Shown in pieces: positions 1 through 64,000 of a DNA stretch of 64,000 bases. The notes below the pieces were generated by a model. The model searched no databases, was not told where the DNA came from, and saw only the letters and a program-made list of their open reading frames with translations. The DNA is from an uncultured Actinomycetota bacterium (GTDB taxonomy: Bacteria; Actinomycetota; Actinomycetes; JACCUZ01). The stretch covers positions 1,203,518-1,267,517 of the forward strand of contig CAVOOW010000006.1 of the NCBI GenBank assembly GCA_963697675.1, written 5' to 3'. Position 1 is the first letter of the stretch, and the number at the start of each line of letters is the position of its first letter. The translations under genes and the position numbers were made by a program.

Positions 1-1
1 G

Positions 2-502
2 GGCACCGGGTGGCCGTGGGCGCTGGCCGCCGTCGACCACGGACGCGCTCTGCTCGCCGCGCCCGGGGACGCGCCCGCGCTGTTCGAGAGCGCCTTGGCA
101 CATCACGCCCACCCTGGCGGCCGACCGTACGACCAGGCTCGGACCCACCTCGCATACGGGGAGTTCCTGCGCCGCAACCAGCGTCGCGTCGACGCGCGCA
201 CCCACCTGCGGGCAGCGTTGGAGACCTTCGAGGACCTGCGCGCGGAGCCGCTGGCCGCGCGAGCAACCCAGGAGCTTCGCGCCTCCGGGGAGACGGCCCG
301 CAAACGTGACCCGTCGACGCAGCTCAAGCTCACCCCGATGGAGCGCCAGGTCGCCGAGCTGGTAGGCCAAGGGATGTCGAACAAGGACGTCGCCGCCCAG
401 TGCTGGGTGTCGCACCGGACCGTCGCCTTCCACCTGCGCAACATCTTCACCAAGGCAGGAGTCACCTCCCGCGCCCAACTCGCCCAGCTCGACCTGGCAT
501 AG
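2..502 (+). CDS. LuxR-family transcriptional regulator, C-terminal fragment (gene continues upstream of window)
   Basis: Frame-2 translation is open from base 2 and ends in a LuxR-type HTH (LTPMERQVAELVGQGMSNKDVA...VSHRTVAFHLRNIFTKAGV). No start codon lies within the window. Confidence 0.7.
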   Translation, partial: GTGWPWALAAVDHGRALLAAPGDAPALFESALAHHAHPGGRPYDQARTHLAYGEFLRRNQRRVDARTHLRAALETFEDLRAEPLAARATQELRASGETARKRDPSTQLKLTPMERQVAELVGQGMSNKDVAAQCWVSHRTVAFHLRNIFTKAGVTSRAQLAQLDLA

Positions 503-563
503 CGGCAAAGGCCGGGACGAGTAGCACCATGGATGTGCCGCATCTTGTGGCCAGTCGCGATGA

Positions 564-1574
564 TCAGCGGACTTCAAGCACGGAGGGGCCAGCTGCTACC
601 AGCTCACCGACGACCGGGAACCCGGGGACTTCCCCTGCGATGAGCAGGCCGCCAGACGTCTGGGCGTCGGCGAGCAGCAGCAGCTCCTCCTCGGTGACGG
701 ATGACGTCAGACGCGGCCGCACCCAGTCGAGGTTGCGTCTGGTACCGCCGCTCACGAACCCGTCGCGTAACGCCTCGCGTGAATCGTCGAGGTAAGGCAC
801 TTTCGACGAGTCGACCACGGCGGTGAGTCCGCTTGCGCGGGCGAGCTTGAAGAGGTGGCCGAGCAACCCGAACCCGGTGACATCAGTGGCGCACCGGGCG
901 CCGAGAGCGAGCGCCAGCTCGGCGGCCTCCTTGTTCAGCGTCGTCATCGCGGCCACCGCCTGTGGGAAGTTCTCGCCTGTGGCCTTGTGCCGGCTGTTGA
1001 GGACGCCTATGCCGAGAGGTTTGGTCAGGGTCAGCGGTAGTCCCGCCACACCCGCGCTGTTGCGCAGCAACCGTTCGGGGTGAGCCAGGCCGGTGACCGC
1101 CATGCCGTATTTGGGTTCGGGGTCGTCGACGCTGTGGCCGCCCGCGAGATGGCATCCCGCGATCCGGGCGACCTCCGCACCGCCGCGCAGCACCTCGGCG
1201 GCAAGGCCGAGGGGCAGAACGTCGCGGGGCCACGACAGGAGGTTGACCGCCACCAACGGCATTCCGCCCATCGCGTAGACATCGGAGAAGGCGTTCGCGG
1301 CCGCGATTCGGCCCCAGTCATAGGCATCATCTACAACCGGGGTGAAGAAGTCTGCCGTCGCGACGACCGCTTGGTCACCGGAGATGCGCACGACCGCGCC
1401 GTCGTCACCATCCTCGAGGCCCACAAGTAACTCTCCGTGCCCGAAGATCTCGGACGGCAGTGGGCCTAGGTCGGCGACCATTTCTTCGAGCTCACCCGGC
1501 GGGATCTTGCACGCGCATCCGCCGCCATGGGCGTAGGACGTGAGACGACCAGCCGGTCGCTGTTCCCCGGTCAC
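564..1574 (-). CDS. selD: selenide, water dikinase (selenophosphate synthetase), Cys-type
   Basis: HGGGCACKIPP motif near the N-terminus and an AIR-synthase-like body. The ORF extends to 1661, but the GTG at 1574 gives an E. coli-like N-terminus. The active-site residue is Cys, not Sec. Confidence 0.8.
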   Translation of the reverse strand: MTGEQRPAGRLTSYAHGGGCACKIPPGELEEMVADLGPLPSEIFGHGELLVGLEDGDDGAVVRISGDQAVVATADFFTPVVDDAYDWGRIAAANAFSDVYAMGGMPLVAVNLLSWPRDVLPLGLAAEVLRGGAEVARIAGCHLAGGHSVDDPEPKYGMAVTGLAHPERLLRNSAGVAGLPLTLTKPLGIGVLNSRHKATGENFPQAVAAMTTLNKEAAELALALGARCATDVTGFGLLGHLFKLARASGLTAVVDSSKVPYLDDSREALRDGFVSGGTRRNLDWVRPRLTSSVTEEELLLLADAQTSGGLLIAGEVPGFPVVGELVAAGPSVLEVR

Positions 1575-1621
1575 CTCGTGACCATAACGCCGCTCGGCGG
1601 TCCCGGGACTGGAGATCTGTT

Positions 1622-2993
1622 TTGGCTCCCTTCGCGCTCTTCGACCAGTCCGCATGGGCACGTACAGTCTCTGTCGTGGCCACGGAGGCGCCCGGCAACG
1701 CCCACGACGCCCGAAGCGCTGTGCCCCGCACCGATCTCGTACTTGCCGACCCGCGTCTCAACGAGGCAATGCGGCGACTGGGTAGCACGACTGTCAAGGC
1801 GGCCGTCCACGAGGCCCAGGACCAGGCCCGCCGCGGCGACATCGCCGCCGCTGCAGTGGCTGATGCGGCCGTCGCCGCCCTCCCCGAGACCGCCTGCTCC
1901 ATGCAGCGGGTGATCAACGCCACGGGCGTGCTGCTGCATACGAACCTCGGTCGTGCCTCGTTGTCCCAGGCTGCCATCGACGCCATGGTGGCCTCCGCCG
2001 GGCCAACCGACATCGAGCTCGACCTCGCCACCGGGCGGCGGGCCGGGCGAGGCAGGGGGGCGCTGGCCGCGCTAGCCGCAGCCGTGCCGGACGCAGAGGC
2101 AGTGCATGTGGTCAACAACGGCGCCGCCGCACTTCTGCTGGCAGCGACGGTGCTCGCGCCCGGGAAGGAGATCATCGTCAGCCGCGGAGAACTGGTCGAG
2201 ATCGGCGACGGCTTCCGCATCCCGGATCTGCTGGCCAGCACGGGCGCGAGGCTGCGCGAGGTCGGCACCACCAACCGCACTACGTTGGCCGATTACGAAC
2301 AAGCGGTCGTGGCCGAGACCGGATTCGTGCTCAAGGTGCATCCCTCGAACTTCGTTGTGTCGGGCTTCACCTCGGCGGTACCGGTGGAGGCGCTGGCTGC
2401 GCTAGGGCCACCGTTGGTGTGCGACATCGGCTCCGGGCTGCTGGCCAGGAACCCGGACCTGCCGGACGAGCCGGACGCCAGAACCACGCTGCGGGCCGGC
2501 GCTGCACTGGTCACTGCGAGCGGCGACAAGCTGCTTGGTGGCCCGCAGTGCGGCCTGCTTTTCGGCCGCGCCGAGATCGTGGAAACCCTCCGCCGTCACC
2601 CGGTGGCCCGCGCGCTCCGGGTCGACAAGCTGACGTTAGCGGCTCTTGAGGCGACGCTGCGGGGTCCGACGACACCAACCGCGTTGGCGCTGGTCTCGAC
2701 CTACAGGCGATCTGTATGACCGGGCCGAGCGCCTGGCGGCCGCGCTCAATGGCGCGGGCCATGACGCCGTCGCTGTCGAAACGGAGGCGGGCGTCGGCGG
2801 CGGAGGCGCGCCGGGGGTGATCCTGCGCAGCGCTGCCGTCAGCCTGCCCGAGACCTACGCTGCTCGGCTGCGCTCGCACCGGCCGGCCGTACTCGGGCGC
2901 CTCCGATTCGGTCGGTGCTTCCTCGACCTGTACGCCGTGCCGCCCGGTGACGATCAAGCCATGCTCGAGGCGGTCATGACATGCCGGACGTGA
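1622..2993 (+). CDS. selA: L-seryl-tRNA(Sec) selenium transferase, apparently frameshifted near 2695-2720
   Basis: The N-terminal 365 aa (1622-2719) contain RVINATGVLLHTNLGRA. The SelA C-terminal domain (DLYDRAERLAAAL...GGGGAPGVILRS...FLDLYAVPPGDDQAMLEAV) continues in the +1 frame to 2993. Combined length is ~457 aa, about that of E. coli SelA. Confidence 0.7.
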
Positions 2994-3075
2994 CGCAGGC
3001 CCGCCTGCTCAGCGCACACGTCCGAGCAGGATCCGGTCGCCAGATTCGGGACACTGCCTGGCTACGATCGGGCAT

Positions 3076-3171
3076 GGAGGCGTGTGTGTTCCTGGTGGGC
3101 GCCCCGGTCTTCAACACCGGTGAGCGGCGGCATCCGTCGCTGGCGGGTTCGATTCCCGTCCGCCTCCGCCA
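3076..3171 (+). tRNA. selC: tRNA-Sec (anticodon UCA)
   Basis: 96 nt including a 3' GCCA. GGAGGCG/CGCCTCC acceptor stem, anticodon stem CCGGT/ACCGG with loop CUUCAAC (UCA at 3111-3113), an 8-bp long variable arm and a T-loop TTCGATT. It lies between selA and selB. Confidence 0.85.
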
Positions 3172-3259
3172 CGCCCATTCGCGGCCCTCGAACCAGGCCT
3201 GTTGGACCGCACCCCATGTCGTCATCGGACGCCGAACGCGTCAGAGCCGTGATGCTCTT

Positions 3260-5017
3260 ATGCACGTCATAGCCACTGCCGGGCATGTCGACCATGGCAA
3301 GTCCACGCTGGTGCGTGCGCTGACCGGGATGGAGCCCGACCGCTGGGCCGAGGAGCGGCGCCGTGGCCTGACCATCGACCTCGGGTACGCCTGGACGACG
3401 CTTCGATCCGGCGAAACCCTCGCGTTCGTCGACGTACCGGGTCACCAACGCTTCATTGCCAACACCCTGGCCGGCATTGGCCCAGCTCCCGCGGTGCTCT
3501 TCGTGGTCGCCGCCGACCAAGGCTGGCGCCAGCAGTCCGAGGAGCATCTCGGCGCCGTCGACGCCCTAGCTATCACCCATGGGCTGCTCGCCGTCACGCG
3601 CTGCGACCTCGCCGATCCAGAGCCGACCATGATCGAGGCGCTCGAGATCTTGGCGCAGTCAAGTTTGGGCGAGGTCGAGGCGGTCGCTGTTTCCGGCTCG
3701 ACCGGAGTTGGGCTCGACGAGCTCCGAGCCGCCCTCGGTCGACTTGTGGCGCGACTGCCTGCACCCGAGGCCTCGGGCCGCGTCCGGCTGTGGATAGACC
3801 GCGCCTTTACCATCCGCGGCAGCGGCGTCGTGGTCACGGGCACGCTCGGCGCCGGTCGCCTCCGAGCCGGTGACGAGTTGCAGCTTCGCGACAGGATCGT
3901 ACGAGTGCGCGGCCTGCAGTGCCTGGGCCGGCCGAGCACTGAGGTCTCCGCAGTCGCCAGAGTCGCGGTCAACCTGCGCGACGTCGCCCTCGACGACGTG
4001 CGGAGAGGCGACGCACTCCTCACACCCGGCGCCTGGCGGACGACCAGAGAGCTCGACGTCCGGATGTCGCGAAACCCACGTGACATGCCTGGCGAGCAGT
4101 TGCTGCATCTAGGAACCGCCGCGCTACCCGTCCACCTGCGACCCCTCGGAAGTGACACCGCACGACTGATCCTGCGCGACGAAGTCGCGCTCGGGACAGG
4201 TGATCGAGGTGTGCTGCGTTCACCTGCCACGCCGGTGACCGGTGCGGGCGTGCTCATTCTCGACGCGGACCCGCCAGCTATCCGCCGACGTGGCGCGGCC
4301 CGCGCTCGGGCCGCTGCTCTCGAGCAGGCGACCGGCCTGCTCGAGCTCGCGGCCGAGGTCGAGCGGCGAGGAGCTGTCCGGCGAGCCGAGCTGGTTGCCC
4401 TTGGAGTGCCGCTCGACGACGTCGAGGAAGTTCATGTCGCCGGCGACTGGTTGGTCGCACGTCGCCAGTGGGCGGAATGGTGCCAGGCACTTGGGGAGGC
4501 GGTGGACACCCACGCGCGCAACGAACCTCTTGCGACAGGCCTGCCGCACGAGGCTGCCCGCCGAGCGTTGGCGTTACCTGATATCCGACTACTTCAACCG
4601 CTTCTGGAATCGACCGGGTTGGAGAGCGCCGACGGCCGGGTCCGTCGCCCGGGGACGGTACCCCGGTTGGGGGCAGCCGAGTCCGGGCTGCAACAACTCG
4701 AGCAACGGCTATCCGTCGACGCATTCGATGCTCCCGAGCGGCACGACATCGAGGCCCTCGGCCTTGGCCCGCGAGAACTCGCAGCCGCAGCGGGCGCCGG
4801 GCGCATCCTGCGCCTCCCCGGCGAGGTTGTGCTCCTCCCTGATACGCCGGCGCGCGCGATGCGGATTCTTGCCGAGCTCTCGCAACCGTTCACGACCAGT
4901 GCCGCCCGCCAGTCGCTCGGCGCGACCCGACGGGTGACAATTCCGCTGCTCGAACACCTTGACGGCCTGGGGTGGACGCGACGCCTCGACGCGTCGCGCC
5001 GGGAAGTCGTCCGGTGA
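3260..5017 (+). CDS. selB: selenocysteine-specific elongation factor
   Basis: Starts [17 protein letters not shown] (GTPase P-loop), ~585 aa with C-terminal winged-helix-like region. The ORF's in-frame upstream extension overlaps the tRNA-Sec and was trimmed. Confidence 0.85.
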
Positions 5018-5041
5018 CGTCGCGAGCCCTATCGGCGGCTG

Positions 5042-5929
5042 TTAGCCCTCAAGGAAGACGCCGTTGCGCTCGCGTCCCATCATGGCGTAGCCGAGGTTGG
5101 TGTTCGCTGCGTGGGACTTGAAGCTGAACCCAAGTCCGGATCCACTGAACGACCCAGTCGAACGCGCGCGAGCGAAACTGCCTAAGAACGCCGCCGGGTC
5201 GGTGGGCGGCACGGTGGAGCCCTTGCCGCGAGGTTGCCGGTGCTCGATGGCCTCCCACTTGACAGTGAAACTGACGGTCGCGGGAACCATGTTCGGTCCC
5301 CCGAACTGGAAGCTGTCGATGACCGAAACATCGCGGGCTTCCAGGGTCGCGCGTCGCCCGTCATGACTCACCTTGAAGGCGTCCTGGGGGATCGGAACCA
5401 CCCAGAACAACCCTGACGGCTGAACGCCACCGTTGTAGTCGTGCACCTGAGAGCCCGAACCGGGCTCGAAGAGATCAATTCAAACGAAACCGAATGCGCC
5501 GTGTTGCGCCGTGCCGTCCGCGGCGATGTAGCGCCCACGGAAGGCACGCATGTCGGTCTCCAGGTTGTACTGCTTGCCGTCGCTACCCGTGGCCGTCCCG
5601 GCGTGGAAGGCCAGGCTGGTGAAACCGGATCGGTCGGTGATAGCGCTGGGGTCAACGTCTAGACCCTGCAGCGTGAGCCCGCTGTATGGCAACGTGATCT
5701 CCGGTGACCCCGGCGCCCAGACGTGTATCCCGGGTAGCCCGGGGTCGAAACCGCCAGGGATCGGCTGCGGCTGCGGCAAAACGCCGCTCCGTTCGTGAGC
5801 CTGCGCGGGAGTGGCGACGCCAACGCTGGATCCAACAACCGCCGCGGCACCGGCAAACGCTCCGTACTTCAGGACGTCTCTGCGGCCTGGCTTGTCTGGG
5901 GATACCCCGGCATTTGCGCTGACACCCAT
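5042..5929 (-). CDS. Tat-signal secreted protein of unknown family with in-frame TGA (candidate selenoprotein; Sec codon at 5480-5482)
   Basis: Two same-frame ORFs (5480..6145 and 5042..5446) are separated only by TGA. GGAGGG SD lies 4 nt before the ATG at 5929; twin-arginine signal (SPDKPGRRDVLKYGAFAGAAAVV...ATPAQA). GC3 is high on both sides of the TGA; a hairpin follows 12 nt downstream. Confidence 0.5.
5451..5467 (-). promoter_or_regulatory. candidate SECIS-like hairpin (GAGCCCG-GUU-CGGGCUC) 12 nt downstream of the in-frame UGA
   Basis: Perfect 7-bp GC-rich stem with G/U-containing apical loop inside the coding sequence. Its position matches where bacterial SECIS elements sit. Confidence 0.4.
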
Positions 5930-6382
5930 ATCGCCCTCCGGCGTAGGACGGCCGCTCATCAGGGCGACCGCGAGGGGTTGCGACGCCTTCAGAGTTCTCC
6001 TGGCGCCGGGGGGTGTCAAGGCCCTGGCGACGGCGGCCGGAAGGTTCAGCGTCGTAACCGGCATAGCTCGCCTTTTGGCGCGGACCCGGGCAACCCAGCC
6101 ACGGCGTGCAGCACGTGAGAGCGTTCTCGGCCACGTCCACGGCATTCAAGGAGAAAGACGCCTGATACATCTGTTCGCGGGCGCTCCCGTGTGTTGCTCT
6201 TGACTCGTACCGGCACCTGCTGGCATGGAGTCTGGTCGCGTTGGGGTGATGGAATCGGCGGCCTGCACGGGGCTCTCAGGTGCGATCACTTCGGGCCGGG
6301 CTCTGCGATGAGCGGCCACTCTCGCTACCCGAGTCGACGGATCAACGTGACATCGGATCCAGGAGCCTTTGCGGGAGGACAC

Positions 6383-7513
6383 GTGACTTACGAACGGGCG
6401 CTGACGGACGTTGTAGATGAAGTGATAGCACCCGGTGCCGTCGAGGTGGATCGCTCCGGGTCGTTCCCCCGCCGCCAGATCGAGGCGCTGGGGGCGGCAG
6501 GACTGCTGGGCCTGACCGTGCCCGCGGAGTTGGGCGGTGGTGGGCAAGGGATGCGGGCCGCGGCAATTGTCGTCCGCGAGTTGGGAGCCGCGTGCGGCTC
6601 GACGGCCATGATCGTGATGATGCACTACAGCGCGACCGCGGCCCTGGTTGCTGGAAACCGACAGGAAACGTTGCGTGAGATTGCCACCGGCCGGCATCTG
6701 ACGACGTTGGCGTTTTCCGAGTTTGGCTCCCGGAGTCACTTTTGGGCCCCGGTCAGCACCGCGACGGCTGAGGGCGACGACGTGCTGCTTGATGCACAGA
6801 AGAGCTGGGTGACGGCTGCCGGGGAGGCCGACAGCTACGTCTGGTCCAGCCGGCCGCTTGCCGTCGCCGGGCCGATGACGTTGTGGCTTGTCCCGTCCAA
6901 CGCTGAAGGTCTGCGTGTGCCGTCACCCTTTGACGGGCTCGGGCTTCGCGGGAATGCGTCATCCCCGGTGACGGCCGACGGTGTCCGCGTGAAATCTGCA
7001 GCGATGCTCGGTGCTGACGGTGCAGGATTGGATCTTGCGTTGTCGACAGTGCTCCCACTTTTCCTTGTCCTGAACGCGTCGGCCAGCGTCGGCCTGATGA
7101 AAGCCGTAGCCGCCGAGACCGCCGAGCACTTGCAGAAAACTCAGTTACAGCACCTCTCGCAGTCGTTGGCGCAGCAGGCCGGACCGAGGGCGCATCTGGC
7201 GCAGCTGCGCATCGAAGCCGACCGCAGCCGTGCGTTTGTCGATGACACCATCACCGCGGTGGAGGACGGTCGCCAAGACGCGATGGTCCAGGTGCTGGGA
7301 GTAAAGGCCGCGGCGGCTGAGGCCGCCGCGTATGCGGCCGACCTCGCGCTGCGCGCATGCGGTGGGTCGGCGTTCCGCAAGGAGTCACCAATCGAACGCC
7401 GGTTCCGCGACTCGCGGGCCGCGCGAGTCATGGCCCCGACGACGGAAGCGTTGCACGACTTCGTCGGTCGGGTCCTGTGCGGACTTCCGCTGCTCGATGA
7501 AGCGCCGGCGTGA
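6383..7513 (+). CDS. acyl-CoA dehydrogenase family protein
   Basis: ACAD-like sequence (C-terminal ...GGSAFRKESPIERRFRDSRAARVMAPT). GTG start with GGGAGG SD. Its stop overlaps the start of the next gene. Confidence 0.7.
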   Translation: MTYERALTDVVDEVIAPGAVEVDRSGSFPRRQIEALGAAGLLGLTVPAELGGGGQGMRAAAIVVRELGAACGSTAMIVMMHYSATAALVAGNRQETLREIATGRHLTTLAFSEFGSRSHFWAPVSTATAEGDDVLLDAQKSWVTAAGEADSYVWSSRPLAVAGPMTLWLVPSNAEGLRVPSPFDGLGLRGNASSPVTADGVRVKSAAMLGADGAGLDLALSTVLPLFLVLNASASVGLMKAVAAETAEHLQKTQLQHLSQSLAQQAGPRAHLAQLRIEADRSRAFVDDTITAVEDGRQDAMVQVLGVKAAAAEAAAYAADLALRACGGSAFRKESPIERRFRDSRAARVMAPTTEALHDFVGRVLCGLPLLDEAPA

Positions 7514-8367
7514 CCGCCCCGTTCACGCTGGCAGCCGTCGCCTACGACCCGAAGGTCGTGACCATCTGGGACGGTTTCCGCCACTGGCTGCTCGGTCAGG
7601 GCATCGAGTTTGACTATGTCCTGTACTCGAACTATGAACGCCAAGTCATCGCCCTGCTCGAGGGCAGGGTCGACGTGGCATGGAATTCCCCACTCGCCTG
7701 GGTGCGCTCCCGTCGCCTCGCAGAAACCCGACACGTTCCGGTGCGACCGGTGGCCATGCGCGACACCGACTGTGGACTTACGTCGGTTGTCGTGGTTCGG
7801 GGGGACTCGACGGTGGAATCCGTGCCACAGCTACGCGGCCTGGCGGTGGCCACCGGTGCGATCGACTCGCCCCAGGCCACGCTCCTGCCTTTGTCCCTGC
7901 TGCGCGCCGCCGGGCTACAGCCGTACGTCGATGTCCAGGTCCATCGGTTTGACGTAGGTGTGGGGCTCCATGGTGACCACATCGGCGGCGAACGAGACGC
8001 CGCACGCGCACTCGCGGCCGGCGACGTCGACGCAGCATGCATCTCGGATTCGAGCCTGCTCCTGTTGGCTCAGGAGGGAACGCTGCCATCCGGCTCGGTC
8101 AGAGTCGTCGGGCAAACCGCACCGTATGACCACTGCAACATGACCGCTGGGCCATCGGCCGACTCGGATCTGCTCCAAAGGTTCTGCGAGCTCCTATTCA
8201 GCATGTCCTATGCCGACCCGAAACTGCGACCGCTGTTGGACCTCGAAGGTCTCAAGGAGTGGCGGCGCCCACGTACCGAGGGCTACAACGCGCTCGAGCG
8301 CGCCGTCGACGAGGCGTCCTTCTACGACACTCGGGGAGAAATTCGTGCAGACGAGTATCGACCTTGA
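7510..8367 (+). CDS. PhnD/SsuA-like substrate-binding-fold protein without signal peptide
   Basis: Periplasmic-binding-protein type II fold sequence; no N-terminal signal or lipobox. Translationally coupled to its neighbours. Confidence 0.55.
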   Translation: MTAPFTLAAVAYDPKVVTIWDGFRHWLLGQGIEFDYVLYSNYERQVIALLEGRVDVAWNSPLAWVRSRRLAETRHVPVRPVAMRDTDCGLTSVVVVRGDSTVESVPQLRGLAVATGAIDSPQATLLPLSLLRAAGLQPYVDVQVHRFDVGVGLHGDHIGGERDAARALAAGDVDAACISDSSLLLLAQEGTLPSGSVRVVGQTAPYDHCNMTAGPSADSDLLQRFCELLFSMSYADPKLRPLLDLEGLKEWRRPRTEGYNALERAVDEASFYDTRGEIRADEYRP

Positions 8368-9523
8368 CCAGCTCGGACTGGACGGCGGCGGGCAGCTGCT
8401 GCTCAGCCGGGCGCTCGCGGGCCTTCCCACCGGTTCGCGTCTCGCCGTTCGTGGCAAACACCCAGCACTCCGGGTGCACCTGGCAGCCTGGTGCCGCGCA
8501 CAGGGTCACGCCTTTCATGACAGCCCGGAGCGACCCGCGATAGTAAAGGGCACAGCGCAGGACAGTCGCTGGCGTGGCGCCGCGCGCGCCGGTGATCCAT
8601 TCGGACCACCGGACGCGCACGCCGACAAGCACTGGGGCCTTGCCGCCCGCGGTGCTCTGGTCGAACCCGGGGGACCCCCGCTCGTCACCGACCTGGTCGA
8701 CCGGGAATGGGTCTGGGCCGACATCGCACCACGGTTGTACGCGGCCGCGGCAGCCGGCCAATGGGATCCGACAGCCGCCGTGGACTGGATGGCACCGCTG
8801 ACGATCCCAGATGACATCGAGACGGCCACCGTCCAGATCATGACGTTCCTGGTCGAAAACGAGCAGGCAGCCTTGATCATCCCCGCACGCCTGCTCGGCC
8901 GGCTCCACCCTCATTTCCGTGAAGTGATGCAGCTCCTCGCTGTTCAGGCAGCCGATGAGGCGCGCCACGTCGAAGTCTTCACCCGTCGTGCGCTGTTGCA
9001 CCGCGAGGAGATGGGGGTATCCGGGGCAGGCGGCCGCGCATCCTTGCAAACGCTGCTCGACGAGCCGGACTTCACCCTTTCGGCCTTCCTGCTGTCAGTG
9101 CTCGGGGAGGGCACGTTCCTCGACCTCCTACGGTTCCTGCACCAGTACGCGCCCGATCCCATCACCGCCCGAATCGCCAGGCTGGTTCTACAGGACGAGG
9201 CGCGCCACGTTGCCTTCGGCGTTGCCCACACCGCCCACGTCGCGCGCGCCGACCCCGCCTTCCTTGGCCGGTTGCGCACCGCTGTGGAACGACGTCACTC
9301 CACGCTGCTCGACACCGCGGGACTGAACCAAGACGTGCGCGACTCCCTCGTCATCGTCGCGGCTGGGTCCTGGACACCCGACGCAGTCAGCCACGGCTGG
9401 AACGCAGTCCAGCAGCTGCAACGAGCCATGGACGAGGGGCGTCGGCGCCGACTCGCCCACATCGGGTTCCCACCAGATGAGGCCGCTGAACTATCCGCAA
9501 TGCACACCCGCAACTTCATGTGA
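8345..9523 (+). CDS. DUF2249-like (TusA-fold) N-terminal domain fused to ferritin-like diiron-carboxylate domain
   Basis: Two DEARH (E-x2-H) motifs (DEARHVEVF and QDEARHVAFG) typical of diiron carboxylate proteins. N-terminal ~70 aa resemble DUF2249. GTG start with GGGAGA SD overlaps the upstream gene. Confidence 0.55.
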   Translation: MQTSIDLDQLGLDGGGQLLLSRALAGLPTGSRLAVRGKHPALRVHLAAWCRAQGHAFHDSPERPAIVKGTAQDSRWRGAARAGDPFGPPDAHADKHWGLAARGALVEPGGPPLVTDLVDREWVWADIAPRLYAAAAAGQWDPTAAVDWMAPLTIPDDIETATVQIMTFLVENEQAALIIPARLLGRLHPHFREVMQLLAVQAADEARHVEVFTRRALLHREEMGVSGAGGRASLQTLLDEPDFTLSAFLLSVLGEGTFLDLLRFLHQYAPDPITARIARLVLQDEARHVAFGVAHTAHVARADPAFLGRLRTAVERRHSTLLDTAGLNQDVRDSLVIVAAGSWTPDAVSHGWNAVQQLQRAMDEGRRRRLAHIGFPPDEAAELSAMHTRNFM

Positions 9524-9649
9524 CGTCCGTTTCCAAGCGTCGGACAAGGCCTTGGCTGGCTGGGCTCGACGTCATCGGTCCTACGCATTACCTCCCGTGG
9601 AGACTGACAGCAGCCGGTGCTCGGCGTACCTTCACGGCGAGGAGGAGTC

Positions 9650-10033
9650 ATGGTCGACACGACACATCCCAGCGCCATCGACTGCCTGCTCGTCGCCGTC
9701 CGCGCCGGCCTGGACCGGGTCCAGCCAGCCGAGCTCGCCGACGCGATGGCGGCCGGCGCCATCGTCGTGGATATCCGCCCGGTCGAGCAGCGCCACCGCG
9801 ACGGTACTCTGCCCGGTGCGTTGGTCATCGACCGCAACGTCCTCGAGTGGCGACTGGACCCGAGCAGCCCGCACCGCATCCCCGAGGCGACCAACGCAGA
9901 GCGGCGGATCATCGTGGTTTGCAACGAGGGGTTCAGCTCCAGCCTGGCCGCTGCCACGCTGCGCCAACTCGGCCTGCCGCACGCCACCGACCTTGACGGC
10001 GGCTTCCAGGCGTGGCGGCGCACCGTTCCGTAG
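9650..10033 (+). CDS. rhodanese-like sulfurtransferase (single domain, active-site Cys)
   Basis: IVVCNEGFSSS active-site loop; GGAGGA SD before the ATG at 9650. Confidence 0.7.
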   Translation: MVDTTHPSAIDCLLVAVRAGLDRVQPAELADAMAAGAIVVDIRPVEQRHRDGTLPGALVIDRNVLEWRLDPSSPHRIPEATNAERRIIVVCNEGFSSSLAAATLRQLGLPHATDLDGGFQAWRRTVP

Positions 10034-10058
10034 ATGTGCCATAGCGGCGAGGGCCCAG

Positions 10059-10826
10059 CTACAGCGTCTGGCCGCCGTCAGCGACCAGAGCGTGCCCGGT
10101 GACGAAGGAGGCTGCGTCGGAGCACAGCCAAAGGACAGCTGCGGCGATTTCGTCGGGCTTGCCCATGCGGCCGATCGGTTCTTGGGCGATCACCTTGTCG
10201 CGCCCTTCGGCGGTGTCGCCGGTGAAGCGGTCCATCATTTCGGTGTCGATGATGCCGGGACAGATGGCGTTGATCCGGATACCTGACGTCGCGTAGTCGA
10301 GTGCGGCGTCCTTGGTCAGCCCGACCACGCCATGTTTCGCGGCGGCATATGCGGCGCCGCGTCCAAAGACCTTGATCCCGGCGCCGGAGGAGGTGTTCAC
10401 GATCGAGCCTCCGCCGTGTTGCAGCATCAGCGGGATCTCATACTTCATGCACAGAAAGACCCCGCGGAGGTTGATGGTGATGATCCGGTCCCATTCCTCC
10501 TCGGTGATGTCGGCGGTCGGCTTTGGCTGCTGTTCGGCGCCGGCGTTGTTGAAGGCGTAGTCCAGATGCCCGAAGACCTCGACTGTCTGGTTCAGCGCGG
10601 CCCGGACATCCTCGCCGCGGGTCACGTCGCAGCGAACGGCGAGGGCCTGGCCGCCGAGGTCCTCGATCATGCGGGCGGTCTCTTGGTTGCCGTGCTCGTC
10701 GATGTCCGCGACCACGGTGTTGACGCCTTCGCGGGCGAAGGTCAGTGCGGTGGCACGGCCGATACCGCTGGCGGCGCCGGTCAAGAACACGACCTTGCCG
10801 TCGAGGTTTCCGTTCGTGGCAGTCAT
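10059..10826 (-). CDS. SDR family oxidoreductase
   Basis: [10 protein letters not shown] Rossmann motif and NAG / YxxxK pattern; 255 aa. Confidence 0.8.
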
Positions 10827-10851
10827 CTGCGCTCTCCTGTCTTTGTCAGCA

Positions 10852-11885
10852 CGGGTTCACGGGCGGAGAAGGACCTTGATCGCCTGCCGGGAGTCCATGG
10901 CCTGGTAGCCGGCGGCGGCGCTGCTCGAGCGGCAGCTCCAGGTCGAAGACCCGGCCGGGACGGATGCGTCGGTTCCAGATCCGGTCCATCAGGTCGGGCA
11001 GGAAGCGGCGGACCGGGGCGGGGCCGCCGTGCAGGTGGACGTGGGAGAAGAACAGCTCCTCACCGGCCAGGGACACGTCGTGGGTGACGCCGACGTAGCC
11101 GACGTGCCCGCCGGGGCGGGTGGCATCGGATGGCCTGCATCATCGATTCCTGGGTGCCGACGGCCTCGATCACCGAGTGCGCGCCGAGCCCGTTGGTGAG
11201 GTCCTTGATCGCCTCCACGCCGGCGTCGCCGCGTTCGATCACGATGTCGGTGGCGCCGAACTCCAGCGCGAGTTGCTGGCGCGGCTCGTGTCGGCTCATC
11301 GCGATGATCCGTTCCGCGCCGAGCTGTTGGGCGGCCAGCACCCCGAGCAGCCCGACCGCGCCGTCACCGACGACGGCGACGGTCTTGCCCGGGCCGGCTT
11401 CGGCGGCGACGGCGGCGAACCAGCCGGTGCCGAGGACGTCGGAGGCGGCCAGGAAGTCCGGGACCAGGTCATCGTCGGGGACCTCGGGGGTGGCGACCAG
11501 GGTGCCGTCGGCCAGCGGCACCCGCATCCGCTGCGCCTGGGCGCCGTCCGGGGCGGCGGGCTCGCGGTGGACGCAGGAGGTGTGGTAGCCGGCGCGGCAG
11601 ATCTCGCAGGTGTTGTCGGAGGCGAAGAACGAGCCGACCACGAACTGGCCGGGCCGAATCGTGGTGACCGCGGATCCGACCTCTTCCACGATGCCGGCGT
11701 ACTCGTGTCCCATCGGCGAGGGCTCGGTCGATCGGGTCCGACGCCCCGGTAGGGCCACAGGTCCGACCCGCAGATGCAGGTCGCCGACAGCCGGATGACC
11801 GCATCCGTCGGCGCCAGGATCGTCGGCTCCGGTCGGTCCTCGACCCGGACATCGCCGGGGGCGTACAGGACAGCTACTCGCATGA
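10852..11885 (-). pseudogene. Zn-dependent alcohol dehydrogenase (formaldehyde-dehydrogenase-like), at least 3 frameshifts
   Basis: N-terminus MRVAVLYAPGDVRVEDRPEP...CICGSDLWPYRG in one frame, GHEYAGIVEEVG...core in a second, C-terminus ELFFSHVHLHGGPAPVRR...LELPLEQ in a third, then AAAGYQAMDSRQAIKVLLRP* in a fourth. Confidence 0.6.
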
Positions 11886-11947
11886 TCAGGTGTCTCCTTA
11901 GATGCCGTGAGGAATCTGCGCCGGGGACGCTCAGCCCGAGCGTCGGG

Positions 11948-12498
11948 TCACGATTCGGTTGGGTCAGCCACGTTGATCCAGACCGTGAACTGGTTCCCGG
12001 CGGAGGCGATCTTGTCCAACCCACGATCCACCGATCCGAGCCGGACCAGGCCCGGCGGCGGGACGGACTGGCCGAGGTCGTCGTAGAAGATGGCGATGTC
12101 GCCGGTCGGCGGCCAGTAGTAGATGCCGGCCAACGTCGGGATCGATGACCCGGCTCGGCGCCGGATGCGTCGATCCGGTAGGGCAGTCGCCCGGACTTTG
12201 CCTGTCCCATCGGGTCGTGCAGAGTCAGGCTCAGCGGCAGCATCGCGGCGAACTCGCGCGCTGCTGGCGTGCCGTCCAGGGTTGCTGTCGCGAGCTCGTC
12301 GCCGACCCGCAGCACGACCCGCGCGGAGCCGGTCGAGGCTGCCGGATGCGCGTGCGACGCGTGCGCGGCGGTCGGTCGCGGCGATCGTCGAGCCGGACTG
12401 CCGAGCTCGGCAGCCGAGCAGCCGGTCAGCACGGCGGCCAGCGACGCGGCAGACGACGGCGGCGCCGACCGGCGACGGGAGCGGAGTCGGGATGTCAA
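11948..12498 (-). pseudogene. cyclophilin-like fold lipoprotein, frameshifted
   Basis: N-terminal lipobox-like LTGCS and VVLRVGDELATATLDGTPAAREF in one frame; C-terminal GIYYWPPTGDIAIFYDD...VWINVADP in another. Confidence 0.5.
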
Positions 12499-12610
12499 TG
12501 TTCATGTCCCCAAGTAAAGCCGCGCCAAACGCGCTGAGAAAGTCACTGTTGATGGGTGTACTGACAGGGCATCGCTCACCACCGGTACACGCCTCGTACT
12601 GTCGATCGAC

Positions 12611-13507
12611 GTGGACAACCGAACCGAAGTCCGCGAGTTCCTCACCTCGCGGCGAGCCAAGATCACTCCCGAGCAGGCCCAGGTACCTCAGGCCGGGACA
12701 ACGCCGCGTCCCCGGGCTACGGCGCAGCGAGGTCGCCGCCCTGGCCGGGATGAGCGTCGAGTACTACGCCAAGCTGGAACGCGGCACGCTTGGCGGTGTC
12801 TCGGCCGGCGTCCTCGACGCGATCGCCCGCGCCCTGCAGCTCGACGACGCCGAACGGGCCCACCTGTTCCACCTCGCCCACGCCGCCGACGGCACCACCG
12901 CCGCCATGCGGCCCCGCCGCCGCACCGCAACGCAGTGGACGGTCACGGCCGAGCCTGCAATGGACCCTCGACTCCATCACCACCGGACCGGCGATCGTCG
13001 GGAACAACAGGTCTGACCTGCTCGCCACCAACCACCTCGGCCGCGCGCTGTACGCCGACCTCTACGCCGACCCGACCAAGCCACCGAACTTCGCCCGGTT
13101 CACGTTCCTCGACACCGCCGCCCACCGGTTCTACCCCAACTGGGACCTCGCCGCCGACATGACCGTCGCCAACCTGCGCACCGCGGCCGGCCAGGACCCG
13201 CACGACAAGGGCCTCCACGACCTGGTCGGCGAGCTGTCCACCCGCAGCGACGAGTTCCGCCGCCGCTGGGGCTCCCACAACGTCCGCACCCACGGCAGCC
13301 GGCACCAAAGCACTTCCACCACCACGTCGTCGGCGACCTCACCCTCGCCTACGAAAGCCTCGACCTCAGAGCCGAACCCGGCCTCACCATGACCATCTAC
13401 ACCGCCGAACCCGACTCACCCACCGCCCACGCACTCGCCCTGCTCGCCTCCTGGGCCGCCACCCAAGAACTCGCCCCGTCCGAGCGCAGCGAACCTCTGC
13501 GCAGCTA
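12611..13507 (+). pseudogene. XRE-family HTH transcriptional regulator (Streptomyces-type, ~290 aa), multiple frameshifts
   Basis: MDNRTEVREFLTSRRAKITPEQA, then RVPGLRRSEVAALAGMSVEYYAKLERG, then ...LATNHLGRALYADLY...HDKGLHDLVGELS, then ...HFHHHVVGDLTLAYESLDL... spread over three frames. Confidence 0.55.
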
Positions 13508-13680
13508 ATGGGGCGACAAGACCCGGGCGATCGAATGTGATGTCGCCGCCGTCGCGGATATGCGGCCGACGGTGCCCGGAGCCGATACTTCCGCTGGCGG
13601 CCGTGGCGATCCGCGCCAGCGCGACAGATCTGAGGGGCGCCAGATTACCGCTCGCCGACGTGGGGCCGCTAACGCCGCGA

Positions 13681-14760
13681 TCAGTGTCGGTCGACTAACA
13701 GGACTTCGATGGCGTTGTTTCCGTAGCCCAGCCGGTTCCACGGTGGGACGTCGGGCTGTACGTTGCCGGCGGCGTCGGTCGCCCGGGCGCGCAGGGTGTG
13801 GCGTCCGACGTCGTTGCTGTCCCAGACGAACGACCAGTCCTGCCACTGGTAGGGACCCTTTGGCGGGTCCAGCTGCGCGGGGTGCCAGTCCCCTTCGCCG
13901 GTGAGGCTGATGTCGACCTGCGTGACGGGCCCGGTGCCTGACCAGGCTTTTCCACGAACCGTGTAGGGCCCGAGGGGAAGGATGGCGCCGGGAGCGGGGT
14001 CTGTGATGCGGGCACGCACGCGCATGAGGCGCACGGCCTCGTGCGGGCGATCCGGCCACTGGTAGATGTAGTGGCCGGTCTGGAACTCGCCGGTGTAGGC
14101 CTCGGTCAGCACGTCGATCCGCCTCAGCCACTTCACCGAGGCGACGGCATACCAGTGGGGCACGATGAGCCGGAACGGGGCGCCGTGATCGGGCCTGAGC
14201 GGTTCGCCGTTCATCTCGTAGGCGATCAGGATGGCCGATGACGGATCGCTTGCTTCGGAAAGCGGCAACGCGCGGACGAAGGTGAGGTCGTTCTGATTGG
14301 TCTCCGGGAGGATCGCCTGAAGGTGGTACGAGCCGTGATCGGCACCTTCGAACCGGACGTCAACACCCTGGGTCGCTGGCTGCGCTAGCGCGAGTACGTC
14401 GCTCAGCAGGGCGCCGGTCCAACGTGCCGTCGACACGGCGTAGTCGCCCCACGGTTCCCCGGTCGGAAGCGGTCTCATGTCCAGGCGTCCGTTGCCTGCA
14501 CACTCCAGCGTGACCGCCTCATCGTTGGCCGGCAGCGCGCGCAGGTCATCGAGGGTGAGGGTCGTGGGGTTGCCCACGGCACCGCCGATTTCCAAGGTGC
14601 CGTCGTGCGTGGGCAACGCGAAGTTGCTGCGGACGTAGTGAAAGTCGGTGGGGGTGATGTCCCCGACCAGGGCTTGGGGCGGTGCCTCGGCGTTGTAGGG
14701 GGCGGGATTGATCATCTCTAGTGCGGCGCGTGCCGACTCCAGATCGCCTGCGACGGTCAT
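13681..14760 (-). CDS. sulfite-oxidase-family molybdopterin oxidoreductase
   Basis: Oxidoreductase molybdopterin-binding domain plus Mo-cofactor dimerisation domain (HYVRSNF...LECAGNGR...PFRLIVPHWYAVASVKWLRRI). Start is the ATG at 14760; the longer ORF upstream is an antisense artefact. Confidence 0.75.
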   Translation of the reverse strand: MTVAGDLESARAALEMINPAPYNAEAPPQALVGDITPTDFHYVRSNFALPTHDGTLEIGGAVGNPTTLTLDDLRALPANDEAVTLECAGNGRLDMRPLPTGEPWGDYAVSTARWTGALLSDVLALAQPATQGVDVRFEGADHGSYHLQAILPETNQNDLTFVRALPLSEASDPSSAILIAYEMNGEPLRPDHGAPFRLIVPHWYAVASVKWLRRIDVLTEAYTGEFQTGHYIYQWPDRPHEAVRLMRVRARITDPAPGAILPLGPYTVRGKAWSGTGPVTQVDISLTGEGDWHPAQLDPPKGPYQWQDWSFVWDSNDVGRHTLRARATDAAGNVQPDVPPWNRLGYGNNAIEVLLVDRH

Positions 14761-14819
14761 GGGCGCTGTCTTCCTCTCGATTGATCGTGGTGTTGATCGT
14801 CGCCGCGGGCGCTGCGGCG

Positions 14820-15686
14820 TCAGAAGTCGGAATCGTCGAAGCTCGGCTCGCGGCCGTCGTTGAAGGCTCCGATTCCTTCGACGCGGTCGGGGTGGACAGC
14901 GGAGCGCCAGTGGGCGTCCATCATGATCGCGATCGCCTGCTCGATCGGTTGCCCTTCGCCGAGGTGGACGGCGCGTTTGACGGACTGCACCGCCGTTGGT
15001 GAGTTGCTGGCGATCTTGTCCGCGATGCGTCGGGCGGCGAGCATGAGCTCGCCGGGGGAGTGGATCTCGTTGACCATGCCGAGGCGGTAGGCCTCCTGCG
15101 CCGGAACTGGGTCGCCGGTCATGAGCATCTGCAGGGCCTTGCCGCGGGGCAGCAGACGCGGCAGCAGAGCCGGTGAGCCGCCGCCGGCAGCCAGGCCGAG
15201 CATGGCTTCGGGTTGGCCGAACGTCGCGGTCTCGGAGGCGATGATGAAGTCGGTGCTCTGAGCCAGCTCGCAACCGCCGCCGTAGGCGATGCCGTTGACC
15301 GCAGCGAAGATCGGCTTGCGCAGCTGTCGCACGGTGTAGAGGGTGCGGTCGAAGGCCTGGCGCTGTCGCAGCCAGTCCTCCTTGGTCATGCTCTTGCGCT
15401 GTCGCAGGTCGCTGCCGACGGAGAAGGCCCGGTCGCCGGCTCCGGTCAGGACCACGACCCGAACGGCGGTGCGCACCGCGATCGTCTCCACGACCTCGGT
15501 CAGCAGGGCGCCCATCTCCGTGGTGATCGCGTTGTCGGCATGCGGTCGGTTGAGCGTGACCACCGCAACCTGGCCGCCCGCGAGGTAGTCGAGGAGTACG
15601 GGAGCCTCGGTCTCGACGACATCTTGAGGGGGCGGTCCGAAATCGAGGGCCGCCCATCGGTCCGTGCCGGATGAGCTCATCGCCAC
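14820..15686 (-). CDS. enoyl-CoA hydratase/isomerase family protein
   Basis: Crotonase-fold motifs (VVLTGAGDRAFSVGSDL, AAVNGIAYGGGCELAQSTDF). Confidence 0.8.
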   Translation of the reverse strand: MAMSSSGTDRWAALDFGPPPQDVVETEAPVLLDYLAGGQVAVVTLNRPHADNAITTEMGALLTEVVETIAVRTAVRVVVLTGAGDRAFSVGSDLRQRKSMTKEDWLRQRQAFDRTLYTVRQLRKPIFAAVNGIAYGGGCELAQSTDFIIASETATFGQPEAMLGLAAGGGSPALLPRLLPRGKALQMLMTGDPVPAQEAYRLGMVNEIHSPGELMLAARRIADKIASNSPTAVQSVKRAVHLGEGQPIEQAIAIMMDAHWRSAVHPDRVEGIGAFNDGREPSFDDSDF

Positions 15687-15714
15687 GCCTTCCTCTCACT
15701 TCGCTGCCGACCGT

Positions 15715-17055
15715 TCATGTGTCCAGCTCCGCTAGCCAGCGCAAGGCCTTCAGACCAGGCGCGAAGAAGTACTCCCCGCCCCGCGTCACCACGAACGGAG
15801 GCAGGTGCTGCAGCCTGCGTCGGATCGGGCGCTGGGGAATCGTGAAACCGCCGGACTCGTCGTTCGGCCCGACGAGGGGGTCCTTCTCGAGTGGGGCACC
15901 GATGAAGATGCCGTCGTTGAGCCACTGAGTCTTGACGAACTCGAACTGTCGCTTGAGATGCGCCCCGGCGAACACGAAGACGATCCCTCGGTCGGCGCCG
16001 TCGTCGTCGAGTGCACCCTGGGGCAGCATGGGCCCGTAGCTCGTTCCACGCCGGATCATGCGGTGCAGCCTGACGTCCACGCTGCCGACCTCGTCCATGG
16101 CGTCACGTGGGTTGGCGCGCCGCGCATGGGCACCCACGGGGCACTTGAACCCGCGCGGGTCATCAGCGAAGACGAAGTCGTTGTTCCGCTGCGCGTCGGC
16201 ACCGAGATCGGGGTCATCGTGCTCGGGTGCGAGGGCGAGCGGGGCCCCGCTCTGCCAGCGCCCGACCATCTTCGCGCCGAGCAGATCCTCCTCGTCTCGG
16301 CTTGCCGCCCGGTCGCGCAGGTAGCCGCGGTAGGCCGCCACCTTCGTGTGCAGCTTCCGCAAGACGACGTACGTGCCGTTACGACCCAGAACCTCCGGCG
16401 TCGGCATGGGAGGCAGCTCACCGGTCTCATCCGGGTAGCCCAGGATGATCTCACCGGCCTTGAGGGGCTGCTCCCGCGGACTCCTGGAGGGCCTACCGCT
16501 TCCTTCGACCGCAGGCTGGCCGATGCCGTCCTTGAAACCGAAGGAGGTCCGTCCAGTGGCAAGCTGGTAGCAGTCCTGGCGCCAGATCACCTCCACCCCC
16601 GGCAGCTCACGATGGGCCTCCCGCGCCCTTTCTGCGGCAGCGTGAAGCCGAGCAGCGTCAGAGGAGAGGACCGCGATGGCCACGTGAACGTCGGCACTGC
16701 CGAGCGGTGCCTCCCAGCGTTCCGGGGCGCTGGCTCCCACGTCGCCGAGCAGGCCGGCGCGCGCCGCCATTCCTTCACGGAACTCGGGGGCGAAGCTCTC
16801 CAGTGACGTTTGCGGGACCCCGAGCGCCTCGAGGCCGTGGTAGGTGAACCCCACGGTGACCGACGTGTCGTCGCTGCCATGAGACGCCCGTGAAGTGCTG
16901 GCGATCCGATGCAAACTCCGGACGAGCTCGCGGCCATCGGTCCGATCCGCGATGCGCAACAACAGGTACCTGCCGACGTAAGGCGAGGGACGCTCGAACA
17001 GCGCACCAGCCTGGATGTCGTCGAGCTCAAGGTGGGGAACGGTCGCCTCGGTCAT
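15715..17055 (-). CDS. Dyp-type peroxidase
   Basis: FGFKDGIGQP motif with a GxxDG heme pocket; ATG at 17055 preceded by GGAGG. Confidence 0.75.
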   Translation of the reverse strand: MTEATVPHLELDDIQAGALFERPSPYVGRYLLLRIADRTDGRELVRSLHRIASTSRASHGSDDTSVTVGFTYHGLEALGVPQTSLESFAPEFREGMAARAGLLGDVGASAPERWEAPLGSADVHVAIAVLSSDAARLHAAAERAREAHRELPGVEVIWRQDCYQLATGRTSFGFKDGIGQPAVEGSGRPSRSPREQPLKAGEIILGYPDETGELPPMPTPEVLGRNGTYVVLRKLHTKVAAYRGYLRDRAASRDEEDLLGAKMVGRWQSGAPLALAPEHDDPDLGADAQRNNDFVFADDPRGFKCPVGAHARRANPRDAMDEVGSVDVRLHRMIRRGTSYGPMLPQGALDDDGADRGIVFVFAGAHLKRQFEFVKTQWLNDGIFIGAPLEKDPLVGPNDESGGFTIPQRPIRRRLQHLPPFVVTRGGEYFFAPGLKALRWLAELDT

Positions 17056-17077
17056 GGCCTCCGTGTGCCTTCCGTCG

Positions 17078-18208
17078 CTAGTGGTGCTCAGGGGGCTCGG
17101 GCGGGTGCGGGTTGGGCGCCGCCAGGTACGGGAACGTGTCCGTGGCCGGCCGGGTAGCGGAGTCGACGCCATCCCGGATCGTGGGGCCATGTCCAGAGTT
17201 GACGAGCTGGGTGAAGATCGTGTCCATGACGTCGTCGTTCAAGGCCCGTCCTCCGCACGTCTGGTGCGGGTGACCGCGGCGGGCCGCGAGCTCGATCTCG
17301 AGGAACGAGCCTCGTTCGAGATAGGGCTTTGTGACGTCGACGACGAGGAAGTCGGCGAGGACCAGGTCCGTCAACGGATGGTTGCCGTTCTCGTCCGTGG
17401 GCCAGTCCACGTTTCCGTCCAGGCCGTCCCAGAAGGCAAGGTTGGCGTTCAGACGCGCGCGGTAGGCACCCTCATAGGCGTCGCCGAGGTGGAACGCGTC
17501 CTCCATGTTGTACAGGTCGCGGATCTCCAGGTCCCGGTTCACCGGGTCGAACTCCTTCGGCGCGAGCATCATGTTCTTCACCTCGGGTCTGCCGACGCGC
17601 TCGATCCGAACATTGAGCTTCCCTCGCGTGAGCGTCTCGGCGACGACACCCACGAGGCTGGCGCCACCAAGGAGCCGTGAGTCCATCTCGATGACGACAC
17701 TCAGCACGTTCTTGCCGTCCAGGAAGATCGAGCCGGGGTCGGTGAACGCCAGCTCGTGGGTCGCGAGCGTCGTCAGGGCCGCACGTGCATCCATGATGAA
17801 CGGGTCCCACCGGGTGCCGGCGAAGACGCGCATGTGGGCACCGGCACCGCCCCGCGCGTCGTTCACGCGGAACGAGACCGGCTCTCCGGTCGGGGAGGTG
17901 CAAGTGCCTTCCTGGACAGGCACGCCGGCCACGGGATTCGGAGCGGAGAAGACGCAGTCGAGGACGTACTCCTCGTCGCCGGGGACGAACTGCCACGCAT
18001 GACCGTCCGTCGGCGGTCGGCTGAGTGGTCGCAGCCGGAAGCGGTACAGGAGCCCCTCCGAGAACAGGTCGGAGGGCTTGGCCATCGGAAGCGTGTTCAC
18101 GACAAGCACGAGACGATCCGCCTGCTCAGGGCTCGGGAACGCATACACGTCAGTGATGTCCGCGATCGGGTCGGCGAGGGCGCGCGGCCCTGAGATGTGG
18201 TCCGACAT
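17078..18208 (-). CDS. DUF4331-like hypothetical protein
   Basis: N-terminus MSDHISGPRALADPIADITDVYAFPSP recalled as DUF4331-family. Lies 22 nt upstream of the DyP gene, suggesting an operon. Confidence 0.5.
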   Translation of the reverse strand: MSDHISGPRALADPIADITDVYAFPSPEQADRLVLVVNTLPMAKPSDLFSEGLLYRFRLRPLSRPPTDGHAWQFVPGDEEYVLDCVFSAPNPVAGVPVQEGTCTSPTGEPVSFRVNDARGGAGAHMRVFAGTRWDPFIMDARAALTTLATHELAFTDPGSIFLDGKNVLSVVIEMDSRLLGGASLVGVVAETLTRGKLNVRIERVGRPEVKNMMLAPKEFDPVNRDLEIRDLYNMEDAFHLGDAYEGAYRARLNANLAFWDGLDGNVDWPTDENGNHPLTDLVLADFLVVDVTKPYLERGSFLEIELAARRGHPHQTCGGRALNDDVMDTIFTQLVNSGHGPTIRDGVDSATRPATDTFPYLAAPNPHPPEPPEHH

Positions 18209-18238
18209 CGGACGTGCTCCCTGTCCCTACCACCCGTC

Positions 18239-18787
18239 CTAGTCGCCGGCCTCGTCGAGCAGCGGCCGCATCGCTGGATGCTCGAGGAGCTCGGCGGCCG
18301 CTGGATGGTCGAGAACCTGCTGGAACGCCGCGTTCACGCGTTGGGCCTTTCGGATCTCCAGGACCGTGCCGCCGTAGTTCCGGGCGTATGCGCCTGCCGT
18401 CTGCTCGGCGTCCAGGATGAACTTCTTGAGGGCGGCCAGGTCCGGCAGCCCGTCATAGCCGTTCACGTGGCGGAAGATGACGTCGAACAGGGCGAGAGTC
18501 GCCCCGGAGGAGAAGAAGTCCTCCATGTACGCATCCCAGGGGCCGTCGAAGCTGGTGATGAACGCGAGACGGGTGTCCTCGTCGAAGAGGATGAAGCGCG
18601 CCTCGTGAATCGTCTGGACGGCCATCCCGTAGTCGCCGGGCCGGTAACCAGGAGTGTCCTGCAGGTCCTGGAGCGCGCTCCGCAGCGACGGTCCCTGACC
18701 GGGCTTCACATGGAAGAACAAGCTGAACTCGCTGGTGGGACCGACGCTCAACCCCGGGTGAGACGATCCCGACACGGACCCGACCAT
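18239..18787 (-). CDS. hypothetical protein (first gene of the minus-strand operon)
   Basis: 182 aa from the ATG at 18787, with GGAGG 5 nt upstream; no recognisable motif. Confidence 0.45.
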   Translation of the reverse strand: MVGSVSGSSHPGLSVGPTSEFSLFFHVKPGQGPSLRSALQDLQDTPGYRPGDYGMAVQTIHEARFILFDEDTRLAFITSFDGPWDAYMEDFFSSGATLALFDVIFRHVNGYDGLPDLAALKKFILDAEQTAGAYARNYGGTVLEIRKAQRVNAAFQQVLDHPAAAELLEHPAMRPLLDEAGD

Positions 18788-19044
18788 CGGTGCCTCCAAG
18801 GGGATTAGTGAACGCGCCGCCTGAACGGGGGGCGTGCCCGAACGAGTCCGCTTGCCGGTTCCGGAACGCGCTCTAAGCGGAACGAAACCTATGCTCCGCC
18901 GAACCGCCGCACCTCATCCGCTCCGGGTGAAGCAAGTCCACACGGTCAGCCGCGTGGGCCGACACATAAGCGCGATTCAGGGTTGTGACCTGCGGCAATA
19001 GGCGAAAATGCAGGCCATCCGAGGGTGGAGACGACCCCCATGGA

Positions 19045-19076
19045 GGGGCCGTCATCAGGTGCGGGATGACGGCCCC
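19045..19076. terminator. 12-bp perfect GC-rich hairpin (GGGGCCGTCATC...GATGACGGCCCC) followed by TTGCTTGG
   Basis: Inverted repeat read directly from sequence. It lies just 3' of the phosphoesterase gene stop. Confidence 0.5.
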
Positions 19077-19091
19077 TTGCTTGGGATGAGA

Positions 19092-20843
19092 TCAGGGGGT
19101 CTTGATGCCGGCCGCTCTCAGTGCGTGGCGCAGGTCGTGCACCCGAGCGTCCCGGTGGTAGGTCGCATCCAATGGCTTGAGGTGGTAGGTCCTCTCGATG
19201 GTGGCCAGGATCGATGTTGTGTCGTATGACGTGCTGTCGACCGCTGAGTGCTTCAGCGAGCGGGCGATGACCAGTGCCGGTATGCGCGTGCTGGGTCCGT
19301 ACACGTCATGCGGACCGGGCGTTGCCAGCTTGCCCTGTCCGGGGGGCCGCACGTGGTCCCATTGCCCGCCGAACTCGTCGTAGGTCACAACCACAAGTGT
19401 GTTGCGCGCTTGCGGGCCGTTCTCGATCGCCTTCAGCAGGTCGACGAGGTGGGCCTCGCCATTCTCGGTGCTGGCGTAGCCGGGGTGCTCGTTCTCTGCT
19501 CCGTAAGGCTTGACGAATGACACGGAAGGAAGCGCGCCGTTTTGGGCTGCCGCGAGGAAGGCTTGCTCATCTTGTAGGTGTGCCCTGCCGGGTTGGCCTT
19601 CGCCGAAGTTCGCGAAATAGTTGAGCGGCTGGTGGTGGAACTGGAACAGGTTGCCGGCGCAGTACGGGTAGGTGTCGCTGGCCTTGTGGTCAGGGTCGGT
19701 GCAGGTGCCGGGTGTGCTGCCATTGGTCCAGCCAGGGCCGGCGACGTTGCCGGCCGCGTTGTCCCAGCCGCCGGAGTACCAGTTCCACGAGACGCCCTTG
19801 GCGCTGAGCTCGTCACCGATGTTCGGATAGACGGCGTCGTCGATGGCTGGCAGTCGCTTGGCGTCCGCCGTGCCTGGGGAGTAGGGCTGGCTGAACGGCT
19901 GAACGGTGTTCACCGCGACGTCCCCGCAGGCGCGGCCACCCGTCGTACCGAAGACAACCGTCGGGTCGGGACAAGCCTGAGTCAGCGCGTTGTCGGCAGG
20001 TGTCGGGTTGGCATACAGCGGTGTCGCGGCAGGCATGCCGTTCGCGTCCAGGACCGAGTGTGCCTGCGCCGCGGCGGTCCAACCTGTCCATACCGGCGCG
20101 CGTGCGGCGACGAGGAACTGGTGGTTGAGGAACGACCCGCCGAAAGCTCCCTGGAAGAAGTGGTCGGCAACGACGTACTTGGGTGCGCCCGGGCCGTGCA
20201 GGTACTCATAGACCGGCAGGCCCTTGGTGTCGTAGTAGCCCTGCGTCAGGCCAGCAGCGTCGCTGCCAAGCGTGTAGCGGTCCATCCGCCCACCGTCGAG
20301 CTGGAACTGCTCGTTGTAGAAGCGGTGCACGATGTCTCGGGTGCAACCGCCGGGGAGTGCTCCGGGCGAGTCCTTGAGCACACCATTGGCCGCGAAGACG
20401 TTGGCTGGCGGGCAGGTCTTGTCCTCTGGCGCGATGTAGGCGTTGATGTTGAACGGTGAGTTCGTGAAGTGCGAATCCGCGGTGGTGCCGTCGGTCTTCG
20501 TCACCGTGCCGCAGTCGCCGGGCAGCGGGGGCGACGTGAGGTTGACGTCCAGCTGAAGAAGACAGCCGAAGGGCGCCCCGTTGGCGTCCACCTGCGTGCT
20601 GCGGGCAGCGTAGCCGTGGCTGCCGATGCCATTGACGGACTTGCCGTTGACCTTGCCCCAACCACCGAAGAGGTTGTCAAAGCTGTGGTTCTCCTCGTAG
20701 ATGACCACGAGATGCTTGAAATGCCCCATCGCCGATGGTCCGGGCTTGGCCCTCGGCACCGCGCTGGCTGGTCCGCTGGTCAGGCCGAGTGCCGTGCTGG
20801 CCGTAACTGCGGCGACCGCCGTCACCGCGAGAATGCGTCGCAT
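19092..20843 (-). CDS. secreted phosphoesterase family protein (phospholipase C / acid phosphatase-like)
   Basis: Signal peptide MRRILAVTAVAAVTASTALG; VIYEENHSFDNLFGGW motif; GGGAGGA SD before the ATG at 20843. Confidence 0.7.
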   Translation of the reverse strand: MRRILAVTAVAAVTASTALGLTSGPASAVPRAKPGPSAMGHFKHLVVIYEENHSFDNLFGGWGKVNGKSVNGIGSHGYAARSTQVDANGAPFGCLLQLDVNLTSPPLPGDCGTVTKTDGTTADSHFTNSPFNINAYIAPEDKTCPPANVFAANGVLKDSPGALPGGCTRDIVHRFYNEQFQLDGGRMDRYTLGSDAAGLTQGYYDTKGLPVYEYLHGPGAPKYVVADHFFQGAFGGSFLNHQFLVAARAPVWTGWTAAAQAHSVLDANGMPAATPLYANPTPADNALTQACPDPTVVFGTTGGRACGDVAVNTVQPFSQPYSPGTADAKRLPAIDDAVYPNIGDELSAKGVSWNWYSGGWDNAAGNVAGPGWTNGSTPGTCTDPDHKASDTYPYCAGNLFQFHHQPLNYFANFGEGQPGRAHLQDEQAFLAAAQNGALPSVSFVKPYGAENEHPGYASTENGEAHLVDLLKAIENGPQARNTLVVVTYDEFGGQWDHVRPPGQGKLATPGPHDVYGPSTRIPALVIARSLKHSAVDSTSYDTTSILATIERTYHLKPLDATYHRDARVHDLRHALRAAGIKTP

Positions 20844-21169
20844 GTCATTCCTCCCGTGATGTGAGTACCGGTGGGTCGTTCGCGACGCTAGCCATCGATT
20901 AGCCGAATGGGAACGCACAAAAACGACAACTCCGTGAACGGTGGGCGACACGTTCGCCGACCAGTCGGGACGCCGCGGGCGACCACATCGCCCGATCAGC
21001 GGCGACGTCGCCGCTCCCGCGCCCACGCCGAGATACCAAGATCAACACCCCCGTTCGGCGTCGTCTGCCGACCTATGCGGAGGGAGATGCGTGGATCATG
21101 TTCCGGCCGGGCCAACGCGAGTAGCGTTCGCGCGTCAGAGCTGTCAGCCGTGGGCGGAGGGCGGGCGGA

Positions 21170-22087
21170 GTGCGCATCGGGGCGGTGTTCCCGACCGGGG
21201 AGATCGGTGGTGATGCCGCCGCGATACGTGCCTGGGCACAAGGGGTGGAAGAGCTGGGGTACGACCACATCTTCGCCTTCGACCACTTGTTCGGCTTTCG
21301 CGACAACCCTGCCCAGACGGCGGTCAGGCCGCAGACCGCGGCAGGCGCTGGGACGCGCCGCTGCTGTTGTTCAGCTTCCGCGCGGGGATCACCGAACGAG
21401 CGGAGCTCGCCACCGGTGTTCTTGGCGCCCCGATACGTCAGACGGTTCTGGTGCGTCAGCAAGCGGCTGGAGCTCGACGTCCTCAGCGGTGGCCGGCTGC
21501 GGCTGGGGCTCGCGGTCGGCAGCAAACGACGCGAGAGCGATGCCTCGAACGAGAACTACGAAAACCGCGGGCGCAGGATCGAGGAGCAGATTGCCGTACT
21601 GCGCGCGTTGTGGACCGAGGAAGCGGTCACCTTCGCCGGCGAGTGGCAGCGCCTTGACGGGGCGGGCCTAACGCCGCGCCCGGTACAGCGCGCGATCCCC
21701 ATCTGGCTGGGCGGGATGTCAGACCGGGCGATCGAACGCGCCGCCCGCCTGGCCGACGGTTGGATGCCGCTGCCGATGGAGCCCGACGAGGAGGCAAGGG
21801 CAATTGTCGAGCGGTTCCGCCGACATGCCGACCGATGTGGGCGCGCCCCAGACAGTCTCGGTCTCGAGGCCTGTCGTCTCGTTCCGGAGGTGCCGACCGA
21901 GCGCTGGCGGCAGCTCAGGGACGGGCGGCAGCAGCTCGGGGCAACCCACTTGACCGTCCTGACCTACGGTGCCGGTCTGGGATCGGCAGACGAGCACGCT
22001 GTCGGCTCTCGAAAGCATCAAGTCCGTCCTGGACCACTGAACCGTTCTCGGCGATGGCGAAACGTGGTCAAGCAATTCGGAAATTGA
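21170..22087 (+). pseudogene. LLM-class (luciferase-like) F420/flavin-dependent oxidoreductase, two frameshifts
   Basis: Frame A carries the N-terminus and ELDVLSGGRLRLGLAVG...; the middle block FSFRAGITERAELATGVLGAPIRQTVLV sits in another frame (21367-21470). Confidence 0.55.
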
Positions 22088-22210
22088 TCCGCGCGGGACT
22101 GGCCAGCGCATCTCGTGACCATCGCGGCAAGGGTCTTCAACGGTGGCGCTCCAAGATCGCGATTCAGGGCTTTGACCTGCGGATATACGCGAAAATGCAG
22201 GTCATCCGAG

Positions 22211-22285
22211 GGTGGAGACGAGGGGACTCGAACCCCTAACCCCCGCCTTGCAAAGGCGGTGCGCTACCAATTGCGCCACGTCCCC
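22211..22285 (-). tRNA. tRNA-Ala (anticodon UGC), CC encoded, no full CCA
   Basis: Cloverleaf read manually: acceptor GGGGACG/CGUCUCC with the G3:U70 alanine identity pair; anticodon loop UUUGCAA. Confidence 0.85.
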
Positions 22286-22371
22286 CAGGCCGGCGGCACC
22301 CGGCCACCGGTGGGTAGATCCGCGACCACCGAGGTCGTCGCGTGCAAGTCCAAGGTTATGCCGTGCCCGAC

Positions 22372-22497
22372 CTAGCGGACCCGGTCGGTCGCCTCGGCCC
22401 ACAGGTCTTGCTCGGCGTTGCGGTCGGCCGCAACCTTGCGCAGGGCCAGAGCCCCGCCGATGGCGGCAACGGCCACCACGAGCAGCTTCTTGGACAT
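22372..22497 (-). CDS. DLW-39 family small membrane protein
   Basis: MSKKLLVVAVAAIGGALALRKVAADRNAEQDLWAEATDRVR (41 aa) between tRNA-Ile and tRNA-Ala, its usual actinobacterial position. Confidence 0.7.
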   Translation of the reverse strand: MSKKLLVVAVAAIGGALALRKVAADRNAEQDLWAEATDRVR

Positions 22498-22530
22498 TTG
22501 CTCCTCCTGCGGTCTGCGGGCGTGCGGGAG

Positions 22531-22604
22531 TGGGCCTAAGTGGACTTGAACCACTGACCTCTGCCTTATCAGGGCAGCGCTCTAACCGGCTGAGCTATAG
22601 GCCC
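22531..22604 (-). tRNA. tRNA-Ile (anticodon GAU)
   Basis: Acceptor GGGCCUA/UAGGCCC; anticodon loop CUGAUAA; canonical D and T arms. Confidence 0.85.
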
Positions 22605-22651
22605 GCGTGCCGCGAAAGACTACCCCACGGCGTGATCAGCAGGCGCGCCCG

Positions 22652-23145
22652 TTACACGTCCTCGGTGAGAGTGACGTGCAGGCCGCCGACCAGGCTCGCA
22701 GCCAGGTTGTAGAGGAACGCCGCCAGGGTGCCGAGCGCCGTCATCAAGATCACGTTGATGCCGACGAGCAGTGCGGTGAGGGAGAACACCTTGCTGAACG
22801 CGATGTAGTCCAGGATGTTGACGCCCTGCGCGTTGTCACTCGAGCGCGTGACGCTCTCGACGGTCTGGCCGACCGAGTCGAAGACCCCCATCGAGTCGAG
22901 CACCGACCACAGGATGCTGACGGCGACCAGGGTCACGATCGCCAGGCCGATGGCCAGCAGGAACGACAGCTTCATGACCGACCAGGGATCGACCCTGCCC
23001 AGGACGAGGCGGGCCTTGCGCGCCTTGGTCACCTTCGACGGCGCGGGCGCCGGCCGAGCCGCGGCGACCTCGGGGACGGGTGGCATCATCGCGGTCGGCT
23101 GGCTGCCGCCGCCCCACTCGCCGCGCTGCGGAGCGCTTGGCGTGC

Positions 23146-23149
<4 letters not shown>
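22652..23149 (-). CDS. DUF3566 membrane protein (Rv0007-like)
   Basis: Pro/Ala-rich N-terminus then two transmembrane segments. Sits between gyrA and the tRNAs. Confidence 0.65.
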
Positions 23150-25731
<2,582 letters not shown>

Positions 25732-25789
25732 AGGTGCTGTCTCCTTGCAGTGCGGGTACGGCGTCGCGCGCGGGCGTCGACTGCCTGGT

Positions 25790-27886
25790 CTAGATGTCGA
25801 GGAATCGGACGTCCTTGGCGTTGCGCTGGATGAACTTGCGCCGTGACTCGACGTCCTCGCCCATCAGCGTCGTGAACATCTCGTCGGCCTGGGCAGCGTC
25901 TTCGAGGGTGACCTGCAGCAGGATGCGACGCTCCGGATCCATCGTGGTCTCCCACAGCTCGTCGTTGTTCATCTCGCCGAGACCCTTGTAGCGCTGGACG
26001 CCGTCGTCCTTGGACATCTTGCGGCCCGCCTCGAGGCCGGCCGCCGTGAGCACGTCGCGCTCGCGGTCGGAGTAGGCGTATTCCGGCCTCGCCGGTCGCG
26101 ACCACTTCAGCTTGTAGAGCGGTGGCTGCGCGAGGAACACGAAGCCCTGCTCGACGACCGGGCGCATGTAGCGGAACAGCAATGTCAGCAACAGGGTGCG
26201 GATGTGCTGACCGTCGACGTCAGCGTCGGCCATCAGGACGACCTTGTGATAGCGCAGCCGGTTGATGTCGAACTCGTCGCCGTTGATGCCGGTGCCCAGC
26301 GCCGAGATGATGGCCTGCACTTCTTGGTTCTGCAGGACGCGGTCGATGCGCGCGCGCTCGACGTTGAGGATCTTCCCGCGGATCGGCAGGATCGCCTGCG
26401 TCTTCTGGTCGCGGCCCTGCTTGGCCGGGCCACCAGCCGAGTCACCCTCGACGATGAACAGCTCGCACTCTTCGGGGTTGGTCGACTGGCAGTCGGCGAG
26501 CTTGCCCGGCAGGCTGCCGCCGCCGAGCAGACCCTTGCGGCTGCGGGCCGCGTCGCGGGCCTTGCGTGCAGCAAGTCGTGCGAAGCCGGCGCTCTGCGCC
26601 TTGCGGGCAATCTCCTTGCCCTCGCTCGGGTTCTTCTCGAACCACTCGCCGAGGCGGTCGTTGACCACCTTCTGCACGAAGGACTTCGTGTCGGTGTTGC
26701 CGAGCTTGGTCTTGGTCTGGCCCTCGAACTGCGGGTCCGCGAGCTTGACGCTGACGATCGCGACCAGGCCCTCACGGACGTCGTCGCCGGTGAGGTTCGC
26801 GTCCTTCTCCTTGAGGATGCCCCAGTCGCGGGCGAACTTGTTGATCAATGTCGTGAGCGCCGCGCGGAAGCCCTCTTCGTGCGTCCCGCCCTCGTGGGTG
26901 TTGATCGTGTTGGCGAACGTGTGGACGGACTCGGTGAAGCCGCTGTTCCACTGCATGGCGACGTCGAGCGACATGCCGCCGTCGATGTAAGCGGACTCCG
27001 CCTCGAACGACACGACAGTGCGGTGCACGGCCTCTTTGCGCGCGCCGAGGTAGTTGACGTAGTCGACGAGGCCGCCGTCATAGCGGTAGACCACCTCGGT
27101 CTGCGTCGTCTCCTCGATCTCGTCGGCGTCGCTCTCCTCCGTCGAGGCGGCGCGCTCGTCCTTCAGAACGATAGTGAGGCCCTTGTTCAGGAAGGCCATC
27201 TCGCGCAGCCTCGTCGACAGGGTCTCGAAGCTGTAGTCGGTCGTCTCGAAGATGTCGCCGTCTGCCCAGAAGGTGATCTCGGTCCCGGTGTCGTCGACCG
27301 GACCGCCCTTCGCGAGCGGGGCATCTGGCACGCCGTGGCTGTAGGACTGCGTCCACAGGTGGCCCTCGGTCCGGATCGCGACGTCGAGCTTGGATGACAG
27401 CGCGTTCACGACGGAGACGCCGACGCCGTGCAAGCCACCGGAGACCTTGTAGCCGCCGCCGCCGAACTTGCCGCCGGCGTGCAGCACGGTCAGCACGACC
27501 TCGACCGCTGGGCGTCCCTCGCTCTCGACGATCCCGACGGGGATGCCACGGCCGTTGTCGCGCACCCGGACGCCGCCGTCGGCAAGGATCGTGATCTCGA
27601 TGCGGTCGCAGTGCCCGGCCAGAGCCTCGTCGACCGAGTTGTCGACGACCTCGGTGACAAGGTGGTGCAGGCCGCGCTCGCCGGTGGAGCCGATGTACAT
27701 GCCGGGGCGCTTGCGGACGGCCTCGAGGCCCTCGAGGACCTGGATCGCGCTGGCGTCGTAGGTCGGCGAGTCGTCGCCCATGCGCGAACCCATCAGCGCG
27801 TCCGGAGCAGGCAACTCGACGGGGGTGAGAGGCGGCGACTCCTGTGGATCGGTCTGCTGCTCAACTGGCTCGGCAGGCTGGGACAC
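25790..27886 (-). CDS. gyrB: DNA gyrase subunit B
   Basis: 698 aa; GHKL ATPase, Toprim (EGDSAGG) and [10 protein letters not shown] motifs. Confidence 0.95.
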
Positions 27887-28138
27887 AGGTCACCTTTCCT
27901 CGTGGTGCGCAGCAGTCGAGACCCGCGTTCGGGGGTCTGGGGGCGGCTGTTCGCGCCAAGGTCGCATCGGGGTGCGAACTAGCCTCCATCCTACCTGTCC
28001 GGGAGCCCTGGAACGGCCATCAGGGCCCTCTGGGGACAACGGAGCCGTGCGAATACGGGTAGGGGTGACCCTCCCCACGCGGGAGCACCGCTCACGAGGC
28101 TCTCCGGCCGTCCGCCGCCCGACGCGGCAAGTCGGCGG

Positions 28139-28777
28139 TCACCCGTACGTGTCGCGAGGCCCACGGCCCTTGATCCGGAGCGCGCCACGCTTCCAGGACG
28201 GCGCGGAAGGGCCCAAAACGGTCACCTTGTGGACGGTGCCCTCGCCCAGCTCGGCTGCGAGCTGGCGAACCAGGGTCGGAGCGAGCATCCGCAGCTGGGT
28301 GGCCCAGGCGGTGGTGGCGGCGGCGACGACCAGCTCACCGTCCGCGAAGGACACCGGGGAGCTGTGCTCGGCGATCTGCGGTCCCACGATGGCCGGCCAA
28401 CGGCCCATCGCGCCCCCGACGGCAGCGTCGGTCTCCCACCCGCGGTCGGCGACGAGCCGGTCGAGGGAGGACTCGAGCAGCTGCGGGTCACGGTCGTCCG
28501 GGTGGGCGCCGCTGCGGGCGGAGGTGTCGGCGCGGCGGCGGCGACGGGGGTTCTCGGCGGCGCCGTCGGGACCACTCGCCGCGCTTCGGCCGGCGGCACC
28601 GCCGGCCCGCGTGTCCAAGCCCCGTCGCTTGGCTTCGGCCTTCGCCGCAGCGAGTGCGCCACGGGCGACCTCGATGCCGCTCCGCCCGCCGGTGCTCACG
28701 GCGGCGGACTTCCGCGGACCTGACCCGGCCTCCTTCGCGGCAGGGTCGTCTCCAGCACGGAGCTGCTCGTCGGTCAC
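28139..28777 (-). CDS. DUF721 (DciA-like) protein
   Basis: Conserved recF-gyrB intergenic gene of actinobacteria; C-terminus ...[13 protein letters not shown]...[22 protein letters not shown]. Confidence 0.7.
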
Positions 28778-29910
28778 CGCACCCGCCGTACCTCTCCACC
28801 CATGACATCCACGCGAGCGCCCGCGAGCGCCTCAGGGACATCGTCGGGCACGGCCGCGGTGACGAGCACCTGCTCGGCCCCGGCCACCAGCCCGGCCAGG
28901 CGCTCGCGGCGCTGCGAGTCGAGCTCGGCGAACACGTCATCGAGGATCAGGACGGGTTCGCCGTCGTCATCGGTGTCGCTGCTCAGCAGGTCGTAGGCCG
29001 CCAGCCGCAGCGCCAGCGCGAACGACCACGACTCCCCGTGGCTGGCGTAGCCCTTGGCCGGCATCGGTCCCAGCTTGAGCAGCAGGTCGTCTCGGTGCGG
29101 GCCGACCAGCGAGACGCCGCGCTCGAGCTCGTTCTTTCGCAGCTCGGAGATCGCATTGAGCAGCGCCCCGGACAGCATGTCCCGGTCGGCGACCAGCGGC
29201 ACACCGTCACCCAGCGAGCACCGGTACTCCAGGGCCGCTGGACCGCCCGAGTCGGCGACCGCGTCATAGGCCTTGTCCACCAGCGGGCGCAGCGCGTCGA
29301 CCAGCTCGATCCGCGCGGCCAGCAGCTCGGCCCCCGTGGTCGCCAGGTTCGAGTCCCACACCTCGAGCGTGCGCAGGTCGCCCTTGCCGGCGCGGATGCT
29401 CGCTCCGGCCGACTTGAGCAACGCGTTGCGTTGCCGCAGCACCCGGTCGTAGTCGGCGCGGACGCCGGCCAGCCGCGGCGTACGTACGACAAGAAGGTCG
29501 TCGAGGAACCGGCGCCGCTCGCTCGGGTCGCCCTTGACCATCGCCAGGTCCTCGGGGGCGAACAGCACGGTGCGCAGGATGCCCAGCACATCTCGGGGCC
29601 GTGGCACGGGCGAGCGGTTGACCCGCGCCCGGTTGGCCTTGCCGGGGGAGATCTCGACCTCGACGAGCATGGCCCTCGTTCCCCGCGTCACGTTTCCGCG
29701 GACCACCGCCCGCTCCGCATTCAGGCGTACGAGCGGCGCGTCTGCGGCCACCCGGTGCGAGCTCAGCGTCGCGAGATAGCCGACGGCCTCGACGAGATTG
29801 GTCTTGCCCTGTCCGTTCGGCCCGACCAGCGCTGTGACGCCGGGATCGAGGGGCAGCTCGACCTCGGTGTAGGACCGGAAGTCGCGCAGCGACAGATGAG
29901 TCAGGCGCAT
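28774..29910 (-). CDS. recF: DNA replication/repair protein RecF
   Basis: Walker [14 protein letters not shown]; ABC signature. Confidence 0.9.
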
Positions 29911-29953
29911 GTGGTCGGGCGGCCGCCGGTGCTCGGAGCGCTCCTTGGGGGGC

Positions 29954-30856
29954 TCATGCCGGGCTCTCGACCTCGCCCTTCGCGACCTTGGTCACCGCGT
30001 GCCCGCCGAACTGGTTGCGCAGCGCCGCGACGGCTTTCATCGCCGGCGAGTCGTCCTGCCGGGACGTGAACCGGGCGTAGAGAGCGGCGGTCATGACCGG
30101 CGCCGGCACGGCGTGGTTGATGGCCTCCTCGATCGTCCACCGCCCCTCGCCCGAGTCCTCGACGTAGCCACGGATGTCGGCCAGCTTGGGATCGGCCTCG
30201 AGGGCCAGGACGAGCAGGTCGAGCAGCCACGACCGGATGACGGTGCCCTGGGTCCAGGACTTGATGACCCCGGGCACGTCCTGCACGACGTCGGCGGCCT
30301 CGAGCAGCTCGAAGCCTTCCGCGTAGGCCTGCATGAGGCCGTACTCGATGCCGTTGTGCACCATCTTGGCGAAGTGGCCGGCACCGACTGGTCCGGCATG
30401 CACGAACCCCGAGTCGCCCTCGGGCTTGAGCGCATCGAAGATCGGTTGCACTGCCGCGACGTGCTCGGGCTCGCCACCCACCATGAGCGCGTAGCCGTTC
30501 TTGAGTCCCCACACTCCGCCGGACACACCTGCGTCCACGTAGCCGATGCCCATCGTGGCGAGGTGCGCGGAGTGGAGCTTGTCGTCGGTGAACCGTGAGT
30601 TGCCGCCGTCGACGACGATGTCGCCCGCGGCGAGCAACTCGCCGAGGTCGTGGACGGTGGCGCGGGTCGGCTCACCTGACGGGACCATCACCCACACGAC
30701 CCGCGGTGCCTCGAGCTGGGCCACCATGTCCTCGAGCGACGACGAATCGCTGACGTCAGGATTGCGGTCGTAGCCAACGACGGTGTGCCCGGCCTCGCGC
30801 AACCGCTCGCGCATGTTGCCGCCCATCTTGCCCAACCCGATGAGACCCAGCTTCAT
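29954..30856 (-). CDS. gnd: 6-phosphogluconate dehydrogenase (decarboxylating)-like, short form
   Basis: [18 protein letters not shown]-binding motif; 300 aa. Lies between dnaN and recF as in Streptomyces-type origins. Confidence 0.75.
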
Positions 30857-30922
30857 AGGTGTCGCCTCCCTGGCTACGCGAAAATATCCCTTACTCCTAA
30901 AGGGTTTTTCCCCACATCTTCC

Positions 30923-32065
30923 TCAGCCTGAAAGTCGCACCGGCATGAGGAGGTATCGGTAGTCGTCGCCGGCAACGGCATCGGCGTCGGCCTTGCCGGC
31001 CAGCACCGCGGGTCTGGTCGGCACCGTGAACCGCAGCTCGGCATGCGCGGTCGCGAGCGCCCCGAGCCCGTCGAGCAGGTAACCCGGGTTGAAGGCGATC
31101 GAGATGTCGTCACCCTCGAGCCGGGCGTCGAGGGACTCGGATGCCTGAGCCTCGTCACCGGTGCCGGCCTCCAGGGTCAGCTCCCCAGCGGCAAAGCTCA
31201 GCCGGATCGGGGTGTTGCGTTCGGCCACCAGAGCGACACGGCGCACCGACTCGATGAGCGCGTCGGTCTCGACGGTGGCGACGCCCTGCGACTCGGCGGG
31301 AAGCAACGAGCGGTATTTGGGGAACTCGCCGTCGAGCAACCGTGACGTCGTGCGCCGCCCGGCGCCCTCGAAGCCCACCAGCCCCTCGCCCGCTCCACCG
31401 GTGGCGGAGGCCAGCGCGAGGGTCACCTTGTCGGCGCTGGCGAGCGACTTCGCGGTCTCGGACAGGGTGCGCGCAGGCACGAGAGCGACGACCGACAGGC
31501 CGGTCTGCTCGGGAGTCCAGGCAAGGTCACGAACCGCCAGGCGATAGCGGTCGGTGGCCGCCATGGTGATCTTCTCGCCCTCGATCTCCAGCCGGACACC
31601 CGTCAGCACGGGAAGCGTGTCGTCGCGACCGGCCGCGATCGACACCTGGGCGACCGCGGCCGCGAAGGCATCACCGCGCAGGGACCCCGACGCGCCCGGC
31701 ATCGCCGGCAGGGCCGGGTAGTCCTCGACAGGCAGCGTGAGCAGCGTGAACCGTGAGCTGCCGCAGGTCAGGACCACCTTGGACGCATCGGTGGCGACGT
31801 CGACGGGGCGGTCGGGCAGGCTGCGGGAGATGTCGGCGAGCAGCCGGCCGCTGACCAGCGCGACACCGGGTTCGCCGATGTCGGCAGCGATCTCGACCCT
31901 GGCCGAGACCTCGTAGTCGAAGCTGGACAGCACGAGGCCACCACCGCTCTCGCGGGCGTCGAGCATCAGACCGGCGAGCACGGGCACCGGGGGTCGGGCC
32001 GGCAGGCTGCGCGCGGCCCACGCCACGGCGTCTGCAAGAACGTCTCGCTCCACCCGGAACTTCAC
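30923..32065 (-). CDS. dnaN: DNA polymerase III beta sliding clamp
   Basis: 380 aa; position and MKFRVERDVLADAVAWAAR N-terminus. Confidence 0.9.
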   Translation of the reverse strand: MKFRVERDVLADAVAWAARSLPARPPVPVLAGLMLDARESGGGLVLSSFDYEVSARVEIAADIGEPGVALVSGRLLADISRSLPDRPVDVATDASKVVLTCGSSRFTLLTLPVEDYPALPAMPGASGSLRGDAFAAAVAQVSIAAGRDDTLPVLTGVRLEIEGEKITMAATDRYRLAVRDLAWTPEQTGLSVVALVPARTLSETAKSLASADKVTLALASATGGAGEGLVGFEGAGRRTTSRLLDGEFPKYRSLLPAESQGVATVETDALIESVRRVALVAERNTPIRLSFAAGELTLEAGTGDEAQASESLDARLEGDDISIAFNPGYLLDGLGALATAHAELRFTVPTRPAVLAGKADADAVAGDDYRYLLMPVRLSG

Positions 32066-32482
32066 CGGTCACCGCCTCCTGCGTTGTCGTGCGCGATCTC
32101 GTGCTGGTCAGTGCTGCGGTTGCTGGCCCTGCGGTCGGTCATCCCCAGGTCGGCTGGAGCTGACTTGGAAGATTGATCTAACTCCATAGATAGCTGTAGT
32201 GGTCTTACTAGGTGCGGTGCATGGTGGGGATATCCCACGTTCGCCCTGCTCAGACCGTAGTCCAGGGTGGGGACAGACTGGGGACGGCGGTGGGCACGGA
32301 CCCCGTGCTCCTGGGGACGACGCGGTCCGTCCACTGCGATCCACAGGGCCGCACACCGGTTGGGCCCCGATTTCCACAGGCTTGTCCCCAAGGTGTGAAC
32401 GCAGGTCCCGGCGTGGTCAGCCCGCACGGGCTGATTTCCCCGCCCGTGATCAGCCCGGACGGGCTGATTTCTCCGCCCGTGA
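32066..32482. promoter_or_regulatory. candidate oriC (dnaA-dnaN intergenic) with degenerate DnaA boxes and an AT-rich unwinding stretch
   Basis: TTGTCCCCA (32382-32390), TTTCCACAG (32371-32379), GATCCACAG (32338-32346), GGGATATCCC. An unusually AT-rich segment at ~32160-32225 in a 70% GC background. Confidence 0.55.
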
Positions 32483-32497
32483 TCAGCCCGCACGGGC
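32415..32497. repeat. 33-bp tandem repeat x2.5, each unit holding a CAGCCCG-N3-CGGGCTG hairpin; overlaps the dnaA stop
   Basis: Units 32415-32447, 32448-32480 and 32481-32497 (partial) read directly from sequence. Confidence 0.8.
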
Positions 32498-34009
32498 CTG
32501 GGACTTGATGCGGTTGGTGAGCTCGGTGACCTGGTTGTAGACGCTGCGGCGCTCGGCCATCAGCTGGCGGATCTTCTTGTCGGCGTGCATGACCGTCGTG
32601 TGGTCGCGACCGCCGAACTGCTGTCCGATCTTGGGCAGCGACAGGTCGGTGAGCTCACGGCAGAGGTACATCGCGATCTGCCGGGCATTGACGAGTACGC
32701 GCGAGCGCGACGTGCCGCAGAGCTCCTCCATGGACTGGCCGAAGTAGGCCGAGGTCTGCGCCATGATCGTCGCCGAGGTGATCTCGGGCTGGCTGCTGTC
32801 CGGGATGAGGTCCTTCAGGACGATTTCAGCCAGCGCCAGGTCGACGCCCTGGCGGTTGAGGCTGGCGAAGGCGGTGACCCGGATGAGGGCGCCCTCGAGC
32901 TCACGGATGTTCGTCGAGATCTTGCTCGCGATGAACTCGAGCACCTCGGGGGGTGCGGCCAGCCGCTCCTGCGCGGCCTTCTTGCGCAGGATGGCGATGC
33001 GCGTCTCGAGCTCCGGCGGCTGAACGTCGGTGATCAGACCCCAGTGGAACCGGTTGCGCAGCCGGTCTTCCAGGGTGACCAACTGCTGGGGAGGTCGGTC
33101 ACTGGAGATCACGATCTGCTTGTTGGCGTTGTGCAGCGTGTTGAACGTGTGGAAGAACTCCTCCTGGGTCTGTTCCTTGTTCTCCAGGAACTGGATGTCG
33201 TCGACGAGCAGGATGTCGACGTCGCGGTAACGCCGGCGGAAGCCTTCGGCGCGGCCGTCGCGGATGGAGTTGATGAAGTCGTTGGTGAACTCCTCGGAGC
33301 TCACATAGCGCACCCGGACCCCGGCATAGAGACTCATGCCGTAGTGCCCGATCGCGTGCAGCAGGTGGGTCTTGCCCAACCCGGAGTCGCCATAGATGAA
33401 CAGCGGGTTGTAGGCCTTGGCCGGCGCTTCGGCGACCGCGACGGCGGCGGCGTGGGCGAACCGGTTGCTGGACCCGATGACGAACGTCTCGAACAGATAG
33501 CGCGGGTTGAGCCGGGTGGGCTCGCTCTCCCGCCGAGATCCGGGCTCGCGGCCGGTGCCGGCCACCACGGTCTCCTCGTGGCGGTCGTCGCCGCGGCGGA
33601 TGTCCTCGAGTCGTCCCTGGTCTGGCCCGCCGTCGTCGGGTTGGGCGCGTGCCGTGCTCGGCTGCCGGCCATGGTCGGCTCCGTCGCCGAGCGCGCGGCT
33701 GCTCTCGTTGTCGGCATCGGTGCTGGTGTCCAGGCTGGGATCGACCACGACCGCCAGCCGGATGTCCTGGCTGAGCTGCTCGGCGAGCACGGCGGTGATC
33801 ACCCCGCGCAGCCGTGACTCGATGATGTCCTTGGCGAACTCGTTGGGCACCGCGAGCAGGGCGGTGTCGTTGACGACCGCATCGAGTCGGCTGAGCCGGA
33901 TGAAGGCCAGGTTCTGGCTGGGCAGCGATCCGCCGAGCGATTCGAGGCAGCGCGTCCACACCTCCCGCAGCTCGTCTCCGGTGGGGGCGCCACCATCCGC
34001 GATCGTCAT
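32483..34009 (-). CDS. dnaA: chromosomal replication initiator DnaA
   Basis: Walker [17 protein letters not shown]-terminal HTH. The ATG at 34009 gives 508 aa; the 678-aa ORF extension was rejected. Confidence 0.9.
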
Positions 34010-34344
34010 GGGGGCGATTTCCTCCAATTCCGTGACACCGTTGTTTGTCACGGTTTCCACCCTCTCGTGCGTTCTGGCCGTGTCGGCCGTCTGATCGAGC
34101 GGGTCCGGATCACCGTCGGTGACAGCCAAATCGCCCCTGGGTAACGCTCCAATTTGTCCGCGATGTCCCACTCCGACCTTCCCCGTCCACATGGTCATCC
34201 ACAGCCTGTGTACACAGGTGCCCTGAGGCCGGTCACGAGTCAACGCGGCGCTGCCCGGAGGGCAGCGGATCGTGCACGGCTCGGGTAGGGAAGTCGCCCG
34301 ACGACGGGCGACGCTAACAACCCGGTGGGCCGGGCAGCAAGCGG

Positions 34345-34353
34345 TTGTCCACA
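34345..34353 (+). promoter_or_regulatory. perfect DnaA box TTGTCCACA upstream of dnaA
   Basis: Exact Streptomyces-type consensus. A second box TTGTCCACT is at 34615-34623. Confidence 0.5.
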
Positions 34354-34843
34354 ACGCGCAGGACATTTTTTGTCGGGTCGGGCGTGTCGCGTCACGGCAT
34401 CGCCGGCGGCCCGGCAAACTGAACGGTTGACCCATCGGTGATTCCCGGGCCGTGCGGGCCCTGGGGACACCTGGGCGGGTGTGATCGCGTTTCCGGGCAC
34501 CGGGCGACCCGGCTCGCATCGCGCTGCCCTGCCGGTTTGACCGCTCCTACCGCCGCCCCGTACCGTGGCTCGGTCGAGTCGCCGACGGCTCGATGCTGCG
34601 TGCCTGCATCCAGGTTGTCCACTGTGCGCGAGACAGTGAACGGTTTCGCACGGGTGCGGGGAAAGTTGTGGCTTCCAAGGCTCGGATCGCCCGCGGCCGC
34701 TGATGTTCGCCGAGCAGCCGTTAACCAGTTCGTCGCCAGGCGCGGCACAATGTCTGAGCATCGAGTTTCTGACGGCAACTGCCGGAAGCACGCAACGCCC
34801 GAACGACCGTAAGCCCGTAGTACCCAATGCCAGGAGCCTCCGA

Positions 34844-34981
34844 GTGAGCAAGCGCACTTTCCAACCGAACAACCGTCGCCGGGCTAAAACCCACGGCTTT
34901 CGCCTGCGCATGCGCACGCGCGCTGGACGCTCGATCCTCGGCGCTCGCCGCACCAAGGGCCGCACCCGGCTCTCGGCCTGA
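34844..34981 (+). CDS. rpmH: 50S ribosomal protein L34
   Basis: [29 protein letters not shown]...; GTG start with AGGAG SD. Confidence 0.95.
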
Positions 34982-34986
34982 GCGAC

Positions 34987-35394
34987 GTGCTGCCGGCAAC
35001 GGCCCGGCTTCGTCAGCGCGCCGAGTTCACTGCGACCGTCCGGCGCGGCCGCCGCGGCCGGTCCGGGTTGCTTGCTGTGCACGTTGATCGCTCCCCGGAG
35101 CGCGGGCAGCCGGAAGGCTTGGCCCGTGTCGGTTTTGTCGTGTCCCGGGCCGTGGGTCCCGCCGTGGTCCGAAATCGGGTTCTGCGCCGGCTACGCCACC
35201 TGATGGCGGCCCGGCTCGACCAGCTTCCGGTCGGCAGCTGCGTCGTCGTGCGTGCCTTCCCGTCCTCGAGCCTTGCCAGCTCGGCTGCTCTTGGTGCGGC
35301 GCTGGACCGGGCGCTCGGCCAGGCCCTGAGCGCGTCCGACAACCGACCACACACCAACAGCTCGGTGAAGGAGGGCCAGGTGGCCGGCCGGTGA
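34987..35394 (+). CDS. rnpA: ribonuclease P protein component
   Basis: Basic 135-aa protein immediately after rpmH ([13 protein letters not shown]...). Confidence 0.85.
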
Positions 35395-35657
35395 TAGCCC
35401 GCGTGCTCGTGCTGCCGATCCGGCTCTACCAGCTGCTGATCTCACCGATGCTGGGGCCGCGCTGCCGGTTCTACCCGTCGTGCTCCGCGTACGCCGTTGA
35501 AGCACTGCAGCGCCACGGCGCGCTGCGCGGCAGCTGGCTTGCCGTGCGCCGGCTCGGCCGTTGTCACCCGTGGAACCCCGGGGGTCCCGACCCCGTTCCC
35601 CCAGCGCGTCCGGACACCGCCCGGACACCGCATCCTCCGCATGGAGTCCGTTCGTGA
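35391..35657 (+). CDS. yidD: membrane protein insertion efficiency factor YidD
   Basis: [14 protein letters not shown]...[20 protein letters not shown] motif. Confidence 0.85.
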
Positions 35658-36637
35658 AGATTCTCGAACCGCTGTATGACGCCGTCACCTTCATCATGTT
35701 GGCGTTTCATTCCTTGTTCAAGTCGATGGGCGTTGACCCGTCCAGCGGCCTGGCCTGGGGTGGCGCGATCGTGGGCCTGGTCGTCGTCATCCGCATCCTG
35801 CTGATCCCGTTGTTCGTGAAGCAGATCAACGCGCAGCGTGGGCTGCAGATGCTGCAGCCGGAGATGAAGAAGCTGCAGGCGAAGTACAAGGGGAAGAGCG
35901 ACCCCGAGAGCAAGAAGAAGCAGCAAGAAGAAATGATGAAGCTCTACAAGGACAACGGGACCAACCCCCTTGCGAGCTGCCTCCCGATCCTGCTTCAGGC
36001 GCCGATCTTCTTCGCTCTGTTCCGGGTCCTGAACGGCATCGGACACCAGCCCGAACCCATCCCGCGTGGCCTGCTCAGCATGCAGGAGGCGGAACAGGCA
36101 GCAGCTGCGCAGATCTTCGGGGCTCACCTGTCCGACAAGTTCATCGGCGCCGACAGCCTCAACGTGCAGATCGTCTGTGCCGTGATGATCGTGGCGATGT
36201 CTGCGTCGACGTTCCTGACGCAGAAGCAGCTGATGAGCAAGAACATGCCTGCCTCGGCGATGGACAACCCGTTCGCCCAGCAGCAGAAGATCCTGCTCTA
36301 TGTCTTCCCGTTGATCTTCGCGGTCAGCGGGGTCAACTTCCCCGTCGGTGTCCTGCTCTACTGGCTGACCACCAACCTGTGGACGATGGGTCAGCAGTTC
36401 TACGTCATCCGCCGGAACCCGGCCCCTGGATCGCCGGCGTTTGACGCCCTGGAGAAACGCAAAGCCGAGAAGGCCGCCCGCGCGAAGCACGAGGCCGTCG
36501 CTGCCGAGGCAGTCGGCACCACCACCGCCGTTGACGAAGCGGGCGAGCAAGGTGCCGAGGCCACCGGCACCGATGGCCCGACACGAACGCCTCGCCAGCG
36601 GCAACAGCCTCGTCGGCAGCCGAAGCGCAAACGCTAG
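35654..36637 (+). CDS. yidC: membrane protein insertase YidC
   Basis: GTG start overlaps the yidD stop (GTGA). Contains the conserved YidC/Oxa1 membrane core; lysine-rich C-terminus. Confidence 0.85.
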
Positions 36638-36697
36638 CCGCGCGACCCCGCACCTTTTCGACCGCAGCACAGTCAACCTCGAAGGACGACATCACCG

Positions 36698-37342
36698 ATG
36701 ACCGAGCCGACCGGCGACGCACCCGACACCGCTGATCACGACAACGGCGTCACCGACAGCAGTGCCCCCGAAACCGATGCGACGAGCAGTTCCGTTTCCG
36801 AGGACGACAGCGGCGCCGGCGATTCGGGCACCCCTCCGGTCGAGGGTGGGACCGCGCCCAGCCGTGCGCGCCGGGGCGAGCCTGACCTCGCGGTGTTGGA
36901 ACGAGAGGGCGAGATCGCGGCCGACTACCTCGAGGAGCTGCTGGACATCGCCGACCTCGATGGCGACATCGACATGGATGTCGAGCGAGACCGCGCTTCC
37001 GTTTCTGTGGTCGGTGGAGACCTCGACCACCTGGTCGGCGACGAGGGCGTGGTGCTGGAGGCGCTTCAGGAGCTGACTCGGCTCGCCGTGCTGACCGAGA
37101 CGGGCGAACGTTCGCGCCTGATGCTTGATGTCGCGGGCTACCGCGCCGGCCGGCGGGCCGTTCTCAGTGAACTCGGTCGCGCGACGGCTGAGCAGGTCAA
37201 GAGCTCCGGGGAGCCGGCCCGCCTCGACCCGATGACACCGTTCGAGCGAAAGATCGTTCATGACGCCGTCGCCGCCGCCGGGCTGCGCAGCGAGTCCGAA
37301 GGTGAGGAACCGCAACGACGCGTCGTCGTCCTGCCGGCATGA
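36698..37342 (+). CDS. jag: Jag/KhpB-like R3H-domain RNA-binding protein
   Basis: Conserved position after yidC; C-terminal R3H-like region. Confidence 0.75.
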   Translation: MTEPTGDAPDTADHDNGVTDSSAPETDATSSSVSEDDSGAGDSGTPPVEGGTAPSRARRGEPDLAVLEREGEIAADYLEELLDIADLDGDIDMDVERDRASVSVVGGDLDHLVGDEGVVLEALQELTRLAVLTETGERSRLMLDVAGYRAGRRAVLSELGRATAEQVKSSGEPARLDPMTPFERKIVHDAVAAAGLRSESEGEEPQRRVVVLPA

Positions 37343-37361
37343 ACACCCTCGGGGACGCCGT

Positions 37362-38132
37362 ATGAGCGATGTTTCACGTGAAACATCGGCGCCGGACCTA
37401 GGTCAGACACGCGGCGCCGAGCCGGTCCTTCATGGGGTCGCCTCCGACTACGGGGACCTGCCCGAGGCCCCCCCGGCGGCCGCAGGAGTGTTCGGCAGCC
37501 GACTCGAGGCCGCCACCACATATGCACGGATGTTGGCCGGCGAAGGACTCACGCGAGGACTTCTAGGGCCGCGCGAGGTCCCCCGACTCTGGGATCGCCA
37601 CCTGCTCAACTGCGCCGTGATCTCCGAGCTCGTGGCTCCTGCAGCGACCGTCACCGACGTAGGCTCGGGGGCCGGTCTCCCCGGCATCCCGCTGGCCTTG
37701 GCCCGGCCCGACCTGCACATCGAACTGCTGGAACCGTTGCAACGTCGGGTGGTCTTCCTGCAGGAGACCGTGACCGCCCTCGGGCTCGATCGCGTCCAGG
37801 TGGTGCGGGGTCGCGCAGAAGACGCGGTCCGCCCCGGCGGCGTTGACGTCGTGACGGCACGTGCGGTCGCGCCGCTGTCTCGGCTGGCGGCGTGGTGTCT
37901 ACCGCTGCTTCGGCCAGGCGGTAGTCTCATCGCGCTCAAGGGCAGCCAGGCATATGCGGAGTTGGCTGCCTGCGCGGACGACCTGCGTCGGCTGGGCGCC
38001 GTCGACTCGGAGGTCGTGACCTGTGGTGTCGGCCTGCTGGATGCGCCGACGACCGTGGTGCGCGTGGTCCTGGGAGATGCCGGTGTGCCCCGAGTCGGGC
38101 GCCCTGGACGAGGAGGAAAGAGGCGCCCGTGA
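37362..38132 (+). CDS. rsmG: 16S rRNA (guanine527-N7)-methyltransferase
   Basis: MSDVSRETS...LLNCAVISELVAP...DVGSGAGLPGIPLA SAM-binding motif. Confidence 0.85.
   Translation: MSDVSRETSAPDLGQTRGAEPVLHGVASDYGDLPEAPPAAAGVFGSRLEAATTYARMLAGEGLTRGLLGPREVPRLWDRHLLNCAVISELVAPAATVTDVGSGAGLPGIPLALARPDLHIELLEPLQRRVVFLQETVTALGLDRVQVVRGRAEDAVRPGGVDVVTARAVAPLSRLAAWCLPLLRPGGSLIALKGSQAYAELAACADDLRRLGAVDSEVVTCGVGLLDAPTTVVRVVLGDAGVPRVGRPGRGGKRRP
37370..37385. promoter_or_regulatory. parS: parS site 1 (TGTTTCACGTGAAACA, perfect 16-bp palindrome) inside the rsmG 5' end
   Basis: Exact match to the actinobacterial/Bacillus parS consensus; encodes the VSRET peptide. Confidence 0.85.
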
Positions 38133-39445
38133 TCGAGACGTTGCGTGACGGCACCGGGCGCCCCACCGGCCTGGGCTGGCCCGAGCCGCCTGCCGCGAAC
38201 CACGGCGACGGTGCTCCCAACCGCCCCTCCGGTGGCGGATGGCCCGATCAGTCGGCCGGGCCGCCGGTGGTTGTTTCACGTGAAACATCGACGGCAGGCG
38301 ACAGCGACACCGATGCGGCGGTCGTGGGTGAGACCGGCGTCGCGACGGCAGTCGAGGTCGCTCCGACCGGCCGCAACGGCCCTCCTGCCGATCACCTGAG
38401 CGTCGGGGCAGAACAGGTCGAAACGGAGCCGGTCGACCTGACCCCGCAGCACGCACCGTTGGCTCTTGGAGCCGAGGTACCCATCGCCGAGGAGTTCTCC
38501 GTCATGGACGACGTTTCACGTGAAACGGAGGACACGCCGATCGCTCAGGCGGCCGAAACTGCCGTACAAGTGCTCTCCGGCCGGGTGGGCGAGCCGCTGC
38601 CACGGCCCGCCAGGACCCGCGTGCTGACGGTGGCCAACCAGAAGGGTGGCGTCGGGAAGACGACCACCACGGTCAACATCGCCGCGGCCCTCGCCCTGCA
38701 GGGGTTGAACGTCCTGGTCGTCGACCTCGACCCGCAGGGCAACGCCTCGACGGCCCTCGGCGTCGACCACCACGCCGAGGTCCCGTCGGTCTACGACGTG
38801 CTGATCGACGGCCGTGCCATGCACGAGGTCGTCGCCCCGGTCGAGGGGATCCCCGGACTGTGGTGCGCGCCGGCCACGATCGATCTCGCCGGTGCCGAGA
38901 TCGAGCTGGTTTCGTTGGTGGCGCGAGAGTCCCGGCTGGCGAAAGCCATCGAGGGCTACGCCGCGTGGTGCAGCGAGCAGGAGGTGACCGGGCTACCCCG
39001 CCTGGACTATGTGCTGATCGACTGCCCGCCGAGCCTCGGCCTGCTCACCGTCAACGCGCTCGTCGCGGCACCGGAGGTCCTTGTCCCGATCCAGTGCGAG
39101 TACTACGCCCTGGAAGGCGTCGGCCAGCTGGTGAAGAACATCGAGATGATCAAGGCACATCTCAACCCGGGGCTCCACGTCTCGACCGTGTTGCTGACGA
39201 TGTACGACGCCCGCACCCGGCTCGCGGCGCAGGTGGCCCAGGAGGTGCGCACGCATTTCGCGACAACGGTGCTGCGCACGACGATCCCTCGCTCCGTGCG
39301 GATCTCCGAAGCGCCGAGCTATGGGCAGACGGTGATGACCTACGATCCCGGGTCAACGGGCGCCTTGTCCTACCTGGAAGCCGCGCGGGAGATGGCCGTC
39401 CGGGGCGCCGAGGACCGCGCAGCGACGAGCGAGGAGACGCCATGA
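38129..39445 (+). CDS. parA: chromosome partitioning ATPase ParA (long N-terminal extension; real start may be further in)
   Basis: Deviant Walker [21 protein letters not shown]. Confidence 0.85.
38272..38287. promoter_or_regulatory. parS: parS site 2 (TGTTTCACGTGAAACA)
   Basis: Perfect palindrome inside the parA N-terminal extension. Confidence 0.85.
38513..38526. promoter_or_regulatory. parS: parS site 3 (GTTTCACGTGAAAC)
   Basis: Perfect 14-bp core inside parA. Confidence 0.8.
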
Positions 39446-39518
39446 GCGAGCCTGCGAGCTCATCGTCGGCACAGCGTGTTCTGCGAGCGCGGCTGACGAG
39501 CGTCAGCGAGGAGGGCGC

Positions 39519-40607
39519 ATGAGTGAGAAGAAGCGTGGACTGGGCCGCGGCCTCGGGGCACTGATCCCGACGGCACCGAGCAAGGACGACGTGCGTCCGG
39601 CGCCCTCGCCGGTCGACGTGCTGATTCCTGACCGCAACGCCGCGGAGCGGGATGCGGCCGATCGCGACGGCGGTGGGTTGTCCGCGGGCACGGCGCCGGA
39701 CCAGGAGCCCGCCCCCGTCGCAGGCGCGCATTTCGCCGAGCTGCCGTTGTCCTCGATAAGTCCGAACCCCCGTCAGCCCCGGGAGGTCTTTGACGAGGAC
39801 GCGATGGCCGAGCTGGTGGCCTCGGTGCGCGAGGTCGGCCTGCTTCAGCCGATCGTCGTGCGACCGGCCGGCCCGGATCACTATGAGCTGATCATGGGGG
39901 AGCGGCGCTGGCGCGCGGCGGGAGCCGCCGGCCTGTCGAGCATCCCGGCCATCGTGCGGGCCACCGATGATGACGTGATGCTGCGCGACGCGCTGCTGGA
40001 GAACCTGCACCGCGCCCAGCTCAACCCGCTCGAGGAGGCTGCTGCCTACGACCAGCTGCTGACCGACTTCGGCTGCACGCACGACGAGCTCGCCGGTCGC
40101 ATCGGTCGCTCCCGGCCACAGATCTCGAACACCTTGCGCCTGCTGAGGCTGCCGCCCTCGGTGCAGCGGCGGATCGCGGCGGGCGTGCTCTCGGCCGGCC
40201 ACGCACGCGCGGTGCTGGGGCTCGACGACCCTGCGGCCCAGGAGCGGCTGGCCCAACGGATCGTGGCCGAAGGGCTCTCGGTGCGCAGCGTCGAGGAGAT
40301 CGTCGCCGTCGGTGGAGAGGCCGCCCGCGACCGTCCGCGGCGCCCGAAGAAGCCGGTGGCTCCGAAGCTCGAGATCCTGGCGACCCGGCTGTCCGAGCGC
40401 TTCGAGACTCGGGTGAAGGTCGATCTGGGCCGGTCGAAGGGTCGCATCGTCGTGGAGTTCGGGTCCATCGACGACCTGGAGCGCATCGTGGCGCTGATGT
40501 CGCCCAGCGATGAGTCCGGGGATGCGCCCGATGATGCGCCCGATGGTGCGCCCGGTGATCCGTCCGGCGACGCCCCCGGCGCCGAGCACCTGGGCTCACC
40601 GACCTAG
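39519..40607 (+). CDS. parB: chromosome partitioning protein ParB
   Basis: ParB-box [11 protein letters not shown], and an acidic C-terminus. Confidence 0.9.
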
Positions 40608-40769
40608 ACGCGACCCGGTCGACATGGCGGTTTGTCGACAAAGCGCCTCGGCCGATCACCGAGCCGGTGCGACCATGGTTGCGTACGCCTTCGCCTGCTC
40701 TGGTCTGGTGCCTTGCGGCTTACTAGGATGCCCTCGGGCGTCTGACCCTGATTCGGGGCGGGAGCGGGG

Positions 40770-41483
40770 TTGTCCCCGGATCCGCTGGTCAATTCCGGGT
40801 CGGCGCCACCTTTGGAGGAATGGGTGTCGCGACGACTGGCGAGCCTCACGCTCGACAACCTCGACGATCTGCCCCGCCGCTGCCGGCGTTGCGTGTTCTG
40901 GGAGCTGGACCCGCTGGCCCGAGAGGTGGCTGAGGAAGCCGGGGACGTCGCCCTGGAGAAGGAGGCCTGGGTTTCGGCCACCCTGCTCGAGTGGGGCTCG
41001 TGCGGGAAGCTGCTCTACGTCGATTCGACACCGGCCGGATACCTGCTCTACGCGCCGCCCGTCTACGTGCCGCGCAGCGTCGCCTTCCCGACCTCACCGG
41101 TCTCCGGTGATGCCGTCCTGCTGATGACCGGCCGGGTCGTGACGGAGTTTCAGGGCGGCGGTCTCGGCCGGATGCTGCTCCAGGCGGCCGCCAAGGATCT
41201 GACCCGCCGCGGCGTGCGTGCCATCGAGGCGTTCGGCTCCCTCGTGCCTCAGGCCGATGCCGAGGAGGAGCCGGATGCGCAACGCAAGCCACCGCATGGA
41301 TCGTGTGTCGTGCCGGCCGATTTCCTGCTCGCGGTGGGCTTCAAGACGGTCCGGCCGCACTACCGCTATCCGAGGTTGCGACTCGACCTCAAGAACGCGC
41401 TGTCCTGGCGCGAGGACGTCGAGGTCGCGCTGGAGCGCCTGTTGGGGTCGATGAACCCGGAGCCGGTGTTCCGCCCGGTGTGA
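40770..41483 (+). CDS. GNAT-like acetyltransferase-fold protein (Rv3916c-like)
   Basis: Conserved neighbour of parB/cwlM; EFQGGGLGRMLL acetyl-CoA-binding-like motif. Confidence 0.5.
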   Translation: MSPDPLVNSGSAPPLEEWVSRRLASLTLDNLDDLPRRCRRCVFWELDPLAREVAEEAGDVALEKEAWVSATLLEWGSCGKLLYVDSTPAGYLLYAPPVYVPRSVAFPTSPVSGDAVLLMTGRVVTEFQGGGLGRMLLQAAAKDLTRRGVRAIEAFGSLVPQADAEEEPDAQRKPPHGSCVVPADFLLAVGFKTVRPHYRYPRLRLDLKNALSWREDVEVALERLLGSMNPEPVFRPV

Positions 41484-41531
41484 GCTGCCATCGCGACGCG
41501 CGGCGCGCGACGCGCGGCGCCGGAGCAGGGG

Positions 41532-42761
41532 TCAGCGGGTGGCCGGGGAGCGAAGCCCGGGGATGCGCAGGATGCCGGTGTCCGCATCTTCGTCGGGAGG
41601 CAGGTAGAGCCGCTGCACCGCTGCGACGATCGCCTCGGCGAGCACGTCACGGAAGGCGGGGTCGGACAGGCGGGCCGCGTCCGAGGGGTTGGTGAGGTAG
41701 CCCAGCTCGATGCGCACCGCCGGCATCCGGGTGCGGCGAAGCAGGTCCCAGGTCTTGGGGTGCGTACGCAGGTCAACGAGGTCCGTACGCGCGCAGACCT
41801 CTCGTTGCACGAGATCAGCGAAACGCTCGCCGACGACCGAGTGGTGGCCGATGCGGTCGTTGCCGAAGTAGTAGGTCGAGCAGCCCGCGGCCATCCGACT
41901 GCTGTGGGCGTCGACGTGCAGCGAGATGACCAGGTCCGCCCCGGCAGCATTGGCGAAGCTGGCTCGGTCCACCTCGTCGAGATCACCGTCGGGGCCGCGG
42001 GTCAGGAACGCCGAGCTGCCGGTCGCGGTGAGCCGGCCCTCCACGCGGGAAGCCAGGTCGTAGACCAACACGGCCTCGCCCAGCTGGTGCCCGCCCACGC
42101 CGCTGTCCTGCCCACCATGGCCCGGGTCGATGATCACCAGCTTGCCGGACAGCGTCGGACCGGCCCGGGTGATCGCTTCGGTCTCGCGCATGGCCTGCGG
42201 CTGGCCGCCCACCACCGTCCGCGCCAGCTGGAGGAGGGCCTTGAGCGTCGTCGGACCGCAGGTGCCGTCGGCGGGGATGCCGATGTTGCGCTGGAACTCC
42301 CGCAGCGCCTGCTCGGTCTCCACGCCGAACAGACCGTCGACCCGTCCGCAGTCGAAGCCCATGTCGAGCAGCCGCTGCTGCAATGCACTGACGTCGTCGC
42401 CGGCCAGCAGCCGGGCGGGGATGTAGGAGAGGATCCGATCGCCCAGCCGCCAGCGCGCTTCGTCGAGGGCCTGGTAGGTCGTCCCGCCGACAACGCCGTC
42501 CACGGTGAGACCGCGCTGCTGCTGGAACGTTCGTACGGCGCGGTCGGTGTCCTCGTCGAAGGACGCTGTTCCAGTGCCCGCCAGGGGGCCGAGCGGATCC
42601 GGCCGCAGCTGCAGCAGCTCCAGGCGTGCCAGCTTTGCCCGGATCTCTGCCACGGCGGGCCCGGTGTCGCCGCGTCGGTAGGCACGCTCGAGGGACAACG
42701 AGTCGATGCTCCTGATTCGGTTCGGAGAGGATCCGGTCTCGGCGGTTGCCAAACGCATCAC
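41532..42761 (-). CDS. cwlM: N-acetylmuramoyl-L-alanine amidase with two peptidoglycan-binding domains (CwlM-like)
   Basis: Two PGRP-binding repeats followed by amidase_3 (LVIIDPGHGGQDSG). Confidence 0.8.
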   Translation of the reverse strand: MMRLATAETGSSPNRIRSIDSLSLERAYRRGDTGPAVAEIRAKLARLELLQLRPDPLGPLAGTGTASFDEDTDRAVRTFQQQRGLTVDGVVGGTTYQALDEARWRLGDRILSYIPARLLAGDDVSALQQRLLDMGFDCGRVDGLFGVETEQALREFQRNIGIPADGTCGPTTLKALLQLARTVVGGQPQAMRETEAITRAGPTLSGKLVIIDPGHGGQDSGVGGHQLGEAVLVYDLASRVEGRLTATGSSAFLTRGPDGDLDEVDRASFANAAGADLVISLHVDAHSSRMAAGCSTYYFGNDRIGHHSVVGERFADLVQREVCARTDLVDLRTHPKTWDLLRRTRMPAVRIELGYLTNPSDAARLSDPAFRDVLAEAIVAAVQRLYLPPDEDADTGILRIPGLRSPATR

Positions 42762-42925
42762 CGGGCGCGCCGATGCTACCGCGCGGATCTACCCCGCTCG
42801 ACCACGGTCAATGCCTTGTTGACGGTGCCGAATTCTCCGCTTCTCAGCGGAAATGATCGCGAACCTCGGGCGATTGTCCGCTTCGGTCGGAGCGGACGGC
42901 TCCTGGGTGGGGCGGCGGCTGACGA

Positions 42926-43252
42926 CTAGATGAAGGCTTCGAGGTCCTTGAGCAGCAACGCCTTGGGCTTGGCGCCGACGATCGTCTTCACGACCTGGCC
43001 GCCCTGGTAGACGTTGAGCGTCGGGATCGAGACGACGCCATACTCCGCGGCGGTTGCCGGGTTCTCGTCCACGTTCAGCTTCACGATGGTGATCTTGTCG
43101 GCGTGCTCACCCGCGATCTCCTCGAGAATCGGGGACACCTGGCGGCACGGACCGCACCACTCTGCCCAGAAATCCACCAAGATCGGCTTGTCGTGCTGAA
43201 GCACGTCAGCGGTAAAGGTGGCGTCGGTGACCGACTTTGTGGTGTTGCCCAC
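42926..43252 (-). CDS. trxA: thioredoxin
   Basis: [10 protein letters not shown] active site; 108 aa. Confidence 0.95.
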
Positions 43253-43328
43253 GGTGTTTCCCTTCAGGTGATGATCTGCCGGGCGGGTGTCTCCCGGCCG
43301 GTCCAGGTTGGGGTGTTTCGCGCCGGGA

Positions 43329-44357
43329 TCAGGCGTTCACGATGGCGGCTTGGACTGGGTCACCGGTGAGGACGGCGTCCTCCAGCGAGGTGAGATAGCG
43401 CTCGGCGTCGAGTGCGGCGGCACACCCGGTGCCGGCCGCGGTGATCGCCTGACGGTAGACGTGGTCCACGACGTCGCCGCACGCGAACACACCGGCGAGA
43501 TTCGTCCGGGTCGTCGGAGCGTCGACCAGGATGTAGCCCTCGTTGTCGACGCGGAGCTGACCCGCGAACAACTCGCTGCGCGGGTCGTGCCCGATGGCCA
43601 CGAACAGTCCCGTCGCATCGAGGGTCGACTCCTCGCCGGTGACGACGTTGCGGATCTTGACGCCGGAGACCTTCTTGTCACCGAGTACGTCGACGACCTC
43701 GCTGTCCCACACGAACCGGATCTTCTCGTGGGCGAAGGCGCGCTCCTGCATGATCTTGGAGGCACGCAGGCTGTCGCGGCGGTGCACGATCGTGACGGAC
43801 CGGGCGAAGCGGGTGAGGAACGTCGCTTCCTCCATAGCGGTGTCACCGCCCCCGACCACGACGATGTCCTGGTCGCGGAAGAAGAAGCCGTCGCAGGTCG
43901 CGCACCACGAGACACCGTGACCGGCAAGGACCTTCTCGTTGGGGACGCCCAGCTCTCGGTAGCCGGAACCGGTGGCCACGATCACGACGCGGGCCAGGTG
44001 TTGGGTTCCTGCGCCGTCGGTCACGACCTTGATCGGGCCGGTGAGGTCGACATCGGTGACGTCGTCAGCGACCAGCTCGGCCCCGAAACGCTCGGCCTGC
44101 TTGCGCAGGTGGTCCATGAGGTCGGGTCCCATGATGCCGTCCGGGAAGCCAGGGAAGTTCTCTACATCGGTGGTGTTCATCAGCGCGCCACCAGCTGTCA
44201 CCGAGCCCTCGAACACCAGCGGTGCCAGATTGGCACGCGCGGCGTAGATGGCCGCTGTATAACCAGCAGGGCCGGAGCCGATGATGATCACGTTGCGGGG
44301 GTCGCTCACGACGGTGTCAGAACCTCTCGGGAAGTCCGGATGGGACGCAGGAGTCAA
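43329..44357 (-). CDS. trxB: thioredoxin-disulfide reductase (real start probably the GTG near 44312)
   Basis: [19 protein letters not shown] motif, CATC redox centre and an NADPH-binding site. Confidence 0.9.
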
Positions 44358-44463
44358 CCGATCCTAGGCGTGCCGCATTCCCAGGAGCAGCGCACACGCA
44401 GACCGGCGAACAGGCAGTCGTCACGTACGGGCAGGTCATACCCACCACCCGCTTGTTCAGGCG

Positions 44464-45381
44464 TCAGGGCAGGGCGACGCGTTGGTAGTCGAGCCAGGTT
44501 CCGGTGGGGCAGTCGGGTGCGACCGCGTACGCGTTGACGAACGACGGGTCGTCCGGGTCGGGCAGCACGATGATGGTCGCCGGCTTGCCCTCGAAGCGGC
44601 CGATGTCGACGGCCAACGGCGTCACCGGACCGTTCGCGAGGTTGGCGACGCACTCGGCCAGGGCGGCCCCGTTCCGCAGCCGCCCGGGGTCGGCCGCCGC
44701 CGCGACCGGCGCTTCCGCCTTCGGCGTCGAGGAGCTCGTTGGTGACTGGCTGCTCGTTGGTGACTGGCTGTCCGCTGCGGCGTCACCACCGGAGTCGAGC
44801 GCGGTCCTGGAAAGCAGTCCGGGCACGGCACTGCGCAGCGAGCTCGAGGTGTAGTCGCGGCCGCTGCTCGTGACGCTGTACTTACCGGCCGCGGTGGCCT
44901 TCTCCCGAGAGGCCTGGCCGCTGCCGCTGCCGCCGGCGGCACTGTCGGCACTGTCGGCACTGGTCCCGCCCCCGCCGATGGCCCTGATGCCGCCGTAGCC
45001 GAGCGCACCGACGGCCGCGATCAGGACAAAGACCGCGGCGGCCTGCAGGACGCGGGTCCTCCAGGGCTGGCGTACGGGCGTGGTCAGCGCCGTCAGCGGA
45101 GTCACCGTCGCCGACGCTGTGGCCGAGGTGGGTGCCAGCGGCGCTGCTGCGACGGCCAGTGCGTCGTCAAGACGGCGTACGACGTCCTCGGGTGCGGCGA
45201 CGTCCGCGTCCGCACCAACAGCACGCAGCGCCGCTCGTACGTCGTCGAGGGCTTGGCTTTGCGCGCGGCACTCGGCGCAGCCGTCCAGGTGCTCGGCCGC
45301 TGTGGTGACCTGCTCCTGATCGAGCAGACCTTCTTGGAGGTCGGCCAGCAGGTCGAGGTCGAGGTGGGAATGCGTGCTCAT
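44464..45381 (-). CDS. anti-sigma factor (zinc-finger, RsmA-like) cognate to the upstream ECF sigma
   Basis: N-terminal HLDGCAECRAQ anti-sigma zinc motif. Start is translationally coupled to the sigma gene. Confidence 0.7.
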   Translation of the reverse strand: MSTHSHLDLDLLADLQEGLLDQEQVTTAAEHLDGCAECRAQSQALDDVRAALRAVGADADVAAPEDVVRRLDDALAVAAAPLAPTSATASATVTPLTALTTPVRQPWRTRVLQAAAVFVLIAAVGALGYGGIRAIGGGGTSADSADSAAGGSGSGQASREKATAAGKYSVTSSGRDYTSSSLRSAVPGLLSRTALDSGGDAAADSQSPTSSQSPTSSSTPKAEAPVAAAADPGRLRNGAALAECVANLANGPVTPLAVDIGRFEGKPATIIVLPDPDDPSFVNAYAVAPDCPTGTWLDYQRVALP

Positions 45382-46094
45382 CGGTGCGGGTCACCTCCTT
45401 CGGCGGGTGCGGTGGCGATGTTGTGCTCTGGTGGGACGCGCGCCACGTCGAACGGGTTCCCCGCGACGCGGACCTGATCGGAGGTGTCAACCGGATCGAG
45501 ACGGCCGGCCAGGTCGGGCCGCAGGAGCGGGACAAGGCGCGCGCGGCCGCGGGCGCATCGGCTCTTCACCGTGCCAACGGCGCAGTCGAGGATCGTCGCG
45601 ACCTCGTCGACGGGGTAGCCGTACATGTCGACCAGGACGAGGGCGGCGCGCTGGTCGGCCGGCAGCGTCGCCAGGGCGGCGTCCAGGTCGAGCGCGAGCT
45701 CGCGCGCGGCCAGCGGGTCGCGGCGCCGGTCGGGCACGTCGTAGTCCGGCAACGGGTCGGCGGGACGGCTGGCCTTGCGACGAACCCGGTCCAGGCAGGC
45801 ATTCACGACGATGCGGTGCAGCCAGGTCGTCACGGCGGCCTCGCCCCGGAAACCCGGTCCGGACGCGGCGTCCGCGCTGGCGTCGGCTCGTGGGCCCGAG
45901 GCGCGCAGGGCCGAGACGAGGGCGTCCTGCACGGCGTCGGCGGCTTCCTCGCGGTCACCGAGAGTGCGCAGCGCCACGGCCCAGAGCCGGTCACGGTGCC
46001 GGCGCACGACCTCGCCGAAGGCATCGGGGTCGCCGGCGGCATGGGCGGCCAGCAGTTCCGCGTCGGAGCGGGTGTCCGCCGAACCGTGGGTCAC
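45378..46094 (-). CDS. sigM: ECF RNA polymerase sigma factor (SigM-like)
   Basis: Sigma-70 region 2 (LWAVALRTLGDREEAADAVQDALV) and region 4 (PADQRAALVLVDMYGYPVDEVATILDCAVGTVKSR). The 283-aa ORF was trimmed to the GTG at 46094. Confidence 0.75.
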   Translation of the reverse strand: MTHGSADTRSDAELLAAHAAGDPDAFGEVVRRHRDRLWAVALRTLGDREEAADAVQDALVSALRASGPRADASADAASGPGFRGEAAVTTWLHRIVVNACLDRVRRKASRPADPLPDYDVPDRRRDPLAARELALDLDAALATLPADQRAALVLVDMYGYPVDEVATILDCAVGTVKSRCARGRARLVPLLRPDLAGRLDPVDTSDQVRVAGNPFDVARVPPEHNIATAPAEGGDPHR

Positions 46095-46325
46095 GTCGAG
46101 CCTCTCTGCGCCGGCCCCCGGTGTGGGCACGTCCAGCGCCAGCGTAGGACACCTTTGTCCGATTACTGCCTCATCGACGGCCTGGGCGCGGCAGTTGAGC
46201 GACTGCGGACGGGTTGTCGGAAACTGCATGATCGACTTGGTTTTGCGGGGCGCTGACCTGCGGCGATGGGGGGCCGTGCCAGGTTGTGCATGATCGACTT
46301 TGAAGTGGGGGGTGGTGAGGGGTGG

Positions 46326-47879
46326 TTAGGAGCCGCGGACGGTGACCTCGGCGAGCTGGCCGCGAAAGCCGCCGTTGACGGCAGGGAGCTTGGTCAGCCA
46401 GAGCAGTACGTAGCGGCCTCTGGTGGCCTTGTCGAAGGTCAGCGGCGTGCGGCCGACGATGTCAGTGCCCGTTGTCGCCTTCGAGTAGTCGGCCAGCGCG
46501 TCGCCCTCGTCATTCGCGACGCGGACCTGCAGGTCGGTCCCCGCTCCGACGGCCGTCACGGTCACCGATGACACGTCCTTGCGCGAGCCGAGGTCGAGCA
46601 CGAGCCCGACGCCCTTCTTCAGCCCGCCCGGGCCGAACTGCTGGCGATAGATGTTCGTGTTCCACACCGTGGTGACATTGCCGTCGAAGGCCTGGTCGGC
46701 CCGGTCGGTGTTCTCCTCGCCGTCACCCTCCGGCTCGGGGTCGAGCGTCGTGGCGCCCTTGATGCCCAGCTTGCTCGCTCCGCTGGTGGGGGGCGAGGAT
46801 GCCGATGTCGTCGGATCGGGCGGATCGTCGGTCAGCCCCGCGAAGTTCGAGTTGAACAGCTGGTAGCCGGCCAGACCGAGCCCCACCAGCAGCACGAGTC
46901 CCACCAGCAACGACAGTGGGCCGACCACCCGCCCCCTCGGGGCAGCCTCGTCGTCGTACGGCGAGAGATAGGGACCCGGCTGCGGCGGCGGGGTGTCGTC
47001 GCCGTGCAGACCGCCGCGCGGTTCGACCACGGGGATGCGGCTCGTCGCGGCCGTCGAGGTGAGCCGCCGAGCCAGCTCGGCCGGCGTGCGCACCGGCTCG
47101 CCGGCGTTGCCCGCGCCGTGCCGTGCCGTGCCGAGGGTCGCGGTGACGAGCGTGTCGAGGTCGACGGGCACGCCGGCCCGCACCTGCCGCGGGCTGCATA
47201 CCCGGTCGCCGTCGTAGGGCGCTGCGGTCACGGCGGAGGGCTCCGCGCCCGGCCATCTGCCGGTGAGCGCGGTGTAGAGGATGGCAGCCGCGCCTTGCGT
47301 GTCGCGCATGGCGGCATCGGCATCGTCGACGGCGACCAGGCCGCGCACGGCGGCGTCGACGGCCAGGCCGGCGACCTTGATCTGTCCGTGGCTGGTCCGC
47401 AGCACATGCTCGGGGGTCAGGCAGAGATGGGACAGCCCCTCGCGGTGGGCGGCTTCGAGGGCGTTGGCGACCTCGGTCGCGAGATCGCAGGCGTGACCGG
47501 CCGTCAGTGGGCGGTCGGCGATCAGGTCGGCGAGGCTGCTGGCGGTCACCCACTCGCTCACGACGTAGACGACTCCGTCGGTGTCGTTCGCATCGAGGAC
47601 CCGGAGGAAACGAGCGTCGGTGACGGCAGCCGCGCGGCGGGCGGCGCTCAGGACGCGCTGCGCTCCTGCGCTGTCGCCCTGCAGCAGGCACAGTCCGACG
47701 GCGCGGTCGAGCAGCTCGTCGTGGGCCCGCCAGTACGTCGTGCCCTCCGCGGCGTGCCCGAGCGCCTGTTCGAGCAAGTAGCGGTCAACGAGCCGGGTGC
47801 CCGGGTCGAGGGTGTGAGGTCCGTCGTTCGCGGGTGACACACAACTCCTCGCACGTAGGGCCGATCCCGTTAGGAACAA
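46326..47879 (-). CDS. Ser/Thr protein kinase-like protein with TM helix and extracellular beta-rich domain (MviN-associated pseudokinase-like)
   Basis: Kinase-fold N-terminus, then a TM segment (LLVGLVLLVGLGLAGY) and a C-terminal secreted domain. Lies next to murJ. Confidence 0.6.
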   Translation of the reverse strand: MFLTGSALRARSCVSPANDGPHTLDPGTRLVDRYLLEQALGHAAEGTTYWRAHDELLDRAVGLCLLQGDSAGAQRVLSAARRAAAVTDARFLRVLDANDTDGVVYVVSEWVTASSLADLIADRPLTAGHACDLATEVANALEAAHREGLSHLCLTPEHVLRTSHGQIKVAGLAVDAAVRGLVAVDDADAAMRDTQGAAAILYTALTGRWPGAEPSAVTAAPYDGDRVCSPRQVRAGVPVDLDTLVTATLGTARHGAGNAGEPVRTPAELARRLTSTAATSRIPVVEPRGGLHGDDTPPPQPGPYLSPYDDEAAPRGRVVGPLSLLVGLVLLVGLGLAGYQLFNSNFAGLTDDPPDPTTSASSPPTSGASKLGIKGATTLDPEPEGDGEENTDRADQAFDGNVTTVWNTNIYRQQFGPGGLKKGVGLVLDLGSRKDVSSVTVTAVGAGTDLQVRVANDEGDALADYSKATTGTDIVGRTPLTFDKATRGRYVLLWLTKLPAVNGGFRGQLAEVTVRGS

Positions 47880-48009
47880 CGACCAGAGGACCCCCGAGTG
47901 TCCGGGTCACGCACGGCGCGGCCCATCGGATCATCAGCGTTGCAAGGTCCATGGTAGGTCCGACGGGATGGCGTCAGCGCCACGCGTGCAGAGACCCGGT
48001 TGCGCCTGA

Positions 48010-48504
48010 CTATCCGTCGACGGCCTTACCGGTCGCGTGGCGCTCGATGTGTGCCCAGTCCTTGATCGGCCCGATGCGGAAGATGATCAGCGTCGTGGCG
48101 TTGCGGGACACGGTCAGGTGAACGGTGCCGTCCTCGTCGACCTTGAAGTCGTCGGTGTGGATGACGTCTGCGGGGTTCTCGGAGGCGGCGGCGGCGACCG
48201 CCGCGTTGTAGGCCGATTGCACGCTCTTGCTCGTCTGCCAGTCTTCCGACGCCTGCAGCGCAGCGAAAGACCCCTGGTCGGCGACGGTCATCGCGGTGGT
48301 GCCGATCGAGATCGCGTCGAAGAGGGCCAGCCCCGCGACGGCGAAGAACACCACGATCCGGGTGAGCCAGCCGAGGACGATGCCGCCCTGGTCGTTGAGC
48401 GTGCGGGCCTGCGGCGTGCGGTGCTCAGTTGTGCGGGCTTGCGGCGTGCGGTGCTCAGTTGTGCGGTTTTTGAGCAGGGAAGACGGTGACCGGGCCATAC
48501 CCAC
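48010..48504 (-). CDS. hypothetical membrane protein with tandem peptide repeat
   Basis: One TM helix; N-terminal TTEHRTPQAR x2 encoded by a 30-nt tandem repeat at 48401-48468. Confidence 0.4.
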   Translation of the reverse strand: MGMARSPSSLLKNRTTEHRTPQARTTEHRTPQARTLNDQGGIVLGWLTRIVVFFAVAGLALFDAISIGTTAMTVADQGSFAALQASEDWQTSKSVQSAYNAAVAAAASENPADVIHTDDFKVDEDGTVHLTVSRNATTLIIFRIGPIKDWAHIERHATGKAVDG

Positions 48505-48553
48505 CTAGGTCGGCTGTCGAGGACCCCGCCTTGAGTGATCCGAACATGGTGGC

Positions 48554-50230
48554 TCAGTGCGCGAGGCGGCTGCGCACGGTCGCCCGCATCGTGGCCAGCT
48601 CGTCGATGTGCAGAACCTGTCCGACGGTGAGGTACCCCAGGAGCAGCACGATGCCTCCGACGCCCACCGCGACGGCCGAGCCGGCGAAGCCCTCGCCCAG
48701 CCAGTCCGTCAGCGCCCGGGAGAAGCCCCAGGCCGCGATGCCGCCCGGCAGCACGGCCAGCACGAGACGGACGAACGTGCGCGTGACCCGGCGCCCGTCG
48801 AGATCGCCGAGCCGCCGACGCAGCACGGCCGTGCTGAGCGTGAGTCCGACCAGGTAGGTCGCCGCGTAGGCCAGCGCGAGGCCGATCAGGATGTACTTGT
48901 CGGGCAGCGTCTGGTAGGCGACCAGCGCCAGCGCGACGTTCACGGCTGCGATGAGGGTCTGGAGCAGGAACGGGGTGCGCGTGTCCTCCTGGGCGTAGAA
49001 CCCGCGCAGCGCGACGTACTGCGCGGAGAAGGCCGGTAGCCCGAGGGCGAAGGCCGCGGTCACCGTCCCGATGAATCGGGCGTCGTCGGAGGACACGTTG
49101 GAGGCGAACAGCATGCCGGTGAGGTCGGGACCCAGGGCGACGTAGACCGCCGCGGCGAACACCGTGCCGACCGCAGTCAGGCGCCAGCCTGTCGACAGGT
49201 CGTCGCGCAGCGCGTCCATGCGCCCGTCGGCCACGGCCCGGCTCATCCGGGGCAGCAGGCCCGTGACGACCGACACCGTGAGGATCGAGTGCGGCAGGAT
49301 GAAGATCAGGTAGGCACTGCTGTAGACGGTCAGGCCGTAGTTGTCGCCGCCGTCCGCCGTGGCGGCGTTGGTGGCCAGGTTGACGATGACCCCGTAGGCC
49401 AGCTGGTTGACCAGCACGAAGAGGAAGGTCCACTTGGCCAGCTCGCCGGCCTTGCCGAGCCCGTGACCGCGGAAGTCGAAGCGCGGGCGATAGCGGAACC
49501 CGGTGCGTCGCAGAACGGGGATGAGGACGAGCGCCTGCAGTGCCACGCCGAGCGTTGCCGAGCCGCCGAGCAGCGCGATGCCCCCGGGGGTGAGCGAGGT
49601 GGGATCGGCCGTGTCGACGGAGAAGAACGCGATGAACAGCAGTGCGCCGGCGATCGCGACGATGTTGTTGATGGCCGGCGCCCACATCATCGGTCCGAAG
49701 CTGCCACGCGCATTGAGGACTTGACCCACGATGGTGTAGACGCCGTAGAAGAAGATCTGCGGCAGGCACCAGAACGCGAATGCCGTTGCGACGGCGACGT
49801 CCGCACTCGTGTAGTTGTCCCCGGTGTAGATCGCCATCAGCACCGGGGCCAGCGCAGTCGCCACGATCGTCACGACCAGCAGGACCAGCCCGGCCAGCGT
49901 CAGCAGCCGGTCGGTGTAGCCCTTCCCCCCATCGGGGTTCTTCATCGCGCGCACGACCTGCGGCACGAAGACGGTGTTCAGTACGCCGCCCGCGAGCAGG
50001 ATGTAGAGGATGTTGGGCACCGTGTTGGCCACGGTGAAGGTGTCTGCGGTGAAGTGGACACCGATCGCCGCGGCCAGCGCCGCGTTTCGCACGAAACCGA
50101 GTGCGCGGGAGACCGTGGTGCCTGCGGCCATGACCGTGCTCGTGCGGAGCAGACCCGCGACGGATTCGTCAGGTACCTGAGCTCCGCTCTGCTGGCCGGC
50201 GTCTCCGTCGGCGGAAGACGTGTGGGTCAC
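48554..50230 (-). CDS. murJ: lipid II flippase MurJ/MviN
   Basis: Polytopic membrane protein (VMAAGTTVSRALGFVRNAALAAAIG...). GTG start overlaps the stop of the upstream gene (GTGA); the 805-aa ORF extension was rejected. Confidence 0.8.
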   Translation of the reverse strand: MTHTSSADGDAGQQSGAQVPDESVAGLLRTSTVMAAGTTVSRALGFVRNAALAAAIGVHFTADTFTVANTVPNILYILLAGGVLNTVFVPQVVRAMKNPDGGKGYTDRLLTLAGLVLLVVTIVATALAPVLMAIYTGDNYTSADVAVATAFAFWCLPQIFFYGVYTIVGQVLNARGSFGPMMWAPAINNIVAIAGALLFIAFFSVDTADPTSLTPGGIALLGGSATLGVALQALVLIPVLRRTGFRYRPRFDFRGHGLGKAGELAKWTFLFVLVNQLAYGVIVNLATNAATADGGDNYGLTVYSSAYLIFILPHSILTVSVVTGLLPRMSRAVADGRMDALRDDLSTGWRLTAVGTVFAAAVYVALGPDLTGMLFASNVSSDDARFIGTVTAAFALGLPAFSAQYVALRGFYAQEDTRTPFLLQTLIAAVNVALALVAYQTLPDKYILIGLALAYAATYLVGLTLSTAVLRRRLGDLDGRRVTRTFVRLVLAVLPGGIAAWGFSRALTDWLGEGFAGSAVAVGVGGIVLLLGYLTVGQVLHIDELATMRATVRSRLAH

Positions 50231-52416
50231 TCGGCAACTCCATGGGCCAGCGGCGAGGGCGGCGCCCGCCGTGCGGCGCGGCCACGTCGGAACAGGCGGA
50301 CGAGTGCCGCCAGGAACAGCACGCCGGCCGCCCCGCCGGTGATGAACAAGGCGACCGTGCCGAACTGGGTGATCCGGATGCTGATCGGCACTGGACCGTT
50401 GGGCAGCGCGGTGCCCCCGCGGGTCAGCAGCGTCGCGTCGACGACGACGTCGCCACCCGCGACGGCCGTGGCGTTGACGAAGACCTGCTGCTTGCGTCCG
50501 GCACCGATGTGGATCGGATTGGGCGGCGGGTCGAGCCGCAGTCGTGGTTGCCGGGGTTCGAGCCGTAGCACGACGATGACTTCCTGTTTGACGCCGTTCG
50601 AGATCGTCAGCGGGATCTTGCCGCTGTTGCTGCTGAACGTATAGCTGCCGGGCTGCACGCGGATCGAACCGAGCTGGTCGTTGACGATCGACTGTTCGCG
50701 GAAATAGCGGTTGACCCGGTCTTCCTCCCGGCCGCGCCACCAGGTCGACTCCAGGCGCAGCAAGCCCGTCTCGAGGCTGGGGACGATCTGTTCGGGCTTG
50801 GTGAGCACTGCCGCGAAGGTCGAGATCCTGGAGTGCTGGGAGCCCAACGCCGTCAGGTAGGGCGCCGACAGCTCGTGGGCCCGTTCCGACGCCGGATAGC
50901 GCACGCCTCGCCGTTCCACCTCGGCCACCGGGGCGTTGCGCATGTCCGCGAGCGAGGTGCCTGTCATCCAACTCGCGCCCGCTGTGCCCGCGACGAGCCG
51001 GTCCAAGAACTCCTGCGGAGGATCCCAGCGTCGCGGTGGCGCGACCAGGATCACGCGGCTCGGGCCGGCGCTGGGCAGCTCGGCGGTGATCATCGCCGTC
51101 TCTGCGAGGAACCGTTGGGCGGCGAGCAGCGGGTTGTGAGGGGCGTCGCCGAGCAGGCTGGTCAGCACATGGTCGGCGAGGACGGCGTTGACAGAACCCG
51201 ACGGCGTACGGAGGTCGCTGTGACCGCCCGGCGTGTAGTTGAGCTCCAGTCGTGGTGGCAGTGCCCGGTCGTCGAGGACGACTGCGCGCGTGCCGGTCGA
51301 GGCCAGCAGCGCGAGGGTCGGCCGGTCGGTGAAGCCGTCGATCGGCCAGGCGACGTCGCTGGTGACCGGCCGGCCAAGGACACGCTCGGCCTCGATCGTG
51401 CCGGTGTTGCGGGCGTTCTGGACGTCGGAGCTCAGACCACCCCGACGCAGCGCTGTGATGTCAGGATCGGCGTAGGGCAGCGCGACGACCTCGCTGGTCG
51501 CCGTCGCCGTCTTGACCTGCTCGAGCCAGTCGGCGGCCGAGACGGTTCCGCCGCCGGCCTTGGTGCGGCTGCCGGCCACCACGCGGTAGCCGTTGGGTGC
51601 GCTCATGTCGGCTGCGCTGTCGAGCAGATCCGGGTCGACCACCCAGGTGAGCGGCAGTTGCTGGCCGAGCAGCTCACCGGCCTGGCTCAACCGTTGCAGC
51701 CGGCCGTCCGGCGCGAAATCGGTGGCGAGGGAGTCGTCGGCGTAGGTGCCGTCGGACAGCCGGGTCGGATGACCGACCAGGGGCCACAACCAGGTGAATC
51801 CGGTCGGGCGCACCTCGTTGCGCCGCGGGACCCACGGCAGGAAGGTCCGCGTGATCGCCACCGGGCCTACCCCGTCGCGGTGAGTCGCGGTGACCTCGAC
51901 GACGAGGACGTAGACCCCGAAGTCGGTCAGCTGGTCGAGGTCGTTCAGGTTGGTGGCGATGTCGAATGTCCCGCTCGACCCCGGGGGCAACAGGTCCGCG
52001 ACCTGTTCAGACGCGATCTCCGGGCCGTCCTTGCCCGTGGTGAGGCCCGTCGCCACACCGGCGAGCTCGTTCCTGCTGTTGACGGGCGTGCGGGACAGGC
52101 GGAGCGCGACGCTCACCTTGCGGAGCCGCTCCGGGCCGCCTTGCACGGCGCCTGCCACGTGCAGCACGGCCCCGGGCGTGCCGACGGCCGGGTCGAGCGT
52201 GGTCAGCGTCAACGTCGCGAGCGGCGTGGCGGCGACGGCCGGTGCCACAGCACCTCCCGACGCGACCAGGAAGCCCAGCAGCAGCACCACGACCACCAGC
52301 GCCGGGACCCGGTGGCACCGGACCGGCGGTCTCCGATGGCCCAGGCCGTTCCTTCTTGCGGGTCCCACGCCAGTCCTTCTTGCGTGTCTGACGCGATGAC
52401 CTCGTGCGTGTCTCAC
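50227..52416 (-). CDS. large membrane-anchored extracellular protein (Rv3909-like)
   Basis: N-terminal TM helix and ~700 aa without recognised catalytic motifs; conserved partner of murJ. Confidence 0.55.
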
Positions 52417-52916
52417 GCGGTGTCCGCGAGCAGACCGGCCGCGGTCTCGGCCAGCCGCCGCTCGCCGGCGTAGGCCAGATGGGCCCCGAGCTCATCGAGC
52501 GGCACCCACGCCACCTCGTCGACCTCGATGTCCTCGTCGGAGAGCTCTCCACCTGAGGCGACGAGCAGGTAGTGGTGCACCGTCTTGTGGACCCGCCGGT
52601 TCTCGGCGACGAACCAGTAGTCGATCGTGCCGAGCGCAGCGATGACCGTGCCGCGGATGCCGGTCTCCTCCTCGACCTCTCGTACCGCGGCGTCTTGTGC
52701 GGTCTCGCCCTGCTCGACGTGGCCCTTGGGCAGCGACCAGAGCAGGCGGCCGCGGCGGTCACGGCGGCCGATGATCGCCACCTGTGGCCGCGCTCCCGAC
52801 CGGTCGACGACCAGCCCGCCGGCGGAGGTCTCCTCGACCTTGCGCAGGCCCGGGCGGCCTTCCCCGGGGTCGCTGCGGCGGGCGCCGCGCCGACGGGGTG
52901 CGGGAGTCGAGGGCAT
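52413..52916 (-). CDS. NUDIX hydrolase (MutT4-like)
   Basis: Nudix box [22 protein letters not shown]; start trimmed to the ATG at 52916. Confidence 0.8.
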
Positions 52917-52990
52917 CGCTTGATCGTATCCAGCCGAGACGGCCCTGCCCGTGCGGTGCAGTCGGCGGCACGCGACGTACCCTGCCTGCC

Positions 52991-54451
52991 GTGCCTGTTG
53001 AGACGCCCGCCCCCCGCGACGGCCTGCAAGAGGTACGGCGCCGGTTGATCGCGGAGCTGATGCGGCGTGGCGCGATCTTCGACGAGCTCGGCCGGCGGTT
53101 CCAGGACGCCGGTCACGAGCTGGCTCTGGTGGGCGGCACCGTGCGCGACATCCTGCTCGGCCGTCCGTCACCGGACCTCGATTTCACCACCGATGCCCGG
53201 CCGGAGCAGATCACCGCGCTGCTGCGCGGTTGGGCCGACGCCTGGTGGGAGGTAGGTGCGGCTTTCGGAACGGTCGGCGGCCGCAAGGGGGACGCCGTGA
53301 TCGAGGTGACGACCTACCGCGACGAGGTCTACCGGCACGACTCGCGCAAGCCCGAGGTGACTTTCGGCGACTCCCTGGAGCACGATCTGGTGCGCCGTGA
53401 CTTCGCTGTCAACGCCATGGCGGTCACGCTGCCGGAGATGACCTTCGTCGATCCGCACGACGGGCTCGGCGACATCGGGCGCCGCGTGTTGCGCACGCCG
53501 GGTCGCCCGGAGGACTCGTTCAACGACGACCCGTTGCGCATGCTGCGCGCTGCCCGGTTCTCGGCAACGCTCGGCTTCGACGTCGACCCCACCGTGGTGT
53601 CGGCCATCACCGAGATGGCCGGTCGCATCTCGATCGTGTCGGCGGAACGCGTGCGGGACGAGCTGGTCAAGCTCATCTGCGCCCCGCAGCCGCGCCGCGG
53701 CCTCACGCTGCTGGTCGACACCGGGTTGGCCGACCACATCCTGCCCGAGCTGCCGAAGCTGGCGCTCGAGATCGACGAGCATCACCGGCACAAGGACGTC
53801 TACGAGCACACGCTCACGGTGCTCGAGCAGGCCATCGACCTCGAGGAGCCGGGCGCCGCACCCGACTTCGTGCTGCGGTTCGCCGCGCTGATGCACGACG
53901 TGGGCAAGCCCAAGACCCGTCGCTTCGAGCCCGACGGCGGGGTCTCGTTCCACCACCATGAGGTCGTCGGCGCGAAGCTGACCGCCGCCCGGATGCGGGC
54001 CTTGCGGTTCCCCAACGACGTGACCGCGGATGTCTCCCGGCTCGTCGAGCTCCACCTGCGATTCCACGGATACGGCACGGGGACGTGGACCGACTCCGCC
54101 GTACGCCGCTATGTCGCCGATGCCGGCCCGCTGCTGGACCGCCTGCACAAGCTGACCCGGTCGGACAGCACCACCCGCAACCGACGCAAGGCGATGCAGC
54201 TGTCGGCGGCCTACGACGACCTCGAGGAACGGATCGCCCGGCTGCGTGAGCAGGAGCAGCTGGAAGCGATCCGGCCGGATCTGGACGGCAACGCGATCAT
54301 GGCCATCCTCGGGGTGCCGCCCGGTCCGGTGATCGGGCGGGCGTGGGCCCATCTGAAGGAGGTGCGTCTCGACCAGGGGCCGTTGCCACCCGAGGCGGCT
54401 GAGGCCGAGCTGCGCCGCTGGTGGGCCGACCAACCCGAGTCGCCCCCCTGA
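52991..54451 (+). CDS. cca: CCA tRNA nucleotidyltransferase
   Basis: [20 protein letters not shown] polymerase-beta head and HD domain ([11 protein letters not shown]); GTG start. Confidence 0.85.
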
Positions 54452-54470
54452 CCCCCCGCGTTGACCATGC

Positions 54471-54508
54471 GGAATCGACCACGTTCAGCATGCTGGCGGA
54501 CGGTTCGC
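54471..54508 (+). repeat. 38-bp repeat copy A (GGAATCGACCACGTTCAGCATGCTGGCGGACGGTTCGC)
   Basis: Identical at 37 of 38 positions to the inverted copy at 55950-55992. Confidence 0.8.
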
Positions 54509-54569
54509 CATGCCTGCACGCCCGGCAAGGCGTCCTTTCACCTGGCACAGCAATCCGCCTCACCGGCGG

Positions 54570-55871
54570 TCACGCGAGTTCGGCGGAGGAAGTCGTGGCC
54601 GGGCTGCGGGAAGCCCGGCCGAAGACCAGGGCGGTAATCGCATAGCCGCCGGCGACAACGGCGAAGACGGCCGGAGAGTTGCCGTCGGCGGGCAGGGCCA
54701 GCGCCCCGAAGGCCGCGGCTGAGACGAAGGACACGTTGAACAGCACGTCGTAGAAGGAGAACACGCGACCCCGGTAGGCGTCGTCGATCGACTCCTGCAC
54801 GATCGTGTCGACGCAGATCTTCGAGCCCTGTGCGGCGACGCCGACCACGAAGGCGCCGACGAGCAGCATCCATTCCTGTAGGGCCACGACGTAGACCGCC
54901 GACGCCGCAGCTGCGAACGCGAAGCAGGTCGTGATCCACGTCGTCTTGCGCACGCGATGGGTGATCTCAGGTGTGATCACGGCCGCGAGGAAGAAGCCGA
55001 GTCCTGATGCGGCGAACGCTGAGGCCAGTCCGGCGAGACCCGCGTCGACGTCGTCGGGGTCGTTGAAATAGCTGCGGAACAGCAGGATTCCCGAAATGGT
55101 CGAGATGCCGTAGAAGAAGCGGTGCGCGGCGATCGCCGCCAACGCCCGGCCTGCCGCTCGGTGCGTCCACACGTGGTGCGCCCCGTCGACCAACCCGCGG
55201 GCCACGCGACGTACCGCTTCTCGTGTTTGTGCCGGCTCGTCCGCGAGGTCGGGCCCCAGCAGGTCGCGGTCCATGCGAGCCGCAACCATGGCGGAGATGA
55301 CGTAGCCGAGCGCTGCGACGACGATCACCTGCGCGTCGGCCGCGCTGCCCTCGCCGAAGAGTTTCTTGAGGCCGAACCCGATGCCGGCGCCGCCGATCGC
55401 GACGATCGTGCCGCTCGTGGTCGACACGCTGTTGGCCATGACGAGCTCCGCGCGTACGACGACGTGCGGCAGGGCCGCGGACAGGCCGGCGAGGAAGAAC
55501 CGGTTGACCGACAGGCAGGCCAGGACTGCGACATAGAGGGTCGGGCCGGTGACCTGTGCCGCGACGAGCGCCCCGACGCCGAGCACCATCGCGGCGCGCA
55601 GCAGGTTGGAGAACACCAGAATCTGCCGGCGCCGCCATCGGTCGAGCAGGACTCCGGCGAACGGTCCGACCAGCGAATAGGGCAGCAGCAGTGTCGCGAA
55701 TGCGGCCGCCACACTGGTCGCGGAGGTCTGCTTCTCCGGCGAGAAGAAGAACAGGCTGGCGAGTGCCGCCTGGAAGGCGCCGTCGGCGGCTTGCGAGGTC
55801 AGCCGGGTGCCGTAGAGCCGTCGAAAGTCACGATGACGTACGACGGCGCGCAGGTCGCCGGCAAAAGACAC
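54570..55871 (-). CDS. MFS transporter
   Basis: 12-TM major-facilitator architecture; 433 aa. Confidence 0.8.
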   Translation of the reverse strand: MSFAGDLRAVVRHRDFRRLYGTRLTSQAADGAFQAALASLFFFSPEKQTSATSVAAAFATLLLPYSLVGPFAGVLLDRWRRRQILVFSNLLRAAMVLGVGALVAAQVTGPTLYVAVLACLSVNRFFLAGLSAALPHVVVRAELVMANSVSTTSGTIVAIGGAGIGFGLKKLFGEGSAADAQVIVVAALGYVISAMVAARMDRDLLGPDLADEPAQTREAVRRVARGLVDGAHHVWTHRAAGRALAAIAAHRFFYGISTISGILLFRSYFNDPDDVDAGLAGLASAFAASGLGFFLAAVITPEITHRVRKTTWITTCFAFAAAASAVYVVALQEWMLLVGAFVVGVAAQGSKICVDTIVQESIDDAYRGRVFSFYDVLFNVSFVSAAAFGALALPADGNSPAVFAVVAGGYAITALVFGRASRSPATTSSAELA

Positions 55872-55900
55872 CCCGCCAGGCTATGCGCCCTCCCCTGAGG

Positions 55901-55992
55901 GGAATCGACCACGTTCAGCAGGGCCGCGGACGGTTCGCAAGGCGTGCGGGCCTTGCGAACCGTCCGCCAGCATGCCGAACGTGGTCGATTCC
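55901..55992. repeat. 92-bp palindrome formed by two head-to-head copies (B, B') of the 40-bp repeat
   Basis: Left arm 55901-55943, centre GTGCGG, right arm 55950-55992. Lies between ino1 and the MFS gene. Confidence 0.8.
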
Positions 55993-56008
55993 GGAACCCG
56001 AGCTGGGG

Positions 56009-57088
56009 CTAGCGGTCGACCTCGCCGCGGATGAACTTCTCGACGAGGTCGCGCGCGGTGTCGTCGTCGTGCTGCTCGGGCGGGGACTTCATGAAGTAGG
56101 ACGACGCGGAGAGCAGCGGTCCGCCGATGCCGCGGTCCAGGGCGATCTTCGCGCACCGGATGGCGTCGATGATCACACCGGCCGAGTTGGGCGAGTCCCA
56201 GACCTCGAGCTTGTACTCGAGGTTCAGCGGCACGTCGCCGAAGTTGCGGCCCTCGAGCCGGACGTAGGCCCACTTGCGGTCGTCGAGCCACTGCACGTAG
56301 TCCGACGGTCCGATGTGTACGTTGCGCGCGCTGAGCTTGTTCTCCATGTTGGACGTGACGGCCTGGGTCTTCGAGATCTTCTTCGACTCGAGGCGGTCGC
56401 GCTCGAGCATGTTCTTGAAGTCCATGTTGCCGCCGACGTTGAGCTGGTAGGTCCGGTCGAGGATCACGCCCCGGTCCTCGAACAGCTTCGCCAGCACGCG
56501 GTGCGTGATGGTGGCGCCCACCTGCGACTTGATGTCGTCACCGACGATCGGAACGCCGGCGTCCTCGAACTTCTTCGCCCACGCGGGGGTTCCGGCGATG
56601 AAGACCGGGAGTGCGTTGACGAATCCCACGCCGGCGTCGATGGCGCACTGCGCGTAGAACCTCGCCGCGACCTCGGACCCCACTGGCAGGTAGCAGACCA
56701 GTACGTCGACCTGTGCGTCCCGCAGGACCTGAACGACGTCAACCGGCTCCTCGTCGGACTCGGTGATCGTCTCGCGGTAGTACTTGCCGAGCCCGTCGTG
56801 GGTGTGACCGCGCTTGACCGTGATGCCCGTGGGCGGCACGTCGGCGATCTTGATGGTGTTGTTCTCGCTCGCGAGGATTGCCTCCGCGAGGTCCTGGCCG
56901 ACCTTCTTGGCATCCACGTCGAAGGCGGCGACGAACTTCACATCGCTGACGTGGTAGTCGCCGAACTGCACGTGCATGAGGCCGGGCACGCGGCCCTGCG
57001 GGTCGGCATCCTTGTAGTACTCGACGCCCTGAACCAGCGACGCGGCGCAGTTGCCTACGCCGACAATGGCCACTCGAACGGAACCCAT
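56009..57088 (-). CDS. ino1: inositol-3-phosphate synthase
   Basis: [29 protein letters not shown]-binding N-terminus; 359 aa. Confidence 0.9.
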
Positions 57089-57136
57089 GCGTTGCTCCTT
57101 TGATCTGACTCGGTTGTTGATCGTGCTCGGGCGAAG

Positions 57137-57718
57137 CTAGGTAGTGCGGTCTGCGGGGTGCTCGATGGTGCTGGTGTCCTGGCGCTCGCTCTCGATGAGC
57201 TCGTTGAGCCACCGGACCTCACGCTCGACGGACTCGAGCCCGTGGCGCTGCAGCTCGAGGGTGTAGCTGTCGACGCGCTCCCGGGTTCGCGCCAGCGCCG
57301 AGCGGAACCCGTCGATGCGCTCCTCGAGACGCGACCGGCGCCCTTCGAGAATGCGCATCCGGGTGGCCGCGTCGGTGCGGGCGAAGAAAGCGAAGTGCAC
57401 GCCGAAACCGTCGTCCTCCCAGGAGGACGGGCCGCTCTCGGCGACGAGCTCCTGGAACCTTTCCTTACCCTCGGCTGTGAGCCGGTAGACGATGCGCGAC
57501 CGTTTTCCTGCCAGCGGCGCGGCAGCCCCGGCGACCTCCTCGGCGATCCAGCCCGCCTGCAGCAGGGTCTTCAGGCACGGGTAGAGCGATCCGTAGGAGA
57601 AGGCACGGAACGATCCGAGGACCGCGTTGCAGCGCTTGCGCAGCTCGTATCCATGCATCGGGCTCTCGTGCAGGATGCCGAGGACGGCGAACTCCAGAAC
57701 GACTGGCCGCTTGGCCAT
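57137..57718 (-). CDS. PadR-family transcriptional regulator
   Basis: Winged HTH (HGYELRKRCNAVLGSFRAFSYGSLYPCLKTL). Confidence 0.85.
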   Translation of the reverse strand: MAKRPVVLEFAVLGILHESPMHGYELRKRCNAVLGSFRAFSYGSLYPCLKTLLQAGWIAEEVAGAAAPLAGKRSRIVYRLTAEGKERFQELVAESGPSSWEDDGFGVHFAFFARTDAATRMRILEGRRSRLEERIDGFRSALARTRERVDSYTLELQRHGLESVEREVRWLNELIESERQDTSTIEHPADRTT

Positions 57719-57744
57719 CCGCCCTCCCTCCAGAGTTCACCCGA

Positions 57745-57774
57745 TATATCGAGTCGATACATCGAGACGATATG
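57745..57774. promoter_or_regulatory. tandem AT-rich palindromes TATCGAGTCGATA / CATCGAGACGATA in the PadR divergent promoter (operator candidate)
   Basis: Inverted-repeat half sites TATCGA/TCGATA read from sequence; an AT-rich island in a GC-rich intergenic region. Confidence 0.4.
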
Positions 57775-57910
57775 CAGAGATCGGCCGATCGGCAAGTCGA
57801 AGCGCGAAATCGCTCGCCGGTGCCGGCGGCGGTCCTGGTCGTCCACGGGCGGGGAATCTTCCGTCAGCAACAGCAAACGGCGGCGGCCCACGTCGCCGTA
57901 CGCTTGACGG

Positions 57911-58324
57911 GTGTGGTCCCAGCGGGCGGTGATCGACTACTCCCTGGCGCGGCGGGCGACGCTCACCGAGCTGTTCACGCGTGGGGTGACCTCCCTGGAC
58001 GACGCGTGCGACGCCCACCCCTACCTGCTGCGGGCGGCGCGCTTCTACGGGGAGCCGACCCGCCAACCGTGCCCGGTCTGCCGGCGCGTGAACCTGACCC
58101 ATGTGACCTACGTCTACGGCGACGAGCTCGGCCAGTACTCGGGACGCATCAAGTCGACCACGGAGCTCGAGGCGATGGCCCGCGAGCACGGGGAGTTCAA
58201 GGTCTATGTCGTCGAGGTCTGCCAGGAATGTTCATGGAACCACCTGGCCCTCTCCTACGTCCTCGGTGATGGGACCCCGCGCAAACCGCCACGTCGGCGG
58301 CACACCGTGGAGGACGACGACTAG
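57911..58324 (+). CDS. conserved hypothetical protein (Rv0049-like)
   Basis: 137 aa; CPVCRR...CQEC putative Cys4 pattern; conserved position between PadR and the PBP. Confidence 0.5.
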   Translation: MWSQRAVIDYSLARRATLTELFTRGVTSLDDACDAHPYLLRAARFYGEPTRQPCPVCRRVNLTHVTYVYGDELGQYSGRIKSTTELEAMAREHGEFKVYVVEVCQECSWNHLALSYVLGDGTPRKPPRRRHTVEDDD

Positions 58325-58461
58325 GCCAGATCGGGACGCCGAGGCAGGAGTTGGACGATCGCAACGATGGAAGCCGACTGAGCAGGCGCTTGGGAGGGTA
58401 GGTCTCCGGTCGCCGTTAGGCTGGGCAGTCGCCCGCGCCCTACCCGCCGCGAGACCACGAC

Positions 58462-60621
58462 GTGAAACCCGCCGACTGGGGCAGCACCAGCTTCAGTGAT
58501 CCCCACGACCGGACGAGGACAGTGAGAGTCGACTACCCACGCCAGGCACACGACGGCTTCCGTCGCTTCATCCCCTCCTTCCGGCAGCTGCTCGCGCTCG
58601 GACTGATCGGCTTCCTCATGCTGGTGGCGGCCTTCAGCGTCGCTTACGCCAAGACGAGCATCCCCACCCCGAACGAGATGGTCAGCGCGCAGACGACGGT
58701 CGTCTACTTCCACGACGGCAAGCATGAGATCGGGCGGTTCGGCAGCCAGAACCGGATCAACGTCAACCTCGACCAGGTGCCCGACTTCGTGCAGAAGGAG
58801 GTGATCGCGGCCGAGGACCGGTCGTTCTACCGGAACAAGGGGATCTCGCCGACGGGCATCGCCCGAGCGTTCTGGAACAACCTTCGGACCGGCTCGACCC
58901 AGGGCGGGTCGACGATCACCCAGCAGTACGCGAAGAACGCGTACCTGTCGCAGGAACGCACGTACACCCGCAAGCTGAAAGAGTTCTTCATCGCCGTCAA
59001 GCTCGCCCGGCGCGATGACAAGGACAAGATCCTGCAGGACTATCTCAACACGATCTACTTCGGCCGCGGCGCCTACGGCATCCAGACGGCCTCGCAGGCC
59101 TACTTCGGCAAGGACGTCAGCCAGCTCACCATCGCCGAGGGTGCCGTGCTGGCCTCCGTGATCCGGTCCCCGGCCGGCTACGACCCCGTCGCGCATGCCG
59201 ACCGGCTGGAAGGCCGGTTCAACTACGTGCTGGACGGCATGGTCAGTGAGAAGTGGCTCTCCCCGACGCAGCGCGAGGGCCTCCAGGTGCCTCCGACGGT
59301 GGCGAAGGGCAAGCCCAAGGGCGGCACCAACTACTTCCTCATGGACACGGTCCGCAAGGAGCTCAAAGCGAAGGGGTTCACCGACGCCGAGATCGACCTC
59401 GGTGGCTTCAAGGTGATCACGACGTTCGACAAGCGCTCGCAGACGGCGGCCGTGAAAGCGGTGCGCCAGGAGCGCCCGACGATCAAGGCGAAGGGCGTGC
59501 ACATCGGTCTGTCGGCGGTGGAGGCAGGCACGGGCCGGGTCATCGCGATGTACGGGGGTGAGACCGCGGGCAATCTCAACGAAGCGACTCAGGCTCGCAT
59601 CCAACCGGGCTCGGCCTTCAAGGCGTTCGCGCTCTCGGGGGCGCTCCAGGACGACATCAGTCTCAAGAGCCGGTTCCAGGGCACCAGCCCCTACAAGGTC
59701 CCGGGGACGGACGCTGAGGTCAACAACGAGTTCAATCAGTCGTACGGCGCGAACGTCGACCTCGTCAAGGCAACCGAGGACTCCATCAACACGGCCTACG
59801 TCGACCTGGCGGTGCAGATGGGACCGCAGAAGGTCGTCGACGCGGCTATCGCCGCGGGCATTCCCGAGGACACGCCGGGGCTGAACGCCAACCCGGTCGT
59901 ACCCCTCGGGACGGCCTCGGTGCACAACATCGACATGGCCAGCGCCTACTGCACCATCGCGGCGCAGGGCCAGCAGTCGGCATGGCACACGGTCGACGAG
60001 GTGAAGACGCCGAACGGCGGCACGCGTTACAAGGCAGCGCCGAAGAAGACACGCGTCTTCCCGAAGGACGTCATGGCCGACGCGACCTATGCGTTGCAGC
60101 AAGTCGTGCGCAGTGGCACCGGCACGGAGGCGGAGAAGCTCGGCCGACCGGCGGCAGGCAAGACCGGCACCGCGGCGCTGCGACCCGACACGACGACCTC
60201 GGCCTGGTTCGTCGGCTTCACCCCGCAGCTGTGCGCAGCGGTCGACTTCTACAAGGGCACCGGCAGGGCCGACCTCGACGGCGTCGGCGGGTTGCCGACG
60301 TTCTTCGGCGGTGAATACCCGGCGCGCATCTGGACGGCGTTCATGACCGCGGCGATGGAGGGCAAGAAGGTCGAGGACTTCCCGCCGCGCGCCGACGTCG
60401 GCCAGACACTGAACCCGAAGCCGACCAAGAAACCGACTCCCACGCCGACACCGACGACGCCGACACCGACGCCGACGCCGACGACGACCACGCCGACACC
60501 GAGCGAGTCGCCGACGTTGACTCCGTCGACTCCGAGCCCGTCCGACACGCTCACCGTGTCGCCGTTGGGTCAGGATGCGTCACCAGGTCGTCCTGCACAC
60601 AGCAGCGACGGCGAGCCATAG
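58462..60621 (+). CDS. ponA: class A penicillin-binding protein (transglycosylase/transpeptidase) with Pro/Thr-rich C-terminal tail
   Basis: GT51 motifs (EDRSFYRNKGIS, RKLKEF), transpeptidase SxxK/KTG (GKTGTA), and a PT-repeat linker at 60400-60560. Confidence 0.85.
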   Translation: MKPADWGSTSFSDPHDRTRTVRVDYPRQAHDGFRRFIPSFRQLLALGLIGFLMLVAAFSVAYAKTSIPTPNEMVSAQTTVVYFHDGKHEIGRFGSQNRINVNLDQVPDFVQKEVIAAEDRSFYRNKGISPTGIARAFWNNLRTGSTQGGSTITQQYAKNAYLSQERTYTRKLKEFFIAVKLARRDDKDKILQDYLNTIYFGRGAYGIQTASQAYFGKDVSQLTIAEGAVLASVIRSPAGYDPVAHADRLEGRFNYVLDGMVSEKWLSPTQREGLQVPPTVAKGKPKGGTNYFLMDTVRKELKAKGFTDAEIDLGGFKVITTFDKRSQTAAVKAVRQERPTIKAKGVHIGLSAVEAGTGRVIAMYGGETAGNLNEATQARIQPGSAFKAFALSGALQDDISLKSRFQGTSPYKVPGTDAEVNNEFNQSYGANVDLVKATEDSINTAYVDLAVQMGPQKVVDAAIAAGIPEDTPGLNANPVVPLGTASVHNIDMASAYCTIAAQGQQSAWHTVDEVKTPNGGTRYKAAPKKTRVFPKDVMADATYALQQVVRSGTGTEAEKLGRPAAGKTGTAALRPDTTTSAWFVGFTPQLCAAVDFYKGTGRADLDGVGGLPTFFGGEYPARIWTAFMTAAMEGKKVEDFPPRADVGQTLNPKPTKKPTPTPTPTTPTPTPTPTTTTPTPSESPTLTPSTPSPSDTLTVSPLGQDASPGRPAHSSDGEP

Positions 60622-62016
60622 TGCCCGACAGGATGGACGCCGTCGCCCCTTCGCGCGACGACGACCTCGTACGCCTCGGTAGCGAGGTGATCGGCGGCCC
60701 ACTCGGTCACCACGCCCGCACCGACTTGCATCGGTGGTGGACGCCGATGCGAGTCGTGCTCGTCCTGGTCTTCGCAGTGAGTGCCCTCGGTGTCATCAGC
60801 AAGCAGCCGTGCCGGGCCGACGGCTGGACCGCTCCCGCGCAGTACACGCACGCGTGCTACAGCGACATACCGGCGCTCTACTTCGCGCGCGGGCTTGCGG
60901 ATGGTCAGTTCCCCTACATCGACCAGCCGCGTGCGGAGCAGGTCGAGTATCCCGTGCTGACCGGGCTCGCGATGTGGATGACGGCGAAGCTGGTGCCGTC
61001 CCACGACAGCCCGACGAAGCGCGCGCGCTGGTACTTCGACCTCAACGTGATCGCCCTCGCGGTGGCGCGCCGCGGTGGCCGCCGCGGCAACGCTGCGCAC
61101 CGCCGGGCGGCGCCCGTGGGATGCGGCGCTGTTCGCGGGCGCGCCGATGCTCGCGCTGACCGGCACGATCAACTGGGACCTGTACGCCGTCGCGCTGCTC
61201 GCCCTGGGGATGCTGGCGTGGTCGCGCGAACGGTCCTTGGCCGCGGGTGTCCTGATCGGTCTCGCCGCGGCCGCGAAGTTCTATCCGCTGTTCATCCTCG
61301 GACCGTTGCTCGTGCTCTGCCTGCGTGCGGGGAAGATGCGCGAGTTCTACGTCGCGCTCGGCGGCGCGGTGGTCGCGTGGCTGGCGGTCAACCTGCCCTT
61401 CATGCTGGCCGACTTCGACGGTTGGTCGCGCTTCTACGTGCTGAGCCGGGAGCGAGGCGTCGGCTTCAGCTCGATCTGGTTCGTGCTGAGCCAGCAGGGC
61501 TACACGCTGTCGGAGTCGCGTCTCAATCTGGTGGCCGGAAGTCTGTTCGTGCTGGCCTGCGCGGTGATCGCGGCACTGGCCCTGCGGGCGCCGCGGCGCC
61601 CGCGACTGCCGCAGCTCGTGCTGCTGGTCGTGGCCGCATTCCTGTTGACCAACAAGGTCTATTCACCGCAGTACTTGCTGTGGCTCATCCCGCTCGCCGC
61701 CCTGGCGCGACCGCGATGGCGCGACCTGCTGATCTGGCAGGCCGGCGAGGCGATCCACTTCGTCGGCATCTGGATGCTGATCGCGGGCTACCCGCCAGGC
61801 AACGCGAATCGCGCGCTGGGTGAGGACGGCTATGACGTCACCGTTCTCGCGCACATCGCGGGGACTGTGTGGCTGATGGCCATGGTCGTGCGCGACATCC
61901 TCCGCCCCGAGAACGACCCCGTACGCCTCGATGGCTCCGACGACCCCGCCGGTGGTGTCCTCGACCACGCCCCCGACGCCTTCCCCGCCGCGAGCCGATC
62001 CCCGGCCGTCAGTTGA
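60621..62016 (+). CDS. DUF2029/GT87-like polytopic membrane protein (Rv0051-like), apparent frameshift near 61070-61100
   Basis: The N-terminal 150 aa lie in the frame of ORF 60621; the remainder (MLALTGTINWDLYAVALLALG...) lies in the frame of ORF 61075. The junction is in the GC-rich stretch gcggtggcgcgccgcggtggccgccgcgg. Confidence 0.6.
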
Positions 62017-63322
62017 CCACGTTTGGTAGGCGGGGCGTCGCGTCAGCAGGCATGCACGCCTGCTGAGCGCGACAGTTCGCCTCGTGAGGCGGTTCGCGGT
62101 TCGTGCGGCCACCGGGTTTCCACAGCCGCCGTCATGTGGGCGACGGGCAGGTGGCCTGTGTACAGCCGAGTTCGGTGCCTTCGTACGCGGCACCCTCGTC
62201 CAGGTGGACGTCACCCAGGAACTGGATATCACCCAGGCTCTCGCCGGTCTGGCACCCGGCCTTGCCGCGCATGCCGCGACGCAACGCGGCGTGTTCACTG
62301 GCGACCAAGCCCGTGACGCGCACTACAGCGACGGTGAGATACAGCGGCTGCGCCGGTCCAAGCGACGACCCGAGCAGTGGCTCTCGATCCGGCGCGGCGT
62401 CTACGTCGTCAAGCAGTGGTACGACGGGTTGCGCGCCCTTGGAACAACACCGGGTGAAGCTTGCTGCATTGGCGCTGGTGCTGACCGAGCCTGCGGTGCA
62501 GAGTCACGTCTCGGCCGCGGTCGAGCTCGGACTCGAGATGCTCGAGCCTGACCTGTCGCGAACTCCATGTCACCAGGGCAGAGCTGAAGGGCTCGCGACA
62601 CGAAGCCGGGGTCCATCACCACGCCGGCGGAGCTGCCTGTGGGCGATGTGCTCCAGACGTACGGACGGGTCAGTGTCACGGGAGCCGCGCGTACCGCCGT
62701 CGACATCGCACGCGAGAGCGAACGTCTCGAGCAAGGTGTTGCCGTGTGTGACTCCGCCCTGCGCGGTGGTGTCACGCGGGAGGAGCTCACCGAGGTCATG
62801 ACGCGGTGTCGCAGTTGGCCGGGTGCGCGGCTGGCCTCACGTGCGGTGTCGATGGCCGACGGTCGAGCGGACAACCCCGGCGAGTCGTGGTCGCGCGTCA
62901 TCCTCGTGGCGAACGGGCACGCACCGACCGATCTTCAGCGCGAGTTCTTCGACGACCGCGGGCGTGCCGGCATCGGTGACTTCTTCTGGGAAGAGGAGAT
63001 GGTCGTCGGCGAGTTCGACGGGAAGCTGAAGTACGCCGTTGCGGAAGGTGCCACAGCCGACGAGGCGGCGCGCGCCATCATCGCGGAGAAGCGTCGCGAG
63101 GATCGGCTGCGGGCAATGGGGCTGGAGTTCGTGCGCTGGGGTTTCGGCGAGCTCTACCGGCCGCGACTGTTCGTGGCCAAGGTCGCTGCCGCCACGTGCG
63201 CGCGGTGCGGCCCGGTGGCGTTGAGCTAGTCGGAGAGTCGACCACTTCAGCAGGCGAACGGTCGCCTCAACAGGCGTGCACGCCTATTGGCGCGACGCCC
63301 CGCCTACCAAACGTGGTCAACT
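62011..63322. mobile_element. REP13E12-like ~1.3-kb unit with ~75-bp imperfect terminal inverted repeats (outer 32 bp identical)
   Basis: Left end AGTTGACCACGTTTGGTAGGCGGGGCGTCGCG at 62011-62042; its exact reverse complement ends at 63322. The inner arms stay ~75% similar (CAGCAGGCATGCACGCCTGCTG core). Confidence 0.6.
62084..63229 (+). pseudogene. DUF559 endonuclease-like protein, frameshifted
   Basis: N-terminal AbiEi-like region (RGVFTGDQARDAHYSDGEIQRLRRS...RRGVYVV) in one frame; DUF559 C-terminus (GDFFWEEEMVVGEFDGKLKY...RLRAMGLEFVRW) in another. Confidence 0.55.
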
Positions 63323-63356
63323 GCGGGGCGGTGCGGGGCGGCGGCGGCGGCGCGGG

Positions 63357-63908
63357 CTAGCGGGCGGTGATGCGGTCGGGGCGCAGGGTGGTCATCCGGA
63401 CCTCGCAGCAGAGCTCGTCGCCGATGGCGGGTGGGCGCACCGTCGTCGGCATCAGCAGCAGCGACACCTGCATGTGCGGTGGTTCGGCGAACCAGCGCGC
63501 GCGACCGGCCCAGCGGAACGGCGAGAGCGACCGGTTGGCCGCGGCCAGCGATCCGACGGCGAGCTCCTTGGCGCGGCCGACCGGCCCGCGCACGGTTCGC
63601 GGCGCCTCGAGAGCAACCCCGTGCGCCGTACCCCCGCTGACCACCACGAGCCAGCTGTCCCGAAGCGCCTTCCGCTGCCGGTAGCCGTACCGCGTCCCCG
63701 CGGCCAGCCGGTGCACGTCGAGCACTGTGCCGCGGGCGGTGAACGCGCTTCGGTCGCCCAGCCACAGCGAGGTCCCGACCCGCGGCCGGAACATGGTCGT
63801 CGGGAATGCCGCGCGCAGCTCGGCCAGCTCGGTCGCCGTCAGGTGGCTGACCCACGCGACGTCGGTCGGCAGGCCCGCGGCCGTCAGGCGGCGCAACCAG
63901 TCGCCCAC
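63357..63908 (-). CDS. hypothetical protein
   Basis: 183-aa ORF with coding-like GC3; no recognisable motif. Confidence 0.35.
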   Translation of the reverse strand: MGDWLRRLTAAGLPTDVAWVSHLTATELAELRAAFPTTMFRPRVGTSLWLGDRSAFTARGTVLDVHRLAAGTRYGYRQRKALRDSWLVVVSGGTAHGVALEAPRTVRGPVGRAKELAVGSLAAANRSLSPFRWAGRARWFAEPPHMQVSLLLMPTTVRPPAIGDELCCEVRMTTLRPDRITAR

Positions 63909-64000
63909 CTCGCTGGCGGGGTCGCAGCCGCCGTGCCGGTCGATCGGCAGGTGGAAGGCGAAACCCTCCAGCCGTACGCCGTTCAGCAGCTCGCGTACGT

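What the first reader, a model, noticed from the sequence alone, without database searches (positions are those of the whole stretch)
62011..63322. REP13E12-like 1.3-kb element with ~75-bp terminal inverted repeats carrying a frameshifted DUF559 gene
The outer 32 bp of the two ends are perfect reverse complements and the inner arms stay similar around a CAGCAGGCATGCACGCCTGCTG palindrome. The left end overlaps the TGA stop of the DUF2029 gene. The cargo is an AbiEi-N / DUF559 (Vsr-like endonuclease fold) gene split over two frames. Size and cargo match the mycobacterial REP13E12 repeat family (a recalled family, not searched), which serves as prophage attachment sites.
Basis: partly seen in the sequence, partly recalled or inferred. 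Interest (0 to 1): 0.6.

Follow-up and report, generated by a model that had tools for sequence, protein, structure and literature searches.

The report
Nuclease gene bracketed by dispersed palindromes
A gene for a DNA-binding nuclease (frameshifted here) sits between two inverted copies of an ~88-base palindromic repeat that is also scattered across related actinomycete genomes; this resembles the REPIN-RAYT partnership of proteobacteria but uses an unrelated enzyme, and it is not a REP13E12 element.

Summary
A perfect 33-bp inverted repeat (62010-62042 / 63291-63323) extends to ~85 nt and brackets a 1,017-nt gene broken by four 1-nt insertions. The REP13E12 label fails: that family is defined by DUF222 proteins, and this protein is a full AbiEi homologue fused to a Vsr/DUF559-fold nuclease.

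Each "terminal repeat" is itself a nearly complete copy of a dispersed palindromic element. A metagenome scan with the terminus found about 43 further sites. Most are strict 84-nt hairpin elements lying just 3' of genes.

The gene plus its arms occupies one slot (GT87 | gene | alanine-racemase-like) in every orthologue fetched. Its divergence broadly tracks the flanking genes, and it is under purifying selection. It is essentially absent from plasmids and phages.

Across Actinomycetes, 67 of 87 loci of this protein family have flanking arms. The arms are locus-specific and sometimes recur nearby.

Best reading: a REPIN-RAYT-like partnership with a different enzyme, apparently undescribed. That the protein acts on the repeats is inferred, not shown. 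The frameshifts may be assembly errors, because dN/dS against an intact relative is 0.09.

The parts
62010..62093 (+). Left flanking copy of the palindromic repeat ('type 1'). It has an outward-facing terminal module CAGTTGACCACGTTTGGTAGG, a central hairpin GTCGCG-TCAGCAGGC-ATGCAC-GCCTGCTGA-GCGCGAC, and a degenerate inner terminal module. It overlaps the GT87 stop codon at 62014-62016.
   Evidence: An nhmmer profile built from 30 dispersed 84-nt elements matches 62010-62082 at E 4e-17. DNA fold -25.6 kcal/mol, z -3.8.
62094..62203 (+). 110-nt spacer between the left repeat copy and the start codon, presumed to hold the promoter and 5' UTR. It is partly conserved in L001 and L003 (for example TTTCCACAG).
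   Evidence: No sigma-70-like consensus was found.
62204..63224 (+). Gene for an AbiEi-like (winged-helix plus AbiEi C-domain) protein fused to a Vsr/DUF559-fold PD-(D/E)xK nuclease. In this window it is broken by four 1-nt insertions at 62433, 62559, 62624 and 63192. Removing them restores a 338-codon ORF that is 98% identical to the intact protein P0001.
   Evidence: sequence. (AbiEi). (structure model pLDDT 93.5; Vsr-type fold).
63236..63323 (-). Right flanking copy of the same repeat, inverted relative to the left copy. It is a nearly complete element: perfect outer terminal module, central hairpin, and a degenerate inner terminal module GTCGACCAC-TTCAGCAGG.
   Evidence: nhmmer matches profile positions 2-90 at 63236-63323, E 2.3e-19.
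55897..55996 (.). A second-subfamily ('type 2') palindromic mini-element, GGAATCGACCACGTTCAGCAGG...CCGAACGTGGTCGATTCC, immediately 3' of ino1. Four close relatives (up to 99.3% identical in the flank) carry a type-1 84-nt element at exactly this site.
   Evidence: E 4e-6; dG -49.1, z -10.2.
54462..54570 (.). A type-2 arm-like repeat copy between the convergent cca/PolyA_pol and MFS genes. The orthologous site in L124 and L108 holds a type-1 arm.
   Evidence: E 3e-4.
60621..62016 (+). Upstream neighbour, a GT87 (DUF2029) glycosyltransferase gene. Here it carries a +1 G at 61067 relative to L120 and L141. Its stop codon lies inside the left repeat copy.
63357..64000 (-). Downstream neighbour, an alanine-racemase-like gene (Ala_racemase_N in relatives). 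It is convergent with the cargo gene and runs off the end of the window.

Best explanation
The 1.3-kb 'element' is a chromosomal gene for a sequence-specific DNA-binding nuclease, bracketed by two inverted copies of an ~85-90-nt palindromic extragenic repeat. The protein is an AbiEi-type winged-helix module fused to a Vsr-like PD-(D/E)xK domain. The same repeat is dispersed, mostly as 84-nt hairpin-forming mini-elements just 3' of genes, in the genomes of close relatives.

The arrangement is a functional analogue of the REPIN-RAYT partnership. One vertically inherited gene sits in a fixed extragenic slot, flanked by and presumably acting on its own lineage-specific family of non-autonomous palindromes.

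Shown: the anatomy, the dispersal, the family-wide association, the locus-specific matching of the two arms, the broadly vertical descent under purifying selection, and the recent replacement of one repeat type by another at fixed sites.

Inferred: the winged-helix part binds the conserved terminal and hairpin blocks of the repeat. The nuclease then nicks or cuts there, and the break is repaired by copying from another repeat copy. This would spread, homogenise and overwrite the elements. The flanking copies would also serve as the gene's own operator sites.

In this window the gene reads as inactive (four +1 insertions). This is either very recent decay or sequence error.
For: (1) Each arm is a copy of a dispersed element. 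A metagenome scan with the 20-nt terminus gave 64 contigs, of which only 3 are this locus. The rest hold 34 strict 84-nt palindromes, 3 longer ones and about 39 single arms, making 45 distinct sites including the two arms of this locus. A profile of the mini-elements matches the right arm end to end.

(2) The mini-elements form near-perfect hairpins (dG -54, z -16). None lies inside a called gene, and 12 of 17 with both neighbours called lie between convergent genes, mostly within about 25 nt of a stop codon.

(3) The association is family-wide. All 10 loci in the orthologous slot and 57 of 77 relatives at other loci have upstream/downstream inverted repeats above the 99th percentile of a cross-locus null. 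Arm sequences differ between loci but match within each locus. The terminal motif GAYCAYGT is in both arms of the 20 closest loci, against 0.016 expected per arm, and is absent from more distant relatives.

(4) Extra copies of a locus's own arm occur within +/-5 kb in 10 of 65 loci (15 copies). Foreign-arm controls gave 0.

(5) The slot is fixed and descent is broadly vertical. The GT87 | gene | Ala_racemase_N arrangement is present in all orthologues fetched, down to ~50% identity. Gene and flank identities correlate at r = 0.75. dN/dS is 0.16-0.34.

(6) The family is chromosomal: 3 weak partial hits in 72,556 plasmids and 1 in 50,697 phages, against more than 593 hits in actinomycete genomes and 2,408 cluster representatives at E <= 1e-30.

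(7) The nuclease motifs E226, D258, E269, D271 and K275 are invariant in 68 sequences. The fold matches I-Bth0305I, NGO0050 and Vsr, and the N-terminal 200 residues match AbiEi.

(8) Turnover is ongoing. Strains 98.5-99.3% identical in the flank carry a different repeat type at the same site, and the alignments end exactly at the element boundary.
Against: No experiment or direct computation shows that the protein binds or cuts the repeat.

In the 64-kb window itself, type-1 copies occur only as the two arms. The dispersal is therefore seen in relatives' contigs, not in this genome.

Metagenome contigs can be chimeric at repeats; L094 versus L149 is an example. Linking the mini-element contigs to genomes with an intact gene rests on similar identity to the window and on one contig, L153, that holds both.

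Other genes are also flanked by two copies: the MFS gene in the window and a DUF4440 gene in L152. Being bracketed is therefore not unique to this gene.

Vertical descent is not clean. L009 and L014 have 86-91% identical flanks but only 57% identical genes and different arms.

20 of 77 distant relatives show no arms.
Confidence: 0.6

Rival explanations
1. The unit is an autonomous IS-like or REP13E12-like transposon. The whole 1.3-kb unit moves as one, using its terminal inverted repeats and the encoded nuclease as transposase, and the 84-nt elements are its internally deleted MITE derivatives.
For: Long inverted ends carry a conserved terminal motif and inner repeated motifs. Gene-less derivatives have the structure terminal module - hairpin - terminal module. 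Relatives of the gene plus arms sit at many different loci over deep time, several per genome in Tomitella. One lineage has an empty slot with the same synteny (L160). A two-arm unit carrying a DUF4440 gene is absent from the orthologous site in L122.
Against: The orthologous unit stays in one slot down to ~50% protein identity, its divergence tracks the flanks, and it is under purifying selection. No target-site duplication is visible at any locus or mini-element. There is no second copy in the window. The family is essentially absent from plasmids and phages. Each arm is a complete element rather than a simple end. REP13E12 specifically is excluded by its DUF222 cargo.
Confidence: 0.13
2. 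The gene is an orphan AbiEi-type regulator or defence gene. The palindromes are its operator and terminator sites, at its own gene for autoregulation and at many 3' ends as a regulon or as structural sites. The repeats spread or persist by host processes unrelated to the protein's nuclease domain.
For: The N-terminal 200 residues are a bona fide AbiEi homologue. From my own knowledge of the AbiE system, AbiEi proteins repress their promoter by binding inverted repeats. The elements sit at 3' ends between convergent genes, where hairpins can act on transcripts. The conserved blocks are symmetric, as expected for sites bound by a dimer.
Against: There is no AbiEii toxin partner next to the gene in any locus. 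The catalytic residues of the fused nuclease are invariant. A regulon would not explain repeats that share about 85 nt of sequence, locus-specific arms across dozens of paralogues, or swapping of whole element types at fixed sites between near-identical strains.
Confidence: 0.2
3. The gene is a free-standing homing endonuclease gene inserted into a long palindromic intergenic target, such as a bidirectional terminator. The two 'arms' would then be the two halves of the disrupted target.
Against: Each arm is a complete copy of an element with its own hairpin, not half of one. The same element occurs at about 43 other sites. The one empty slot seen (L160) has no palindrome; the convergent genes abut.
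Confidence: 0.05

Closest known systems
REPIN-RAYT systems (REP doublets plus REP-associated tyrosine transposases; Bertels and Rainey)
   Same: A single chromosomal gene is flanked by copies of a ~100-nt palindromic extragenic repeat. The repeats are dispersed in extragenic space. The gene occupies the same extragenic slot across relatives, is mostly vertically inherited and is absent from plasmids. Each gene type has its own repeat type. These features of REPIN-RAYT are as described in bioRxiv 10.1101/2021.07.10.451892; the parallels here come.
   Different: The enzyme is unrelated. It is an AbiEi winged-helix module plus a Vsr-like PD-(D/E)xK nuclease, not an HUH/tyrosine IS200-like transposase. 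The host is Actinomycetes. The elements have strongly conserved terminal modules. Whole element types are exchanged at fixed sites. Mobilisation by the protein is not shown.
AbiE type IV toxin-antitoxin / abortive-infection system (AbiEi antitoxin, e.g. Rv2827c, S. agalactiae AbiEi)
   Different: No AbiEii nucleotidyltransferase gene is adjacent. The protein has an extra C-terminal nuclease domain, and the gene is bracketed by a dispersed repeat.
Vsr / DUF559 / I-Bth0305I group of PD-(D/E)xK endonucleases
   Different: The Pfam PF04480 model matches none of the 68 members at E <= 0.01. The domain is fused to a full AbiEi module, and the substrate is unknown.
REP13E12 repeats of the Mycobacterium tuberculosis complex
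   Same: An actinobacterial DNA unit of roughly 1.3-1.4 kb, described as repeated and recombinogenic.
   Different: REP13E12 proteins are defined by DUF222 (PF02720), and this cargo has no such domain. Here the gene-bearing unit is one per slot rather than multicopy. There is no evidence for a phage attachment site.
IS elements and their MITE derivatives
   Same: The unit has inverted ends, and there are short gene-less derivatives carrying the same ends.
   Different: There are no target-site duplications, no known transposase family, and a fixed syntenic position with broadly vertical descent.

Membership tests
REP13E12 | Encodes a 13E12-repeat protein (Pfam DUF222, PF02720) | tested here: not met
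   Definition from PMC13157036. Pfam scans of the reconstructed protein and of 68 relatives list only AbiEi_4, AbiEi_1 and CMD.
REP13E12 | The ~1.4-kb unit is present in several copies per genome | tested here: inconclusive
   There is one copy in the 64-kb window. Of 45 sites carrying the terminus in metagenome contigs, the gene is at one locus only. The whole source genome could not be searched.
REP13E12 | DNA similarity to M. tuberculosis REP13E12 and presence of the phiRv1 attB core | not tested
DUF559 (Pfam PF04480) | Match to the Pfam model at its threshold | tested here: not met
   No PF04480 hit at E <= 1 for the reconstructed protein or at E <= 0.01 for 68 relatives.
DUF559 (Pfam PF04480) | Vsr-type PD-(D/E)xK fold with conserved acidic residues | tested here: met
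AbiE (type IV TA / Abi) system | AbiEi antitoxin module (winged helix plus C-domain) | tested here: met
   PADLOC AbiEi models give E 1e-16 to 1e-21 over residues ~10-208. AbiEi_4 hits 46 of 68 members. Rv2827c and S. agalactiae AbiEi are structural matches.
AbiE (type IV TA / Abi) system | Adjacent AbiEii nucleotidyltransferase toxin gene | tested here: not met
   The neighbours are GT87 and Ala_racemase_N in every orthologous locus.
REPIN-RAYT | Single chromosomal gene flanked by copies of its repeat | tested here: met
   this locus; 67 of 87 loci of the family.
REPIN-RAYT | About 100-nt palindromic repeats dispersed in extragenic space | tested here: met
   About 43 further sites in relatives' contigs, never inside called genes, forming strong hairpins. 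In the window itself only two copies of a second subfamily were found.
REPIN-RAYT | Gene in the same extragenic slot, vertically inherited, absent from plasmids | tested here: met
   (r = 0.75, with one clear exception, L009/L014).
REPIN-RAYT | Enzyme is an HUH / catalytic-tyrosine (IS200-like) transposase | tested here: not met
   The protein is AbiEi plus a Vsr-like nuclease. It is therefore an analogue of the family, not a member.
REPIN-RAYT | The enzyme duplicates or mobilises the repeats | not testable with these tools
   Needs biochemistry or mobilome sequencing.
IS / MITE (TIR transposon) | Target-site duplication flanking the inverted ends | tested here: not met
   No direct repeat was seen at the ends of the window unit, at 40+ related loci or at 37 mini-elements. 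Exact ends are uncertain by a few bases.

The most novel reading that the evidence does not exclude
This family (about 2,400 clusters at 50% identity) is a previously unrecognised class of repeat-propagating enzyme. A winged-helix-guided, Vsr-like nicking nuclease recognises its cognate palindrome and triggers repair-templated copying from another copy. This would be a homing-like gene-conversion mechanism acting on non-coding palindromes. It would spread them to the 3' ends of genes, keep their two halves and the two gene-flanking copies in register, and let one element type overwrite another at the same site. It would be an actinomycete counterpart of REPIN-RAYT that evolved independently from an AbiEi antitoxin and a mismatch-type endonuclease.
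Probability: 0.3. Interest if true: 0.9.

Novelty: new variant of a known kind. Interest (0 to 1): 0.78.

Why it matters
The only well-studied case of a vertically inherited gene living in long-term partnership with its own population of short palindromic repeats is REPIN-RAYT, which depends on an IS200-type enzyme. A second, mechanistically unrelated and very large family with the same genomic logic in Actinomycetes (Nocardia, Rhodococcus, Gordonia, Nocardioidaceae, Propionibacteriaceae and many uncultured lineages) would show that such partnerships evolve convergently.

It would also give a function to thousands of proteins annotated only as 'AbiEi family antitoxin domain-containing'. It would explain a class of actinomycete intergenic hairpins that break assemblies and sit where terminators do. 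The in-situ exchange of element types between near-identical strains offers a directly testable handle on how such repeats are copied.

Tried and rejected
1. Pfam and NCBIfam on the reconstructed protein gave only a weak AbiEi_4 hit and no DUF559. Sequence search of PDB gave nothing useful, with a single sequence or a profile. Structure prediction was needed to settle the domains.

2. Rfam on 54000-64000 gave only sub-threshold miRNA-hairpin look-alikes on the type-2 element, so no known RNA family applies.

3. The promoter/terminator scan of 61900-63450 gave nothing informative.

4. The afdb50 fold library was unavailable.

5. The look-up of the Kitasatospora homologue P0143 failed.

6. An apparent 'mini-element versus cargo element at the same site' case (L094/L128 versus L149) shares only one flank. 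It may be a contig chimera at a repeat, so I did not use it as evidence.

7. No type-2 termini were found in any of the 160 loci fetched. The gene partner of the type-2 elements, if there is one, could not be identified, and there is no paralogue in the window.

8. Literature searches found no description of this arrangement in the held library (DUF559 with inverted repeat; DUF559 with AbiEi; DUF559 alone; extragenic palindromic with Actinobacteria; AbiEi with palindromic and transposase).

9. I considered an invertible (phase-variation) switch, because the gene is flipped in L005-L008. No invertase is present and only one lineage differs, so I treat this as an occasional recombination between the inverted copies.
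Full report
**1. The observation**

The region 62010-63323 is bounded by a real inverted repeat. The repeat finder reports arms 62002-62067 / 63266-63331, 66 nt at 88% complementarity. The perfect core is 33 bp, CAGTTGACCACGTTTGGTAGGCGGGGCGTCGCG. It occurs only at 62010-62042(+) and 63291-63323(-), against 0 expected in shuffles. Aligning the two ends shows similarity running inward for about 85-95 nt.

The stop codon of the upstream GT87 (ex-DUF2029) gene, TGA at 62014-62016, lies inside the left arm.

The cargo reads through three frames. Against a 97.6%-identical intact relative (L001; also L120 and L141), the window has four single-base insertions in the coding sequence at 62433, 62559, 62624 and 63192. 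Removing them restores a 338-codon ORF that is 98% identical to protein P0001.

**2. The cargo protein**

Pfam gives only a weak AbiEi_4 hit and never DUF559, for the reconstructed protein or for 68 relatives. PADLOC AbiEi models cover residues ~10-208 at E 1e-16 to 1e-21.

PMC3424549 groups 1cw0, 3hrl and 3r3p as the VSR/DUF559 group. The residues E226, D258, E269, D271 and K275, together with the EKxRED...R...RW block, are invariant.

The protein is therefore a complete AbiEi module fused to a Vsr-type PD-(D/E)xK nuclease. No AbiEii toxin gene is adjacent in any locus.

**3. Not REP13E12**

The 13E12 repeat family is defined by Pfam DUF222, PF02720 (PMC13157036; gene lists). That domain is absent here.

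**4. A fixed slot**

Every orthologue fetched lies in the same arrangement: PadR - DUF5318 - PBP1A - GT87 - [gene] - Ala_racemase_N - FemAB. This holds for L001, L003, L004, L005-8, L009, L011, L012-14 and L159, down to ~50% identity. Every one has 76-107-nt inverted arms.

Gene identity tracks flank identity (r = 0.75 over 35 pairs). dN/dS is 0.16-0.34.

There are three exceptions or variations:
- In L005-L008 the gene is inverted relative to its flanks.
- L009 and L014 have 86-91% identical flanks but 57% identical genes and different arms.
- One more distant lineage with the same synteny has an empty slot in which the convergent genes abut (L160).

**5. The arms are copies of a dispersed repeat**

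A metagenome scan with TTGACCACGTTTGGTAGSCG returned 64 contigs. Only three are this locus. The others contain:
- 34 elements of exactly 84 nt, with consensus CAGTTGACCACGTTTGGTAGGCGAGGCGTCGCCTCAGCAGGCGTGCACGCCTGCTGAAGCGACGCCCCGCCTACCAAACGTGGTCAACTG
- 3 elements of 127-129 nt
- about 39 single arms

Together these make 45 distinct sites, counting the two arms of this locus.

The terminal block and the hairpin block are nearly invariant, and the stretch between them varies. The consensus folds as a DNA hairpin of -54 kcal/mol, z -16. None of the mini-elements lies inside a called gene. Most follow a stop codon by 3-25 nt, and 12 of 17 with both neighbours called lie between convergent genes.

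An nhmmer profile of these elements matches the window's right arm over its whole length (63236-63323, E 2e-19) and the left arm over 62010-82 (E 4e-17). The 'terminal inverted repeats' are therefore two nearly complete copies of the dispersed element. In each, the outer end is perfect and the inner end is degenerate.

Rfam knows no such family. The terminus is absent from viral contigs.

**6. The association is family-wide**

The genome scan found more than 593 relatives in Actinomycetes. The best is only 54% identical, so the source species is not in that collection. Loci L015-L091 (33-47% identity) lie at other genomic positions, several per genome in Tomitella.

An upstream/downstream inverted-repeat score exceeds the 99th percentile of a cross-locus null in all 10 slot loci and in 57 of 77 other loci. 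Arm sequences are locus-specific, often near-perfect 60-70-nt palindromes, and match within each locus.

The motif GAYCAYGT occurs in both arms of the 20 loci with the closest proteins and in none of the more distant ones (0.016 expected per arm). The ends therefore co-vary with the protein.

Extra copies of a locus's own arm occur within +/-5 kb in 10 of 65 loci. Foreign-arm controls gave 0.

The family is essentially absent from plasmids and phages and is large, with 2,408 cluster representatives at E <= 1e-30.

**7. Turnover**

The window contains two copies of a second subfamily ('type 2', GGAATCGACCACGTTCAGCAGG...). One is at 54462-54570 and the other at 55897-55996, flanking an MFS gene.

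At both sites the orthologous contig L124 (95.5% identical) carries type-1 elements. At the ino1 site, contigs L157 (98.5% identical) and L158 (99.3% identical) also carry type 1, and their alignments to the window stop exactly at the element boundary.

One element type has thus replaced another in place on a very short time scale.

Separately, a DUF4440 gene bracketed by two type-1 arms in L152 and L155 is missing, arms included, from the orthologous site in L122.

**8. Interpretation**

The best-supported reading is a REPIN-RAYT-like partnership (features of that system) built on an unrelated enzyme. Section 5 shows the dispersal, section 6 the family-wide association, section 4 the fixed slot and broadly vertical descent, and section 7 the turnover.

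What is inferred: the protein binds and nicks its cognate palindrome, and repair copies the element. That would explain three things: the spread of the elements, the concerted evolution of the two arms, and the in-situ replacement of one type by another.

The rivals are an autonomous transposon, a pure regulator or defence gene, and a homing endonuclease in a palindromic target. Each is weighed in its own section of this report.

I found no description of this arrangement in the held literature.

**9. Caveat on the frameshifts**

The coding sequence has 4 frameshifting insertions in 1,021 nt. The other coding sequence that could be compared with close relatives has 1 in 5,684 nt (Fisher p = 0.002).

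However, the repaired gene differs from L001 with dN/dS of only 0.09, so there is no sign of relaxed constraint. All the events are +1 G/C insertions, and the neighbouring GT87 gene has one too. The gene either died very recently or the insertions are consensus errors. The reads would decide.

Noticed in passing
window 55897-55996 and 54462-54570 (compare L124 1675-1758 and 259-340; L156, L157, L158): Two 'type-2' palindromic elements flank the MFS gene 54570-55871. At exactly these sites, relatives 95.5-99.3% identical in the flanks carry 'type-1' elements instead. One repeat type has replaced another in place.
   Followed up: yes
window 61067: The GT87 gene (60621-62016) carries a +1 G relative to L120 and L141, which splits it into two ORFs (60621-61823 and 61075-62016). 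Together with the four insertions in the cargo gene, this raises the possibility of consensus errors in this stretch of the assembly.
   Followed up: partly
L005-L008 (gene 4001-4981 in L005): In this lineage the gene between the two repeat copies is inverted relative to GT87 and Ala_racemase_N, as expected from recombination between the inverted flanking copies.
   Followed up: partly
L009 vs L014: The flanking PBP, GT87 and AlaR proteins are 86-91% identical, but the bracketed gene is only 57% identical and its arms have different sequences. This looks like a cassette-like replacement or very fast co-divergence of the gene and its repeats at the same slot.
   Followed up: partly
L158 ~1140-2125: An IS30-like gene (HTH_38) is inserted inside the type-1 mini-element downstream of ino1, about 31 nt into the element. 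This recalls IS elements that target REP sequences.
   Followed up: no
L152 3527-4149 (= L155 321-943) vs L122 1800-1900: Two type-1 arms in inverted orientation bracket a small DUF4440/SnoaL-like gene. The orthologous intergenic site in L122 (81% identical) has neither the gene nor the arms.
   Followed up: partly
L160 5380-5620: This is an empty slot. In a more distant lineage with the same synteny, the Ala_racemase_N and GT87 genes converge with no gene and no palindrome between them.
   Followed up: partly
window 63327-63342: A 16-nt GC-rich stretch (GGCGGTGCGGGGCGGC) just outside the right repeat copy is absent from L141 and L153, while L001 has a longer CGG-rich expansion there. The tract between the element and the AlaR stop codon is variable and of low complexity.
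   Followed up: no
window 60473-60480: A 6-nt in-frame length difference from L120 lies in the Pro/Thr-rich C-terminal tail of the PBP1A gene (58462-60621).
   Followed up: no
L113 1603-1729, L136 1677-1805, L154 7744-7872: Three mini-elements are 127-129 nt rather than 84 nt. They carry about 45 nt of extra, unrelated-looking sequence between the terminal module and the hairpin.
   Followed up: no
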